DNA of 64,000 nucleotides from an uncultured Nitrospiraceae bacterium. Lineage in GTDB: Bacteria; Nitrospirota; Thermodesulfovibrionia; Thermodesulfovibrionales; SM23-35. Shown here in pieces: positions 1-64,000 of this stretch. The notes under the pieces are model-generated. The model was not told where the DNA came from. It was given only the letters and a program-made list of their open reading frames with translations, and did no database searches. How positions within the stretch are numbered: position 1 is the stretch's first letter; each line of letters opens with the position of its first letter. The stretch is from contig CAVSHB010000003.1 in assembly GCA_963727775.1 (NCBI GenBank), positions 224,001 through 288,000 of the forward strand, written 5' to 3'. The position numbers and the translations under genes are program-made.

Positions 1-345
1 TGTCTCAGAGGTGAGTCAATCATTCCGAATAAGCGTTATTCCGCTGCGAAGTTGCGGAATAACGTGTGGAGAACGCTTATTCGCACTCTTGAGTCGGTTC
101 TTCTATTATGAGTGAGACATTGAAGCCCTGGTTAAAACGGCTCTAAATCATTGGTATCATTAGCGCCGAGGGCAACATCACCTGCCGCGGCCTCATCTCC
201 TTCTCCCCGGCGCGACGACAGGAACCTGACGGATTGCTCAACTACCTCGAACTTGCTCCTCCGCTGACCGTCTTTCTACTACCTTCTTTCCTGGAGACGT
301 CCCGTATGGTCGGAGGCATAGCTGGCAGTATCTTTAGACTTCCAT

Positions 346-1446
346 CTACTCCAGTGTTGTACGGAATCGGCGGAAGCTGGCGATCACGGTGACGACAGCC
401 ATGACGACGAGATAAGCGATATGAGTAACAACATAGTTCGTTTCCCCGCCCTTCAGCATGATATTGCGCAGAAGCCCCATGTAATGTGCAACAGGATCGA
501 GGTATGCTATCCAGCGAAGTGCGGCGGGCATGTTTTCTAGGGGATATATGAGTCCCGAAAACATGATCATCGGGAAAATGAAAAGAAACGCGGCAAGGCT
601 AGCCTGCTGCTGGTTCTTGCAATAGGTGGAGATCAGTGTCCCCAAAGCCACGGCGGTGCAGACGAAGGCAAAAGCCGCGGCGAATAAAGCCAGCAGGGAA
701 CCGCGCATCGGGACTTGAAAAACGAACACGGCAACAGCCAGGATCAGAGGCAGATTGGACATTCCGAGGACAACGTAAGGGATTGTTTTTCCATAAATGA
801 TTTCAGACCGCGAGACAGGAGCTGAGATCAGCATTTCGAACGTTCCCATCTCTTTCTCCCGCACGATGGCGATATTAGACATCACCATCGTGGAAATAAT
901 CATCAACATGCAGATCACTCCGGGTACCATGAATATCGAGGTTTCCAGGGCAGGGTTGAACAGCACGCGTGTACGGATCTGAATGGGAAGACTCGGGGCA
1001 GTCAGCTTCAAGTCGTCTTGGACCGTCTGTTGAACGATGTTTTGCAGATAGTTTTCAACCGACTGTGCCTTGACCACGTTCGTTGCATTCACTAGAAGCT
1101 GCAATTGAGCGTCTCCACGTCCAAGCGCGCGTGTGAACCCGCCCGAAGGTGGCACCAGCACGGCATCAGCATCGCCGGCTTCGATCATCTTATAGGGGTC
1201 ATGTTCTCTGCTTCTAACGGGAATAAACCACTTCCCAGCAATGCTTCTCTCGTATATGTCGCGTAAAACCGTGTCCCGGGAATCAAATACGGCCGCTAGA
1301 CGGATGTTCTTTACTTCGTTTGAAATGGCGACGCCGAAGATCGTAAGCTGGATGACCGGCATAATAAACAGAAGTATCTTCATCCTCGGGTCCCGGAGGG
1401 TCTGTGTCAGTTCTTTTCTAATGAATCCCATGAGCGTTTGGTTCAT
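346..1446 (-). CDS. ABC-2 type transporter permease (YbhR-like)
   Basis: 366 aa; REKEMGTFEMLISAP motif, large periplasmic loop, several C-terminal TM helices; overlaps the upstream permease. Confidence 0.92.
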   Translation of the reverse strand: MNQTLMGFIRKELTQTLRDPRMKILLFIMPVIQLTIFGVAISNEVKNIRLAAVFDSRDTVLRDIYERSIAGKWFIPVRSREHDPYKMIEAGDADAVLVPPSGGFTRALGRGDAQLQLLVNATNVVKAQSVENYLQNIVQQTVQDDLKLTAPSLPIQIRTRVLFNPALETSIFMVPGVICMLMIISTMVMSNIAIVREKEMGTFEMLISAPVSRSEIIYGKTIPYVVLGMSNLPLILAVAVFVFQVPMRGSLLALFAAAFAFVCTAVALGTLISTYCKNQQQASLAAFLFIFPMIMFSGLIYPLENMPAALRWIAYLDPVAHYMGLLRNIMLKGGETNYVVTHIAYLVVMAVVTVIASFRRFRTTLE

Positions 1447-2573
1447 GGTTCAATATCCCTCTTAAAACGACGCGTGGCCATTACGATCATCACGAAACAA
1501 ATAACTGAGAGGGCCAGAAAAGATCCGCCAAGCTCCAAAAAACTCGATCCCTTCAGAAAGGTGTCCCGCGCGATCTGCATGAACCAGCGCGCCGGCAGAA
1601 GCATCGTAAAGTACTGAAAGAATACTGGCATACTTTCGATCGGAAAAACAAAACCGGAAAGCAACGTGGATGGCATCATTCCGACCATTTGGGCAACCTG
1701 CATGGCGATCACCTGCTTTCGTGTGACCACGGAAATCAGCAGCCCGAGGGCCAGGTAGGTCACCAGAAAGAGCAAACAGCCCAAACCAAAGACCGCGAGG
1801 TTACCCACGAATGGAACACGGAACACCATCCTTGCAACGATATAGACGAATATCACGCCGATGACTCCGAGAACGCCGTAGGGAGCGAGCTTCCCGACGA
1901 TGATCTCGAGCGGCTGCACCGGAGTTGACAACAACAGTTCCATCGAACCGTTTTCCCACTCGCGCGCGACCGTGAGAGCAGTCAGCAAAACCGACAGGAT
2001 CGACATAACAACGGCGGTAAGGCCCGGAACCACGAACCAACGGCTATTTAGTTCAGGATTGAATAAAAACCGGGTCCGAAGCTCATAGGTGTTCGGCGGA
2101 TTAAAATCGCCAATCCTTCTTGAAGCAATGGTTTGAATGCTGCCGACGTATCCGAGAACCGGGCCGACCGTCGAGCTATCGGACCCGTCGACCAGGATCT
2201 GCGCTTCGGCGGCCCTGCCCGCCCACAAGTCTTTTTCGAAACGCGACGGGATAATCAAAGCAGCACGGGCACGTTCAGCTGCCACGTCCGTGATCGCATC
2301 GTGAGGCGAAGCGACCCCATGCAGCAAGAAATAATCAGAACTCCCGAAGGTATCGAGCAGCCTCCGAGAGCTTTGTGTTTTATCGGAGTCGCTCACCGCA
2401 AGGGCTACGTTCTTTACGTTGAACTCTATGGCGAAACCGAACATAAGGACCATAAAGACTGGCAAACCGAGCGCAGCTGCCAGAGTAGTGGGATCGCGAA
2501 GGATGTGAAAAATCTCCTTTCGTGAAATGGCAGCTGCCCGACGCCAGACAAATAATGTTCTCAATGGCGTCAT
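1443..2573 (-). CDS. ABC-2 type transporter permease (YbhS-like)
   Basis: 376 aa; AREWENGSMELLLSTP and FNPELNSRWFVVPG motifs. Confidence 0.92.
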   Translation of the reverse strand: MTPLRTLFVWRRAAAISRKEIFHILRDPTTLAAALGLPVFMVLMFGFAIEFNVKNVALAVSDSDKTQSSRRLLDTFGSSDYFLLHGVASPHDAITDVAAERARAALIIPSRFEKDLWAGRAAEAQILVDGSDSSTVGPVLGYVGSIQTIASRRIGDFNPPNTYELRTRFLFNPELNSRWFVVPGLTAVVMSILSVLLTALTVAREWENGSMELLLSTPVQPLEIIVGKLAPYGVLGVIGVIFVYIVARMVFRVPFVGNLAVFGLGCLLFLVTYLALGLLISVVTRKQVIAMQVAQMVGMMPSTLLSGFVFPIESMPVFFQYFTMLLPARWFMQIARDTFLKGSSFLELGGSFLALSVICFVMIVMATRRFKRDIEP

Positions 2574-3493
2574 TTGCCCTTGTCCTCTATCGTTTGAATG
2601 AAAACATCCTCAAGCGAAGGTTCGATTTTTCGGATTGCGAATTTCTTTTCGAATTGCTCCCTAACCTCTTCCCAATCCGCTTCGCTTCGAAGCACTGCGT
2701 GAAACCTGAGGCCGTATGGTTCAAAAAAAGAAAAGAGCTCGTGCTCGGCCAGCACAGAAACCTCCGCGAAGCTCATGGATTCCCTGGGGTCGAACTCAAG
2801 CATCGGCATCGGGAAGGTAGCCCGTTTCAGACCTTCGGGCGTATCCAGTGCGAGGATTTTCCCTTCTCGCATCAAGGCGATACGATCACATTGTTCAGCC
2901 TCGTCCATATGATGGGTCGTCACAAAGACTGTTTTTCCGCTTTCGGACAATTTACGGATCAACGACCAGAAACGAGCACGTGCGGCCGGGGTCACGCCAG
3001 CCGTAGGTTCATCGAGAAAGATGATCTCCGGATCGTGCAAAAGCGCTCCTGCGAGCGATACCTGTTGTTTCGTGCCTCCCGGCAGATCCTGGACCATGGT
3101 GTCGAGCGACCGGTCAAAGGAAATGAAATCGAACAGATACTGACGCCGCTCCAGATAGATGGTCTTGTCCAGTTTTCGCAAAGACGCAATGAAGTTCAAA
3201 TTCTCTTCAACGGTCAGGTCATTATAAAGGGAAAATTTCTGAGACATGTAGCCAACCTTGGACTTGATCGCTCGCTCCCCATCCTGGAAACCTACGCCGG
3301 CCACATTCACAGACCCTTCGCTCGGATGCAATAAGCCGCACAGCACCCGGATAGTGGTCGTCTTCCCTGCGCCGTTCGCTCCGAGAAAACCGAATGTTTC
3401 TCCGCGACGTACCGAAAAGGAAATCCGATTCACGGCATAGAAATCACCGAAGCGCACGGAAAGCTCCTTCACGTCCACTGCGGTTTCACTCAT
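2570..3493 (-). CDS. ABC transporter ATP-binding protein
   Basis: Walker A GANGAGKTT, Walker B FLDEPT, TTH H-loop; start moved to MSETAV ATG at 3493, which overlaps the upstream stop. Confidence 0.92.
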   Translation of the reverse strand: MSETAVDVKELSVRFGDFYAVNRISFSVRRGETFGFLGANGAGKTTTIRVLCGLLHPSEGSVNVAGVGFQDGERAIKSKVGYMSQKFSLYNDLTVEENLNFIASLRKLDKTIYLERRQYLFDFISFDRSLDTMVQDLPGGTKQQVSLAGALLHDPEIIFLDEPTAGVTPAARARFWSLIRKLSESGKTVFVTTHHMDEAEQCDRIALMREGKILALDTPEGLKRATFPMPMLEFDPRESMSFAEVSVLAEHELFSFFEPYGLRFHAVLRSEADWEEVREQFEKKFAIRKIEPSLEDVFIQTIEDKGK

Positions 3494-4220
3494 GGGTATT
3501 TCGTTTGAGGAAAAGTTCATCAAAGCTCCGAGCCCCCTCGCGCTCCAGCAGTTCCCGGGGTTCACCTTCAACAACGAGCTGCCCTTGCTCCAACAGATAA
3601 ACGCGTCCGCATCGCTCCGCTTCATCCATGTACGCCGTGGTCACGATAATCAGGATCCTTTGGTCCAAAAGGCGGTACAGTAGCTTCCAAAATTCTCGCC
3701 GGCTGATAGGATCTACGCCAGTCGTGGGTTCGTCCAGGAGCATGACTTTCGGAGACCGCAGAAGTGCGCACATCAAGCCCAGCTTCTTATACATCCCACC
3801 TGAGAGTTCACCTGCCAGCCGCTCGACAAATTCGGCCAGTCGAGCAATATGAAGAAGTTCGCTGCGTTTTTGTTGATACAAATCGTCGGGGATCCCATAA
3901 AGCTCACGAAAGAAATCCAGATGCTCACCGATGGAGAGATCCGGGTAAAGACTTTGCTGCTGCGGCATGTATGCGACGCCGGCCCGGACCGTTTCAAAGT
4001 CGACGGGCTTGCCGTTCTCCCGAAACTCCACTATTCCTTCCGTAGGCTTCATTAGGCCTAGGATAATACGCATCAGGGTGGTCTTTCCTGCGCCCTCAGG
4101 GCCGATCACGCCATGCATGAGTCCGCATGAAAACTCGAGAGACACTCTATCCAGCGCAAAGTTTGTACCGAAAACTTTTCGTATTTCCTGAACCGATATG
4201 GAGATAAGCTTTTCAGACAT
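3486..4220 (-). CDS. ABC transporter ATP-binding protein
   Basis: GPEGAGKTT, LSGGM, LLDEPTTGVDP; with the neighbour it resembles a split version of the two-domain YbhF. Confidence 0.92.
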   Translation of the reverse strand: MSEKLISISVQEIRKVFGTNFALDRVSLEFSCGLMHGVIGPEGAGKTTLMRIILGLMKPTEGIVEFRENGKPVDFETVRAGVAYMPQQQSLYPDLSIGEHLDFFRELYGIPDDLYQQKRSELLHIARLAEFVERLAGELSGGMYKKLGLMCALLRSPKVMLLDEPTTGVDPISRREFWKLLYRLLDQRILIIVTTAYMDEAERCGRVYLLEQGQLVVEGEPRELLEREGARSFDELFLKRNTHE

Positions 4221-4225
4221 ATCGG

Positions 4226-4981
4226 TTACTGACGGGGCAATGCAACTTCGATGGTCATCCCAGGTTTAAGGATTTCTTGCTCGTTCGAACCCAGAAAACT
4301 TACTTTCACACCGAACACGAGACGCTCGCGTTCTGACCGGGTCTGCACGTTCTTAGGTGTGAACTCCGCTTCGTCATTAATCTTTATGATCTTCCCGTCA
4401 AATTCCCGGTTCTTCATCTCCGGCAAATATCCCTTCAGCTTCATACCAACCGCAAGCTGTGAAACCTCCGGCTGCGGAACATATATGAACGCCCAAATGT
4501 CCCTGATGTTTGCCAACGTCAGCAGTTTGGTACCCGGGTTCACCCATTCGCCAGGCTCATGATAACGGCTGAGGACAGTCCCTGTGATCGGCGACTTGAG
4601 GGAACACCAGCTTAGACGTACGTCCGTATCCTCTTTCTTGTTTCTGACCTGATCCAAGGTGTCCTGAGATGCGGTCCCCACACGATGTAAGCCTACGGTC
4701 CGATGATAGTTTTCATTGGCCAATTCCGATGCAACCTTCACGTCTTCGCAGGCAAGAACAATCAATTCCTGGGTATCCGTCACGCGGTCGCCTTCCTGGA
4801 CAGTCACTGCGCTGATGGCAGAAGATATGCGGGCGGATAAATCCACCTTGGTCGATTCAAGTGTCCCGGCATACAAAAACTCACCGCGGAAGAACAACAA
4901 TTTGGCCGCAATCACAGCAGAGATCGCGATCGCTGCTGCGATAAGGATTATCTTAAGCCTCTTCTTTTTATCGTTTATCAC
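4226..4981 (-). CDS. HlyD-family membrane fusion protein (YbhG-like)
   Basis: N-terminal TM helix, SPITGTV barrel-sandwich motif, AEFTPKNVQT motif; probable GTG start at 4981 after AGGAAGGGAG. Confidence 0.9.
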   Translation of the reverse strand: MINDKKKRLKIILIAAAIAISAVIAAKLLFFRGEFLYAGTLESTKVDLSARISSAISAVTVQEGDRVTDTQELIVLACEDVKVASELANENYHRTVGLHRVGTASQDTLDQVRNKKEDTDVRLSWCSLKSPITGTVLSRYHEPGEWVNPGTKLLTLANIRDIWAFIYVPQPEVSQLAVGMKLKGYLPEMKNREFDGKIIKINDEAEFTPKNVQTRSERERLVFGVKVSFLGSNEQEILKPGMTIEVALPRQ

Positions 4982-5015
4982 TGGGCTCCCTTCCTGGTTT
5001 ATTATATTTCGCCAC

Positions 5016-5702
5016 TTACTTCGCAATAATCCCGCCGATGAAGATGCGAAGCGTCTGCTGAATCCACTGATGGCGATAGTTTTCGTCTGTAAGCGAATAA
5101 CCGGTAAACTTTTTCACCAACTTGTCGTTCCTCGTCTGATGGACAATATTGCTCATAAGAAATCCAGCCGCGGCGAGTGGATTCACATCAGCAGCCATTA
5201 TCCCTTTTTTCTTAGCTTGGTCAAAAAACTCCAACAATTTGCTGGCATGTTTCTGAAGCGTGTTAAGATACATTGCTTTGCTTCTTGAGCCCGACATTTC
5301 AACATCCCGCTGGATAAGACGGACAATATCTTTCTGCCGGATCATCGTTTCGATTGTCTGCCTCAGAAATATCTCCAGGCGCACTTTGAAGTCGTCGATA
5401 TTGTGTGGTTCCTGGAGCGTTCTTCTCGCGAAGTCCAGTCTTTCCGCTGCAAACTGCTGTATGATATGAACGTACAGGTTTTCCTTGGAACCGAAATGAT
5501 AATGTATGGCGGCAATGTTCACGCCTGCTGCATCGCAGATGTCCTTGACAGAAGTACCATCATACCCTTTATCCGCAAAAAGACGCGTTGCAGTGGACAA
5601 AATACGGCCTACTGTATCTTCACGGGAATTCATTTCCTGATTCGTCACTTTTATTTCTCTTTTCATCCTGACATGCAAACCCTTATCCGTCCCAGTAGAC
5701 AT
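5016..5702 (-). CDS. TetR/AcrR-family regulator (CecR/YbiH-like)
   Basis: ILSTATRLFADKGYDGTSVKDICDAAGVNIAAIHYHFGSKENLY TetR HTH; start uncertain (5702 or ~5666). Confidence 0.9.
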   Translation of the reverse strand: MSTGTDKGLHVRMKREIKVTNQEMNSREDTVGRILSTATRLFADKGYDGTSVKDICDAAGVNIAAIHYHFGSKENLYVHIIQQFAAERLDFARRTLQEPHNIDDFKVRLEIFLRQTIETMIRQKDIVRLIQRDVEMSGSRSKAMYLNTLQKHASKLLEFFDQAKKKGIMAADVNPLAAAGFLMSNIVHQTRNDKLVKKFTGYSLTDENYRHQWIQQTLRIFIGGIIAK

Positions 5703-5708
5703 GAACGT

Positions 5709-5774
5709 AAAATACCACAGTCCATACAATATGTCAATTATGTAATTGACAATTTCAATTAATCAATTTATACT
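5709..5774. promoter_or_regulatory. Divergent sigma70 promoters sharing a palindromic operator
   Basis: TGTCAATTA-TG-TAATTGACA perfect inverted repeat at 5732-5751; + strand TTGACA(5746)-17-TATACT(5769); - strand TTGACA(5737)-17-TATTTT(5714). Confidence 0.75.
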
Positions 5775-5809
5775 TTTATAGTCTTTCAGCAAAGAATGGA
5801 GCGTCCGGG

Positions 5810-7291
5810 ATGAGCAGAATTTTTTGTTTAGTAGATCTGGTCGTTGCGACGATCATTAATCTATCATTAATCAGCTGTGCGGTAGGTCCCAATTATCGCG
5901 CGCCTGAAGCCCCCAGCACGATATCCTATACAGCGACGGCCTTACCGGCTGAGACCCAGTCTGCACCGGGGCTGGCTGGTGCGGCGCAGCGCTTTGCCCC
6001 GGGAGAGGACATTCCGGCCCAGTGGTGGACACTGTTTCATTCCCCGGCGCTGGACCAGCTGATCAAACAGGCGCTATCGGACAACCCGACGCTCGCAGCG
6101 GCGCAAGCCACCCTTCGCCAGGCCCAGGAAACTCTGAGCGCCCTCGCCGGCTCGGTGCTGTACCCGAAAATCGATGCAAGCGCCTCGGTTACGCGCGAGA
6201 AGGCATCGGGAGCCGAGATCGGGCTGACGAACCTCAAGATCAGCCCCTTCACGCTTTTCAATACCTCCGTGAATGTTTCCTATGCCCTAGATTTTTTCGG
6301 AGGAGCTAGGCGGGAAATCGAAGCCTTTGAGTCTCAGGTCGATTTTCAACGCTTTCTGCTGGAAGGAGCCTATCTCACTATCACGTCGAACATCGTCACG
6401 ACGGCTGTGAAGGAAGCTTCCCTGCGTGCGCAGATCCGAGCGCTGCAGGACATTGTAGCGGAGCAGCAGAAGCAGCTAGATCTGGTTCGGCTCCAGTTCA
6501 GACTCGGCGGTGCAGCACGCACCGACGTGCTTGCGCAGCGGGCGCAGCTTGACCAAACGAAGGCGAGTCAGCCGCCGCTAGATAGAGATCTTGCGCAGAC
6601 CCGGCATCTTTTGGCTGTGCTTGCCGGTCGGCTGCCCAGCGATGCGACAGCCCTTCCCGAGTTCACACTCGACGAACTCCATCTGCCGGAGGAACTCCCC
6701 GTGAGCCTCCCGTCATCGCTGGTTCGCCAACGCCCCGACATCCGGGCTTCAGAGGCATTGCTGCACGCAGCGAGCGCACAAGTCGGTGTGGCAACTGCTA
6801 ACCTATATCCGCAAATCAACCTCACCAGCAGTTTCGGGTCTGTGGCAACTTCAGGCGGGAACCTTTTCTCAAGCGGATCGAATGTGTGGAGTCTCGGCGC
6901 GGGTCTGCTGCAACCTGTTTTTCATGGTGGACAGCTGAGTGCCACGCGCAGGGCTGCAATCGCCGCATATGATCAGGCAATAGCGCAATATCGTGCCGCT
7001 GTTTTACAGGCATTTCAAAATGTTGCCGATGTGCTTCGCGCTCTGGATGCGGATGCTGATACGCTTAAGGCGCAAGCCGACGCCGAGTTGACCGCTCGCG
7101 ACACGCTCGAGCTGACCCAGAAGCAGTTCCAACTGGGCGGCGTAAGCTACCTCTCTCTACTCAATGCTGAACGTCAGCACCAGCAGTCACGGATAGGCCT
7201 ATCCCAGGCACAGGCCGCGCGCTTCGCCGATACAGCAGCGCTTTTCCAGGCGCTGGGTGGCGGATGGTGGAACCGGACTCATAAGGAGTAG
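5810..7291 (+). CDS. NodT/OprM-family outer-membrane efflux lipoprotein
   Basis: Lipobox LISC-AVGPNY, WWTLF, LVRQRPDIRASE, LFQALGGGW C-terminus. Confidence 0.93.
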   Translation: MSRIFCLVDLVVATIINLSLISCAVGPNYRAPEAPSTISYTATALPAETQSAPGLAGAAQRFAPGEDIPAQWWTLFHSPALDQLIKQALSDNPTLAAAQATLRQAQETLSALAGSVLYPKIDASASVTREKASGAEIGLTNLKISPFTLFNTSVNVSYALDFFGGARREIEAFESQVDFQRFLLEGAYLTITSNIVTTAVKEASLRAQIRALQDIVAEQQKQLDLVRLQFRLGGAARTDVLAQRAQLDQTKASQPPLDRDLAQTRHLLAVLAGRLPSDATALPEFTLDELHLPEELPVSLPSSLVRQRPDIRASEALLHAASAQVGVATANLYPQINLTSSFGSVATSGGNLFSSGSNVWSLGAGLLQPVFHGGQLSATRRAAIAAYDQAIAQYRAAVLQAFQNVADVLRALDADADTLKAQADAELTARDTLELTQKQFQLGGVSYLSLLNAERQHQQSRIGLSQAQAARFADTAALFQALGGGWWNRTHKE

Positions 7292-8154
7292 ACTCAAAGA
7301 ATTTCCGATCATTGCGACACGATTGTGCAATGTCCCCGCCATCTCCATAGAAGTCTGAACATTCTCTTCCCTGCTAGAAGAACTTCAGCCTTGTTTGCCC
7401 AGATGTTTGAAGCGGAACTATTTGAGGCGCGCCTTATGACAAAACTAAACTTGATGAATATTGATTTCGGTGAAGCTCTACGAGATAGAATTACAGAAAA
7501 TGACCTTTGTGATAAGAGGACCGGCGGAGTTTAACTTTGGTGGAGGCCGAAACCGACCTCGCAGTTAATGCCTTCCGAGCTATTTATCTGATTTTGATGC
7601 ATGTTTCTTCTGGTATTTAACGCGGAAGAAATTCGAGAGTCGGCATCCGTCTGATCGAAAATCTTGCCGCCTTATGCAGAAGCAAGTGTCATGTTGCGGG
7701 GAGTAACCTTCAGATACGGCAAATCTTAACTCGCAAGGATTACTGTGATTGAACCCCCACCGTGCCATAATTCCATTCTTTATCTTATAGATATTCTATA
7801 AGACAGGCGCACCTCCCATTTCCCGCGAATTTCCATGCCTGTCCGCTGTTGCAACGCGAATATCGACTAACCAGTGCCGCCTATTCCCTAAACTTATTAC
7901 GCCGCAGTTTCTGCTACGGAGTAGCTCGCGCTGACGGAGTACTGCGCAGCGAATTGCTATTATTGTAAAAAAGTGGGTGTAAGTAATTTGACAAACGGCC
8001 TGTCCGAATTTATATACAGTAAGGACAAAAAAGGACATATAAAAGAGAAACCATGAGGGCTCAGGTAAGAGGCCATAATGCATAATGGGCTGAACAGAAA
8101 AATGACTGATAACGCACATAGCCCTCATAAGAAAAGAAAGGAAACTTCTGATAG

Positions 8155-8433
8155 ATGAAGAGAAAGACATATGTGCTTGACACGTGCGTCTTAATCGATG
8201 ATCCTGATATCTTTTTCAAGCTCGGCAAAAGTCAGATTATTATCCCCGGCGCAGTCATCAAGGAGCTTGACGGCCTAAAGAGAAGTTGGGATCCCGACAG
8301 GGCAAAGCCCGCCAGACAGGTTACGAGGATTCTCGACAGGCTGAGCAGACGCCAGGACATTAAATTGGGGGCCATAACATCTGCAGGCTCTATTGTGAGA
8401 ATATGCAACAGTCACACGGTAATCGATGACCTT
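8155..8433 (+). pseudogene. PIN-domain (PhoH-N/PIN_4-like) gene, 3'-truncated
   Basis: YVLDTCVLIDDP...IPGAVIKELDGLK; homology ends at VIDDL, then reads into the antisense of the second copy. Confidence 0.75.
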
Positions 8434-8706
8434 GTATTTGGTGCTTATTCTCACAGTGGACCCGGCATAAGTTTTAGCCCCTGTCGATATATCCTGACTG
8501 CTACCCAGCCGGTCAAGCATTCTGGATACTTTTCTTGCAGCTTTTGTCCTTGGTTCTTCCGGGTCGGGGTTCCTTTTAAGTCCGTCTATCTCTTTGATCA
8601 CCGCAGTCGGAATGATTATCTGATTGTCGCCGAGTTTGTAAAAAACATCCGGATCATTGATTAAGACACTTGTATCGAGTACATATGTCTTGGTTTTGTC
8701 TTTCAT
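8422..8706 (-). pseudogene. PIN-domain (PhoH-N/PIN_4-like) paralog, 3'-truncated
   Basis: YVLDTSVLINDP...IPTAVIKEIDGLK; GGAGG RBS; homology ends at KVID. Confidence 0.75.
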
Positions 8707-8751
8707 GATACCTCCATAAAAAAAGTGTTAATATTAGTTCCCAAATTATCT

Positions 8752-9168
8752 CTATCCATTGCCCATTCTTCCTTTTAATATGCGGACTCTCTCGGCAAAA
8801 TCCTTTATACAGAGGATTTGTCCTTTTTCAACTACTACTATTGCCTTGCTTCTTATCAGCCAGGGCGACGGCTTCTGTTCGAGAAACCTTCCGTCTGATT
8901 CATAAAGGATATAAAGAGGCCCTATCCTCAGAGAAAGTTTCAATAATGCCTCTCTGTCCCTTTCGATCTCTAAGTCGCCGAACCATATTTTCTTGGTCTG
9001 ACTATTGAATATGTTTGCATTGAATATGGTTGTGGGCTTCCTCATGCTCTTGCTCGTATAAAGCATCCTTCCTGCCATTCCCAGAAACCCTACCGCTGGG
9101 TTGGATATCGCGGTAATTTCCTCATCGACCCAGAAAGATCCCTGAACAGCTTTTCTACAGGTCATCAT
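8752..9168 (-). CDS. Hypothetical protein
   Basis: 138 aa ORF with AGGAGG RBS, co-oriented with the PIN paralog. Confidence 0.6.
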   Translation of the reverse strand: MMTCRKAVQGSFWVDEEITAISNPAVGFLGMAGRMLYTSKSMRKPTTIFNANIFNSQTKKIWFGDLEIERDREALLKLSLRIGPLYILYESDGRFLEQKPSPWLIRSKAIVVVEKGQILCIKDFAERVRILKGRMGNG

Positions 9169-9744
9169 ATTGCTTTTCCTCCTTTGCCTTCTTACAGGCT
9201 TTTTTGATCATGGTTTTGTTATGAACTCCCCCGATTCAATGCCCTGGACATCAAAAATCTCATCACCTACGATCTTGATCTTGGAGATGTCCTTTTCGCT
9301 TCTTTTGCTACTTGCCTTAAGAAGAACATTCGGGAACCTTTTTCGCTTTGCCTCGTCCAGCCTCATGTAGAGGCTCTCAAGATGATTGACGTCTTGCTTT
9401 TGATAGACATGTCCTCCTCCTTTCTTACCCCTTACCCATATATCTTTTGGGATGACACGAATGTCAAGTCGCTATCTATAATTTTTTAAATATTTTTTGT
9501 ACTTCGGGATATGTTGATGCGGTTGGAGGCACTCAGAACCCATCTCTTATGCCTATGTTCTACACAAGAGAGAGGCTCGTTATTGATCTGTTTCGGTAGG
9601 AATAAACACTTCATTAAACCAACGCAACGATGGCATATATTTCACTCTGTACGCCGCGGGTTTCTTGATGCTGCTCAAAATTGATGCCGAGCAACGGCAG
9701 AGATCACTTCCAACGCAGACGTACTTTACGGAGGTGCGCTCCAC

Positions 9745-9773
9745 TTGACAAAGGTTAACGTGCGGGTTAACAT
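9745..9773 (+). promoter_or_regulatory. TA-operon promoter with GTTAAC-N6-GTTAAC operator
   Basis: TTGACA(9745)-17-TAACAT(9768); palindromes at 9754-9759 and 9766-9771. Confidence 0.65.
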
Positions 9774-9780
9774 ATCGCGA

Positions 9781-10137
9781 GTGGGTAAGACTATGAAATT
9801 TTACAGAATGGCTGACAGCAAATGCCTCGTGCAAGAATTTCTCGATTCGCTGTCCGGCAAGGTAGCGCAGAAAGTTGCATGGGTGCTGAGCCTGATTGAG
9901 GATCTCGATGTTGTGCCGGCGACATATTTCAAAAAACTCGTCAACACCGGGGAGATATGGGAATGCAGGATACAATTTGGCTCGATTGCGTACCGGATAT
10001 TCTGCTTCTTCGACGGCAATTCCGTTGTTGTGCTAACCCACGGATTTATCAAGAAGACGCAAAAGACACCTCAGCGGGAGATTGAGCGGGCTGAGGCTTA
10101 CAGAAGAGACTATTTGCAGAGGAGGACAAAGAGATGA
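9781..10137 (+). CDS. RelE/ParE-superfamily toxin (HigB/Gp49-like, DUF891-type)
   Basis: IWECRIQFGSIAYRIFCFF...LTHGFIKKTQKTP; toxin-first gene order; start 9781 (GTG) or 9793 (ATG). Confidence 0.88.
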   Translation: MGKTMKFYRMADSKCLVQEFLDSLSGKVAQKVAWVLSLIEDLDVVPATYFKKLVNTGEIWECRIQFGSIAYRIFCFFDGNSVVVLTHGFIKKTQKTPQREIERAEAYRRDYLQRRTKR

Positions 10138-10409
10138 GTGATCTGAAGAAATATATCCAGGAGAGGAAGAAGAAGGACAAAGCATTTGCCGCAGGTTATG
10201 ACGAGGGTTACGAACAACTGAAGATCGGCGTAATACTCAAGCAGGCCCGTGAGATTGCGGGACTGACACAGGAAGAGCTTGCCCATCGAATAAAGACCAA
10301 GAAAACCGCTATTTCAAGGATCGAGAACCATGCAGAGGATATCAAGTTGTCCACACTCGAGAAGGTGGCCCATGCCCTCGGAAAAAGACTGGAAGTGAAA
10401 ATCGCTTGA
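10134..10409 (+). CDS. XRE-family HTH antitoxin (HigA-like)
   Basis: AREIAGLTQEELAHRIKTKKTAISRIEN; ATGA overlap with the toxin. Confidence 0.9.
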   Translation: MSDLKKYIQERKKKDKAFAAGYDEGYEQLKIGVILKQAREIAGLTQEELAHRIKTKKTAISRIENHAEDIKLSTLEKVAHALGKRLEVKIA

Positions 10410-10539
10410 GGTCGCCGATCTATTCCTGCTGCTCATTGCAGCCAAAGGTTGCCAGGGGCGGCAGGGAAAAAGATCGAGGCTGTTAACAAGGCAAGGCTCC
10501 ACTTTTCACCTCCTACTGAACATATATGGTATAACGTTT

Positions 10540-10710
10540 AAGTGGATGGGTTTTACCTGTTCATCGAAGAGGCAGGAGGACGTGAGTTTCACCTGGGTCT
10601 GAGAACCCTTTTTGTAGTGTGTTCCCTGTCTCCCAAAGCCATGATAGGTTGGTTGGGCCTATGAGCCCTTGTCACAATGGAGGTTTGGTTGGGAGACGTT
10701 CCTGCCGTCA
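10540..10710 (+). ncRNA. Putative IS110 bridge RNA (target- and donor-binding loops)
   Basis: Two stem/internal-loop/hairpin modules; guides GTTTCACCT and GTAG, GGTTGGTT and GGAG match the element junctions; boundaries approximate. Confidence 0.75.
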
Positions 10711-10737
10711 CATTATAGATAAAAAGGAGGTATCGTC

Positions 10738-11931
10738 TTGTTTAAACAGTATGTAGGTATAGATGTATCCAAAGAATTCTCAACCGCTCAAGGTCTCGAT
10801 AACAATGGCAAGAAGCTCTTTTACTTAAGATTTACCATGAACGCTGAAGGGTTCTCTGAACTGTTAAAAGCGATGATGAAACACGCTCAGTGCATTACAG
10901 AGATAAGGGTGGCCATGGAGTCCACAGGGTGTTATCACATAAATCTCTTTTCATTTCTCTCTTCAGAGGGAGTTGCCTGTGTGGTAGTTAACCCTCTATT
11001 GATTAGTAATTTTGCGGGGCTGTCTCTGCGCAAGACAAAAACAGACAAGAAGGATGCCTTGATAATCGCTCAATTTCTGCTTTCCAACGAGAAGTCCCTC
11101 TCCGCGATAGCATTCTCACAGGATGCACAAGACCTTAAAGACCTCGCGAGAGAAAGAGAATCTCTGACAGTACTGATTGCCGGAATAAAGAACGATCTCA
11201 AGCGGCTGCTCCAGGGCACGTTTCCCGAGTTAGAAAAGCTCTGCGATCCGTGTGGGGAAACTATGTTGAATTTCCTCGTCCGGTTTCCTTCAGCGCGGTT
11301 GGTACGGACCGCGAAGAAGAGAGATATTGAGAAGGCACTTATCTGTCCCAATGAGAAACGAAAACGCGTTGCGGTTTCTGTTGACGACCTGATTGCAGCC
11401 GCAAAGACTTCTGTTGCATCACTCAGTGCCGCTAAGGAACTCATACTTTCAGAGAAGGTATCGACACTTCTCTATCTTCAGGGTAAGAAGGAGAGGATGA
11501 CCGACGTACTTATAGAGACTTGTGAATCATTGAGGATCGAGGAACTGGATATCATCAGATCCGTTGATGGCGTCAATAATATCACGGGCTCGACTTTCCT
11601 TGCAGAACTTGGAGACATCAATAATTTCACTTCATACAAGCATGTCATTGCGTTTGCCGGATTGGATCCTTCAATCCATCAATCGGGACAATATGAAGGA
11701 CACAGTACGATCTCAAAGCGTGGGAATCGCCATCTAAGAAGAGTTATTTTTCTAATGACACTCTGTGCCGTAAGAAGCAAGAATACCTTCAGAGAGTATT
11801 TTCTCAGGAGGAAACAAGAGGGCCTTCCTCCCAAAAAGGCTATCCTTGCAACCGCACATAAACTCATCAGGGTCATTTTCGCAATGCTTTCGAATAAGAC
11901 TCTCTTCAGAAAGGAGGTGGCTGCCCAATAG
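10738..11931 (+). CDS. IS110-family DEDD recombinase/transposase
   Basis: YVGIDVSK, MESTG, KTKTDKKDA RuvC-like DEDD residues; HQSG serine and ISKRGN in the C-terminal domain; AAGGAGG RBS before TTG. Confidence 0.95.
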   Translation: MFKQYVGIDVSKEFSTAQGLDNNGKKLFYLRFTMNAEGFSELLKAMMKHAQCITEIRVAMESTGCYHINLFSFLSSEGVACVVVNPLLISNFAGLSLRKTKTDKKDALIIAQFLLSNEKSLSAIAFSQDAQDLKDLARERESLTVLIAGIKNDLKRLLQGTFPELEKLCDPCGETMLNFLVRFPSARLVRTAKKRDIEKALICPNEKRKRVAVSVDDLIAAAKTSVASLSAAKELILSEKVSTLLYLQGKKERMTDVLIETCESLRIEELDIIRSVDGVNNITGSTFLAELGDINNFTSYKHVIAFAGLDPSIHQSGQYEGHSTISKRGNRHLRRVIFLMTLCAVRSKNTFREYFLRRKQEGLPPKKAILATAHKLIRVIFAMLSNKTLFRKEVAAQ

Positions 11932-12205
11932 TTGACTGATAACCATCACCGCGGCAAGTTCTCCGATTGTGTTTGTTTCCGGTAAAATGTGTTTAAAATC
12001 GTTAGCGTGTTTCATCCCATACTCTTCACGGACCAGTTCACGACGACCAGAGCTTGAAGCTCTAATGCAATTTGTTAGGCAATGGGATACTATTTGATAT
12101 AATAAAACAAACCAACCACAAACTATGTGTATCAATCTAAACAGTCATCAGCCTTGCTATGGATGTATGCACATGGCAATACGAAAGATGAGAAAAGGAG
12201 AGGGT

Positions 12206-12655
12206 ATGATTAAAAAGATTCTTGTTCCTACAGACGGTTCAGAGACTGCGAATAAAGCCATCGAGTACGCGATAGAACTTGCAAGGCAGTTAGGTGCGAC
12301 AATAATATTCATGAGTGTTGTGGAGAATAGTTTATTGATCCCTCAGATCATTCCTTCTGTTGCAACGCCAACCCATCTTCTGGAACCGATTGAGGATTAT
12401 TTAAGGCAGACTGCTGAAGCCTATACCGACGAGGCCGAAAGATTATGCCAAAAAAGTGAAATTCAGCATACGAAGATTATCAGGTCTGGACATCCGGTGG
12501 AGGAAATTATCAAGGAGGCGATAAAATCAGAAGTCGATTTAATTGTAATCGGGGCACACGGCAAAAGCGCTTTGAAAGCGGCTCTTCTTGGAAGCATTAC
12601 CTTCGGGATTATAAATAAAGAGACAAAGGTCCCTGTACTTATAGTAAGAAAGTGA
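12206..12655 (+). CDS. Universal stress protein (UspA family)
   Basis: KKILVPTDGSE...DLIVIGAHG...LLGS...PVLIVR. Confidence 0.93.
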   Translation: MIKKILVPTDGSETANKAIEYAIELARQLGATIIFMSVVENSLLIPQIIPSVATPTHLLEPIEDYLRQTAEAYTDEAERLCQKSEIQHTKIIRSGHPVEEIIKEAIKSEVDLIVIGAHGKSALKAALLGSITFGIINKETKVPVLIVRK

Positions 12656-12701
12656 CACATGAAATAAAATATCACACTGGTTCTGAGCATTATCATTTCT
12701 T

Positions 12702-13313
12702 TTGAATATTACGCCCGTTGTAGAACACTTTCCATACGTTGGACTCTTTATCCTCCTTATCCTGGGAGCGATCGGTTTACCATTCCCTGAAGACACCACT
12801 CTCATCCTGTGCGGGTTCTTAATCTCCACTGAAGTTTTGAAGCCCCTTCCCGCATTGTTTGTTGTCTATTCAGGACTGTTGACTACGGATTTCTTGCTTT
12901 ATAGTATCGGGAAAAAATATGGCCATAATATTGTCCAACATAAATATTTCCAAAAAATTATATCTCCTGCGAGGCTCGTAAAACTGGAAAATAGATTTCA
13001 TAAGGGAGAGATACTTTTTATCCTGCTCGGGAGACATCTTGTCGGACTCAGGGCTCAGATATTTATTGTGTCAGGTGTTATGAGAATGGATCCTTTGAAA
13101 TTTCTACTTACAGATGCTTTTTCTTCACTTTTTACGATTACTCTTATGGTTGGAGCAGGATATGTCGGTGGCAACAGTTTGCAGGTTATTAAAAAAGATA
13201 TTACAAAGGTTGAGCATATCGCAATCTTGCTTTCAGTCTTTCTGATTGTCATATTCATGTTTTATAAGTTTTATAGGTACAGGCATGATAAAGATTTTAG
13301 AGCCAAGACATGA
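12702..13313 (+). CDS. DedA/SNARE-associated membrane protein
   Basis: GLPFPED, LGRHLVGLR motifs; TTG start uncertain. Confidence 0.88.
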   Translation: MNITPVVEHFPYVGLFILLILGAIGLPFPEDTTLILCGFLISTEVLKPLPALFVVYSGLLTTDFLLYSIGKKYGHNIVQHKYFQKIISPARLVKLENRFHKGEILFILLGRHLVGLRAQIFIVSGVMRMDPLKFLLTDAFSSLFTITLMVGAGYVGGNSLQVIKKDITKVEHIAILLSVFLIVIFMFYKFYRYRHDKDFRAKT

Positions 13314-13454
13314 TATATGTACATTTATAATTGGGGTAGATTTATTATGACGGACATCAAACAACAAAATCAGCTATTTCTTCGACGCTTGCGAGGCCTC
13401 TATTTCGAGTTCGTCACGAGACTTTGGCAGCTTATTTTCGGGAATACGAAGTGC

Positions 13455-14093
13455 TTATTCTCCTCCTCGTATGCGCAGGTGATCTCGCATATAAGACCGG
13501 TCGCCCATTATGTGTAATAATGGGCCATGCGCCGCAAATTCCACGATGCTGATAGAGGCCACTGGCATGCTAATGCGATCGCGAAAACGCCCCACGTCAA
13601 TGCCTAATAGTGAGCACAACATAATGCGGGTCGTGGCCTTATGAGAAACGACAAGGACATTTCCTGTAGAGTAAGTTTTCTCAATTTCCTCAAGCAAAAG
13701 TGAACTGCGCCGAGCGATATCAATGCCTTTTTGTCCTCCGGTGGGAGCATTCCATCCTGGATCAGTTAACCAGCGGACATAGTCATCATGAAACTCGCGA
13801 TTAACATCTTCGGGAGTCTTACCCTCCCATTGACCAAAAGCAATTTCTTTCAACCCTTCTTTGAGGTGCATTTGTATTCCCGCCGCCTCGCAAAGAGGTT
13901 TGGCCGTGGCTACGGCACGGCGTAGCGGACTGGAAAAAACAGCGACCCACGGAAGAGATTTATAAGCATCGGCAAAATCCTCTGCCATCTGATAACCTGC
14001 CGGGGTCAAGTCTGGGTCGAGAGTCCCGCAGTAACCTCCTGTTTGGCTGGCAGTGGTTTCCCCATGTCGCAGAAAATAGATGATTAAACTCAT
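13455..14093 (-). CDS. Histidine phosphatase (phosphoglycerate mutase family)
   Basis: LRHGET, SSPLRRA, LKEIAFGQWEG, VVSH. Confidence 0.92.
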   Translation of the reverse strand: MSLIIYFLRHGETTASQTGGYCGTLDPDLTPAGYQMAEDFADAYKSLPWVAVFSSPLRRAVATAKPLCEAAGIQMHLKEGLKEIAFGQWEGKTPEDVNREFHDDYVRWLTDPGWNAPTGGQKGIDIARRSSLLLEEIEKTYSTGNVLVVSHKATTRIMLCSLLGIDVGRFRDRISMPVASISIVEFAAHGPLLHIMGDRSYMRDHLRIRGGE

Positions 14094-14138
14094 AATTTAA
14101 GTCCTCCTCTTTGCTTTAATCGCACGACGTCTACCCAA

Positions 14139-14391
14139 TCAGGTAACAACCTTTGCTTGGTTTGCCCGCGAGTCCACATTATTTTCCGCCTCGGTTCTGT
14201 ACTGGCCAAGGTGTGCAGCACTGCTGAACCTGGCTTGATGATACAGAGCCTGGTGCGCTGCAGCTGGATTTGTCTGCTGACCCCTCCATCTTTCATCTTT
14301 CCGAATATCCCGCTCCGCCTGATCCCAGTCCTGAACTGCTCGACCGTCCTGACGGCCTCGTTGCTAGTAGAGTTCATAGGCCCGTATGGCG
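14139..14391 (-). pseudogene. Broken DUF2934-like ATPase tail joined to a class I aldolase C-terminal remnant
   Basis: Alternative frame reads AIRAYELY*QRGRQDGRAVQDWDQAERDI, then WRGQQTNPAAAHQALYHQARFSSAAHLGQY, which aligns with the C-terminus of the aldolase at 19271-20299. Confidence 0.7.
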
Positions 14392-16899
14392 CTGCGGTGT
14401 AAGATCGAGCGGCTTCTTGGCCAATAGGGGCGCGGCAGTTGGATCGAACACCCGATACGCAAGCAGTTTCAACCGATCATTCACGAGGAACCACACCAGC
14501 GCATAGCCCCAAACGGACAGCGCCCAACCCCAGCTGAGGGGTGTCATAAACAGCCCATAAACCGCTATCAACGTCGCTAGGATTTGCGTCCCGAGCACTG
14601 CCACCCATAAAATCCGCGCTGGCCGATGAGACCAGAACGGGCCGCGTGTGCGCGTTAGAAAGATCGTCAGATGTCCGGCCACGGACAGCTTCAAATACAT
14701 CAGCGTCTGGATGTGCGCACGGTCGAGGTGAAAGACACGCTCACCGAGATAAAACAGGCCGAAGGCAGAGACGACCCCGATGACGCCCAGTACCGTGGCG
14801 ACCCCCAGCACCATGCGCATATTCCATGCCTCGGGCTTGTCCTTGTACTGAACGTTGTCGTACGCAATGGACAGAATCGCCCCGTCGTTGAGCAACGCCA
14901 GCATCACGATCATCACTGCTGTCAACGGATAAAAGTTAAACACCAGGATCGCCAGCGTCATGAACAACAGCACGCGCAGCGTTTCGGCGATGCGGTATAT
15001 GGCATAGCTGTTCATCCGCTGGAAGATTTTTCGGCTCTCCTTGATAGCGTCTATGATCACCGACAGGCCAGGCGTCATCAGCACAATGGACGCCGCCGCG
15101 CGCGCCGCGTCCGTCGCGCTCGAAACGGCGATGCCACAGTCAGCCTTCTTCAGCGGGGGGGCGTCATTCACCCCGTCGCCCGTCATGCCGACAATGTGGC
15201 CGCTTTGCTGCAGGACGTCTACAATGTGGAACTTATGTTCGGGAAACACCTGGGCGAAGCCGTCCGCTTTCTCGATGGACTCCGCCAACTGCGCCGTCTC
15301 GTGATGCTTCGTGTCGCCGAAGACGCTGGCATCGAGGATATTTGTACCCATCCCCAATTTTCCAGCGGTTTCCCGTGCGATGGCCAGTGCATCGCCCGTA
15401 ACCATCTTAACGTTCACGCCCATCTGGCGCGCAGTAGCGATGGTTGTCTTGGCATCTTCCCGTGGCGGATCGAACAGGGGCAACACGCCTAGAAACTGCC
15501 ATTGGCCTTGCGCGTCCGTCCGCGCCACACCCACCGAGCGGAATCCGCGCACCGCAAATTCGTTTACGGCCTTCTCGACGGCGGGCTTTACCTCACCGGC
15601 GTTGTCTGACAATTCCAAGATCACCTGCGGCGCGCCCTTGGTCACCTTGAACTCCTTTCCGTCCGTGCCCTTGACGGTGGCTTCGGTGCGCTTATGCACC
15701 GGGTCGAACGGCTGGAAATGAACCACCTGGTAGCCATTCAAGGCCTGATCATTTTTCAGGCCGCCCAGCACGGCCAGGTCAATGGTGTCCTTATTGTCCG
15801 TGCGCGACGCCAGCGCGGCGTTGAGAATGACTTGATCGGCAGGGATGCCGTTCACGCTGAACGGATCGCCCAGCGTCAGCTTGTTCTGCGTCAGGGTGCC
15901 GGTCTTGTCCGCGCACAGTATGTCTACGCCCGCCAATTCCTCGATGGCTGCCAACCGGGTCACAATCGCCTTTTTTTTGGCCAGCAGGCGCGCGCCGACC
16001 GCCATGGTTACGGACAGCACCGTCGGCATCGCAACGGGAATCGCGGCCACGGTCAAGACCAATGCGAACTGAAGCGTGGTAAGGATCGGGTCACCGCGGA
16101 AGATTGCGACGCCCAGAATCAATACCACCAGGGTCACTGCGAGGATGATCAGGTAATTGCCGATCTTCAACACTGCGCGTTGAAAGTGGCTCGGTGTCTG
16201 CGCCTCCTGCACCAGTTGCGCTGTCTTGCCGAAGTAAGTGTTCTGGCCCGTGGCGTACACGAGCGCGTCGATTTCGCCCTGACGGATGATCGAACCGGAA
16301 AACACAGCCTCGCCAGGTTTGCGCGTGGCGGGTAACGACTCTCCCGTCAGCGCGGACTGATCTACCTCAACAGGATCGCCCTCCAGCAAGCGCGCATCCG
16401 CCGGCACGATGTCGCCCAGACGCATGTGGATGACGTCGCCCGGCACAAGCTCACGCGCCTCCTGGGTCGTCCACTTCCCATCACGTTTCACTTGGGCCTT
16501 GATCGCCAGCTTGGCCTTCAGCGCGGCGATGGCGTTGCCCGCCTGGTGTTCTTCCCAGAATCCAACCACGGCATTAGCCAGGAGCAGAACAAGGATGATG
16601 GCAAAGTCCGGCCAATGCCGGGCTACCGCCGAAAGGATCACGGCCACTTCGATCATCCACGGGATGGGACCCCAAAAATAGGTGAGAAATTTAAGCAACA
16701 GATTGGTCTTCTTTTCTTCAATCTCGTTAGGCCCATATTGGCTCAGACGTTTCTGCGCCTCGTCTTGACTTAAGCCGTCCGGCGACGACCCCAACTTTGT
16801 CTGCAGTTCCGGCATAGGAAGGGATTTTAGATCGTCCTTCGCGGTGGGCTTAGATTCCGGCTTCGGTTCGGGTTTATTTTTGCTTACGTGTTCCTTCAT
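14374..16899 (-). CDS. P3A-type (plasma-membrane-like) proton-efflux P-type ATPase
   Basis: DQSALTGES, AAIPVAMP, CADKTGTLT, FDPVHKRT, KGAPQV, MVTGD, TGDGVND, ALLNDG (TM6 Asp); start at MKEHV after AAGGAGG. Confidence 0.93.
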   Translation of the reverse strand: MKEHVSKNKPEPKPESKPTAKDDLKSLPMPELQTKLGSSPDGLSQDEAQKRLSQYGPNEIEEKKTNLLLKFLTYFWGPIPWMIEVAVILSAVARHWPDFAIILVLLLANAVVGFWEEHQAGNAIAALKAKLAIKAQVKRDGKWTTQEARELVPGDVIHMRLGDIVPADARLLEGDPVEVDQSALTGESLPATRKPGEAVFSGSIIRQGEIDALVYATGQNTYFGKTAQLVQEAQTPSHFQRAVLKIGNYLIILAVTLVVLILGVAIFRGDPILTTLQFALVLTVAAIPVAMPTVLSVTMAVGARLLAKKKAIVTRLAAIEELAGVDILCADKTGTLTQNKLTLGDPFSVNGIPADQVILNAALASRTDNKDTIDLAVLGGLKNDQALNGYQVVHFQPFDPVHKRTEATVKGTDGKEFKVTKGAPQVILELSDNAGEVKPAVEKAVNEFAVRGFRSVGVARTDAQGQWQFLGVLPLFDPPREDAKTTIATARQMGVNVKMVTGDALAIARETAGKLGMGTNILDASVFGDTKHHETAQLAESIEKADGFAQVFPEHKFHIVDVLQQSGHIVGMTGDGVNDAPPLKKADCGIAVSSATDAARAAASIVLMTPGLSVIIDAIKESRKIFQRMNSYAIYRIAETLRVLLFMTLAILVFNFYPLTAVMIVMLALLNDGAILSIAYDNVQYKDKPEAWNMRMVLGVATVLGVIGVVSAFGLFYLGERVFHLDRAHIQTLMYLKLSVAGHLTIFLTRTRGPFWSHRPARILWVAVLGTQILATLIAVYGLFMTPLSWGWALSVWGYALVWFLVNDRLKLLAYRVFDPTAAPLLAKKPLDLTPQRHTGL

Positions 16900-17620
16900 A
16901 GTGGGCCTCCTTAGCTCTTTCGCGAAGAGCGCGTATATTTTTCGTAACATCTCCCTTAAATACAGCGCTTCCGGCTATAAGATGGGTAGCTCCGGCCTTT
17001 ACGACCAGCGGTATAGTATTATTATTTATTCCACCATCCACTCCTACATTTATATCAAGGCCTTTTTGATATAACATTGTTTTAACAGCCGCTACTTTTT
17101 TTTCTGACCCCCTTATAAATGTCTGTCCGCCGAAGCCCGGTTCAACGGTCATGATCAAGATCATATTCACCTTATCAATGATATCTTTAATGGTATCGAG
17201 CGGCGTTTTCGGCCGTAGTGATATCCCGGCTTTCATTTTCAGGCCCTTTATCATCTCCACGGCCTTTCTGAAATTCCGGCACGCTTCCTGATGTATAATT
17301 ATGCAATCAGAACCGGCTCGTTTAAAATCCGCCACATATCGTTTCGGATGATCAATCATGAGATGCGTCTGAAGATAAAGGTCGGTATATTTTCTTATCG
17401 CTTTTATTACTACGGGGCCGATAGAGATGTTCGGCACAAAATGCCCGTCCATTACATCCAGATGCAGGCGCGAACATCCAGCCCTTTCTACTTTTTTGAT
17501 CTCTTTGCCGAGATTTGTAAAATCGGCCGATAGTATTGACGGAACTACCTCTATTCTTTGCGTAAAATACTTTTCTTCCTTTCCAATCGCATACTGTTGT
17601 TGTGGTTGTTTTTCGGTCAT
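16874..17620 (-). CDS. rpe: Ribulose-phosphate 3-epimerase
   Basis: PSILSADF, HLDVMDGHFVPN, MTVEPGFGGQ, VDGGIN. Confidence 0.96.
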   Translation of the reverse strand: MTEKQPQQQYAIGKEEKYFTQRIEVVPSILSADFTNLGKEIKKVERAGCSRLHLDVMDGHFVPNISIGPVVIKAIRKYTDLYLQTHLMIDHPKRYVADFKRAGSDCIIIHQEACRNFRKAVEMIKGLKMKAGISLRPKTPLDTIKDIIDKVNMILIMTVEPGFGGQTFIRGSEKKVAAVKTMLYQKGLDINVGVDGGINNNTIPLVVKAGATHLIAGSAVFKGDVTKNIRALRERAKEAHYEGTRKQK

Positions 17621-17624
17621 GGTT

Positions 17625-19274
17625 TTATCGCTTATGCACCAGTTTCTTGGACCTTCTATAGCGCCGGATCAAGCTGTTGGTTGAGCTATCGTGCTTGAGT
17701 TGGCACTTTGCTCCTGTCTCAAGTTCGGGAATGATGCGTGCGGCAAGCGCCTTCCCCAGTTCGACCCCCCACTGATCAAACGAATCAATCTGCCAGATGG
17801 CGCCTTGAATGAAAACGCTGTGTTCGTATAGTGCTACAAGCTTACCTAGCGCCTCCGGTGTCAAGCGCTCCAAACAAATCGTACTGGATGGACGATTACC
17901 CTCAAAGATCCGGTGCGGCAGAAGCCATTCTGGTGTACTCTCAGCCCGGAGCTCCTGAGGCGTTTTTCCAAAAGCCAGCGCCTCTGCCTGGGCAAAAACA
18001 TTAGCCAAGAGCAAGTCGTGGTGACGGCCAATAGGATTAAGAGGTTGCATAAACGCGATAAAGTCACAAGGGATGAGCTTAGTCCCCTGATGAATTAATT
18101 GGTAGAAGGAGTGCTGGCCATTGGTGCCCGGCTCTCCCCAGTAGATCGAACCGGTTTGGTAAGCGACCTCCGCCCCATCAAGCGTAACGTGCTTACCATT
18201 GCTCTCCATTGTCAACTGCTGGAGGTAAGCCGGGAAGCGCTTCAAGTACTGCTCATACGGCAGAACCGCAATGGTCTGTGTATCAAAAAAGTTGTTATAC
18301 CAAATACCTAGGAGTTCCATGAGCACCGGCAAGTTGCGCTCGAAAGGGGCAGTGCGGAAATGCTCGTCCATCTGGTGGAAACCATCGAGCATCGCACGGA
18401 AATCTTTGGGGCCAATGGCAATCATCGTAGAAAGACCAATCGCCGAATCCATTGAGTATCGTCCGCCGACCCAATCCCAAAACTCGAACATATTTGCAGT
18501 GTCGATGCCGAAATTAGCCACTGCCCCAACGTTGGTCGAGACCGCGACGAAATGCCTGGCAACAGCAGCGGGATCTTTTAAAGTCTGGAGGACCCAGTCG
18601 CGGGCCGTGTGCGCATTGGTCATCGTCTCCAGGGTCGTAAAGGTCTTGGACGAGATGATAAACAGCGTCTCCTCCGCATCGAGGTCGCGAGTGGCCTCGG
18701 CGAAGTCAGTGCCGTCGATGTTGGAGACGAAGCGGAAAGTCAGGTTGCGCTGGCTGTAATGCCGTAATGCCTCGTACACCATCACTGGCCCAAGGTCAGA
18801 CCCACCGATGCCAATATTGATGATGTTGCGGATCGACTTACCGGTGTGGCCCTTCCATTCCCCGCTGCGCACACGGGTGGAAAAGTCAGTCATTTTGTCG
18901 AGCACGGCGTGGACCTGAGGCACGACGTCTTCGCCGTCCACGACGATGGATTGCCCTTTGGGGTCGCGCAGGGCCACGTGCAGGACGGCCCGCTTCTCCG
19001 TGACGTTGATCTTCTCACCCCGGAACATGGCATCGATGCGAGCCCGCAGGCCAGACTCCTCCGTCAATTGCAAAAGGAGCCTGAGTGTCTCGTCGGTGAT
19101 GCGGTGCTTCGAATAGTCAAAGTATATGCCGACAGCCTCAGCTGTCATGCGCTCTCCGCGCTTTGGATCGTCCGCGAAGAGCTTACGAAGATGCGACTCC
19201 CGGACTTTCGGGTAATGTGCTTCGAGGGCCTGCCAGGCCGCGAGTTTCGCAAGTTGCGGGATACTTGTTGTCAT
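17625..19274 (-). CDS. pgi: Glucose-6-phosphate isomerase
   Basis: [33 protein letters not shown]; start MTTSIP at 19274. Confidence 0.96.
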
Positions 19275-20299
19275 GCTTTTGTCCTTTCCATCGCAGCATT
19301 GTATTCGCCACGGCGCGCAGCCCGGTTGCATTTGGCTCGATGATACAAAGCTTGCTGTGCCGCTAGCACATAGGCCTCCTCGCCTTGCCAAATCTCCAAA
19401 GCCGGTTGCTGGATAGCGCGGGCAAATGAAAACGCCAACGCCCAGGGCAGTCGCGACTTGAATCTGACATTCATGGCATTCAAACGGGCCGAGGCCAGTT
19501 CGCCGGATTGCCCGCCCGACAAGAACGCAATCCCCGGAACGGCAGCGGGAACGGTGCGCAAAAGACACGTCACCGTGGCGTCAGCCACCTCGTCCACCTC
19601 TTCTTGCTTGGGGCAAGTTAATCCCGGAAGCACCATGTTGGGCTTCAGGATTATACCCTCCAGCACCACCCGTTGTGTGTAAAGCTGGTTGAAAACCGTT
19701 CGCAGCACTTTCTCCGTTACCTCGCGGCATCGCCCCAGGGTATGCTCGCCGTCCATGAGCACTTCCGGCTCGACGACTGGTACAAGTCCGGCTTCTTGGC
19801 ACAACGCGGCATAGCGAGCCAACGCCTGTGCGTTAGCCTCGATGCACCCCCCGCTGGGAATGCCAGCGCCCACGGTAATCACCGCGCGCCACTTGGCAAA
19901 GCGGGCGCCCATTTGAAAATATTCCTTGAAACGGTCGCGCAATCCGTCCAGACCTTCGGTTATTTTCTCTCCGGGATGACCTGCCATGTCCTTTGCACCG
20001 GTGTCAACTTTGATGCCGCGAATGATTCCCGCATCGGTGATTACTTTAACAAAGGGAGTGCCATCTTTCTTCTGCTGGCGGATCGTCTCGTCGTAGAGGA
20101 TCACGCCACTAATGTACTCGTAGAGACCAGGCGTGGTCACAATCAACTCCCGATAGGCGCGCCGGGCCTCCTCGGTCTGGGGTATGCCCAACCTGGCAAA
20201 TCGTTTGTTGCAGGTTGTATTACTTTCATCCATCGCCAGCAGGCCCTTGTCGCCGGCAACCAGCGTCCTCGCAGTGGCTATTAGCTCTTGTGAATGCAT
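19271..20299 (-). CDS. Fructose-bisphosphate aldolase class I (glycolytic/eukaryote-like type)
   Basis: [31 protein letters not shown] Schiff-base Lys, FLSGGQS. Confidence 0.95.
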
Positions 20300-20374
20300 C
20301 TCTGATGCCTCCAATTATTAATGGATCATGATCTGGCAGTGTCTCTGGAATATATACAAAAGTATTTTCCCCTA

Positions 20375-20830
20375 TTAAGACTTCTTCTCTGTTTCCAATG
20401 CGGCCACTTTTGCAAGACGGCGCTTGAACCGCTCGTCCCCATTGAAATGGGCGCTCAGGAATATCTGGACCAAATCCCAGGATAGAGCATATCCGGTGAC
20501 ACGGCCGCCCAGACACATAACATTCATGTCGTCGTCCTCTACCCCCTGATGTGCGGAAAAGGAATCTGTAATCAACGCCGCGCGCACGCTGGGCACCTTG
20601 TTGGCTACAACGCAAGCACCTACCCCGCTGCCGCAGATGGCCAGGCCCCGGGTGACCTCACCCCTTGCCACCGCCCTTGCCAAGGGCACCACAAAGTCCG
20701 GATAGTCATCTCCTATAACCAACCCAAGGGCGCCAAAGTCCGCCACCTCATGACCGGCGGCCTTTAGGGCCGCAGTCAGTTGCACTTTCAAATCAAACCC
20801 GCCATGGTCTCCAGCTATACCAATGCGCAT
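20375..20830 (-). CDS. rpiB: Ribose-5-phosphate isomerase B (RpiB/LacAB)
   Basis: GDHGG, DDYPD, ICGSGVG, ANKV, MNVMCLGGR. Confidence 0.93.
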   Translation of the reverse strand: MRIGIAGDHGGFDLKVQLTAALKAAGHEVADFGALGLVIGDDYPDFVVPLARAVARGEVTRGLAICGSGVGACVVANKVPSVRAALITDSFSAHQGVEDDDMNVMCLGGRVTGYALSWDLVQIFLSAHFNGDERFKRRLAKVAALETEKKS

Positions 20831-20861
20831 TATTTTCCTCCTCGCTCAGTGTTTCCTCTTT

Positions 20862-23291
20862 CTACACTCTGCCCTGACTCCACTTCCAGTTCCGGATTTC
20901 CGGCATGTCTTGGCCGTGCTTGTTGATATATTGCTTGTGCTCGATGAGCTTGTCCTGTACCAGCTGTTTTAGGTAGGCCCCCTTAGCGCCCAACTGTGGT
21001 AGCCGGTCAACCACGTCTTGAACCAGGTGGAACCGGTCCAGGTCGTTCTGCACCCTTACATCAAAGGCAGTCGTGATCGTGCCCTCTTCCTTGTAGCCTC
21101 GGACATGCAGGTTGCGGTTGGTCCGGCGGTAGGTCAGGCGGTGGATCAGCCAAGGGTATCCATGGAAGCCAAAGATGATGTGCTTGTCTTTCGTGAAGAG
21201 CGAGTCGTAATCAGTGTCGGGTAGCCCGTGCGGGTGCTCTGTGTTGGGCTGGAGCTTCATGAGATCGACGACATTGATCATTCGGATTTTCAGGTCGGGC
21301 AGATGCTCACGCAGAATAGAAACAGCGGCCAAGATCTCCAGCGTGGGCGTATCTCCGCAACAGGCCATTACCACATCCGGCTCGGTGCCCTGGTCGTTGC
21401 TGGCCCATTGCCAGATGCCAAGTCCTTCCGTGCAATGTACGACTGCGGCATCCATGGTCAGCCATTGGGGCAGCGCGTGCTTTCCCGCGACTACCACGTT
21501 TACATAGTGTTGGCTGCGCAGGCAGTGATCAAAGACGGACAACAGGCAGTTGGCATCGGGCGGAAGGTAAACGCGCACGATATCGGCTTTCTTGTTGATG
21601 ACGTGGTCTAGGAAACCGGGATCCTGGTGGGTGAACCCGTTGTGATCCTGCTGCCAGACGTGGGAGGCAAGTAGATAGTTCAAAGAGGCGATCTTCCGCC
21701 GCCACGGCAATTCAGCGGTGACTTTCAGCCATTTGGCGTGCTGGTTGAACATCGAATCAATGATGTGAATAAACGCTTCGTAGCAGTTAAACAATCCGTG
21801 CCTTCCGGTCAGCAGATATCCTTCCAACCAACCTTCGGACTGGTGCTCGCTGAGCATCGAGTCCAGCACGCGTCCAGCGGGCGCAAGGAATTCATCATTT
21901 TCTACTGTTCGAGCGTTCCACTGACGATTGGTTGTTTCAAAGACCGCGCCCAGGAGATTCGAGAGTGTCTCATCGGGACCGAAGATCCGAAAATTGCGCT
22001 GATCTTGATTTAGCTTGGACACGTCACGCAGGAAATTACCCAACACAAGGGTATCTTGGCCGTCAACGGCGCCGGGCGAAGGCACCTTCACCGCATGGAT
22101 ACGGAAGTCGGGCATGCGCAGGTCGCGCAGTAGAATTCCGCCATTGGTGTGCGGATTGGCACCCATGCGCCGATCGCCCTTCGGCGCCAGCTCTGCCAAT
22201 TCCGACATAAATCGGCCATCCTCATCGAACAGTTCTTCTGCCTTGTAGCTCTTCATCCAGCTTTCAAGCTGCTTGAGATGATCGGGATGCTCGGAATCCA
22301 CCAGAAGCGGCACCTGGTGCGCCCGGAACGTGCCCTCAACTTGCAGACCATCGACGACTTTCGGTCCCGTCCAGCCCTTGGGTGACCTCAAGACGATCAT
22401 TGGCCAGCGCGGCCGGGTGGCATCTTTCTTGTTCCGCGCATTGCTTTGGATTTGCCGGATCTCCTCAATAGCCTTTTCCAAAATGGCGGCCATGAGTTGA
22501 TGCATCTTCTCCGGGTCATCGCCTTCCACAAAGTAGGGTGTCCAGCCGCAGCCTCGCAGAAATTGCTCCAATTCCTCATGCTCGATGCGGGCCAGTACGG
22601 TCGGGTTGCTGATCTTGAATCCATTAAGGTGCAGAATCGGCAGCACAACTCCGTCGGTAATTGGATTGAGAAACTTATTGGAGTGCCATGCAGTCGCCAG
22701 GGGGCCTGTTTCCGCTTCGCCATCGCCGACGACGCAGGCGACGATCAGATCGGGATTGTCGAAGGCGGCCCCGAAGGCATGGCTGAGCGAGTACCCCAGT
22801 TCGCCACCTTCGTGAATCGAGCCAGGCGTGGTCGGCGCAACATGACTGGAAATCCCACCCGGGAACGAGAACTGCGTGAACAGCTTCTTGAGTCCGGCCT
22901 CATCCTGGCTGATGTTCGGATAGACCTCACTGTAGGTGCCCTCGAGGTAAATGTGAGCCACCAGCGCCGGGCCGCCGTGACCGGGACCAGCGATGTAGAA
23001 CATATCCAGGTCATACTTTTTAATGACCCGGTTCAAATGCACGTAGATGAAGTTCTGCCCCGGTGTTGTTCCCCAGTGTCCGACCACCAGCGGCTTCACA
23101 TGAGATAGTTTCAGCGGCTGCTTCAATAGCGGATTGTCGTAGAGATAAATCTGGCCGACCGACAGGTAGTTAGCGGCGCGCCAATACGCGTTCATCTTTC
23201 GCAGCAGGTCGGGCGGTAACGGCTTGTCCGTATTGTTCTTTTTCTCCGTATCCACGGCGACGTTTTTCTTGCCCTCTTTTTTCACCTTCAT
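20862..23291 (-). CDS. xfp: Phosphoketolase (Xfp/XpkA family)
   Basis: [44 protein letters not shown]. Confidence 0.96.
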
Positions 23292-23304
23292 AACAATGCT
23301 CCTT

Positions 23305-24537
23305 TCAGACACCTTTATTATTTTCGCGATTATGTTCCTTTTTAATTGTAAGACCCAAGACGCAGCAGACCGTGTTGGCGATCATCCATTCCTCGTCTGT
23401 GCGAATGATGCGAACCGCGGCCCGGCTGGCCTCCGTCGAAATAACGCCCTCATTCGCGGCGTTTCGCTTTTCTTCGATTTCGATTCCAAGGAATCCCAGC
23501 CCATCGCAAATCCTGGCGCGGACCGTGGGCGCATTCTCTCCGATGCCACCAGCGAACACAAGTGTTTCCATTCCGCCCAACGCCGCCGCGAAGCCGCCGA
23601 TCCATTTCTTGACCTGGTAGCAAAACAGCGCGATCGCTTCAGCCGCCCGCACGTCATGCGTTTCACGGTCGAGCAAGTCACGCATGTCGGAACTGGTCTC
23701 CGACACGCCGAGCAGCCCGGACTGGAAATTGACCATCTCATTGAATCGTTTTGCATCAAGGCCCTCGGTGCGCGCCAGATACCAAAGCAGTCCGGGATCG
23801 AGATCGCCTGAGCGGGTGCTCATCGGCACCCCGGCCGTTGGGGTGAAACTCATGCTTGTGTCCACGGATTTGCCGTCACGCACCGCCGCCAAGCTCGCGC
23901 CATTGCCGAGATGGGCGAGGATGACCCGGCCTTGTGCCGCTTCCGTTCCGGCCAGGCGAGCCAGTTCTTCCATCAGATACGAGTATGACAAGCCGTGAAA
24001 GCCATACCGCCGTACCCCCTGCGCTTCGTAGCGGCGCGGTATCGGCAACAGCTGGGCTACACGCGGCAGGTCATGGTGAAACGCCGTGTCGAAACACGCC
24101 ACTTGCGGCAGGTCAGGAAATCGGCGATGAAACGCCTCGGTCAAAAGGATCTCCTCTGGCAGATGCTCGGGATCAAATGGACTGAGCCGGTGCAGTTCCT
24201 CAATCATTTCCGCAGTGATTCGCTGCGGCTTGCTATACCTCGGTCCGCCATGCACTACGCGATGCCCCACCGCGGTCAATGCATCATGACTGCTGCGTTC
24301 CTCGATCCAATCCATTAGAGTGCCTACCGCCACCGTGTGATCCGGCGCCGTCACTAACCGCGAAAAGTTGTCCGCCTGGTCTAAGCCCTTCACTATCAAG
24401 GTGGCCTCCGGCAGTCCAATCCGCTCAATCCCACCCTCCAGAATCCGTCGGAGCGAGTCACCGGCCTCGAACAGCGCGAACTTGATGCTCGACGAGCCGC
24501 CATTGATCGTCAGGATGCGTGGGTTAGCTGATTTCAT
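23305..24537 (-). CDS. ackA: Acetate/propionate kinase
   Basis: [51 protein letters not shown]. Confidence 0.95.
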
Positions 24538-24884
24538 GGATGACTCCTTCGTCATTGTGCAATCCGAACGAAGCCAGTTTCGCGCACGTAGACTTGTAAT
24601 CCGCGTGAAGAATGCTTCGAATGCCCAAACCTTCCGCGATCTGGACAAACATCGGGGTGTTGTCGATATAGACTACCTGCCGGGTTGGCACCTGGGCAAT
24701 GTCTATCGCAAACCGGAAGATGTCCGATGACCGGGATAATGAAAAACAGTCTCGGCCCCTTCAGGGAACAGACCTTGCCTAACCACAATATCACCACCCT
24801 GTCCAACTGATCCGCAACCTTAATTGCGAGAGAGACAACGATGGCGATAACAAAGGCACTAACTCTAATCCACACGTTCTCCAT
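24524..24884 (-). pseudogene. Deletion chimera: SPFH/slipin 5' fragment plus HAD phosphatase 3' fragment
   Basis: 24884-24725 reads AIKVADQLDRVVILWLGK...GPRLFFIIPVI (SPFH-like); 24724-24524 in another frame reads DIFRFAIDIAQ...VVYIDNTPMFVQIAEGLGIRSI (HAD-like). Confidence 0.7.
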
Positions 24885-24998
24885 GTTGGCTGTAACTCCA
24901 TTCGAGTACCTCCCTAATTTAGGCACCTGAATTTGATGCCCAAGACTTGTTTTTTCTAATCTTGCTTGTCAATTCGACATCCTCCATTCGAAATTCAA

Positions 24999-27545
24999 TT
25001 ACCGCTGCCACAGGATCCGTGCAGCTTCCAGGGGAACCGCGATACCGTCGCAGCGCGGTATTGCTCGCACCGTATAGTCTGTCGCCGAGCGGGCTGCAGA
25101 CACAGCCACGCTATAAACATAGTCGCGCGACGCGCCCGACGGTTGTTGGGCGAGCTTCAGCTCCTGCCGCACCGAACCGCCACCGTTAACGCCATCGGCA
25201 TAAAGCTCTACACGCACCGCCTTGGGGTCGAGGTCATTGAGATAGATCTGAACCTCAAATACATGCTGCTTCCCGTTAGTCTTGATTTTCACTTCGCCGA
25301 AGTGGAGTGCGTCCCATTTTTGCTCCACCATATGCCGCCACTCAACCACCTCTCTCCCCACGGCCCCTTTACTTGCAGCCCGTTTGCAATAGGCTATAGC
25401 AGCCGGGAGGTAGTGTTGCTCAGTGTATTCGCGCACCGCGCGGTTGGCGGAGAAGCGCGGTGTCAATCGTGCCATGCTTTCACGCATTCGCGCCACCCAG
25501 ACGGTGGGGATGCCCTTCTTGTCGCGAGTATAGAACTCGGGGATTACCTTGCGTTCGAGCAGGTCATAGAGTGCCTCTGCTTCGATAGCATCCCAGGCCG
25601 GATCGTCGCCATGTTCTTGGCCGTCTCCCATTGCCCATCCTACTTCAGTCGTGTAGGCTTCCGCCCACCAGCCATCCAACTCCGACAGATTGATGCCGCC
25701 GTTGACAAGAACCTTCATCCCGCTGGTACCGCAGGCCTCCCAGGGCCGTCGCGGTGTGTTGATCCAGACATCTACCCCCTGCACCAGATGCTCCGTCAAA
25801 AGCATGTCGTAATCACTGAGGAAAATCACATGGGGGCGCGCCTCGGGCCGCCGGATAAAATGGGTCCATTCCTGAATCAGGGCCTGCCCCGCCTGGTCCG
25901 CCGGATGGGCCTTGCCGGCAAGGATAAGTTGCACCGGGTGCTCTGGATTGGTTAACAAGTGAAGCAGTCGATCCGGATCGTGCAATAAGAGATTTGGTCT
26001 CTTGTAGGTTGCGAAGCGGCGCGCAAAACCCAGCGTCAACGCATTGGGATCAAGCAGGTGCTTCGCACCGTTAACCGCCTCGGGTGAAGCACCGGAGGCG
26101 GCCAGTTGCCCGGACAAGCGTTCGCGGGCGTATTCAACGAGAGACTTGCAGGTGGCAATGCGAAATTCCCAGAGCCTGGCATCAGCGATGCGGCAAATAT
26201 CCTGCTCCAGGGTTTCTGTTGTCCCCAGCCAGCGATCTTTACCACAGGCTTCCGTCCACAAATCGTCAGATTCTGCAGAGTCCCAGCTCGGCATGTGAAC
26301 TCCGTTGGTCACATGTCCGACTGGCACTTCGTCTTGCGGCCAGTGCGGAAAAAGAGGCTCAAAGAGTTGCCGGCTCACCTTCCCATGCAAACGACTCACG
26401 CCATTCACCGCCCCGCTTCCGCGGATCGCCAGATTGGCCATGTTGAAACTTTCCGACGAGTCATTCGGGTTCTGGTGGCCCAGAGCCAGCAAATCGTGGA
26501 GCGTGATATCGAGTTTCTGCTCTGCGTAAGCACCGAGGTATTGTTCGATGAGGGCGGGAGCAAAGCGGTCAAAGCCGGCGGCCACCGCTGTGTGCGTGGT
26601 GAAGAGGTTACCCGCTCGTGTCACGGCCAGCGCGACTTCGAAGGGCTGCCCTGTATCATTCATGAAACTCCGTGCTCGTTCCAAAATGGCGAAGGCGGCA
26701 TGTCCTTCATTCAGGTGACAGACTTCCGGCTGCATACCGAGTGCGCAGAGCAAGCGCCACCCGCCAATCCCAAGCATCATCTCTTGTTTCAGCCGCAACT
26801 CCGGTCCGCCTCCGTATAGCTCGCTAGTAATGCCTCGGTGAGCGGGTAGGTTCGCAGGGTCATTGCTGTCGAGCAGGTAAAGCTGGACTCTGCCAACCTG
26901 GACCTGCCAGGCACGCAGCCAGACCGGGTAACCGGGCAAATCGAGCTTCAGCCGCAACCACTCCCCGTTCGCTTCGCGCAACGGCGTGATGGGCAATTGC
27001 CCGGGATCGTTGTACGGAAAAAGGGCCTGTTGCGCTCCATCTTTGTCGATTACCTGGCGGAAATAGCCTTGTTGGTAAAGCAGTCCTACACCGACCACTG
27101 GCACACCCAGATCACTGGCTGCTTTGAGCTGATCGCCGGCCACATTGCCCAGCCCCCCTGAGTAGATGGGCAGAGCCTCGCTCAGCATGAATTCCATGCT
27201 GAAATACGCGACACGGGTAAGAGGTGACTTGGGATGATTTTGCTGAAACCACGCAGGGGCTTTCGCCTCCTGACGCCTAGCTCGCACAAGTGCATCGACC
27301 TTCTTGCGGAAGGCTGGATCTGCTGACACGCGCTGGAGTTTCTCCCTTGAGACAGTCTGTAAGACGACCCAGGGGTTTTGAGTTAACTCCCAAAGCTCGG
27401 GATCAAGCCGCCGCCACACTTCGTCGGTAGCATGGTTCCATGACCAGCGCATATCCAGGGCAAGCTCCGCGAGGGAATCGAATCCTTCGATGTCCATAGG
27501 TAAAATACTGTAGATCGGCTTGCTGATAAGTGTTTCTTTGCTCAT
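24999..27545 (-). CDS. glgP: Alpha-glucan (glycogen) phosphorylase
   Basis: [38 protein letters not shown] (PLP Lys). Confidence 0.96.
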
Positions 27546-29242
27546 AGGTTCTCCTTCACATTTTTATTGCTTGCAAGCCCTGACCGCTGTGGCGCCGCAG
27601 CCAAAGCATCGTTGACTATTGTTTGCGCTTCCTCTAGGATGCGGCGCAGATGATCTGATCCACGGAAGCTCTCCGCATAGATCTTGTAGATGTCTTCCGT
27701 CCCTGACGGACGCGCTGCGAACCAGCCGCTCTCCGCTATTACTTTCAACCCGCCGATGGGAGCGCCGTTGCCCGGCGCGTGAGTGAGGACAGCCTGGATT
27801 CTTTCGCCCGCCAGCTCGGTGAACTTAACCTGCTGGGGTGAGAGTTTCGCCAATAGTTCCTTTTGATCCGGAGTGGCCGGCGCCTCAACGCGGTCGTAGG
27901 CAGACTCACCGAGATCGCGGGTGAGTTCGTGGTAGATTTCTCCGGGATCTCGGTCCATCCGGGCCGTAATCTCCGCCGCGAGCAAAGCTGGGACGATCCC
28001 GTCTTTGTCCGTCGTCCAAACGCTGCCATCCAGACGAACAAACGATGCGCCTGCACTCTCTTCCCCGCCGAAGCCAAGCGAGCCGTCGAGCAGGCCATCC
28101 ACAAACCATTTGAAGCCGACCGGCACTTCGTAGAGCTTCCGCCCCAACTTCGCGGTGACGCGGTCAATCATCTGGCTGCTTACCACTGTCTTGCCAACAG
28201 CCGTTTCCATGCGCCATTTCGGTCGGTGTTGGAAGAGATAGAAGATGGCGACCGCAAGGTAGTGGTTGGGTGGCAGCAGTCCTGCGCTCCGGGTAACAAT
28301 CCCGTGGCGGTCGTGGTCGGTATCGCAGGCGAATGCGATCTTGAAGCGATCCTTCAGGCCGATTAACCTCTGCATCGCATAGGGTGAGGATGGGTCCATG
28401 CGGATCTGGCCGTCCCAATCCACAGTCATAAAACGAAAGGTCGGGTCGACGGCCTCGTTCACAACCGTGAGGTTCAACCCGTAGCACTCGGCAATCGGTG
28501 CCCAGTAATGAACTCCGGCTCCACCGAGCGGATCCACCCCCAGGCTGATCTTCGCGCCGCGAATAGCGTCCATGTCGATTATATTGCCGAGGTCGCTAAT
28601 ATAGGCATTAAGGTAGTCATGCCGGTGCGTCGTGGAGGCGCTAAAAGCCTTCTCGATAGGAATCTTTTTCACACCCAGAAGGCCGTTCTCGAGAAACTCG
28701 TTTGCCTTCGCTTCGATCCAATCGGTGACGGCGTGTTCCGCCGGTCCGCCGTTGGGCGGGTTGTACTTGAAACCACCGTCATTTGGAGGATTGTGTGAGG
28801 GCGTGATTACGATGCCGTCGGCGAGTCCTTTTTTGCGTCCGCGATTGTAAGTGAGAATCGCGTGGGAGATAACAGGCGTTGGTGTATATTCATCTTTCTC
28901 CGCGATCATGATATCCACCCCGTTGGCCGCCAGCACCTCCAGCGCACTAGCACGAGCTGGCACCGAAAGCGCGTGCGTGTCCATACCGAGAAACAGTGGG
29001 CCATCGATCTTATGCTGCTCCCGGTACAGGCAAATGGCCTGACTGATGGCGAGAATATGCCATTCGTTGAAAGCTTTCTGGAAGGCCGAGCCGCGATGCC
29101 CTGAGGTGCCGAAGGAAACCCGTTGCTCCGGCATCAAAGGGTCAGGCACCTCGGTATAATAGGCAGTGATCAGTTTAGGTACGTTAACCAGCATCGATGG
29201 TTCGGCCGGCTTTCCTGCAAAAGGACTCACTTTCATTGCCAT
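27542..29242 (-). CDS. pgm: Phosphoglucomutase (alpha-D-glucose-1,6-bisphosphate dependent)
   Basis: [37 protein letters not shown]. Confidence 0.96.
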
Positions 29243-29347
29243 ATCTCCTCGATGCAATTTAAGCATCGCTCACCAGGATCGAAAGGCAGCAAGAGAAACC
29301 GTATGCTCAATCCACCTTTATATCAGGAGTATCGCAGATAAATGCTC

Positions 29348-29815
29348 TCAATATTCACCTTTCCCCGGTTCTTCTTTAATGAGTAGAATTGAACAGGGTG
29401 TCTTTCGAATGATCTCTTCCTTAATGCGACCGAAGAGGAAATGCTCCAGGCGCCATTCTGAATGGGCAAGCATAATAATCAGGTCGATCTTCTCTTCCTT
29501 TACAACTTTCAGAATCTCCTTTATCGGCTCTCCCTCTCTGAGCATTTCTTTTATCGACATACCTTTCTTCTTCTCCTGATTTATCACCGCATCCAGTTCC
29601 TCTTTTGCTTCTTTAATAATCCTTTTGTATTCTTCTTCCAGGGATGGTATGGGCAAATTCCATCCCGCGAGATCGAAACCGAAGGGGTGATAAACTACAT
29701 GAAGAACATAAAGCTCCGTACCATATTTTTTAGATAGTGAAACTCCGTATTGAATTGCCTTTCTGCTGGATTTCGTCATACTGCTCACCACAAGTATTCG
29801 TTTTACATCTTCCAT
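29348..29815 (-). CDS. Universal stress protein
   Basis: KRILVV...ELYVLHVV...IDLIIMLAH...TPCSILLI; GAGGAGG RBS. Confidence 0.88.
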   Translation of the reverse strand: MEDVKRILVVSSMTKSSRKAIQYGVSLSKKYGTELYVLHVVYHPFGFDLAGWNLPIPSLEEEYKRIIKEAKEELDAVINQEKKKGMSIKEMLREGEPIKEILKVVKEEKIDLIIMLAHSEWRLEHFLFGRIKEEIIRKTPCSILLIKEEPGKGEY

Positions 29816-29877
29816 ACTTTACCTCCTCATTAATAAGAGATTTATTAAAAACTAATCGGACCAATGCTTCTCTTCAT

Positions 29878-31511
29878 CCTAAAAAAAGCAGTTAGAGATC
29901 ATGCCACACCAGTTTGAGGGAGCAATTTCCCTGAATTTATGTTCAAAGGGCCGATGATTTTTCTAAAAGCATGCATTGCTACAATCCTCATCCGCTCAGC
30001 GATATTCAACTGCTCCGCAGTGGTCCTAATATCCCCGAGGAACAGTGATAGTCGTAACAATGCTCCCCGCACCTTTTCAGCCTTTGCATGAGGACTGGTA
30101 ATAGTCAGAAAAGTCTGTCCCCCATGTTTTGTCTGTTTCGCAACTGCGTGTAACAGCAACGGTCTGCTCGTTATTGCCTCATGATGTTTATTTGGATTGG
30201 CCAGGCGCACAAACAGCGACCACCAGTTATATACAAGAGCTACCATGCGACTAATCATGCGGCATCGCTTCAAATCCTTTGTCGTATATCCGCCCCAGCC
30301 CCACTGATTCTTTAACTCGTCAAAGATATTTTCACTGTCTGCACGATCCCGGTAATGCTGTGCAATACTTGATACCTCATCAGAAAGAGAAGTCACCAGC
30401 ACCGTGTACTCATACTTAGCCACTCCCCCTTGTGTCTCGATGAAACTCATCTCCATTTGATCTTTCCCTTTTTTCTGCAAAAGAATATCCCCAGGTATAG
30501 GTCGGCGCAGCACGATCACCCGGCGACTACGGCTCCACCCAAATAACTTCAGCTCTGACTCCATTCCATAGTATCCGGCACCGGCTTTTACCCATTCTTC
30601 CATCTCAAACATTCTCTCGATCAATCTTTTTACATTCTTCGTAATCCTCAGCTTTGTGACATAATGTATACTACGTTTTTCTGCCTCTGATAACACTCCC
30701 TCTACTCCAAACGCTATATCTCCACGGATGAAGGCCGGCCGATTATCCCGGGGAATACTCTCTACCAATTCCCATAATCCAGCCGTGCTGTGACTCGATG
30801 CGGTCTCATTGCCCGCCTTCACTTCTACCTTTAACGCTAATCGTGTGTTTGCCATAAAATAACTGTGGTAACTGTGTGAGGGCCGCCCAGGTTTCTTAGG
30901 ATTATATCCCACAACTGCCCCCTCTTGTTTGCCATACAGACACTTTACCGTCGTGTCCGTATCAAGTATCCAGGAGGGGCCTGATACTGCCGATAATACA
31001 GGCATCGTGCAGCGTGCAAGCTCTGATTCAAGCCATTGTATCCCAGTCCCTTCTTCTATCTGCAATAAGGCCCGACGCGCCGCATCTTCACTGATTATCT
31101 TATCCATCCCCAATAACTCGGGATTCACTCCATCACTTCGTATCGCTGCGATATGTGCATATCGCTTATGTCCCGCAAGTATCGAAAGCATGAGAGTGCC
31201 TAACACGTTTCTCTTCTTCGGCGCATTCGGGCTGCTATAGGAGAGGGGACACTCTTTTACAAAGGAATCAAACAACCCGCTGACTTTCAGAAATTCTATG
31301 AAAAATGGCAACTGCCCCAATGGGGTAACAGCTGCATCAGGGTCCCATTCTACGTGTATCTTCCCCGCATATGTATCAATTCCTACTGAGTTGCTCCTTG
31401 CTATCGCACGCCGTTTTGCCTCACCCATTAGGTGAACCCTCCTGCCACTCTTTTTCCGTTTATTATTGCATGCTTCGCCCCTTATGTGTATCCCGTACCG
31501 CTTTTTTTAGG
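29878..31511 (-). mobile_element. IS1380-family insertion sequence
   Basis: Terminal inverted repeat CCTAAAAAAAGC(A/G)GT; 5-bp target duplication TTCAT at 29873-29877 and 31512-31516. Confidence 0.88.
29899..31428 (-). CDS. IS1380-family DDE transposase
   Basis: ILDTDTT, GYNPKKPGR, RGDIAF, YRDRADSENIFDELK. Confidence 0.88.
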   Translation of the reverse strand: MGEAKRRAIARSNSVGIDTYAGKIHVEWDPDAAVTPLGQLPFFIEFLKVSGLFDSFVKECPLSYSSPNAPKKRNVLGTLMLSILAGHKRYAHIAAIRSDGVNPELLGMDKIISEDAARRALLQIEEGTGIQWLESELARCTMPVLSAVSGPSWILDTDTTVKCLYGKQEGAVVGYNPKKPGRPSHSYHSYFMANTRLALKVEVKAGNETASSHSTAGLWELVESIPRDNRPAFIRGDIAFGVEGVLSEAEKRSIHYVTKLRITKNVKRLIERMFEMEEWVKAGAGYYGMESELKLFGWSRSRRVIVLRRPIPGDILLQKKGKDQMEMSFIETQGGVAKYEYTVLVTSLSDEVSSIAQHYRDRADSENIFDELKNQWGWGGYTTKDLKRCRMISRMVALVYNWWSLFVRLANPNKHHEAITSRPLLLHAVAKQTKHGGQTFLTITSPHAKAEKVRGALLRLSLFLGDIRTTAEQLNIAERMRIVAMHAFRKIIGPLNINSGKLLPQTGVA

Positions 31512-31744
31512 TTCATACATCCTCAAATTTCTCCTGGACAGTTACAAAAAAACAAAACAGTGAGGCGTCTTGTTATCGGATGATCGCGATGACGAGCAAA
31601 TTATGAATGAATCCGCGAATCGTGTGACCGCTCACCAGCCCCAAACACACTAAGCACCACGAGTATCAAAAGGTCGTCCAAAGCATTCTTGCCTCCTTCC
31701 CGGCAACAAGAGTGCCTGCCTTGTGTTATGTCATTGATTAGAAA

Positions 31745-31761
31745 AGCACAATATGTACCAA
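31745..31761 (-). promoter_or_regulatory. Possible sigma54 -24/-12 promoter for the usp-pgm operon
   Basis: Minus strand TTGGTACATATTGTGCT fits GG-N10-GC; now separated from usp by the IS1380. Confidence 0.35.
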
Positions 31762-31914
31762 GAGGCAACCCATTGAATTTAATGGAATCTTAGGACAGAA
31801 GAAACAAATCAAAGCAGGCAAGTTGTCTTATCGAAAGGGAGTTTTGACTAAAGCAGATTATAAGAATAATGCTCCTGTTTTTATTGATTTGCGAAATAAT
31901 AACACGCTTTCTAC

Positions 31915-32087
31915 GTTGCGGCTTGTACAACGAGTTTCTTCAAAAGCGTGGGCTTACTTCCTTCAGCACATTGTGGATGCAGGTCCACTATCCGTCTAAA
32001 GCCCTGATGATTTCTGCGAACCGCCCCGTGCGGACCCGCATGCGGGGGGGGTGGAAAGGGATGGCTAATTACCGTACCTTACCCGAT
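31915..32087 (+). mobile_element. Group II intron 3' remnant (RT C-terminus plus degenerate domains V/VI)
   Basis: GLYNEFLQKRGLTSFSTLWMQVHYP resembles intron RT C-termini; GAACCGCCCCGTGCGGACCCGCATGCGGGGG...CTTACCCGAT resembles DV-DVI with an AT terminus. Confidence 0.7.
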
Positions 32088-32115
32088 TAGATTTGGATTC
32101 TCATTATTCATTGCC

Positions 32116-33777
32116 TTAGATTGGCTGGGTCAAGTGCCCGAGCTTATCGGTGAGTATAGTATTCTCCGAGTAGTCTACAGGGCAGGCAATAACAGATACC
32201 GTATTATCAGCCAGCGCCTTTTTGAGCGTAGGCAATAAATCATCAGCCGCTTGGATAGAGTAACCCTTAGCCCCGAAGCTTTCAGCGTACTTAACAAAAT
32301 CAGGGTTGCCGAAGTCCACATGAGAGTGGCGATGAATCTCTATTTCCATTTTCCATTTGATCAGACCATAGCTGCCATCAACCCACACCAGGATCACAAA
32401 CGGGATTTTCTCACGCAGGGCTGTTTCGATTTCCTGTGAGTTCATCAAAAAACTGCCGTCTCCCATAACCCCGAGTACCTTCCGATCAGGTCTGGCCAAT
32501 TTTGTCCCGAGCGCCCCGGGTAAGGCAAAGGACATGGTTGCAAGCCCGTTGGAGATCAAGCAGGTATATGGACTGTAGGTGGGGTAGAGGCGAGCCATCC
32601 ACATCTTGATGGCGCCGGTGTCGGCGAGAACGATGTCTTCTCGTCCCATAGCGGTGCGAATATCCGCTACCAGGCGCTGGGGTTTCACCGGAAAAGACGA
32701 GTCACTCCGCCCCCGCTCTAGTTCTGCGTGAAGCATGGAGCGGATTGATAGGTCCGTGGCGTTCAGCCCGAGCTTCGGAGAAGTCTCTGCTGCCAGCGCA
32801 TCAAGGGCCGCGGGGATATCCCCCTCGATGCCCACCGAAACGTTGTAATGGCTGTCTACCACTGCAGGAAAGCGATGTAGATGAATGATCTTCTTGTCAC
32901 CCTTGGGGTTGATTCGCGCCGGAGGGAACTCCTGCAATTCATAACCGACACTGACAATAACATCCGCCTGGTCAAATCCGAAGTTAGTATAATCATGCAA
33001 CATAAATCCCACCGCTCCGAGCGCGTTGGGGTGGTCGTCCGGCAATACGCCTTTACCGTGGAATGTTGTGGCAACCGGAATACACAGCCGTTCAGAGAAG
33101 CGGATAAGGGCTTCTTGCGCACGATTTCGCGCTGCACCATGTCCGGCTAGGACAATAGGAGTTTTCGCGGATTCCAGTACCGTCGCAGCACGGCTGATTT
33201 GGGAAGGAGACGGCGCATCAGCATAGACTCGATTAACGGGCAAGGGTTGTGCTTCTGCCCGGACAGTCATAATCAAAATATCCTCCGGAATGGCTAGAAA
33301 AGCGGCACCGGGCCTCTCCGTTTGAGCTGTCTTAAAAGCGTTGCGGATCATTTCGGGTGTCGCTGCAGGAGTGAGGACAGTGTTAGAGCACTTTGTCACA
33401 GATCTGAACATGCTTACCAAGTCAACAAACTGATGGGTCTCCTTATATATACGGTTTAAGCCCACCTGCGCGGTGATGGCGACAAGCGGCGTGTTATCAA
33501 TATGAGCGTCTGCAACACCAAGGAGGAGGTTGATAGCACCTGGGCCAAGTGTGGCGATGCAAACACCCGCCTTGCCGGTTACCCGGCCGTACATGTCGGC
33601 CATGAAGGACGCAGCCTGTTCGGACCGGGCCAGGATAAAGCGAATCGATGAATTGTTGAAGGCGTCCACCAAGTGGATGTTCTCCTCCCCGGGGATGCCA
33701 AAAGCGTATTCAACTTCTTCGTTCTCCAAACACGCTACGAGCAGTCTCGCTACATTATTCTCTCCTGAACCTGCCAT
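32116..33777 (-). CDS. Acetolactate synthase large subunit (TPP enzyme)
   Basis: FGIPGEEN, TLGPGAINL, SNGLATM, GDGSFLMN. Confidence 0.93.
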   Translation of the reverse strand: MAGSGENNVARLLVACLENEEVEYAFGIPGEENIHLVDAFNNSSIRFILARSEQAASFMADMYGRVTGKAGVCIATLGPGAINLLLGVADAHIDNTPLVAITAQVGLNRIYKETHQFVDLVSMFRSVTKCSNTVLTPAATPEMIRNAFKTAQTERPGAAFLAIPEDILIMTVRAEAQPLPVNRVYADAPSPSQISRAATVLESAKTPIVLAGHGAARNRAQEALIRFSERLCIPVATTFHGKGVLPDDHPNALGAVGFMLHDYTNFGFDQADVIVSVGYELQEFPPARINPKGDKKIIHLHRFPAVVDSHYNVSVGIEGDIPAALDALAAETSPKLGLNATDLSIRSMLHAELERGRSDSSFPVKPQRLVADIRTAMGREDIVLADTGAIKMWMARLYPTYSPYTCLISNGLATMSFALPGALGTKLARPDRKVLGVMGDGSFLMNSQEIETALREKIPFVILVWVDGSYGLIKWKMEIEIHRHSHVDFGNPDFVKYAESFGAKGYSIQAADDLLPTLKKALADNTVSVIACPVDYSENTILTDKLGHLTQPI

Positions 33778-33869
33778 GCTGATTTCTCCTTGACTGAAAG
33801 CCGTGACTTTTCAAACCCTAACAGTTATTTTTAAACGTATTCTATCGGTTTTTGCAAATATATTCCCAT

Positions 33870-34251
33870 CTTATTTCCATATTCCCGGCCCCTTTAGGAG
33901 AATCCTGCTTCCTACAAAAAAAGGAGTAATATAACAAACCATTTAATACTTCTTGGTTTTGTTCTTGCAAAATATCTTAACGCCGATCATTTACCCAAGC
34001 ATCATTCCAATGACTGAAGGAACTACAGTTATAGGGAGAACCGCACCTTCATTTATATAAATCCATGCAGCCGAAGCATCGGCAACGGATACTGAAAAAT
34101 TACTTGTACCAACCGCTAACTTAAGAAGTGCTCCCATAATGAGATTAAAAGTAGGGACGTTTGCCTACCCCGCTCCGAGACCAAACATACCTGCCATAAA
34201 GCCTATAATCCCAAAAGAAGCAAACCCTCCGGGTGTTCGATGCAACTTCCA
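33870..34251 (-). pseudogene. TauE/SafE (DUF81) membrane protein remnant
   Basis: GFMAGMFGLGAG*ANVPTFNLIMG...AVGTS...VVPSVIGMMLG*; internal stops and a frameshift. Confidence 0.7.
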
Positions 34252-34261
34252 TTAAACATTT

Positions 34262-34325
34262 TCGGCAATGCATTATGTCTGAAGATATGTTCGATATTGT
34301 TCTCATCCCATTCAAAACCTCTTCA
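34262..34325 (-). pseudogene. BrnT-like toxin N-terminal fragment
   Basis: GFEWDENNIEHIFRHN. Confidence 0.55.
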
Positions 34326-34578
34326 ATAGCTGAACCTCGGCGCTTGTTGTGCTAAATAGCTGAAGGTAATATTTCAGACGATGTCGTGAGCCTCTCAATT
34401 ATAGAGGAAATAAACGCGCTTACAAAGTTTCTAATATGTTTGTTACGGAAGTAATTAGCACCGAGCAGACTATATTTCGGTTAGTACTTCACACGATTGT
34501 GAGGAGGCCAACTACTGTGGTGTACTGTGAGAACATAATTCTGCGCTGCCCTCTATTTCTTTGGGACAGCCCTATAGT

Positions 34579-34749
34579 TCATGAGAATAGTCCCGGCTCA
34601 ACATATTTTCTAAAAGCGGCACACTTGTTTTTCTTCTTGCAGTTCTTCTCACAAGCGTCTACGTAGTGAAACCCCTCCCTGTCGGGACACCATATCTTTG
34701 TGGCATCAGTTTCCGGTTTATCAGATTTCTCTTTAGGTTTCTTTGACAT
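34579..34749 (-). CDS. Small Cys-rich basic protein (56 aa), last gene of the SOS operon
   Basis: WCP...C-x3-C-x5-C; overlaps the DUF72 stop; ends in PGLFS. Confidence 0.6.
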   Translation of the reverse strand: MSKKPKEKSDKPETDATKIWCPDREGFHYVDACEKNCKKKNKCAAFRKYVEPGLFS

Positions 34750-35647
34750 GACCTGTTGCCTTCTCCGCCACAAGCTCCTTCAATCTGAGAGCGTTCTTCA
34801 TCGCAAAACCTCCGTGGCAGTTGTTATGCATACAATACGTAATCTTCGCCTTCTTATCCGCGCCCTTAATAGAAGGCACAAATGCTTTGAACTCTTCCTC
34901 AGAATAGAAATAGGCAAACCGCAGAGATGTTTCTATTCCTTTCTTCAGCCAGTTCTCCTTGTTTCTCCCATGGAAACGGAAATAGGCTATCTCCGTCGTG
35001 ACATTCGGAATAAAGGGTACCGTCGCGAGGTTGCCGTACTGTGTCTCATCGGCAGAAACGTAGGTCAACTGATTCTCTCTCAAAAGCTGAAGAACAGCAT
35101 CCACATGGTCTGCAGTTAGCCAACTTCCATGTCTGAACTCTGCAGCCACCGGGAAGCCCGACATAAGCTCTTTACATTTGAGTATGTAGTCTAGATTTGC
35201 AGACTTATACTGAAACCACGGCGGGAACTGAAAGACAAGCAAGCCCAGTTTATTGAACTTCTGAAGTGGTGAAAGTGCTTCCTTAAATCTGTAGGCAATG
35301 ACTCTAAGCAGATCCGGATCTTTTACATAAATATGTTTCTCCGTCTTGTCCTTCTCAGAAAGAAGATTGAATATGTCTTTCGGCAGGGTCCTGGGATCGA
35401 TGCCATGCCCTGTTAATGCACCATAAGCCTTGATATGAAAAATGAAGTTCTCCGGTGTTCTGTCTACCCAAAGATATGTATTACCCTTATCCGGGATGGC
35501 GTAATAAGTCGAGTCTACCTCGACTGTGTCAAAGGAGCTTGCATAATATCTAAGCCTCTCTTCTGCAGTTTTGACGGTTTTGGGATAGAACTCACCGCTC
35601 TGGATTAATGTCTTTTCAGTCCATGAACAAGTGCCGACACGAATCAT
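34733..35647 (-). CDS. DUF72 (YecE-like) protein
   Basis: IRVGTCSW, FDTVEVDSTYY, FQFPPWF, EFRHGSW, YFRFHGRN. Confidence 0.92.
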   Translation of the reverse strand: MIRVGTCSWTEKTLIQSGEFYPKTVKTAEERLRYYASSFDTVEVDSTYYAIPDKGNTYLWVDRTPENFIFHIKAYGALTGHGIDPRTLPKDIFNLLSEKDKTEKHIYVKDPDLLRVIAYRFKEALSPLQKFNKLGLLVFQFPPWFQYKSANLDYILKCKELMSGFPVAAEFRHGSWLTADHVDAVLQLLRENQLTYVSADETQYGNLATVPFIPNVTTEIAYFRFHGRNKENWLKKGIETSLRFAYFYSEEEFKAFVPSIKGADKKAKITYCMHNNCHGGFAMKNALRLKELVAEKATGHVKET

Positions 35648-35653
35648 CTGCCT

Positions 35654-37693
35654 CTAATTGTTTCGCTTATAGATATTCTTAAGCTTTTCGAGCAGTTGTT
35701 TCTTGTCATATAGTGGAGAAACTTCCGGCCTCTCTTTTTCAGGCATTTCTCTCATTCCCCTTCCGGCCACATCCTTGAACTCCAGTTTGGATAGCACATT
35801 CGGCATATCCACAAATCTGGACATCTTATTGAACTGTGTGATGCCGCCTCTGAGGCCTTCATGATGCAAGGTGATAAAACATCTCTTTTTCGCCCTGGTA
35901 AGCGCCACATAGAACAACCTCTGCTCCTCTTCAATCTCATCTTCGCTGTCCAAGGCAAATGTTATCGGCAGTACGCCGTCCATAAGGCCCATGATTACGA
36001 CTGCATCCCACTCCAGACCCTTTGCCGAATGTATTGTCGAGAGCACAAGCGGCTTTTCCTCTTCCTTAGTCTCAGGCTCTATTCCCCAAACCCCTCTTTC
36101 GGGAGGCTCGATGGCAAAAGCTTCAAGGAGGTCTTCCAGCGAATCATATCTCATCGTGATCTGTCTCAGGGCTTCAAGGTCGTTCTGTCTCATGTGCCAG
36201 TCGTCATATTTTTCTTTCATGAGAGGGATGTAGTACTCAAGGAGTACTTCGTATGTCTCCCCCACATTTATTCTTTCTCCATAAACAGCTTTGACCGCTC
36301 TCTCCAGTTTGCCTAGACCCTCCGAGTAAGGATGTCCTTTTGCATACTTGGAGAACACTCTATCCAGGATCTCGTCAAAAGAGGAACATCTGGTGGCTTC
36401 ATCGGTAATAGCCCCGGCTGTTTTAGGTCCGATCCTTTCTATCAGCATTAAGACCCTGTTCCAAGCAAGTTCGTCTTTGGGGTTTATAAGCAATTTCAGA
36501 TGGGAGAGGATATCCTTAACATGGGCTGTCTCATAGAATTTAAGACCGCCATAGGTCTCATAGGGTATATTCCTTTTGCCCAATTCGGACTGGAGTGGAA
36601 TCGACAGATACGAGGACCTGAATAAGACACACTGGTGTCCCAATGATATGCCCTGGTCCAACTGCTGTTTAATTAAATCCGCGACCCACTCGGCTTCTTC
36701 ATAAGCATCCTTAAAGAAAAGCAGCCGGCTCTTCTGTCCGGTATGCTTTTTAGCTGCGACGAGGCATTTGGAATATTTGTTTTTCATGTTTTCCATTACC
36801 GCATTGGCAACATCCAGGATGGATTGGGAACTTCGATAGTTTTGCTCAAGCGTGACAACTCTGCACTCCGGGAAACGTTTGGGGAATTCCATGATATTTT
36901 CATGCGACGCTCCCCTGAACCCGTAAATGCTCTGGGCGTCGTCTCCGACAACCATGATGTTCCTGTGTTTATCCGCCAGAAGGTAAGCAATATCTCCCTG
37001 TATGATATTGGTGTCCTGATATTCGTCGACCATGACATATCTATACCTCTGAGAAAGCTTTTCCCTTATCTCTTCGTTTTCAAGCAGGATCCTTAAATAA
37101 ACGAGCAGGTCATCGTAATCGAGGTAGTTCTTGTCTAACTTGTACGCAGCGTATTCTTCCCTCAGGTTGTCCATCTCGGATAGATACTCTACAAAGTGAG
37201 GGTACTCTCTCTTTATGACCTCTCCGATGGACTTATTCTTATTTATGGACATGCTGATGATGGCCCGCAGGGTATCTTTCTTGGGGAATCTCTTTTTCTT
37301 TTCATAAAATCCCAGTTTTGAAGCGCACCTATGTATTGCCTCTTCTGCATCGCTTTCATCCAGGACAACAAACCCGTCAGGGAAACCAAGGGATTTTGAA
37401 TATATCTTCAGCATTTTATAGGCGAAGGAATGGAAGGTCCCGCCTTCTACATTCTTGCATTGCAGGTCGTGCTTGGAGGCCCGAGAAAGCATTTCATGGG
37501 CTGCTTTTCGGGTGAAGGTTAGAAGCAGGATGGAATTGGGACTGACCTTATTCTGGATGAGGTTCAATACCCGATATTCGATGACCCTTGTCTTGCCTGA
37601 TCCGGCGCCTGCGATTACAAGAACAGGCCCATCCATTGCTGTCACAGCGGACAGCTGGGCGGGATTTAATGTATTTTTTAAGTCATCACTCAT
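35654..37693 (-). CDS. UvrD/PcrA/Rep-family ATP-dependent helicase
   Basis: AGAGSGKT, TFHS, VDEYQDTN, VGDDAQSIYGFRG, NYRS, TIHSAKGLEW, LFYVALTRA. Confidence 0.95.
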   Translation of the reverse strand: MSDDLKNTLNPAQLSAVTAMDGPVLVIAGAGSGKTRVIEYRVLNLIQNKVSPNSILLLTFTRKAAHEMLSRASKHDLQCKNVEGGTFHSFAYKMLKIYSKSLGFPDGFVVLDESDAEEAIHRCASKLGFYEKKKRFPKKDTLRAIISMSINKNKSIGEVIKREYPHFVEYLSEMDNLREEYAAYKLDKNYLDYDDLLVYLRILLENEEIREKLSQRYRYVMVDEYQDTNIIQGDIAYLLADKHRNIMVVGDDAQSIYGFRGASHENIMEFPKRFPECRVVTLEQNYRSSQSILDVANAVMENMKNKYSKCLVAAKKHTGQKSRLLFFKDAYEEAEWVADLIKQQLDQGISLGHQCVLFRSSYLSIPLQSELGKRNIPYETYGGLKFYETAHVKDILSHLKLLINPKDELAWNRVLMLIERIGPKTAGAITDEATRCSSFDEILDRVFSKYAKGHPYSEGLGKLERAVKAVYGERINVGETYEVLLEYYIPLMKEKYDDWHMRQNDLEALRQITMRYDSLEDLLEAFAIEPPERGVWGIEPETKEEEKPLVLSTIHSAKGLEWDAVVIMGLMDGVLPITFALDSEDEIEEEQRLFYVALTRAKKRCFITLHHEGLRGGITQFNKMSRFVDMPNVLSKLEFKDVAGRGMREMPEKERPEVSPLYDKKQLLEKLKNIYKRNN

Positions 37694-37742
37694 ATTTTTA
37701 ATCTTAAAATAATCCTTTATATATTTTCTTCATAACCCGGCC

Positions 37743-39056
37743 TCATACTCTTATGTTCAGCATGGGTAACCCCAGCCTCTGTCTTTTATTTTCGCCTCTG
37801 AATAAGTCTGACATCCTATTAGGTACGTCGCCTCTTTCTCCTTCGTGCTGGGCCTGGAGTTTTGTAGGCAGGCTCGTTGCATGGAGGACAGTATGTTTGC
37901 CGTATTTGTGGGATAATTCATCGACGGCACTGTATACCCTGGCCATCTTCTCTATTATTGCAGTGTCATCAAAGAGGGTGTACTGGATCCCCGTCTCCGC
38001 GACCAAGCCGGCAAGGACGACGCCTGTCTGCCGGTAGAAGCCGTCTTTGTGATAAATATGGTTGAACCCCTGCCTCAGTGCGCCAAAGAGGGCAACAGGA
38101 TAGGCGCTGGGACGGCTCAATTTGATCTCCACGCCGGCACTTGTGTAATCCCGTTTCCTCAAGCAGATGACAAGTCTGGTAGCCGCAAGCTTATAACGTC
38201 TCGCTTTAATACATGCGTTCTCCAGGTTTTTGGAAAGCTGGGCAAAGACGAATGTCTCATCATTTGACGCAGGGGTAAAGGTCTTTGTTTTGCTTATGGA
38301 CTGATAGCTGCTTTTCGATTCGGTTACAACAGGGTAGACACTTCTGCCGTTTAACTCATGCCAGATCTCCTTATAAGGTTTGGAGAGATGTTTTTGTATA
38401 AAGCTTTCGTCTTTTTTGGCAAATTCAAGGGCGGTTGTTATTCCGAACTTCCGGAGAAAAGCCGCTGTATTCGGTCCTATCCCCCATATTTTTTCTATAG
38501 GGAGTTTTTGAAGATAGATATGGATATCTCTCCCGGGTATGATTGTGAGCCCATGGGGTTTGTTGTGTTTGGAGCCGATCTTTGCAAGTACCTTTGAGAG
38601 GCTGACTCCGACTGATACGGTAATCGCTAACTCTCTTTCGATTGTATCCTGCATCTTTTGCGCTATCATCCCATAGGGGCCGTGAAAGCTTCTCCTTAAA
38701 CCGGTTAGGTCTACGAAAGCTTCATCTATGGAGTATTCTTCTATATCCGGAGAGAAGCGCCTGAGTATCTCAAACATCCGCAAGGAATAAAGGCTGTAGG
38801 TCTCGTAGTCCGACGGCACGATGATCGCCTCGGGGCAGACCTTCTTTACATCCATGAGGCTCATGCCTGTCTTTACTCCCATGGCCTTTGCCTCATAGCT
38901 TGCTGCTGCCACTATCCCTCGTTCTCTGCCGGCGATAACGGGCTTACCCCTTAGTTCCGGGTGGACGGCCTGTTCGCAGGATGCAAAAAAGGCGTCGGCA
39001 TCAATATGGAGGATTGCTCTTGGCCACGAATGAATTGTTAAAGGTTGATTGTCCAT
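37743..39056 (-). CDS. dinB: Y-family DNA polymerase (DinB/UmuC-like)
   Basis: HIDADAFFASCE, AASYEAK, YSIDEAF, IWGIG. Confidence 0.92.
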   Translation of the reverse strand: MDNQPLTIHSWPRAILHIDADAFFASCEQAVHPELRGKPVIAGRERGIVAAASYEAKAMGVKTGMSLMDVKKVCPEAIIVPSDYETYSLYSLRMFEILRRFSPDIEEYSIDEAFVDLTGLRRSFHGPYGMIAQKMQDTIERELAITVSVGVSLSKVLAKIGSKHNKPHGLTIIPGRDIHIYLQKLPIEKIWGIGPNTAAFLRKFGITTALEFAKKDESFIQKHLSKPYKEIWHELNGRSVYPVVTESKSSYQSISKTKTFTPASNDETFVFAQLSKNLENACIKARRYKLAATRLVICLRKRDYTSAGVEIKLSRPSAYPVALFGALRQGFNHIYHKDGFYRQTGVVLAGLVAETGIQYTLFDDTAIIEKMARVYSAVDELSHKYGKHTVLHATSLPTKLQAQHEGERGDVPNRMSDLFRGENKRQRLGLPMLNIRV

Positions 39057-39076
39057 AATTCTTTTTAAGAAGGTTG

Positions 39077-39670
39077 TTATTTATACTTTCTGATTACTGC
39101 TGTTACTACGCCTGCTATCTTGAGTTCCTTTTTTGGTTTGATCGGTTTGTAGAGAGGGTTAGCGGGAATAAGGGCCACATTCTCTCCCCTTTTTTTGAGG
39201 TATTTCATTGTCCACTCTCCGTCAACTTCAGCAATGACGATATCCCCGCTTTTCGGGGGCTGCCCTTTGTCTACAAGCACCATGTCTCCGGGTAGTATTC
39301 CTGCTTCTATCATTGAATCCCCGGATACTTTAAGCAAAAAAGTGGCCTCCGGGTTTTGGATAAGAAGGTCGTCAAGGGAAAGGGTGTCCGCCAGTGCTTC
39401 TTCAGCCGCACTCGGGAAACCTGCTTCGACAGTGCCGAGAATTCTTAGATGGGAAGCTATAGAACGTGGGATGAGTCTTCCTTTTTCGTCCCTCTCAATA
39501 TACTCAAGTTGTTCGAGTTTATTGACCAGTTTGAAGACTGCGTTTTTTGATCGAAAACCGACTATATTGCCGATTTCTGAGAAGCTCGGCATCCTGCCTT
39601 TCTCCCGGTAGAAATGGGATATATCCCTGACCTTGGAGCGCAGTTTGTTTTCTTTCTGGTCTCGTGCCAT
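39077..39670 (-). CDS. lexA: LexA-type repressor with UmuD-like S24 peptidase domain
   Basis: N-terminal PSFSEIGNIVGFRSKNAV...LEQLEYIER winged HTH; AG/FPS cleavage site; VSGDSM serine; TMK lysine. Confidence 0.85.
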   Translation of the reverse strand: MARDQKENKLRSKVRDISHFYREKGRMPSFSEIGNIVGFRSKNAVFKLVNKLEQLEYIERDEKGRLIPRSIASHLRILGTVEAGFPSAAEEALADTLSLDDLLIQNPEATFLLKVSGDSMIEAGILPGDMVLVDKGQPPKSGDIVIAEVDGEWTMKYLKKRGENVALIPANPLYKPIKPKKELKIAGVVTAVIRKYK

Positions 39671-39676
39671 GATCAA

Positions 39677-39706
39677 AGTATAAAGTGAACGATTGTTTAC
39701 TGTCAA
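39677..39706 (-). promoter_or_regulatory. sigma70 promoter with SOS-box-like operator
   Basis: TTGACA(39706)-18-TATACT(39682); spacer holds AGTGAAC-GATT-GTTTACT (39684-39701), close to GAAC-N4-GTTC. Confidence 0.8.
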
Positions 39707-40148
39707 GCCTGAAGCGAAAATACTTTTCAAAACCATGAAGAAACATACTGTGAGATTCTTCCTCCACTATGAAAGAATGTTCTCTACGCTGTCCACCTGA
39801 TAATCGAGAGTGTTGAAAAAATGAAACTATACAAAAGTTCTCCGCGAAACATGCGGCATGCAGTTTTTGGAATCGGAGTTTTCTATTCATCGGGCGCAGC
39901 CGCCGACTCTCGCCGGCGTGTGTGTGTTTCTTTGGAAAGTTGATAAACTGAGGGTCATTATCTGGTCGCCGCAGATTTCGTCCCGAACCATGCTGTTGCT
40001 TTCCGGGGCTAAAAGATAAAAAAGTAAGATAGGCCCGGATTTCAATTTCACCTACAACTCCGTAAAGTCAAGCCAAGGTCGTAACTGAAGATTTACGACA
40101 GAAACAAACGCATTACAGCTTCTGGGATTGCCGGGATTCTCCGGTCTA

Positions 40149-40670
40149 TCACCATGGTTCCGAAAGAGCTCTGGATATCCAATGAAAAGTTTCATCAGAT
40201 GCTTTTACCGTCATAAATCTTTTCAATAATTTCTTTTTAAAAGGTAGCAATGATGGTGAATATGTTAGTTCCACCGAGACATCAGCAAATTTGACTGGTG
40301 GGCTCAAGAAAGGAGGATACGGCAGAAGAAATGTGCTCTCTTCACCAGAGTCAAGCTTAGGAATAGGAGGAAGGCCTGTCATGAAACCTGCTTCTTTTAC
40401 CCCAAAAAGGGTAGCACCATTTTCTAAAACTATTTTGCCGAATTTCAATTTTAACTCGATTGAGTTTATGGGGAGCAAGCTGTCATTTCTAACAACAAAT
40501 GGTGTCGCAAAGGGTCTTGTCGGGTCTAGTGAATTTGAAGGGTTTATGGACAGTTTTGGGGAGAAAGCATAATATGTGCCGACAATCGTTAAGAATAAAG
40601 CCAAGGCAGTAGCAACTTTGCCAGTGGGAGATAAAAGTTTAAGCAATTGCCAAAAACCTTTCTTTGGCAT
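40149..40670 (-). CDS. Hypothetical AT-rich membrane-anchored protein
   Basis: 173 aa with one N-terminal TM helix. Confidence 0.6.
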   Translation of the reverse strand: MPKKGFWQLLKLLSPTGKVATALALFLTIVGTYYAFSPKLSINPSNSLDPTRPFATPFVVRNDSLLPINSIELKLKFGKIVLENGATLFGVKEAGFMTGLPPIPKLDSGEESTFLLPYPPFLSPPVKFADVSVELTYSPSLLPFKKKLLKRFMTVKASDETFHWISRALSEPW

Positions 40671-40700
40671 CGCTTGGGGTGTCAAGATGGCGCACCCGGC

Positions 40701-40994
40701 TCTTCAACAAGTGTCGATATATTTGTATGGGAGCTCATCTGTTCAAAGCTGGGCTCAGGTAATACTGCTTCTTCTTCAAATTCGAATGACAGAATACTGT
40801 TCAGGAAAGCGAGAGCGATATTATCTCCGGACACCAATATTAAAAATGCGCATTTAGAAAGTGTATTTGTAGCAACAAGCACTTTCATTCCTTTCGAACA
40901 TCCTCTGTCGGGATTAGCGATTCCAGTCGACAGACAAAGCCCGTTACAGGACTACCGTCCGTTACATTCAGGCCTGTCCCCTCCAGCGGTTTAA
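40701..40994 (+). pseudogene. 5'-truncated paralog of the 49649-50089 leader ORF (ends HSGLSPPAV)
   Basis: Shares DIFxWELICxKL, ILFRKARAIL and HSGxSPP with 49649-50089; lacks the N-terminal hydrophobic segment. Confidence 0.75.
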
Positions 40995-41128
40995 TCTTCA
41001 TAGGGTATGCTTCTTCTCTTTTCTTTTTGAGAGGATCTCTTTAAACAAAACCATTACGATATCCGTCACAAGATCTCAATAGGATTTCTTGTGACTGCTA
41101 TATCTTCTTAAACACTGAAGGAGAACTA

Positions 41129-41704
41129 ATGAAGAAAATATTCTCAGTCTTAATGATATTAGGAGTAATGATAATGGGATGTGCGCAAAGAAATGTTGTG
41201 AAAACTGACGAAGTCCCTAAGAAAGAAGCTGCTGCTGTTGAGAAGAATCAACCCGAGCGCAAACGGACAGAACGAGAGCCACTTAAGGACATGAATAAAT
41301 CAAAAGACATTTCGGAAAGAGAGCTTTCTAAAGGACAGATATCGGAGAGGCAAGAAACGATTAGGGGTTTGGAAACAAAATTTCATGACATCTACTTTGA
41401 TTACGATAATTATTCTATAAGTGATAATGCGCAAGCCGTACTCGATCAACTATCTTCAGTGCTCCTTAAGAATCAGAAAATAAAAGTGCTTATCGAGGGA
41501 AACTGCGATGAGAGGGGGACTGCCGAATACAATATCGCACTCGGAGACAGAAGGGCTAATGCTGCCAGGCAGTATCTCTCGGCACTCGGAATTCCATCCA
41601 GCAGGATGGATACGATAAGTTATGGCAAGGAAAAACCGATATGTAGAGGAAGCAATGAAAAATGTTGGGTGAAAAATAGAAGGGATCATTTTGTTTTCGA
41701 ATAA
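41129..41704 (+). CDS. pal: Peptidoglycan-associated lipoprotein (Pal/OmpA family)
   Basis: Lipobox IMGC; IYFDYD, IEGNCDERGTAEYNIALGDRRA, ISYGKEKP, KNRR. Confidence 0.9.
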   Translation: MKKIFSVLMILGVMIMGCAQRNVVKTDEVPKKEAAAVEKNQPERKRTEREPLKDMNKSKDISERELSKGQISERQETIRGLETKFHDIYFDYDNYSISDNAQAVLDQLSSVLLKNQKIKVLIEGNCDERGTAEYNIALGDRRANAARQYLSALGIPSSRMDTISYGKEKPICRGSNEKCWVKNRRDHFVFE

Positions 41705-41729
41705 GACAGTCCTTCATATCTGAAGAACA

Positions 41730-42140
41730 GTGAAAAAAGGTTTATCTATGATAACTTTCTTAACCATTGGCCTCCTCTGGCTGTCAAACCTATCAGAGGG
41801 GGCTAACTGGAAACTTGTCGGTAGAAGTAAGGACGGCAATATGTCAGTATCCATTGACAATGATAGCATTAGACAGGTTTCTGATAACGTCGTAAGAGCC
41901 TGTCAGAAATCTTCGTATATCAAGCCAAAGTTGTCCAATGCTTCCCAAAAACCTATTATTGAGGTTCTCATCTGCCGACAATGGGATTGCGACGAAGAGA
42001 GATATAATGATCGCCAAATAACTTTTCGATTTATTGACGGTACAGCGAAAACAGAAAAATATGAATATACCCTGTGGCATTACATAAAACAGGGCGCTAA
42101 TGAACGCGATTTATATGATTATGTTTGCAATCAGGAATAA
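41730..42140 (+). CDS. Secreted protein, surface-adhesin E-like
   Basis: Signal peptide then ANWKLVG...IDNDSI; DC motif; C-terminal YVC. Confidence 0.55.
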   Translation: MKKGLSMITFLTIGLLWLSNLSEGANWKLVGRSKDGNMSVSIDNDSIRQVSDNVVRACQKSSYIKPKLSNASQKPIIEVLICRQWDCDEERYNDRQITFRFIDGTAKTEKYEYTLWHYIKQGANERDLYDYVCNQE

Positions 42141-43066
42141 TGCCGCCTCTATGAAGTCGCTTGAACCGCAGCAGTTCAGTGGCTGTTTTTCTTGACGATC
42201 TATGCATCTACCTGAGGAACCTCTTCTATGCAAGTTATTGTCACTGTGACAGTGAAGGAGGAATAATATGCGTCAAATTTTATCAAAGTATATATAACAT
42301 CTGCTATGTATTGGATTGTCTTTTTAGAAGCGATAGGAGGACTTAATAAAGTTCGTTGTTCATAGGAGGACCGGTATGAAAAAGATAGGGGGTTCGTTGT
42401 TGACTTTCGTTTTTCTTTTCAGCGTATGGGTTCTGCCAGTCATGGGGGGCAGACACATCACAGGATGTGGAAGAGTTGAAAGGCGAGGTGCAGAAGCTGC
42501 TCCACAGGATTCAGGACTTGGGAAAGAAGCAGAAAGAAAGCGACAAGAAGTTTGAGAGCGTGAAAGAAACAACAGAGGTTCAGAAAGAAGAAGCTCAGTT
42601 AAATAAAGAAGGGAAGGCAAAGACCTCAGTGTATTGGAGGGACCATTTAATTATTGAAACAGCTGACAAATAGTTCAAACTCCAAATAGGTGGGCAGGTG
42701 CAAGTCGATACGAGGCTATTTACCGGAAAAATACCCCGAGCCCGTCTTCTTTTGATCTCCGGAGAGCCCGCTATGACATGAGGCTATGTATACGGGTGGC
42801 ATAGACAATGACTTCCGCGTCACGGTGGAGATGGCTGGGCCGCCCCATTTGTCGAGAACGCATACTGGGTAGGTAGGGTCCATCCCGCATTTAATCTTAT
42901 GCTTGGGCAATGTGGGCGCCGCTCGAAAGGAACCGAATATGGCGGCGGCGGATGCCTGCTGTAGCTGGTCAGGGCGCAATCCAGCGTGGAACGCCCTGCG
43001 CCGAGGCGAGTTATCTCTAATCAGTTGTAACCCTGATTCGGAACTTTCGTTATTATTCTACCCAGC

Positions 43067-43744
43067 TTACTGCCTATTTCTATAGGACCTTCCTTCGAAG
43101 GTGATGAACTTTCCGTTCATGCTGAGCCGATCAAGAATCGCCGATGCAGTCACGGTATCAAACACCTTCCCCCAGTTTGACGGTACAAGGTTGGTGGTGA
43201 CGATGGTCGTGCCCACTTCCGCCCTTTTTGAGATTATCTGGAAGATGCAGTCTGCCTGTTCTTTGCTCGGGATCACATAGCCGATCTCATCCAGACACCA
43301 AACGGCTGCCCGCGCGTGGTATTCGATGAAGCTGTAGATGCTCTTGGCCTTCGCCATTTTGGCGGTGAGGTCAAACAAGGTAAGAAAGACCGTCTGACAG
43401 CCTTTGGTAAGGGCATCATGGCACAGTGCGGTTGCGACATGGGTTTTACCGACACCGGCCGGGCCTATGAGCACAAGGTTGCTGGGTTTCTTAAGCCACT
43501 GGGTGTTCATGTATTCTATGATCTTGTCCCTTGGTATCTTTGGATTATATTTCCAGTCGAAGTCATCGAGGATCTTTGTTCTCTTGATGCCGGACATGTT
43601 CATGAGGTACTGGATCCTTTTTAACTCCTTTCGATGATACTCCTCGGTGAGGAACTTCAACATAAACTCCTTTTGTTCTTTTGAAAGAGCTTCAAGATCC
43701 GCAAGGAGCCTGAAGTGCCTCCACAGCTCAGATAAGTTCATCAT
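43067..43744 (-). CDS. istB: IS21 helper AAA+ ATPase IstB
   Basis: GPAGVGKTH, LDEIGY, TTN...W...AILDRL, FEGRSYR. Confidence 0.93.
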   Translation of the reverse strand: MMNLSELWRHFRLLADLEALSKEQKEFMLKFLTEEYHRKELKRIQYLMNMSGIKRTKILDDFDWKYNPKIPRDKIIEYMNTQWLKKPSNLVLIGPAGVGKTHVATALCHDALTKGCQTVFLTLFDLTAKMAKAKSIYSFIEYHARAAVWCLDEIGYVIPSKEQADCIFQIISKRAEVGTTIVTTNLVPSNWGKVFDTVTASAILDRLSMNGKFITFEGRSYRNRQ

Positions 43745-45140
43745 AATCGCTCAGTTGCCTCCCTTCATATGAGATATGTAACAGCCCCGGGTTCTGGGGA
43801 TGCACGGGATTGTCCTGATTGCCCGCCGGACCCAGAAGCCCCTGGATATAGGTCACTCTATAGGTATCGATGCTTATGGCGGCCTTGACCGCCGATATCA
43901 GTGTCTCCCTGGCTATGCCTTTAAGAAGTTTGAACAGTTCGTAAGCAACCTCAAGAGGATCCTGTCCCTCTTGTTCAGCGCGGTTGAGGAAGTGTTCGAT
44001 GTTTTTGTCCATGGACTTCAGAAGCTGGTGCATCCTTTTGTATTTATAGTGGGGAGTGATATTGAGAAGTTTCTCGCGGTGAGAAGGATGTTCTATCTTT
44101 TGTTTTCTGTCGAATACCCGTTTGTGCGTCGCTATCTTTCTGCCATGCACCGCTATTTCTATGTGCTGAGGATACCCAAAGATGTCGCAGGGCATATCTC
44201 CGTACTGGGATGGCACTGAGTAGCGGTTGGTGTCGAACTCCACAAAGCACGTCTTGTTGATGGATGCCGGCTCCTGTCTGTAAGGCAGGTAATGGATTTG
44301 GGGGAGAGCTATGAGTCTCTCCTGCTTTAACGCCTCAACAGGAGGCATTCCCGTGGATCGGTGAATCCTGGCATTTCTCTGTATGCGCCAGAGGCCGAAT
44401 CTTTTATTAAGATCGTCGATATCGGCGAAGGTATTGATGACGAGGAAGCTTTCAATGTCTCTGATGACCCGCTCAACCCTGCCTTTCTCATTAGGCTTGC
44501 CAGGATTGCAGGCACGGATAGAGAAATTATAGTGCCGTGCAAAGTCCAAAAAACGAGCATTGTAAGTTATCTCCGGTTTTCTCTTTATGACTACGGACTT
44601 GAGATTGTCATAAGCATGTCTGTTGGCGACACCTCCTATTTCTTTGAAGGCCTCAATATGGCCGTCCAGGAAAAACTCCATAGAGCTCCTCAGATAGAAG
44701 TGAGCGTAAAGGTACCGCGAATAGGACAGGATGTAGCCGAACCCGTAGACTACCCCGAAAGGCATGCTCCTCTGCATCCAATCAACCTGCGATTCTTCCC
44801 CTGGAAGAAACTCCAGCGCATGGAAGGAGTTGCCCTTCCGCTTCTTTCTTAATGGGAGCGTGTAATCCTTCACCGCCGTATACCCTCCCTCATACCCGTA
44901 GCCCTTCAGCCGCTCCATTACCTGTATGGCCTGCAGAAACGGATATTCCGTGTACCACTGCTGAATTAACCGCGCATAGGGCGCCAGGATGTTACCGGAG
45001 GATCTTCTCCTGGTGTCGTCTTGCCGAATGAGGCGGGTAACCTTTTTTCTCGATATGCCCAGCTTCGTCGCTACCTGATTCAGGCTCAACCCTTCAACCT
45101 GATATAGGTGCCGCGCCCGGTTTTGAAGCGATTCTTGCAT
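43728..45140 (-). CDS. istA: IS21 transposase IstA
   Basis: N-terminal HTH; PGEESQVDW, LSYSR, YDNLK, EKGRVER, NRYSVP. Confidence 0.93.
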   Translation of the reverse strand: MQESLQNRARHLYQVEGLSLNQVATKLGISRKKVTRLIRQDDTRRRSSGNILAPYARLIQQWYTEYPFLQAIQVMERLKGYGYEGGYTAVKDYTLPLRKKRKGNSFHALEFLPGEESQVDWMQRSMPFGVVYGFGYILSYSRYLYAHFYLRSSMEFFLDGHIEAFKEIGGVANRHAYDNLKSVVIKRKPEITYNARFLDFARHYNFSIRACNPGKPNEKGRVERVIRDIESFLVINTFADIDDLNKRFGLWRIQRNARIHRSTGMPPVEALKQERLIALPQIHYLPYRQEPASINKTCFVEFDTNRYSVPSQYGDMPCDIFGYPQHIEIAVHGRKIATHKRVFDRKQKIEHPSHREKLLNITPHYKYKRMHQLLKSMDKNIEHFLNRAEQEGQDPLEVAYELFKLLKGIARETLISAVKAAISIDTYRVTYIQGLLGPAGNQDNPVHPQNPGLLHISYEGRQLSDYDELI

Positions 45141-45215
45141 TGATGGATCATCTCCTTCCCTGATGTGATGATCCAGTTTACCTCAGCGCCGATTACGAGT
45201 CCATTTCGTCTTTTA

Positions 45216-45584
45216 TCATGGCCCATAGGCCGCAAACGTATGACTATCAAGCCTTCGCAGTCGTATCTCGTCTTTTATCATCCCTTTAATGCCACCCGGT
45301 ATCAGCAAAACCAGTTCCTGTAAAGGCTTTGAAGGGGGTATCTCGTCTTTTATCATTTGTCGCGGCAAGGGAGACACATGTAGCTCTTTGCGTCGCTGCC
45401 GCCAGGGTTTGACATAGTCGAGATACAGGTTATTGAAATACTCAGGATTATTTTGGCGCCACCGCTGCTGGGACTGGTTCTTTCTTGCCCGCTTGCATTG
45501 CTTTCGCTGACAGACTTTCTGCCTCGCTCCGATCCGTTTATCAGGCGTGAAATACCGCCCACAGTGCATGCATCTCTTTACCAA
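45216..45584 (-). CDS. Basic Cys-motif (putative Zn-binding) protein inside IS21
   Basis: CMHC...CQRKQC; GGAGG RBS; lies between the left end and istA. Confidence 0.75.
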   Translation of the reverse strand: MVKRCMHCGRYFTPDKRIGARQKVCQRKQCKRARKNQSQQRWRQNNPEYFNNLYLDYVKPWRQRRKELHVSPLPRQMIKDEIPPSKPLQELVLLIPGGIKGMIKDEIRLRRLDSHTFAAYGP

Positions 45585-45864
45585 TGATTACCTCCAACTA
45601 CTTTGTTGTAGGTATCATTGTATGTAAAGGTGGGTCTCTAAGGTGGGTTCTTCAGTCTACTCATTAATTCTAACTGCAATCTTCAGGCTGGCTCCATCAG
45701 CGACGCTTTCGGTTCCTCCGTTACCAGTTCTTTTACTCCGCCGCCCACAGGCAATTCAAGGTGCCGATCAATTCATCTGACAGGTTAACGGAAAAGGCAG
45801 CGCTGAACTTCATAGAGTATGCGGTTACCGAGCCTTTAACTGCTTACTATGATCGCGGCTTCAA

Positions 45865-46077
45865 CATTATCAGTAAATTCTTAAGAGTATCCTCGATTGC
45901 CTTTGCCATCGGACATGATGCTTTACCGAATCCGACAATAGTTAGTTTCTTAAAGTTTTCGATCTCCCATAATGATGCAATGTGCGGGCAGTATTTTTGT
46001 ACCGATTTGTATGGTGAAACAGCTTCTGAAGCGGCACTAAATATTTCAGTGATCATTTGTGTTGCAGTTCGGGTCAT
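45865..46077 (-). pseudogene. Glycerate 2-kinase (DUF4147/MOFRL-type) 5' fragment
   Basis: IFSAASEAVSP...IVGFGKASCPMAKAIE; truncated against the porin remnant. Confidence 0.7.
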
Positions 46078-46186
46078 TTTCTGAATATATCCCAAGAATG
46101 CATAGAAAAGTTATTTCTATAAACTTGACAGTGTAACTATTACGCTATTATAATGTAGTCATTAATTCTTGTAAAGGAGTTACTTT

Positions 46187-46447
46187 ATGGTTTCAGCCGG
46201 CGTCAAGGAACTTAAGGCAAAACTAAGCGCGTATCTGGATAAAGTCCAAAAGGGTGAGCAGGTCATTATCACCGAGCATGGTAGAGAGGTCGCGATTATT
46301 ACTCCTATCTCAAAGGAAAGAATGGCAATCAGGTCTCTCATTGATGCGGGTAAGGCGCACTGGGGCGGAGGAAAACCCAAAGGACTTGCCGGTATCAAGA
46401 TTAACGGGAAGCCTTTATCTGAGACCGTCATAGAAGAACGCAGATGA
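46187..46447 (+). CDS. Phd/YefM-family antitoxin
   Basis: GVKELKAKLSAYLDKVQKGEQVIITEHGREVA; upstream TTGACA(46125)-18-TATAAT. Confidence 0.92.
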   Translation: MVSAGVKELKAKLSAYLDKVQKGEQVIITEHGREVAIITPISKERMAIRSLIDAGKAHWGGGKPKGLAGIKINGKPLSETVIEERR

Positions 46448-46869
46448 TCCTATATCTTGGCACAAGCAGCCTCATAAAGTTATATATGGAGGAACGATGT
46501 TCTGACATGGTCAGAGAATGGGTCAAGGAGGCAGAAATAGTGGCAACTTGCCGAGTGGCTTACACTGAAATGATATCCGCACTTGAACTTAGGCTGAAAC
46601 GAAACGATCTCTCGAAAAGTGACTACGAGCATATTGTGAGAAGATTTTCAGAGGATTGGCTCAAATTTGCTGTTGTTGATTTTGACGAAAGAGATGCAGG
46701 AGCCCTTGTTAGAAAATATGGACTGACCCGATTTGATGCGATCCACCTCTCCGCTGCAAGGCTTCTAAAAAGCGAGGGCCCTGATATCTCATTATTATTC
46801 TCCTCAGCTGATACTAACCTTTGCAAAGCCGCTGCCGCTGAGGGGCTGAAGGTCTTGTCCTTCTGCTAA
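46444..46869 (+). CDS. VapC-family PIN toxin (first catalytic Asp appears replaced by Gly)
   Basis: YLGTSSLIKLY (family pattern YLDTSAL), TE, FDAIHLSAA, SAD. Confidence 0.88.
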   Translation: MILYLGTSSLIKLYMEERCSDMVREWVKEAEIVATCRVAYTEMISALELRLKRNDLSKSDYEHIVRRFSEDWLKFAVVDFDERDAGALVRKYGLTRFDAIHLSAARLLKSEGPDISLLFSSADTNLCKAAAAEGLKVLSFC

Positions 46870-47025
46870 GCCACATAATCTACGGATGAGATTAATTAGG
46901 GACAGGGTGGATGATTTTTATCAAACGAGTGTTGTAGCAACCTTTCACACCTTCGGGAGAAAAGATATTGAAAAAAGCGAAGCGGAAATGACAAGGGATG
47001 AGAGTCAAATAATAGCCGTAATATC

Positions 47026-48042
47026 GTGGCACAGAAAATAATGAAGAAAAAAAGAAGTATTTATATATTTATAATCACCAGTTCTGTTTTGTTTATTACC
47101 TATCTGCACTATTCTACCATCCCCAAAGTCCATGCGTTGCATGATATTTACAGAGAGCTTTATTACATACCACTTCTCATCGGAGCTATGGCATTTGGTC
47201 TCAGAGGCGCATTATTGACCTATCTGTTTATAACAGCCGTATACGCCCCCTATATCATTGAAAGTTGGTCCGGGGATTTATTGTTTGAAACAAAACGATT
47301 GCTTTACTTCTTATTCTCAGGAATATTTTCTTACTTAGCTGGATTTCTTATCGACCGTGATAGAAAACAACGTAAACAGATGGAGCATGACCGTTACCTT
47401 GCTGCCATAGGGCAATTCGCGGCCGGAATTGTTCACGATCTAAAAAATCCGCTCATTTCAATCTTAGGATTTGCAAAACGTATCCAGGAAGGCAAGGGGA
47501 ATGTAACCTCTTCGATCCAAACAATCATAGATTCAGCACAAGATATGCGAAAGATTACATTGGAAGTGCTGGATTTTGCCAAGCCTTCTCATTTAGCTTT
47601 GGAAGAAGACATGAGAAACATTATTGCTCGTTCATGTGATGTTTGCAGGACTAAGGCTGAAGAGAAAAGCGTGATCTTATCAACGGAACTTCCTTCAACT
47701 CCAATAAAAGGCATGTTTGATAGTTTACACATGGAAAGAGCTATTTCAAATCTTCTAAGCAATGCTATCGATGCCTCTGGTAAAGACCAAGATATTAGAA
47801 TCAGAGCTGATCTGGGGAAAGATTCCATAATCATAAAGATCAAGGACAATGGGTCGGGGATGGATAAAGAAACACTCGAAAATATCTTTACTTTATTTTA
47901 CACAGGAAAAAGAACCGGGACGGGACTTGGTCTTCCTATAGCCAAAAAGATTATTGATGAACACGGAGGCGAGATCGTTATTAAGAGTCAGCTTGGCACA
48001 GGAACAGAAGTCACTATATATATGCCACTATCTCGAAAATGA
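47026..48042 (+). CDS. Membrane sensor histidine kinase (no adjacent response regulator)
   Basis: About 4 TM helices; VHDLKNPL, NLLSNAIDA, DNGSGM, GTGLGL. Confidence 0.92.
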   Translation: MAQKIMKKKRSIYIFIITSSVLFITYLHYSTIPKVHALHDIYRELYYIPLLIGAMAFGLRGALLTYLFITAVYAPYIIESWSGDLLFETKRLLYFLFSGIFSYLAGFLIDRDRKQRKQMEHDRYLAAIGQFAAGIVHDLKNPLISILGFAKRIQEGKGNVTSSIQTIIDSAQDMRKITLEVLDFAKPSHLALEEDMRNIIARSCDVCRTKAEEKSVILSTELPSTPIKGMFDSLHMERAISNLLSNAIDASGKDQDIRIRADLGKDSIIIKIKDNGSGMDKETLENIFTLFYTGKRTGTGLGLPIAKKIIDEHGGEIVIKSQLGTGTEVTIYMPLSRK

Positions 48043-48197
48043 TGTCACCGTAGTTCGATTAACGGGAATATAAGTGGCGATGTGTCTTATTACAGTTTAT
48101 TGCAAGCAATATTTACAGATGGTAACAGGCTCTAATAATCGAAGGTTGCGGGGAAATACAAACTGCAAGATATGATGTTTAGCAGAGATTGTACTAA

Positions 48198-49541
48198 ATG
48201 AAAAGAAGAGTCATAGAAGGGTCAATACTCTTTATCAGCGTCAGCAAATGGGTGATCCTGGCGTCGTGTATAGGGGTTATTGTTGGCTTATCAACGGCAA
48301 TATTCCTGAAACTATTAGGTCTTGGGATAACATTTACAAGCAGCTATAAATATTATTTTGTTTTGCTTCCGGCAGCGCTATTCCTTAGCAGTCTAATTGT
48401 AAAATATCTTGCTCCGGAAGCAGAAGGACATGGCACAGAAAAAGTAATAGAAGCGGTACATAAACGTTCCGGGAAAATAAATCCACTGGTTGTCCCGATA
48501 AAGCTTATTGCGACAATTATAACAATTGCGCTCGGCGGGTCCGCAGGGAAGGAAGGTCCCTGTGCACAAATAGGCGGAGGGCTTGCGTCTGCATTTGCTG
48601 ACCTGTTTAGGTTTAGGAACAGAGACCGCAAGAAGCTGGTTATATGCGGCATCAGTGCGGGGTTTGCCACTGTATTCGGGACACCTATCGCAGGTGCCAT
48701 CTTTGGTGTTGAAGTGCTTTTTGTTGGCGGCCTGATGTACGACGTGCTTCTCCCTGCCTTTGTTGCAGGCATTGTGGGCTATCAAGTTTCTTCCGGTTTG
48801 GGAATAACGTATTTCTACCACCAACTAAACTTTGTGCCTGTCTTTAGTAGCCTCTTTTTTATTAAGGTGTGCTTAAGTGGCATATTTTTCGGACTCTGTT
48901 CTTTCCTGTTCATTGAAATTTTGAAGTATTCTATGAATCTGAGCAAGAGAATAAAAATGTGGATGCCATATAAGGGGATATTTGGAGGTGCTGTCCTTGT
49001 ATTGCTTACGTTTCTGCTGTCTCCTCAATATTTAGGCCTTGGACTGGATACAATTAAAGGTGCCCTTGAAGGCAGAGACGTTCCGGCATTAGCTTTCTTC
49101 TATAAAATGGTATTTACTTCGATTACCCTTAATTTCGGCGGAAGCGGCGGCATAGTAACTCCTATCTTCTTTATAGGATCTACTTCCGGCAGCTTCTTTG
49201 GCAGGATTTTCGGGCTTGATCAGAACATATTTTCTGCAATAGGAATGGTCAGTCTCCTTGCAGGTGCAGCGAACACACCGATTTCCGCGAGCTTAATGGC
49301 TGTAGAGCTTTTCGGTGCTCAGGTGGCTCCTTATGCGGCAATAGCCTGTGTCATCAGTTTTCTGATGACGGGGCATAGAAGTGTTTACCCCAGTCAGGTA
49401 TTATCCATTGCAAAGGCAGCCTCTTTCATCGTGGATAAAGGCGGCGTCATGGAAGATATCGACGAGATAGAGGTTAAACTCAGGCCAAAAAGCCTTATCG
49501 GCGGAATAGTCAAACTGATGAACAGAATGAGAGGAAAATGA
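48198..49541 (+). CDS. ClC-family chloride channel/antiporter
   Basis: GGSAGKEGP, FGTPIAGAIF, GGIVTPIFFIG. Confidence 0.92.
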   Translation: MKRRVIEGSILFISVSKWVILASCIGVIVGLSTAIFLKLLGLGITFTSSYKYYFVLLPAALFLSSLIVKYLAPEAEGHGTEKVIEAVHKRSGKINPLVVPIKLIATIITIALGGSAGKEGPCAQIGGGLASAFADLFRFRNRDRKKLVICGISAGFATVFGTPIAGAIFGVEVLFVGGLMYDVLLPAFVAGIVGYQVSSGLGITYFYHQLNFVPVFSSLFFIKVCLSGIFFGLCSFLFIEILKYSMNLSKRIKMWMPYKGIFGGAVLVLLTFLLSPQYLGLGLDTIKGALEGRDVPALAFFYKMVFTSITLNFGGSGGIVTPIFFIGSTSGSFFGRIFGLDQNIFSAIGMVSLLAGAANTPISASLMAVELFGAQVAPYAAIACVISFLMTGHRSVYPSQVLSIAKAASFIVDKGGVMEDIDEIEVKLRPKSLIGGIVKLMNRMRGK

Positions 49542-49648
49542 GGCGGCGAATCGATTTCGCATGGATTTTTGATGAGACAATTCGAGTGGATGACTTGGTA
49601 CGATATATTCGATAGGTTATAGAATCTTTTGTCAATGTCATTAGTAGA

Positions 49649-50089
49649 GTGCATGATATGAATTCATATAAGAAGAGAGATTTTGTCAGTTCACTGTTCC
49701 TATTTTATTTTATTGTGTATGCAGTGTCTCCTCTTTCTTATTCTTATACTGCAAAAAAGGTAGTTGGGAATTTTAGTGCTCCAGACACAACATCCTGTGT
49801 TTCAAAAGATATTGATATTTTTTTCTGGGAACTTATCTGTACAAAACTGGCTTCAAAAAGAGAGGTTCCTAATTCCAATTCGATCACAATACTTTTCAGA
49901 AAAGCACGTGCAATCTTACCAAAAGATATCAATATAGAAATCATGCATTCGGAAGATCTATATGTAGCAGAAGGGTACCTTGTTCCTGTTTCATATCCCT
50001 TATCCACATTAGCAATTCTGTTTCGTGGACAAGGCCAGTTAGAGGATTATCCTCCCATGCATTCCGGTCCTTCCCCGCCTTCAGTATAA
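49649..50089 (+). CDS. Hypothetical protein with N-terminal signal/TM and C-terminal HSGPSPPSV; candidate regulatory leader
   Basis: Hydrophobic FVSSLFLFYFIVYAVSPL segment; paralog at 40701-40994 supports coding status; start 49649 or 49658. Confidence 0.7.
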   Translation: MHDMNSYKKRDFVSSLFLFYFIVYAVSPLSYSYTAKKVVGNFSAPDTTSCVSKDIDIFFWELICTKLASKREVPNSNSITILFRKARAILPKDINIEIMHSEDLYVAEGYLVPVSYPLSTLAILFRGQGQLEDYPPMHSGPSPPSV

Positions 50090-50332
50090 ACTGCACAGTT
50101 GGTTTTCGTATCTTCTTAGAAGATCTACTTGCTAAGGCAATAGAAACGCTCTCTGTTAACGGATTTCTATGAACACCCTTTTCAGAGAAATCCCTTCGCA
50201 ACTTGTCAAGGAAAGAAGTGAGAAACGCCAATCTGTGTGGAAAGCAATCAAACTCTTGGTACAAAACAGAATGGCGCATTTTGTTTGCAAATTTTGTTAA
50301 AAGAACTTTTTGTCGAGAAAGGAGGTATATAG

Positions 50333-50620
50333 ATGAAAAAGTCAATTTTATTAGCTCTTCCTATAATGTCATCGCTATTATTCGGATGCGCTTCCACAGA
50401 GTACGTAAACCACCAGTTAGAACCCATAGTAGAGCGAATGAACAAATTGGAACAGGATGCAAAGGAAACTAGATCGCTGGCTCAGGAAGCGATGAAAACT
50501 GCAAATGATTGTCGCACCAAGGTGGCGGCTGATGCAAAAAAGTCTGAGGCCGCTGCCGAAAGAGCTGAGAGCGAGGCAAAGAAATGCGAAAAGGCCTTCG
50601 AATTACATCAGCAAAAATAG
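50333..50620 (+). CDS. Lpp/OprI-like alanine-zipper lipoprotein 1 (95 aa)
   Basis: AAGGAGG RBS; lipobox LFGC; Ala-rich coiled coil; C-terminal Lys. Confidence 0.82.
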   Translation: MKKSILLALPIMSSLLFGCASTEYVNHQLEPIVERMNKLEQDAKETRSLAQEAMKTANDCRTKVAADAKKSEAAAERAESEAKKCEKAFELHQQK

Positions 50621-50681
50621 GAAGAGTCTTTGATTCTGCACTAACAGACTCGCAAAGCGGTTTGTGAAAGGAGGTGAAAGT

Positions 50682-50837
50682 ATGATAAAAGGACTTTTGA
50701 TCGTACCTTTGATATCACTGCTACTGTTCGGATGCTGCACCGGAGAATATGTAAAACGGTCTGAAGCCGCGGCTGAGAGGGCTGAGAATGCAGCAAATAA
50801 ATGCGAAAAAGCCTTCGGCTTGTACCAGCAAAAATAG
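50682..50837 (+). CDS. Lpp/OprI-like alanine-zipper lipoprotein 2 (51 aa, absent from the ORF track)
   Basis: AAGGAGGTG RBS; MIKGLLIVPLISLLLFGCCTGEYVKRSEAAAERAENAANKCEKAFGLYQQK. Confidence 0.78.
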   Translation: MIKGLLIVPLISLLLFGCCTGEYVKRSEAAAERAENAANKCEKAFGLYQQK

Positions 50838-50898
50838 TAATGCTTTTTGATTATGCGGCAAAAACCTTTTGAACTATTTTGGGAGAGGAGGTGAAAAG

Positions 50899-51297
50899 AT
50901 GAGGAGAGGACTTTTGATTATACCGTTGATATCGCTGCTATTCTTAGGATGTGCCACAAAAGATTATATAAAAGAGCAAGTAGACCCGCTGGTTGATAGA
51001 ATCAGCCAGCTTGAGGCAAAGGTTACATCCATTGAATCTAGAGTTAATTCACTGGAAGCCAAAGTAAAAGAAGTTGATGTTGCCAAGAAAGACGCCATGG
51101 AAGCTAGAACTTTGGCCCAGGAGGCAATGAAAATTGCAAAAGACTGCGAGAATAAGGCTGAGGCCGCAGAAAAGAGAGCTATAGCTGCAGAAAAGAAAGC
51201 CGCGGCAGCGGCCGAAAGGGCTGAGGCGGCAGCTGAAAAAGCTGAGCTTGCCGCAAAGAAAGCTGGGAAGGCCTTTGAATTACGTCAAAGAAAATAG
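50899..51297 (+). CDS. Lpp/OprI-like alanine-zipper lipoprotein 3 (132 aa)
   Basis: GGAGGTG RBS; lipobox FLGC; long heptad/Ala zipper; ends FELRQRK. Confidence 0.85.
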   Translation: MRRGLLIIPLISLLFLGCATKDYIKEQVDPLVDRISQLEAKVTSIESRVNSLEAKVKEVDVAKKDAMEARTLAQEAMKIAKDCENKAEAAEKRAIAAEKKAAAAAERAEAAAEKAELAAKKAGKAFELRQRK

Positions 51298-51352
51298 AGT
51301 CACGTGCATGTTGAATGACTCTTTTATGTGGGGCAAGATGACATCTCGCCCC
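51296..51352 (+). terminator. Probable terminator hairpins after the lipoprotein array
   Basis: AGAGTCA/TGACTCT followed by Ts; second stem GGGGCAAGAT/ATCTCGCCCC. Confidence 0.5.
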
Positions 51353-51447
51353 TTCCTCCGCGTACCTTGTGAGTAATGGTTATTATATGCGTAAAATATT
51401 TTGCTTCTAATGACTTAAAATATGCTGCCTGATAAAAACATTTTTAA

Positions 51448-51530
51448 ATGAAAAAGAAATTCGTAGACGAGTCAATCCTTTTTATCAACATAATTAAGTG
51501 GTTATTCCATACATCACTGTTTTTAATTCC
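51448..51530 (+). pseudogene. 5' remnant of a second ClC gene
   Basis: MKKKFVDESILFINIIKWLF versus MKRRVIEGSILFISVSKWVI at 48198. Confidence 0.55.
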
Positions 51531-51596
51531 TATAATTTACATCTTGTCATCCTTATGGAAAACGATGAGACGGATAAGAAGATATTTATGTCTTTC

Positions 51597-51827
51597 TCAT
51601 TTGTCCTTCCTCTTTTTTGGGGAGGCGGCTGGTCGTATCAGCCTGCGCACAAGAAAAACGATACCCAGTGCTATCACGATCCAGGCAACTACTATAATTA
51701 TGGTTATCGCGGTCCCAGGGCTGGGACCTTCGTAAATATGTCCGGGACCTGTACCATGGGCATGAGCCGCTGAAGCCCGACACAGAACCTCCGCTACTGC
51801 CATACTAGCCAGTTTGCGCTTGATCAT
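51597..51827 (-). CDS. Small membrane protein (signal, His-containing linker, TM)
   Basis: 76 aa; AHAHG then one TM helix and a basic tail; GAGGGG RBS. Confidence 0.5.
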   Translation of the reverse strand: MIKRKLASMAVAEVLCRASAAHAHGTGPGHIYEGPSPGTAITIIIVVAWIVIALGIVFLVRRLIRPAASPKKRKDK

Positions 51828-51919
51828 GCGTGTCCCCTCTTCATCTTATGTTCACCCCCCATAAATATTTTTGCTCCATTTCAATACCAGCCCAGTGCTT
51901 CCCAGCCCAAAGCCTTTAA

Positions 51920-53539
51920 CCCGAAAAATGCGTTTGCTATAGGCATACCTATAGAGTCAAGCCTATCAAGGCATTGGCTGATTTGTCGATATAAAAGCTA
52001 ATACTGATGCTGTTTCTTGTTCCACCTCCTGAAAATTATGTTCTTTTTATCTAAATGCAGTGCAATTACCAAAACTGGGGGGAAAGTATTGTCCCACGCG
52101 GTTAAAGAGGTAGCGCAGTTTTGATCGTACTTTCTGCGTAAAGACAGAAATCCGCAATACAGGTTTCCTTCCATCCCATCCTAATTGGGCTGGAAGGACA
52201 AGATACTTGTACCGTAAGGTTTTCAAACGTTCTGTCTTTTCTTTTTGACCGAGTATCTGATGCCTGAACAGGACAAACAGATTGTAGATGAATACCCGAA
52301 TAAGCATAGCCGCCTCCGTTGAGTAGAAATACTTCATCGAGAACCCGCCGAGTGCAAAATCCTCTTTCAGTTCCTTGATGGTATTCTCATCGTTCGCCCT
52401 ATGCCTGCATTGCTTCCATACCTCATATGTAGAATCATGTGAATTGGTTATCCATACGCTATAACGATAATGCCCTGTATCAAACTCATCTCCGAAAAGA
52501 GACAACTCTTTTCCCATCGCGTGCGGTCTCTTCTTGACATCCTGGCGCACTGCAATAAACCTCCTGTCGATTATCCACTCTACATGCTGGAAGAAGAACT
52601 CAGTGATCCATATCCCTTCTTCTACCTGTGCCCAGTTTTGTTGTGCGTAGATTATCCTCTGCAGCGGACGATATAGGCGAGCAGCTATGATATATACTAA
52701 TTCTCTCTTCTCAAGCAGTTCGATGAACTCCCTAAGATAAAATCCACTGTCTGCAATAATGCCCTTGATATCGATATGACCGTTGATCCTCTGCCATGTG
52801 GATTCAAAAAATCCAATAATGTTGTTCCATGACATCACGTTGCCGGGGCGGTTCCAAAGATTTATCACATACTTGTTTCTGTTAAGAAATGCCAGAAGCG
52901 GGCTGTGGCTACCACGGCCCTTCTTCTTCGGGTTATATCCCCTCTTGACTCCCTCCTGTTTTCCGTATCGCTCAAGGACTGTAGAATCGAACGTCAACCA
53001 GTCCTCTTTGAGCTCTTTCCAGGGGATCAATCTCTTCAAGTATCCCCATAATCCCTCCGACATCTCTTCCACTTCCTTCAGTTTTCTGATCTTCCTGAAA
53101 AGCCTGCCCAATGTCGTCGAGGCGATAGGAAGCCTCTTCACTGCAAAAAGATCGGTGAAAATCTCCTGCCAACCAAGATAAAGTAGATGAGAAAACCTGC
53201 TGCCTCCCGCATAGATCAGAAGGATGTATGCCAATACCTTGCTGTATATCCCCATTCCATTGGGTGAACTCTCATGGATCGGAATCACCTCTTGCAAAAT
53301 TCCTCTCAATTTGATCTTTTCAAAAAATGCAGCCAATAAACTGAATCCCCCATATGCCGTCATCTTCTTCTCCGTAAATCCAATCCTTACTTTATTTATT
53401 TCGATCTTTGTGCTACATTTTGACTGCATATTTCTATTCTCCTTTCGTTTAGAGTTGATGGTCGGGTAAACCTATTGATTCTAATACGAAAGGAGAATTT
53501 CTTCGGGGATATTATTTTAGGTCAACTGCACTTTTTGGG
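51920..53539 (-). mobile_element. IS1380-family element, copy A
   Basis: Ends CCCGAAAAATGC and GCACTTTTTGGG; TTAA on both sides (51916-51919, 53540-53543). Confidence 0.88.
52047..53429 (-). CDS. IS1380-family transposase
   Basis: TAYGG, TFDSTV, GYNPKK, RPGN, ADSGF, RANDENTIKELK. Confidence 0.92.
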   Translation of the reverse strand: MQSKCSTKIEINKVRIGFTEKKMTAYGGFSLLAAFFEKIKLRGILQEVIPIHESSPNGMGIYSKVLAYILLIYAGGSRFSHLLYLGWQEIFTDLFAVKRLPIASTTLGRLFRKIRKLKEVEEMSEGLWGYLKRLIPWKELKEDWLTFDSTVLERYGKQEGVKRGYNPKKKGRGSHSPLLAFLNRNKYVINLWNRPGNVMSWNNIIGFFESTWQRINGHIDIKGIIADSGFYLREFIELLEKRELVYIIAARLYRPLQRIIYAQQNWAQVEEGIWITEFFFQHVEWIIDRRFIAVRQDVKKRPHAMGKELSLFGDEFDTGHYRYSVWITNSHDSTYEVWKQCRHRANDENTIKELKEDFALGGFSMKYFYSTEAAMLIRVFIYNLFVLFRHQILGQKEKTERLKTLRYKYLVLPAQLGWDGRKPVLRISVFTQKVRSKLRYLFNRVGQYFPPSFGNCTAFR

Positions 53540-53684
53540 TTAAAGAAATCTCTTCAGTACAGTTTTGGGTCATCTATACCTTTTTACTACACCGCTATCG
53601 ATATCGTCTGACAAAGCTCTCCAACTGGCCGACCTCTGATTCCGATTACCAATCCATAGCATGATGTCTCCTGTTATTGAAGCG

Positions 53685-54623
53685 TCATTCAACCTGGATC
53701 ATATAGCTTGTGGTGATCACCTCGCCTCGGTATCCAACCTGACCAAAAATCTTGTACAGGCCTGCTGTCGGAAAAACGACATGAACTTCAATTTTAGGCC
53801 CGAACTTCTCTGGGACTGTCATCATCATCTGCATTTCATGTTCATGGTGCCCCATAGCCGGCGTACCGGGCAACTCACCATGAGTGTGAATGAACTGTGT
53901 GAGATCCGCCGATATTATCGCAAGATGCATTGGTGCAGAGAGCCAGGGTTCTAGGTCAGTGACAGGTTTTCCATTCTTTCTGAAGATGTAGCTAAGTGTC
54001 ACTTCTTTCCCTGACCTTATGCGCTCAGGCGTGGTGGCAAACTTAACATCAAGATCCCCAAATCTTTTTCCCCTGGAGAAATCTTGTTTTATACGCCCCA
54101 TCTTAGGTTCACCGACAACATCAATCAGAAAATGTTTCGAAAGCGGTTGATTCTTCACTGCAAAGTCGATTCCGACGATATAGCGTCCAGCTTTTGGAAA
54201 GGTAAACCGCACAGGGTATCGGGCGGTTTCCTTCATCTCGGGCGTTATCGGTCCGAAATCTTGAGGATGGATGTGAGCAAACACGCTGAAATCCTGACTC
54301 GCAATTATGACGTGTATAAGTCGATCGTGGATTATGGTGAGGTTCTTCACCGGCTTTCCTTCGCGATCTTTGAATGACAACATGATAGTTGTGGGCGTTC
54401 CCACAGTAATATGCCCCGGTTCCGTTTTAATGCTTGCAATAACCTCACTTTCACTTCCGCCATACAATTTTTGCATGCCCTCGAAATGATGGTCTTGCAT
54501 TCCACTCATCTCAGCAATAGCTTGGCCTCCGCACATGAGAAAGAGCCCGCTTAAAACTATTGTGACTGCCGTTACCAAAATCTTTTTTATTCCTTCCATA
54601 TGCACAGCCTCTTTTTCCCGCAT
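53685..54623 (-). CDS. Secreted His/Met-rich probable heavy-metal-binding protein
   Basis: Signal peptide; two related halves with FAHIHP and FIHTHG, LEPWLSAPMHLAII, FPxAGxY; AGGAGGAGG RBS. Confidence 0.7.
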   Translation of the reverse strand: MREKEAVHMEGIKKILVTAVTIVLSGLFLMCGGQAIAEMSGMQDHHFEGMQKLYGGSESEVIASIKTEPGHITVGTPTTIMLSFKDREGKPVKNLTIIHDRLIHVIIASQDFSVFAHIHPQDFGPITPEMKETARYPVRFTFPKAGRYIVGIDFAVKNQPLSKHFLIDVVGEPKMGRIKQDFSRGKRFGDLDVKFATTPERIRSGKEVTLSYIFRKNGKPVTDLEPWLSAPMHLAIISADLTQFIHTHGELPGTPAMGHHEHEMQMMMTVPEKFGPKIEVHVVFPTAGLYKIFGQVGYRGEVITTSYMIQVE

Positions 54624-54670
54624 CTGTTGCCTCCTCCTATGCTTAGTTTAATAATTCTCATCTGCCATAT

Positions 54671-54687
54671 AGCAAAAGCTATGCCGA
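54671..54687 (-). promoter_or_regulatory. sigma54 -24/-12 promoter
   Basis: Minus strand TCGGCATAGCTTTTGCT (GG-N10-GC), 48 nt upstream of the ATG at 54623, with an AT-rich tract further upstream. Confidence 0.6.
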
Positions 54688-55230
54688 TTTTAATCACATT
54701 GATTTTATTATATTTATGCAATACAGGGGTCAATACTACGGGCAATTTGTCATGCGTAAAGGTTTTTTGCCAAGAGAAGATAATAATCGATAAATATGGG
54801 GAGACCTTATTTTCTTTGAACAGTTAGAATACTACTCCTTACCCGGTCCTGGCTGACCTGTGCGAAGCTTTCAATAAGTGCCTTAGCCCCTTAGAGGGTG
54901 TGCTTTGATAGGTAGTCAGGGCTCTGAAGTTTTCCTCTCGTTTAGCCTATATTTATATTCTCGAAAGTCTGTAGGTCGTAAAACTGTCTGGACAACGGAA
55001 TATCTAAAATAGCCATAAAATAACTAGTGGGCATAATTTAACGACTCGGCGGCAGTGCGGTTTGTTAAGCCGGGGACAAGAAACGTCCCCGTCAAGCCAT
55101 CTAAGAATGTAACTATGCATAGCATTTATTGGCAGAAGCTGTAATAATAAATAACTCGGTATTTCCATAATAAGCCTGACTGGATGATCCAGTCAGCAAG
55201 CGAAATCGAGCGAAGGTCAGGGACTCAAAC

Positions 55231-57179
55231 AGGAGTTTAAGGGGTAACTGCATTTGAACTCTCCAACCGCTGGAAATTACTAGCTTTTTCCGACGACTTA
55301 CTGTAAGACCCTACATTATTGTATAACAAACCCATTATTTGTGCGTTTTAAATGCATTTTATGCTTGACATGTAAGACCCTACCATGGTAGTATTTGACA
55401 TGGCACATTTCCATATCAAGACGAAAAAGGGAAGACCCTACCTCTATGTGCGCGAGATTGCCCGCGTTGGAGGGAAGCCTAAGGTAGTCTCCCAAATATA
55501 CATCGGCTCTCCTGAACGGGTGGCTGGTCTCGTGGCAGGCTCTGCAGAGGCGGCAGTCAGGCTCAAAGTGGAAGAGTTCGGAGCATTGTGGCTGGCCCAT
55601 CAAGTTAGCCAAGATGTTGACCTTGTGGGCATTGTAGACAAGGAGATCCAGAGGGGTACTCAGGAGGAAGGTCCGTCCGTAGGAGAGTATTTTTTGTACT
55701 GCATATGGAATCGGATGTGCGAGAGCACCAGCAAGAACAAGCTTGCCCAATGGTATGGGCGAACGGCTGTCCAGCAGATTCGTCCTGTTGATATTGATGA
55801 GTTCACCAGTCAACGCTACTGGGAAAAGTGGGACAGGGTATCGGAAGCTGCACTCAAGACAATTGCCCGGCGATTCTTTGAGAGCATCTGGGAGCTTGAA
55901 TCCCCTAATGCCGACTGTCTGCTGTTCGATACCACGAACTACTACACCTTTATGGCGAGTGATACGCCCTCTGAGCTTGCTCGCCGGGGGAAGAACAAGG
56001 AAGGACGACATAATCTCCGGCAGATCGGATTAGGGCTTCTGGTATCGCGCGATAGCCGGCTGCCGTTGTACTATTGCGCCTATCCGGGCAATCTCCATGA
56101 CAGTCGTCAGTTTGAGGCGGTCATGGATGAGATGTTCGGAGTCGTATGCGGACTGAACAAGACGAAACAAAAACTTACCGTCGTGATAGACAAAGGGATG
56201 AACTCCGAGGGCAATTTCGCTTGGATAGACGAGCACTCCCGCATACATTTTGTGACGACGTATTCAACCTACTTCGCCGAGGAACTGGCCATGACGTCTT
56301 TGGATGTCTTTGAGCCGGCGGACACGGAGAAGAATCGGCTACTGCTACAGAAGGGGAAGAAGGAGGACCGCATGCTCGTGTACCGAACAAAGGGCGAATA
56401 CTGGGGCAAGCAACGGGCGGTAGTGGTAACGTATAATCCGATAACGGCAAGAAAGCAAACCTACACGCTTGACAGTAAACTGGATGCGATCCGACAGGAA
56501 CTCCTTGCCATGAGGTCAAAGGTTCGTAATAAAGAACCTCATTGGCGCAAACAGGAAGCGATCCGAGAAAGATATCTGCGTCTCTGTGAGCGTTTTCACG
56601 TGCCGAGCGATTTCTACGCCCTGGAGTTCTCTCAGACGGCAGAAGGTTTGGGTATGAGTTTCCGGAGAGATGGGACGGCCATCGAGCGAAAGCGCATAAT
56701 GCTCGGCAAGAACATCATTATCACCGACAACGTGGATTGGACCACAACGGCTATAGTAAAAGCCAGCCTCGACCGATGGCAAGTGGAGAGCCGCTTCCGG
56801 CTTAGCAAAGAAGACGATCTGGTTGCCATGCGGCCCATAAGACACTGGACCGACAGCAAGATACGCTGTCACCTGTTCAGTTGTGTTGTCGCTATGACAT
56901 ATTTGCGGCGGATTGAGTTGAAACTTAATGCCACAGGTATTCATCGCACAGCGGAAGACGTCATGGAGGACATGCGGAATCTACATTCTGTACTGCTTTT
57001 AAAGGAAGGCGGAAGAAAGGCTGGCCGCCAGATAGAGATACCGACGAAGACCCAAGCCGAAGTCCTATCGGCTTTTGGTTTCTCAGTAAATGCCAGTGGG
57101 GTCTTACACCCCAAAACCAGCTAAAGCCTTGTCATTGTTAGATCTGTGAGACTTTTTAGAGGTTACCCCTTAAACTCCT
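55231..57179 (+). mobile_element. IS1634-family element
   Basis: Perfect 18-bp inverted repeat AGGAGTTTAAGGGGTAAC; AAAC flanks both ends (55227-55230, 57180-57183). Confidence 0.88.
55400..57124 (+). CDS. IS1634-family transposase
   Basis: LFDTTNYY, RGKNKEGR, YPGNLHD, IDKGM, VESRFR, RPIRHWTD..IRCH. Confidence 0.92.
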   Translation: MAHFHIKTKKGRPYLYVREIARVGGKPKVVSQIYIGSPERVAGLVAGSAEAAVRLKVEEFGALWLAHQVSQDVDLVGIVDKEIQRGTQEEGPSVGEYFLYCIWNRMCESTSKNKLAQWYGRTAVQQIRPVDIDEFTSQRYWEKWDRVSEAALKTIARRFFESIWELESPNADCLLFDTTNYYTFMASDTPSELARRGKNKEGRHNLRQIGLGLLVSRDSRLPLYYCAYPGNLHDSRQFEAVMDEMFGVVCGLNKTKQKLTVVIDKGMNSEGNFAWIDEHSRIHFVTTYSTYFAEELAMTSLDVFEPADTEKNRLLLQKGKKEDRMLVYRTKGEYWGKQRAVVVTYNPITARKQTYTLDSKLDAIRQELLAMRSKVRNKEPHWRKQEAIRERYLRLCERFHVPSDFYALEFSQTAEGLGMSFRRDGTAIERKRIMLGKNIIITDNVDWTTTAIVKASLDRWQVESRFRLSKEDDLVAMRPIRHWTDSKIRCHLFSCVVAMTYLRRIELKLNATGIHRTAEDVMEDMRNLHSVLLLKEGGRKAGRQIEIPTKTQAEVLSAFGFSVNASGVLHPKTS

Positions 57180-57401
57180 AAACCCCCGGCCTTTTTATTT
57201 GCCCGCAACCCAGGTTCCCAGAGGCTAAGCCTCTGTTCACTTTTCAGGTTTCCTCTCTCCTCCTTCCCGCCCCTCTCGTCTGCACGCGCCGGATCTGAAA
57301 AGTTGGGTAGGTCGGGGGTTAAATTGATACCATATAATTCGCCAGCTGAAAATGCCAAAGGATATGTCGTGAGATACTCATGTTCATTTAACTGTTCACT
57401 T

Positions 57402-58637
57402 TCATTTTTCTAGCAGGCCCAGCTTACCCCCCAGCCATTTCGTTGTAGTGGCCTGAATGAAGATAGTCATCAGTATGGCGATGAAGGTAACGGCGGCAAT
57501 CGTTTGGGCTCCCGGCACTTTCTTCCCAAGCAGCAGTCCGGCAAGCGCTGCAGGGATCACACCGGTCTCTCTTGTCCAGCACATAAAAAGCATCTCGTTA
57601 AAGCTCCATCGGGCACGCCTATCGGGTAGGGAGCATAAAAAGACGGTAGTCGGCCTCGCAACGAGCATAAACAATGTAATTATGATGATTCCACCAAACA
57701 GGAATTTACTTATTAGGCCGAAATCGACCTGTGATCCCAAAAGAATGAATATGAACATCCTCATGATCATCGCTGTTCTGGCAACATATTCTTCCAGTTT
57801 TTCCTTCTCTTTCCGTTCCACCTGAAAGCCGAAGGCCCTCTTGTTGCCGATCATAATACCGAACACAAAGACCGCCGTGAATCCGCTAGCCTGCAAGTCT
57901 TCTGCACCCAGATAGGTTCCGGCGACAGCCATTAGGGTCACGACAGGAGCGTATTTAGCCAGAAAGTCGTACTTCTCATGGGCAATAAGTAGCAAGCTGA
58001 GATACCCCATTGCCAGCCCTATAATAATGCCTACAACAGACTGTTTTAAAAGATCTGTCAGAGATGTAGTCAGGGAAAAGTCCGCGGAGCCCATAGCAAT
58101 GGACAAGACCGCAAGCGTAATGACGGAGCCCGTTGCATCGTTAAACGCAGATTCGCTAATCAGTGTCTGGGAAACCCTCTCTTTTATTCTGACTCGTCGG
58201 AAAATAGGTATTATCGTCGCAGGGTCGGTAGGAGCAATGGCCGCACCAAGCAGCATCGACGTTATCAGGGGGAGGCCGAGGATATAATGCGAAGCGAGGC
58301 CCGTGAGTGACGCCATGATGAGGACTCCGAAGGTGGAAAGGGCCGCCAGTGTGATCCAGATTTTTTTCAGGACCTGTAACTTGACCGAAGCTCCGCCGTC
58401 AAAGAGGATGTAGCAGGCGCCGAAGATGAGTATGATTTGGTTCAGTGTAGCTTCAGCAGGAATACGCAACAACCCTGTCACTTCGGGTCCGAGAATTATG
58501 CCGGCTACCAGGTATATCGCCACGTCTGGAATGTTGATCTTTTGCGACAGGAATCCGGAAATAGTCCCGGCGGCGAGAATGACGGCAAACGAAAACAGCA
58601 CCTGTTTAGCTATCTCAAAGCTGATTACAGATTCCAC
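57402..58637 (-). CDS. CPA1 cation/H+ antiporter (NhaP-like)
   Basis: ILFDGG, APTDPA, ESAFNDATG, ARP; about 12 TM helices. Confidence 0.92.
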   Translation of the reverse strand: MESVISFEIAKQVLFSFAVILAAGTISGFLSQKINIPDVAIYLVAGIILGPEVTGLLRIPAEATLNQIILIFGACYILFDGGASVKLQVLKKIWITLAALSTFGVLIMASLTGLASHYILGLPLITSMLLGAAIAPTDPATIIPIFRRVRIKERVSQTLISESAFNDATGSVITLAVLSIAMGSADFSLTTSLTDLLKQSVVGIIIGLAMGYLSLLLIAHEKYDFLAKYAPVVTLMAVAGTYLGAEDLQASGFTAVFVFGIMIGNKRAFGFQVERKEKEKLEEYVARTAMIMRMFIFILLGSQVDFGLISKFLFGGIIIITLFMLVARPTTVFLCSLPDRRARWSFNEMLFMCWTRETGVIPAALAGLLLGKKVPGAQTIAAVTFIAILMTIFIQATTTKWLGGKLGLLEK

Positions 58638-59264
58638 GCACCTTCTCCCAAAAGTTTTATCAATTATAAAGAAAATCCCTCGCCTTTTGGCGGCGGCAGG
58701 TCTTTTGTTTTATGTACCTGTCTTCGGCCCCTGAGGGGATACTTTCAGCCTTCCAGATGTTTTTCCTGTCTAATGCCAGATGCACAGTTCGACATATACT
58801 CTTCAAAACCGCACCGGTAAAGGCGTGACGGCTTGAAACGGAAATAGTTATGAAAAATCTGAACTGCCTCAAACCCGAGTCGGTATCCACACTCACGGAA
58901 TCAAGTGGTGATGTATAACTCGAAACGTCTGTCTATAGCTCTCGAAAGTAAATAAACTCGCGCCGCACCATGCGCGTCGCTCGTTACGACACCACAGGGC
59001 GTTTACCCTGTGGGTCGGCAAGGGTCTTCGCTTCGCTCCGACGCCCTGCACCCCGACGACGCAAGGTTCCCGTGGCAGAGACCACGGGGTGTTTTAATAA
59101 TCAATTGAATAATGAAAGATTGACATTATTTGCCTCTGTTCTCTTTGCGGTATTATTTAAGTAGAATTGTTGTTGACAGATTATTACCAAAACAAAATCA
59201 ATAGAGACTAAGTAGAAATGTTTTATCTCGATTTGTTATGTTCTTCCTGATACCTTTGAATCTC

Positions 59265-59444
59265 TCACCTGGCACGTCGCTTCTTCAAGATGTCGAGACC
59301 GCCTCTATGTTTCCCATGCTTTCTGACAATCCGCATCCGCACGATCAGCAAAATAACGCCGCTAACAATAAGTATACATAAAAGGAGGATGAGGAACAGC
59401 CATATCCCTCCTCCATATGGCTCATACATCATTATCGTTTCCAT
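59265..59444 (-). pseudogene. Membrane-anchored SHOCT-domain gene with a premature stop
   Basis: GAGGAGG RBS; TM helix; LDILKKRRAR*EI versus the SHOCT pattern LDILKxRYARGEI. Confidence 0.6.
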
Positions 59445-59686
59445 AAGGGGATTACCTCCTCACTTCAGCATCCTCAAGACTGCACTTCAGCCCACAAATG
59501 TTCGAAACGTAATTTGATTATATCATCCCCACAATGCTCTAACAATACCATGTGTACGCAAAGAGAGTAGGGTTCTATCAATAGATGGGATGCTCCGAAA
59601 AGCGGAGTAGTTCGTAGTGTCCATCAAATCAGGGCCGATTTACAGACATTTGCCTTAATGTCGAAAAATCGTTTAAAATCAATTGT

Positions 59687-59727
59687 GGGAGTGCATAGGG
59701 TTCTGGTGTCCCTCCCGGACTTCAAAT
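59687..59727 (+). tRNA. selC: tRNA-Sec 5' half (truncated after the UCA anticodon loop)
   Basis: GGGAGTGC-AT-AGGGTTCTGGTGTCCCT-CCCGGA-CTTCAAA-T matches the bacterial selC 5' pattern (...GGACTTCAAATCC); 3' half absent; upstream TTGCCT-18-TAAAAT. Confidence 0.8.
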
Positions 59728-60024
59728 TTTTTTAACATCATTTTTAGCAATGTGGCTTCTGGTCTGGATTTCAAAGTAATTTATTGTTTTTAAATAACAA
59801 TTTTGCATTCCATAAGTTCCAGCATTTTCAATATATTATGTAAAATTAGGATACCTTCTGCTACAATTATGCTACAGTAAAAAATAAATACTCCTTCCTC
59901 CTACTGTTGATTTTGAGATTCTGCTGACTTACGCGATATTACATCTCGGAATAAATATGTTTTCAGAGAGAAGCGCTCGGCGTTTTATTGCATTTCACAA
60001 AGAAAGAAATATATACTTTGAAGC

Positions 60025-60402
60025 ATGATGGTTATTATTGTATATGGATTTAGCTTCATAATTATCTTGTTTTCTGGCTTATTAAGTTCTGCGCTTTCTC
60101 TGGTTTTTCTATCTAACATATCTAAACACTTCGTCACTAATCGAGGAATGTTGTCCAGAACGATCTTTCTTACTCAAGGATGCGTAGAGGGTGTCGTGCT
60201 TGCCTGTATCATATTTCTCATATTTCACGGATTCAGTGTACCACTAACGCTAATTACCTTAGCCATTCTGGTAGTTCCCTACATTCTTGAACAATTCACA
60301 CGATTTCAATTAAGTTCTTTCGCTCCTTATCGCGATATTCCTCATGCCGTGGGAAGGATATCCGGCATAGTGATTTCGATAATATATTTCGTAATCGGAT
60401 GA
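60025..60402 (+). CDS. Hypothetical multi-TM protein
   Basis: 125 aa, about 4 hydrophobic segments, AT-rich. Confidence 0.55.
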   Translation: MMVIIVYGFSFIIILFSGLLSSALSLVFLSNISKHFVTNRGMLSRTIFLTQGCVEGVVLACIIFLIFHGFSVPLTLITLAILVVPYILEQFTRFQLSSFAPYRDIPHAVGRISGIVISIIYFVIG

Positions 60403-60436
60403 AAACAAGCAGGAATGTGACGCCGTGTAGCGGGAG

Positions 60437-61183
60437 GTGAATTTGGATACTTGGCTGACGGTTCTGATTTCATTCTTAACCTCGGCAGGTTTGACGTCTG
60501 GAATCATGAAGCTAATCAGCTCCCGGATTGAGCATAAGTACCAGAAAGCCATTGAAGCCTTCAAGCACGAACTTAATGCGATTAACGAGCAACAAAAATT
60601 CAACTATCAGAGATGGATCACGGATTTTGGCATATTCACGCAAAAGAAACACGAAGCATACGCGGAGCTTTACAGACTCGTCCTAATAGCTGACGGGAGC
60701 CTTGAAGGGCTTTTGGGGTTCCGGCAAGTACCCTCATATGACGAGTATACACGCGAGGACATGAAGAAGCATCTCCTTGGTCAGCATATTGTCGAAGGCT
60801 TCATACCTCAACTTCTGGAAGACTGGGAAACATCTCGCGATGAGTGCATCAGAAAGATCCGCGATTATCTATCCGAGATTGAGTTCCAAAAGGCGGATAA
60901 GGCGAGAACCGATGCGAACAACTACTATTTACTCAACAGTGTCTATCTCTCGGACGCTGTAGAGAGCATCACTGCTGAAATCTTAAAACTCCTCGCCATA
61001 CAACACGTGATCGATCATCAAAGCCGTATAGACCATTACTCAGACGAAACACTTCGAGAGGAACGAAAGCAGATCAAAGAAAAGAAACCTGTTCTAATCA
61101 GGGAACTTAAGACGGCAATTAGGAAAGAAATGTCTGTAGGCTATTACAGCGAGAACTCAGAAATTGCGCCTCCAGTCCCTTGA
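60437..61183 (+). CDS. Hypothetical protein (N-terminal TM, helical), island cargo-like
   Basis: 248 aa ORF; GTG start. Confidence 0.7.
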   Translation: MNLDTWLTVLISFLTSAGLTSGIMKLISSRIEHKYQKAIEAFKHELNAINEQQKFNYQRWITDFGIFTQKKHEAYAELYRLVLIADGSLEGLLGFRQVPSYDEYTREDMKKHLLGQHIVEGFIPQLLEDWETSRDECIRKIRDYLSEIEFQKADKARTDANNYYLLNSVYLSDAVESITAEILKLLAIQHVIDHQSRIDHYSDETLREERKQIKEKKPVLIRELKTAIRKEMSVGYYSENSEIAPPVP

Positions 61184-61961
61184 CCGAACAAGTCGCAGCC
61201 ATCCTCTTAAAATCGGCGGCTGAGCTCCGCGGTACAATATTCTTTTGATATTTCTCAGACTTTTGATAATCACAAAACTGTTTGTTCGTAGGTGGACTCC
61301 GCAAACCGTCCACTTCGCTGATAATCTCAGATTTGATATAATTTTGCATGATATCTAATACTCCTTCTTGGAAAGAAAAAGTTGATCCTGCCTTTGATAA
61401 ATTCATAAAATTCTACTTAGAATTTCTCACAATTAGTCAGCTCCCCGGAAATAAAGGCTATCTCGCGTTATACGATAGGAATCTGAGGACGTTGGAAATT
61501 GAAGGCTTCCCGAGTCTTGCATCAGTTTACGAACATGATAACGCTAGGGAAGCGTTTGTTGATTTAAGTATCATTATGGATGAACCACTGACAGAGGAAC
61601 AATTAAGGGAAATAAAGAAAGAAGTCAAGAAGGTAAAAAATATATTTTCACTAATGATAGAGCTTGCAGAAATTATGCAGGAAGAAAGTAAAAAGTACTA
61701 TTTGAAGGCATTTGAAATTTTCTCTTCGGAAGAGACCTACAATAAATATACATCCGGAAGAGAAGAAACCGAAGTTAAAGAGAGAATAAAAAAAGCAGCG
61801 GGTGATGCAATCTCATTCTGGTTTAATTGGTTGGTTATTCCCTCAGAAAATATAAAAGAAGAAATCAGGAAGAGCGTCCAGCTAAGAAATTTTAAATATA
61901 GTACGAGAATGATCAAGCGAAATCTTTTCTATACGTGGGACGCAATTTCTATTATGGTTAA

Positions 61962-63582
61962 CCCGAAAAGTGCAGATAGAAAAGACATACCTGTAGATAC
62001 AAGCCCATCAAGGCATTATCGGAATTAGCGTTAGCAAAGCTAATCTTTGCACTGTTTCTTGGCACATCTCCTTTTGAATTTTATTGTCATCTTCCAACTG
62101 CAGTGCAAATACCGATACCGGGCGGAAAGTATTGTCCTATGCGGTTAAAGAGGTATAACAGTTTTGATCGTACTTTCTGCGTAAAGACGGATATTCGCAA
62201 TACAGGCTTCCTGCCATCCCATCCCAAATGAGCGGGGAGTACAAAATACTTATACCGCAAGGTCTTCAAGCGTTCTATCTTTTCTTGCTGCCCCAGTATC
62301 TGATGTCGAAACAGGACAAACAGATTGTAGATGAATACCCGGATAAGCATCGCCGCCTCTGTTGAATAGAAATACTTCATCGAGAACCCACCAAGCGCAA
62401 AATCCTCTTTCAGTTCCTTGATAGTGTTTTCATCGTTTGCCCTCGGCCTGCACTGCTTCCATACCTCATATGCAGGATCATGCGAATTGGTTATCCATAC
62501 GCTATAACGATAGTTACCTGTATCAAACTCATCTCCAAAGAGAGACAGCTCCTTTCCCATCGCGTGCGGTCTCTTCTTTATATCCTGCCGAACTGCAATG
62601 AATCTCCTGTCGGTTATCCAATCCGCATGCTGAAAAAGAAACTCCGTGATCCATATTCCATCCTCTATCTGCTGCCAATTTTGTTGTGCATAAACCATTC
62701 TCTGCAAAGGATGGTACAGACGAGCGGCTATGATATAGATTAATTTTCTCCGCTCCAAAAGCTCGATAAATTCCCTGAGATAAAATCCGCTGTCCGCAAT
62801 AACACCCTTAATATCAATATGCTCGCTGATCCTCTGCCATGTGGACTCGAAAAATCCAATGATATTATTCCATGACATCACATTGCCCGGACGATTCCAC
62901 AGATGCACCACATATTTGCTCTTGTTCAGAAATGCCAGAAGCGGGCTGTGGCTACCACGGCCCTTCTTCTTCGGGTTATATCCCCTCTTTGCCCCCTCCT
63001 GTTTGCCGTATCTCTCAAGGACTGTAGAATCAAACGTCAACCAGTCCTCTTTGAGCTCCTCCCAGGGAATCAATTTCTTCAAGTATCCCCATAACCCCTC
63101 CGACATCTCTTCCACATCCTTCAGTTTCCTGATCTTCCTGAAAAGCCTGCCCAATGTCGTCGAGGCTAGAGGAAGCCTCTTCACTGCAAAAAGATCAGTG
63201 AAAATCTCCTGCCAGCCAAGATAAAGCAGATGAGAAAACCTGCTGCCTCCCGCATAGATCAGAAGTATGTACGCCAATACCTTGCTGTATATCCCCATTC
63301 CATTGGGCGAACTCTCATGGACCGGAATCACCTCTTGCAATATCCCTCTCAATTTGACCTTTTCAAAGAATGCCGCCAATAAACTGAAGCCCCCATATGC
63401 AGTCAGCTTCTTCTCCGTAAATCCAATCCTCACTTTATTTATTTCAATGTTTGTGCTACATTTTGACTGCATATTTCTATTCTCCTTTCGTTTAGAGTTG
63501 ATGGTCGGTCAAACCTATTGATTCTAATACGAAAGGAGAATTTCTTTGGGGATATTATTTTAGGTCAACTGCATTTTTTGGG
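61962..63582 (-). mobile_element. IS1380-family element, copy B
   Basis: Ends CCCGAAAAGTGCAG and CTGCATTTTTTGGG; TTAA at 61958-61961 and 63583-63586. Confidence 0.9.
62087..63472 (-). CDS. IS1380-family transposase (diverged paralog of 52047-53429)
   Basis: Same motifs; roughly 90% amino-acid identity by eye, not computed. Confidence 0.92.
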   Translation of the reverse strand: MQSKCSTNIEINKVRIGFTEKKLTAYGGFSLLAAFFEKVKLRGILQEVIPVHESSPNGMGIYSKVLAYILLIYAGGSRFSHLLYLGWQEIFTDLFAVKRLPLASTTLGRLFRKIRKLKDVEEMSEGLWGYLKKLIPWEELKEDWLTFDSTVLERYGKQEGAKRGYNPKKKGRGSHSPLLAFLNKSKYVVHLWNRPGNVMSWNNIIGFFESTWQRISEHIDIKGVIADSGFYLREFIELLERRKLIYIIAARLYHPLQRMVYAQQNWQQIEDGIWITEFLFQHADWITDRRFIAVRQDIKKRPHAMGKELSLFGDEFDTGNYRYSVWITNSHDPAYEVWKQCRPRANDENTIKELKEDFALGGFSMKYFYSTEAAMLIRVFIYNLFVLFRHQILGQQEKIERLKTLRYKYFVLPAHLGWDGRKPVLRISVFTQKVRSKLLYLFNRIGQYFPPGIGICTAVGR

Positions 63583-64000
63583 TTAACGGCACTTCATTGA
63601 AGGAGCTATACAAGAAAGCAAAAGACGGAGATGATGACTCCCTATTCAAGTTGATTCAAATTGATAAAACCTTTTTTGATCATAAATGGGTCAGAACGCG
63701 AACAAATAAAGCAGCTTATTCTGGAGATATCGAGTTCTTTGAATCTCTTGGCAACGCTATCAAAACCGATCCCTTGAGACATGATAGCAGACAAGATAGG
63801 ATTGACAAGTTATTTGTCGTAATAAAGTTTTTCTGGAACTATGGTTTGTATAGGCTTAGTGACTATGAGCTTCATGATCTGCTTATAAGCGACAGCATCT
63901 GTAGTGAGCTTGGGACTCATGAGAATGTAGAATCCTTCATAAGATTTCTTCAAAGGCATCGAGCTTACCTTCCTAAATAAGTACGCCTAACCGGACATAG

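Follow-up and report, generated by a model that had tools for sequence, protein, structure and literature searches.

The IS110 element of the window (the whole 64,000-nt stretch of DNA analyzed here, from an uncultured Nitrospiraceae bacterium) is very probably a bridge recombinase system of the IS621 type, with a guide RNA in its left end that chooses the insertion site. A sequence-only reading had recognized this architecture, and the ends, the core, the loops and the covariation between guides and flanks all bear it out. Judged by its sequence, the element is placed in the IS110 group (IS621-type) by its left-end RNA, its target and donor guides and its handshake bases. Systems of this kind have already been described and mined at scale, with bridge RNAs predicted for 85.7% of catalogued IS110s according to the available text of PMC11208160; the window element adds another example, and its clade may already be listed in the supplements of published surveys. 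The features are collected in Table 1.

Table 1. Features of the IS110 element and its insertion site (positions in the window).
Feature	Position	Strand	Remarks
IS110 element, core to core	10510..11937	+	sole full copy in the genome
Left target half-site, including CT core 10510-10511	10503..10511	+	8/9 fit to left target guide
Right-donor half, start of left end	10512..10516	+	conserved in relatives
Predicted extended -10 of circle-junction promoter, TG-n-TATAAC	10527..10535	+	missed by a consensus scan that requires a T as the sixth base
5' stem-loop of predicted bridge RNA	10542..10564	+	z -3.0; variable or absent in relatives
Target-binding module	10571..10630	+	left guide 10586-10594, hairpin 10595-10608, right guide 10611-10617, handshake bases 10618-10619
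Donor-binding module	10628..10697	+	left donor guide 10647-10654, hairpin 10655-10668, right donor guide 10679-10682, handshake bases 10683-10684
Conserved 3' hexamer	10701..10706	+	can pair with 10571-10576, closing a junction around both modules; competes with 10625-10630
Ribosome-binding site of recombinase (TTG start)	10724..10731	+	sequence
IS110 recombinase, 397 aa	10738..11931	+	family profiles, structure relatives, residue alignment
Right end: stop codon TAG, left-donor half, CT core 11936-11937	11929..11937	+	predicted circle -35 box 11932-11937
Right target half (poor guide fit) and ~106-bp repeat	11936..12041	+	paralogue (97%) on contig C1; other genomes carry uninterrupted homologues

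The comparison set has three sources: from genome contigs, the 80 best of 269 related loci, whose titles point mostly to Nitrospirota and deltaproteobacterial MAGs and whose proteins are 41-84% identical; from metagenomes, 100 loci chosen by a pattern from the target loop of the window element, and thus biased toward its guide type; and additional loci from related genomes. A profile search located the RNA region in 191 of 221 loci, and removal of repeated sites left 119 left and 84 right junctions. These relatives are kin rather than independent samples, one left junction (L152) is misparsed in the guide-flank dataset, and the tree was built by a quick method from 79 of the 84 rows. An extension of the set (9 of 317 genomes) returned mostly loci that were already in it. 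Viral contigs gave 0 matches to the loop pattern, and the Rfam search gave 3 chance hits and no family near threshold.

The non-coding left end comprises 226 nt (10512-10737). The right end lies just 4 nt past the stop codon; it closes with GACT at 11937, and GA follows. The CT core is repeated at 10510-11 and 11936-37, and there are no terminal inverted repeats. Five sets of multi-copy relatives (L031/32/47, L091-95, L048/49, L051/52 and L083/84), each with copies inside one genome, carry the same element in flanks that differ past the CT core on both sides. As the shared sequence runs up to the core and diverges beyond it, the ends at 10510-11 and 11936-37 are right. The comparison of other copies' flanks thus upholds the ends and core that had been read from the window, where the non-coding left end and every motif and coordinate given at that time are also found in the sequence. 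Alternative ends at an ACTGA repeat (10515-19/11935-39) were considered and rejected, since the shared sequence of the relatives starts only at the CT core. The stop codon is also the start of a conserved right-end motif, which is present at 76 of 84 right ends, with its partner motif at 109 of 119 left ends; these figures are partly circular, because ends were located by motif and 100 loci were picked by a pattern from the window loop.

Further full copies were not found in the genome, which has only an internal 196-nt fragment on contig C4. Genome comparison also revealed a 48%-identical family member on contig C1 (~1077760-1079430, minus strand, 48% protein identity). Its right end is broken just past the stop codon; ~200 bp beyond, there is a full right-end motif followed by a flank that fits its guide, an arrangement like that of an expanded element. 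The genome also contains several more multi-copy members of the IS110 family, with 24-31% protein identity. Searches of 61 and 301 genomes yielded no clean empty site, homology to the left flank in G023 extending only up to 10506. Reads across joined ends were absent from four sequencing runs, in which cover is sparse; one DNA contig starts exactly at 11936, but at a depth of 3 that allows no interpretation. Directly upstream of the element lies a pair of genes for a Gp49/RelE-like toxin and an HTH_3 antitoxin (9745-10409), and two opposed, mutually similar PIN-like ORF fragments can be recognized by eye at 8155-8706. On the other side, a short fragment at 12041-12110 is 97% like C1:309107-309176 and resembles, by eye, a piece of a resolvase gene.

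The recombinase combines an N-terminal DEDD domain (PF01548) with a C-terminal PF02371 domain, has a length inside the family range of 300-460 aa, and scores 239.9 bits against NCBIfam NF033542, 'IS110 family RNA-guided transposase', for which the cut-off is 140. Its only relatives among solved structures in the PDB are ISCro4 and IS621. D9, E61, D103, D106 and S316-G317 align with D11, E60, D102, D105 and S241-G242 of IS621, for which the catalytic residues are described in PMC11208158. By this alignment, the protein is a recombinase of the DEDD/Ser type with intact catalytic residues.

The folding energy of the left-end RNA is ordinary (z -0.83), and the structure is seen by comparison. In 75 sequences clustered at 92%, the two-module fold gives 97.9% paired cells, with two-sided changes in 13 of 24 pairs against 5.1 after shuffling, while slid registers score far lower; these changes and the coordinates confirm both the modules and the stem 10573-10583/10619-10628 that had been drawn by eye. 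With RNAalifold, the target stem and both hairpins reappeared, whereas the donor stem did not. In the window element, a 4-bp hairpin is also predicted at 10582-10592, where it covers part of the left target guide.

A detail that the sequence-only reading did not contain is a second closing helix, predicted from sequence, that involves the 3' hexamer. The 5' arm of the target module (10571-76) pairs with 10625-30 at 6/6 in 69 of 75 sequences, and with the hexamer at 10701-06 in 70 of 75, compared with 3, 0 and 9 for downstream control windows. In predicted folds of the full-length RNA, the outer pairing is favored in 69 of 75 sequences and encloses both loops in a three-way junction, whereas the inner pairing is formed in the predicted fold of the target module alone. 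Natural changes are balanced between the two: only the inner helix is broken in L102/103/109, L071 and L063, only the outer one in L022/159, L148 and L181, and the L107/108 lineage compensates both. The competing helices may act as a switch. The literature searched, in its running text, held nothing specific on a three-way or multi-branch IS110 bridge RNA, and an earlier description may exist elsewhere.

The left target guide matches the left flank at eight of nine positions, and among 20,000 random genomic 9-mers, 2.6% find a match at 8/9 in some part of the left end. This match is modest and the folding energy unremarkable; it is the covariation in relatives that lifts the bridge RNA above chance. 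Position by position, matches between left guides and their own left flanks number 550, compared with 420.6+-12.5 when shuffled among elements (119 sites), and those between right guides and their own right flanks 333, compared with 190.0+-11.4 (84 sites), with 0 of 5000 shuffles reaching the observed value on either side. With one site per distinct guide, the difference persists on the left (47 versus 28.1 shuffled, n=12, 1/5000) and on the right (50 versus 23.1, n=13, 0/5000). Covariation of guides with target sites had been set beforehand as a test of the idea, and both the left target guide and its flank match withstand it. The donor-loop handshake bases, the two that follow the right donor guide, likewise track target positions 6-7 (161 versus 135.5 shuffled, n=98, 0/5000), in line with the handshake pairing described for IS621 (PMC11208158), which the sequence-only reading did not mention.

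Target positions 5-7 obey the guide at 107, 108 and 114 of 119 left sites, and positions 10-13 at 78, 71, 70 and 71 of 84 right sites. Position 14 follows at 43 of 84, with 19 further wobbles, and positions 15-16 are at chance. The right target guide therefore reads positions 10-14, which makes it 7 nt long with the core and the target 14 bp long. The right guide GTAG (10614-10617) proposed earlier is present and covaries, but is too short at 4 nt. The predicted preferred target is GTTTCAC-CT-ACAAA, which would be read strictly at positions 5-7 and 10-13 and loosely at positions 1-4 and 14. Upstream of the guide-paired region, 12-13 nt before the core, target sites of relatives tend weakly toward a T followed by a G (63 and 54 of 119), perhaps reflecting a protein contact; the window site has the T. 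The right flanks of L098 and L187 start like their own left ends for 7 nt and then diverge, which makes them donor-like half-match insertion sites in nature.

In the window element, the left donor guide forms 5 Watson-Crick and 3 wobble pairs, and the right donor guide pairs at 4/4. At two of the left-donor wobble positions, many of 82 relatives have Watson-Crick pairs instead (52 and 27, respectively). Both donor guides hold up as originally identified, in that rare changes in the donor are accompanied by matching changes in the guide (L055/L088, L089, L037, and the core CA in L045/L067); one relative, L087, breaks this tracking. Such covarying events are few because the donor is nearly invariant. 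It is scarcely credible that the left-end structure is merely regulatory, as an element of translation control or a protein-binding site, with targeting encoded in the protein. Guide types and protein clades are indeed correlated by descent, as this model would have it, but flanks track the guide letters base by base over 12-13 distinct guides, and individual right-guide types turn up more than once, in branches of the tree that are separate from each other.

The right flank of the window element does not fit its guide. Of 37 sites with its type of right guide, 33 read CTAC; the window reads CTGA, and with three of positions 10-13 mismatched, it is the second-worst of 84. This flank is part of an undescribed ~100-bp repeat that is found in the window (11936-12041) and in L027, L037, L211, L212, L213 and L219. 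The repeat precedes a PF00589/PF13495 tyrosine recombinase in L212 and may, as far as sequence can tell, be the end of a mobile element; the L219 copy has 16 nt in common with the left flank of L209. Six uninterrupted homologues of the repeat align from the core, with CT in five, GA next in four, and CAC before it in four, and their sequences further upstream are unrelated in all six cases. These homologues behave as stand-ins for an empty site and confirm the core. The tolerated mismatch or later change that the earlier reading had offered for CTGA is thus right about the mismatch, which it understated, and unlikely to be right about the change.

We lean slightly toward insertion of the window element on a match of the left half only. 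One-arm half-match insertion has been reported for IS621 in vitro (10.64898/2026.08.31.748434); in vivo, to judge from its available text, that preprint could not tell left-target-only matches from full ones. Such landings must be rare: positions 10 and 11 are both missed by only 4 of 84 right flanks, and double mismatches are poorly tolerated in IS621 screens (PMC11208160). It is very improbable that the right flank once matched and then mutated, or that the guide changed after insertion. The C1 paralogue has an A at position 10, and both guide types are found among close relatives. Yet the homologues already read CT followed by GA in four of six cases and by AC in none, which largely refutes a later mutation of the flank; GTAG is present in every one of the nearest relatives (87-89% left-end identity), and three substitutions would be needed although the gene of the element is intact.

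A possible, if rather unlikely, alternative is that the target loop which guided the insertion of the window copy belonged to a sister element and acted in trans. All members of the clade have the same donor address, and in the IS621 complex the two loops come from two RNA molecules (PMC11208158). The best-fitting of 67 distinct guide pairs belong to sisters with the right guide TCAG: over 11 positions, the guides of L209 (86% identical left end) mismatch the window site once and those of the L037 type twice, compared with three times for the element's own guide, and the right flanks of L037 and L041 open with the same 7-9 nt as that of the window. Moreover, positions 10-11 are missed at 3 of 5 sites in the window subclade, compared with 1 of 32 sites outside it that have this guide (Fisher p 0.005; 0.027 if the window is left out). 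However, two of the three misfit sites come from one element lineage, and with 67 guides on offer, some better fits are expected by chance. The genome, which is 96.8% complete, contains no TCAG-type sister, and its sole other family member, on C1, mismatches 6 of 11 positions. Where two guide types do share a genome (L031/32/47 and L051/52), all five sites follow their own guide. On natural trans-mobilization of IS110, the running text of the literature searched contained nothing specific. Improbable, too, is a later recombination that, after a normal insertion, joined the right end to new sequence, so that the flanks stem from different sites. In its favor, the left flank is homologous to G023 only up to 10506 and the right flank to C1 only from the core onward, the right flank itself combines, as a mosaic, two segments that lie 9.5 kb apart on C1, and flexible boundaries have been reported (10.64898/2026.08.14.744561, in the text available). 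But the homologues, all unrelated just upstream of the core and four of them with CAC like the left flank of the window, share the boundary at the core, which therefore needs no rearrangement.

Following the work on IS621, a model for the activity of the element can be outlined. The ends would join into a circle, and the joint would create a sigma-70-like promoter for an RNA of ~170 nt that starts near 10540. The target and donor loops would be bound by two recombinase dimers, and the top strands would be exchanged at the core with the help of the handshake bases. When the ends of the window element are joined, they read TTGACT, 18 nt and TG-n-TATAAC; sites this promoter-like (5/6 and 5/6, spacer 16-18, TG) occur at 78 of 6.86 million genome positions. 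Both ends are available for 50 elements, of which 39 have TATA at a spacer of 17-18 and 35 have the TG. The conserved spacing supports function as a putative promoter. The boxes and the spacer first proposed are present in the window, but the -10 box has a final T in only 1 of those 39.

A more far-reaching model, which we regard as doubtful, gives the bridge RNA of this Nitrospirota/Desulfobacterota clade two states, in which one 5' arm closes either a stand-alone target loop or a three-way junction around both loops. Since a single donor address serves the entire clade, elements would exchange free target loops, and the window copy would be a sister-guided insertion. If the competing helix does switch between target-only and full-length RNA, this would bear on the open question of what truncated RNAs do, and trans-guided insertion, if it is natural, would bear on the open question of off-target insertion. 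Independently of this model, the element adds a well-decoded clade of bridge recombinases, distant from IS621/IS622 and with naturally long right guides. With at least 12 natural guide settings on one donor, the clade offers a ready orthologue for genome-editing screens, among thousands already predicted.

Among known systems, the IS1111 group is characterized by sub-terminal inverted repeats of 7-17 bp and an RNA in the right end. The window element has the same catalytic domains, but its longest sub-terminal inverted repeat is 5 nt and its RNA lies in the left, not the right end, so that on the two features examined (sub-terminal repeats and RNA position) it falls outside this group. With IS621 of E. 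coli (available text of PMC11208160 and PMC11208158), it has in common the DEDD RuvC-like and Tnp-serine domains, the CT core, the RNA in a long left end, left guides to the bottom strand and right guides to the top strand, handshake bases, and a donor more conserved than the target; the circle-junction promoter of IS621 has a predicted counterpart in the window. The IS621 protein is distant (328 aa in the PDB chain versus 397 aa in the window, E 3e-16), and target and donor differ. The window element also differs in its naturally 7-nt right guide, extended guides being mentioned in the IS621 paper, in the short distance between stop codon and right end, and in having almost no linker between modules and a predicted competing long-range closing helix, whereas the IS621 consensus RNA has separate stem-loops (PMC11208160). 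ISCro4/IS622 (PDB 9t56; 10.1101/2025.05.14.653916, available text) has the same architecture, with 14-base target and donor recognition and handshake guides; its protein is distant from the window recombinase (E 5.9e-18). CazIS110-1 (10.1101/2025.10.25.684509, available text) has a two-loop RNA of ~170 nt, like the one predicted here, and an abundant RNA that contains the target loop only, a form that the two competing helices of the window RNA would accommodate.
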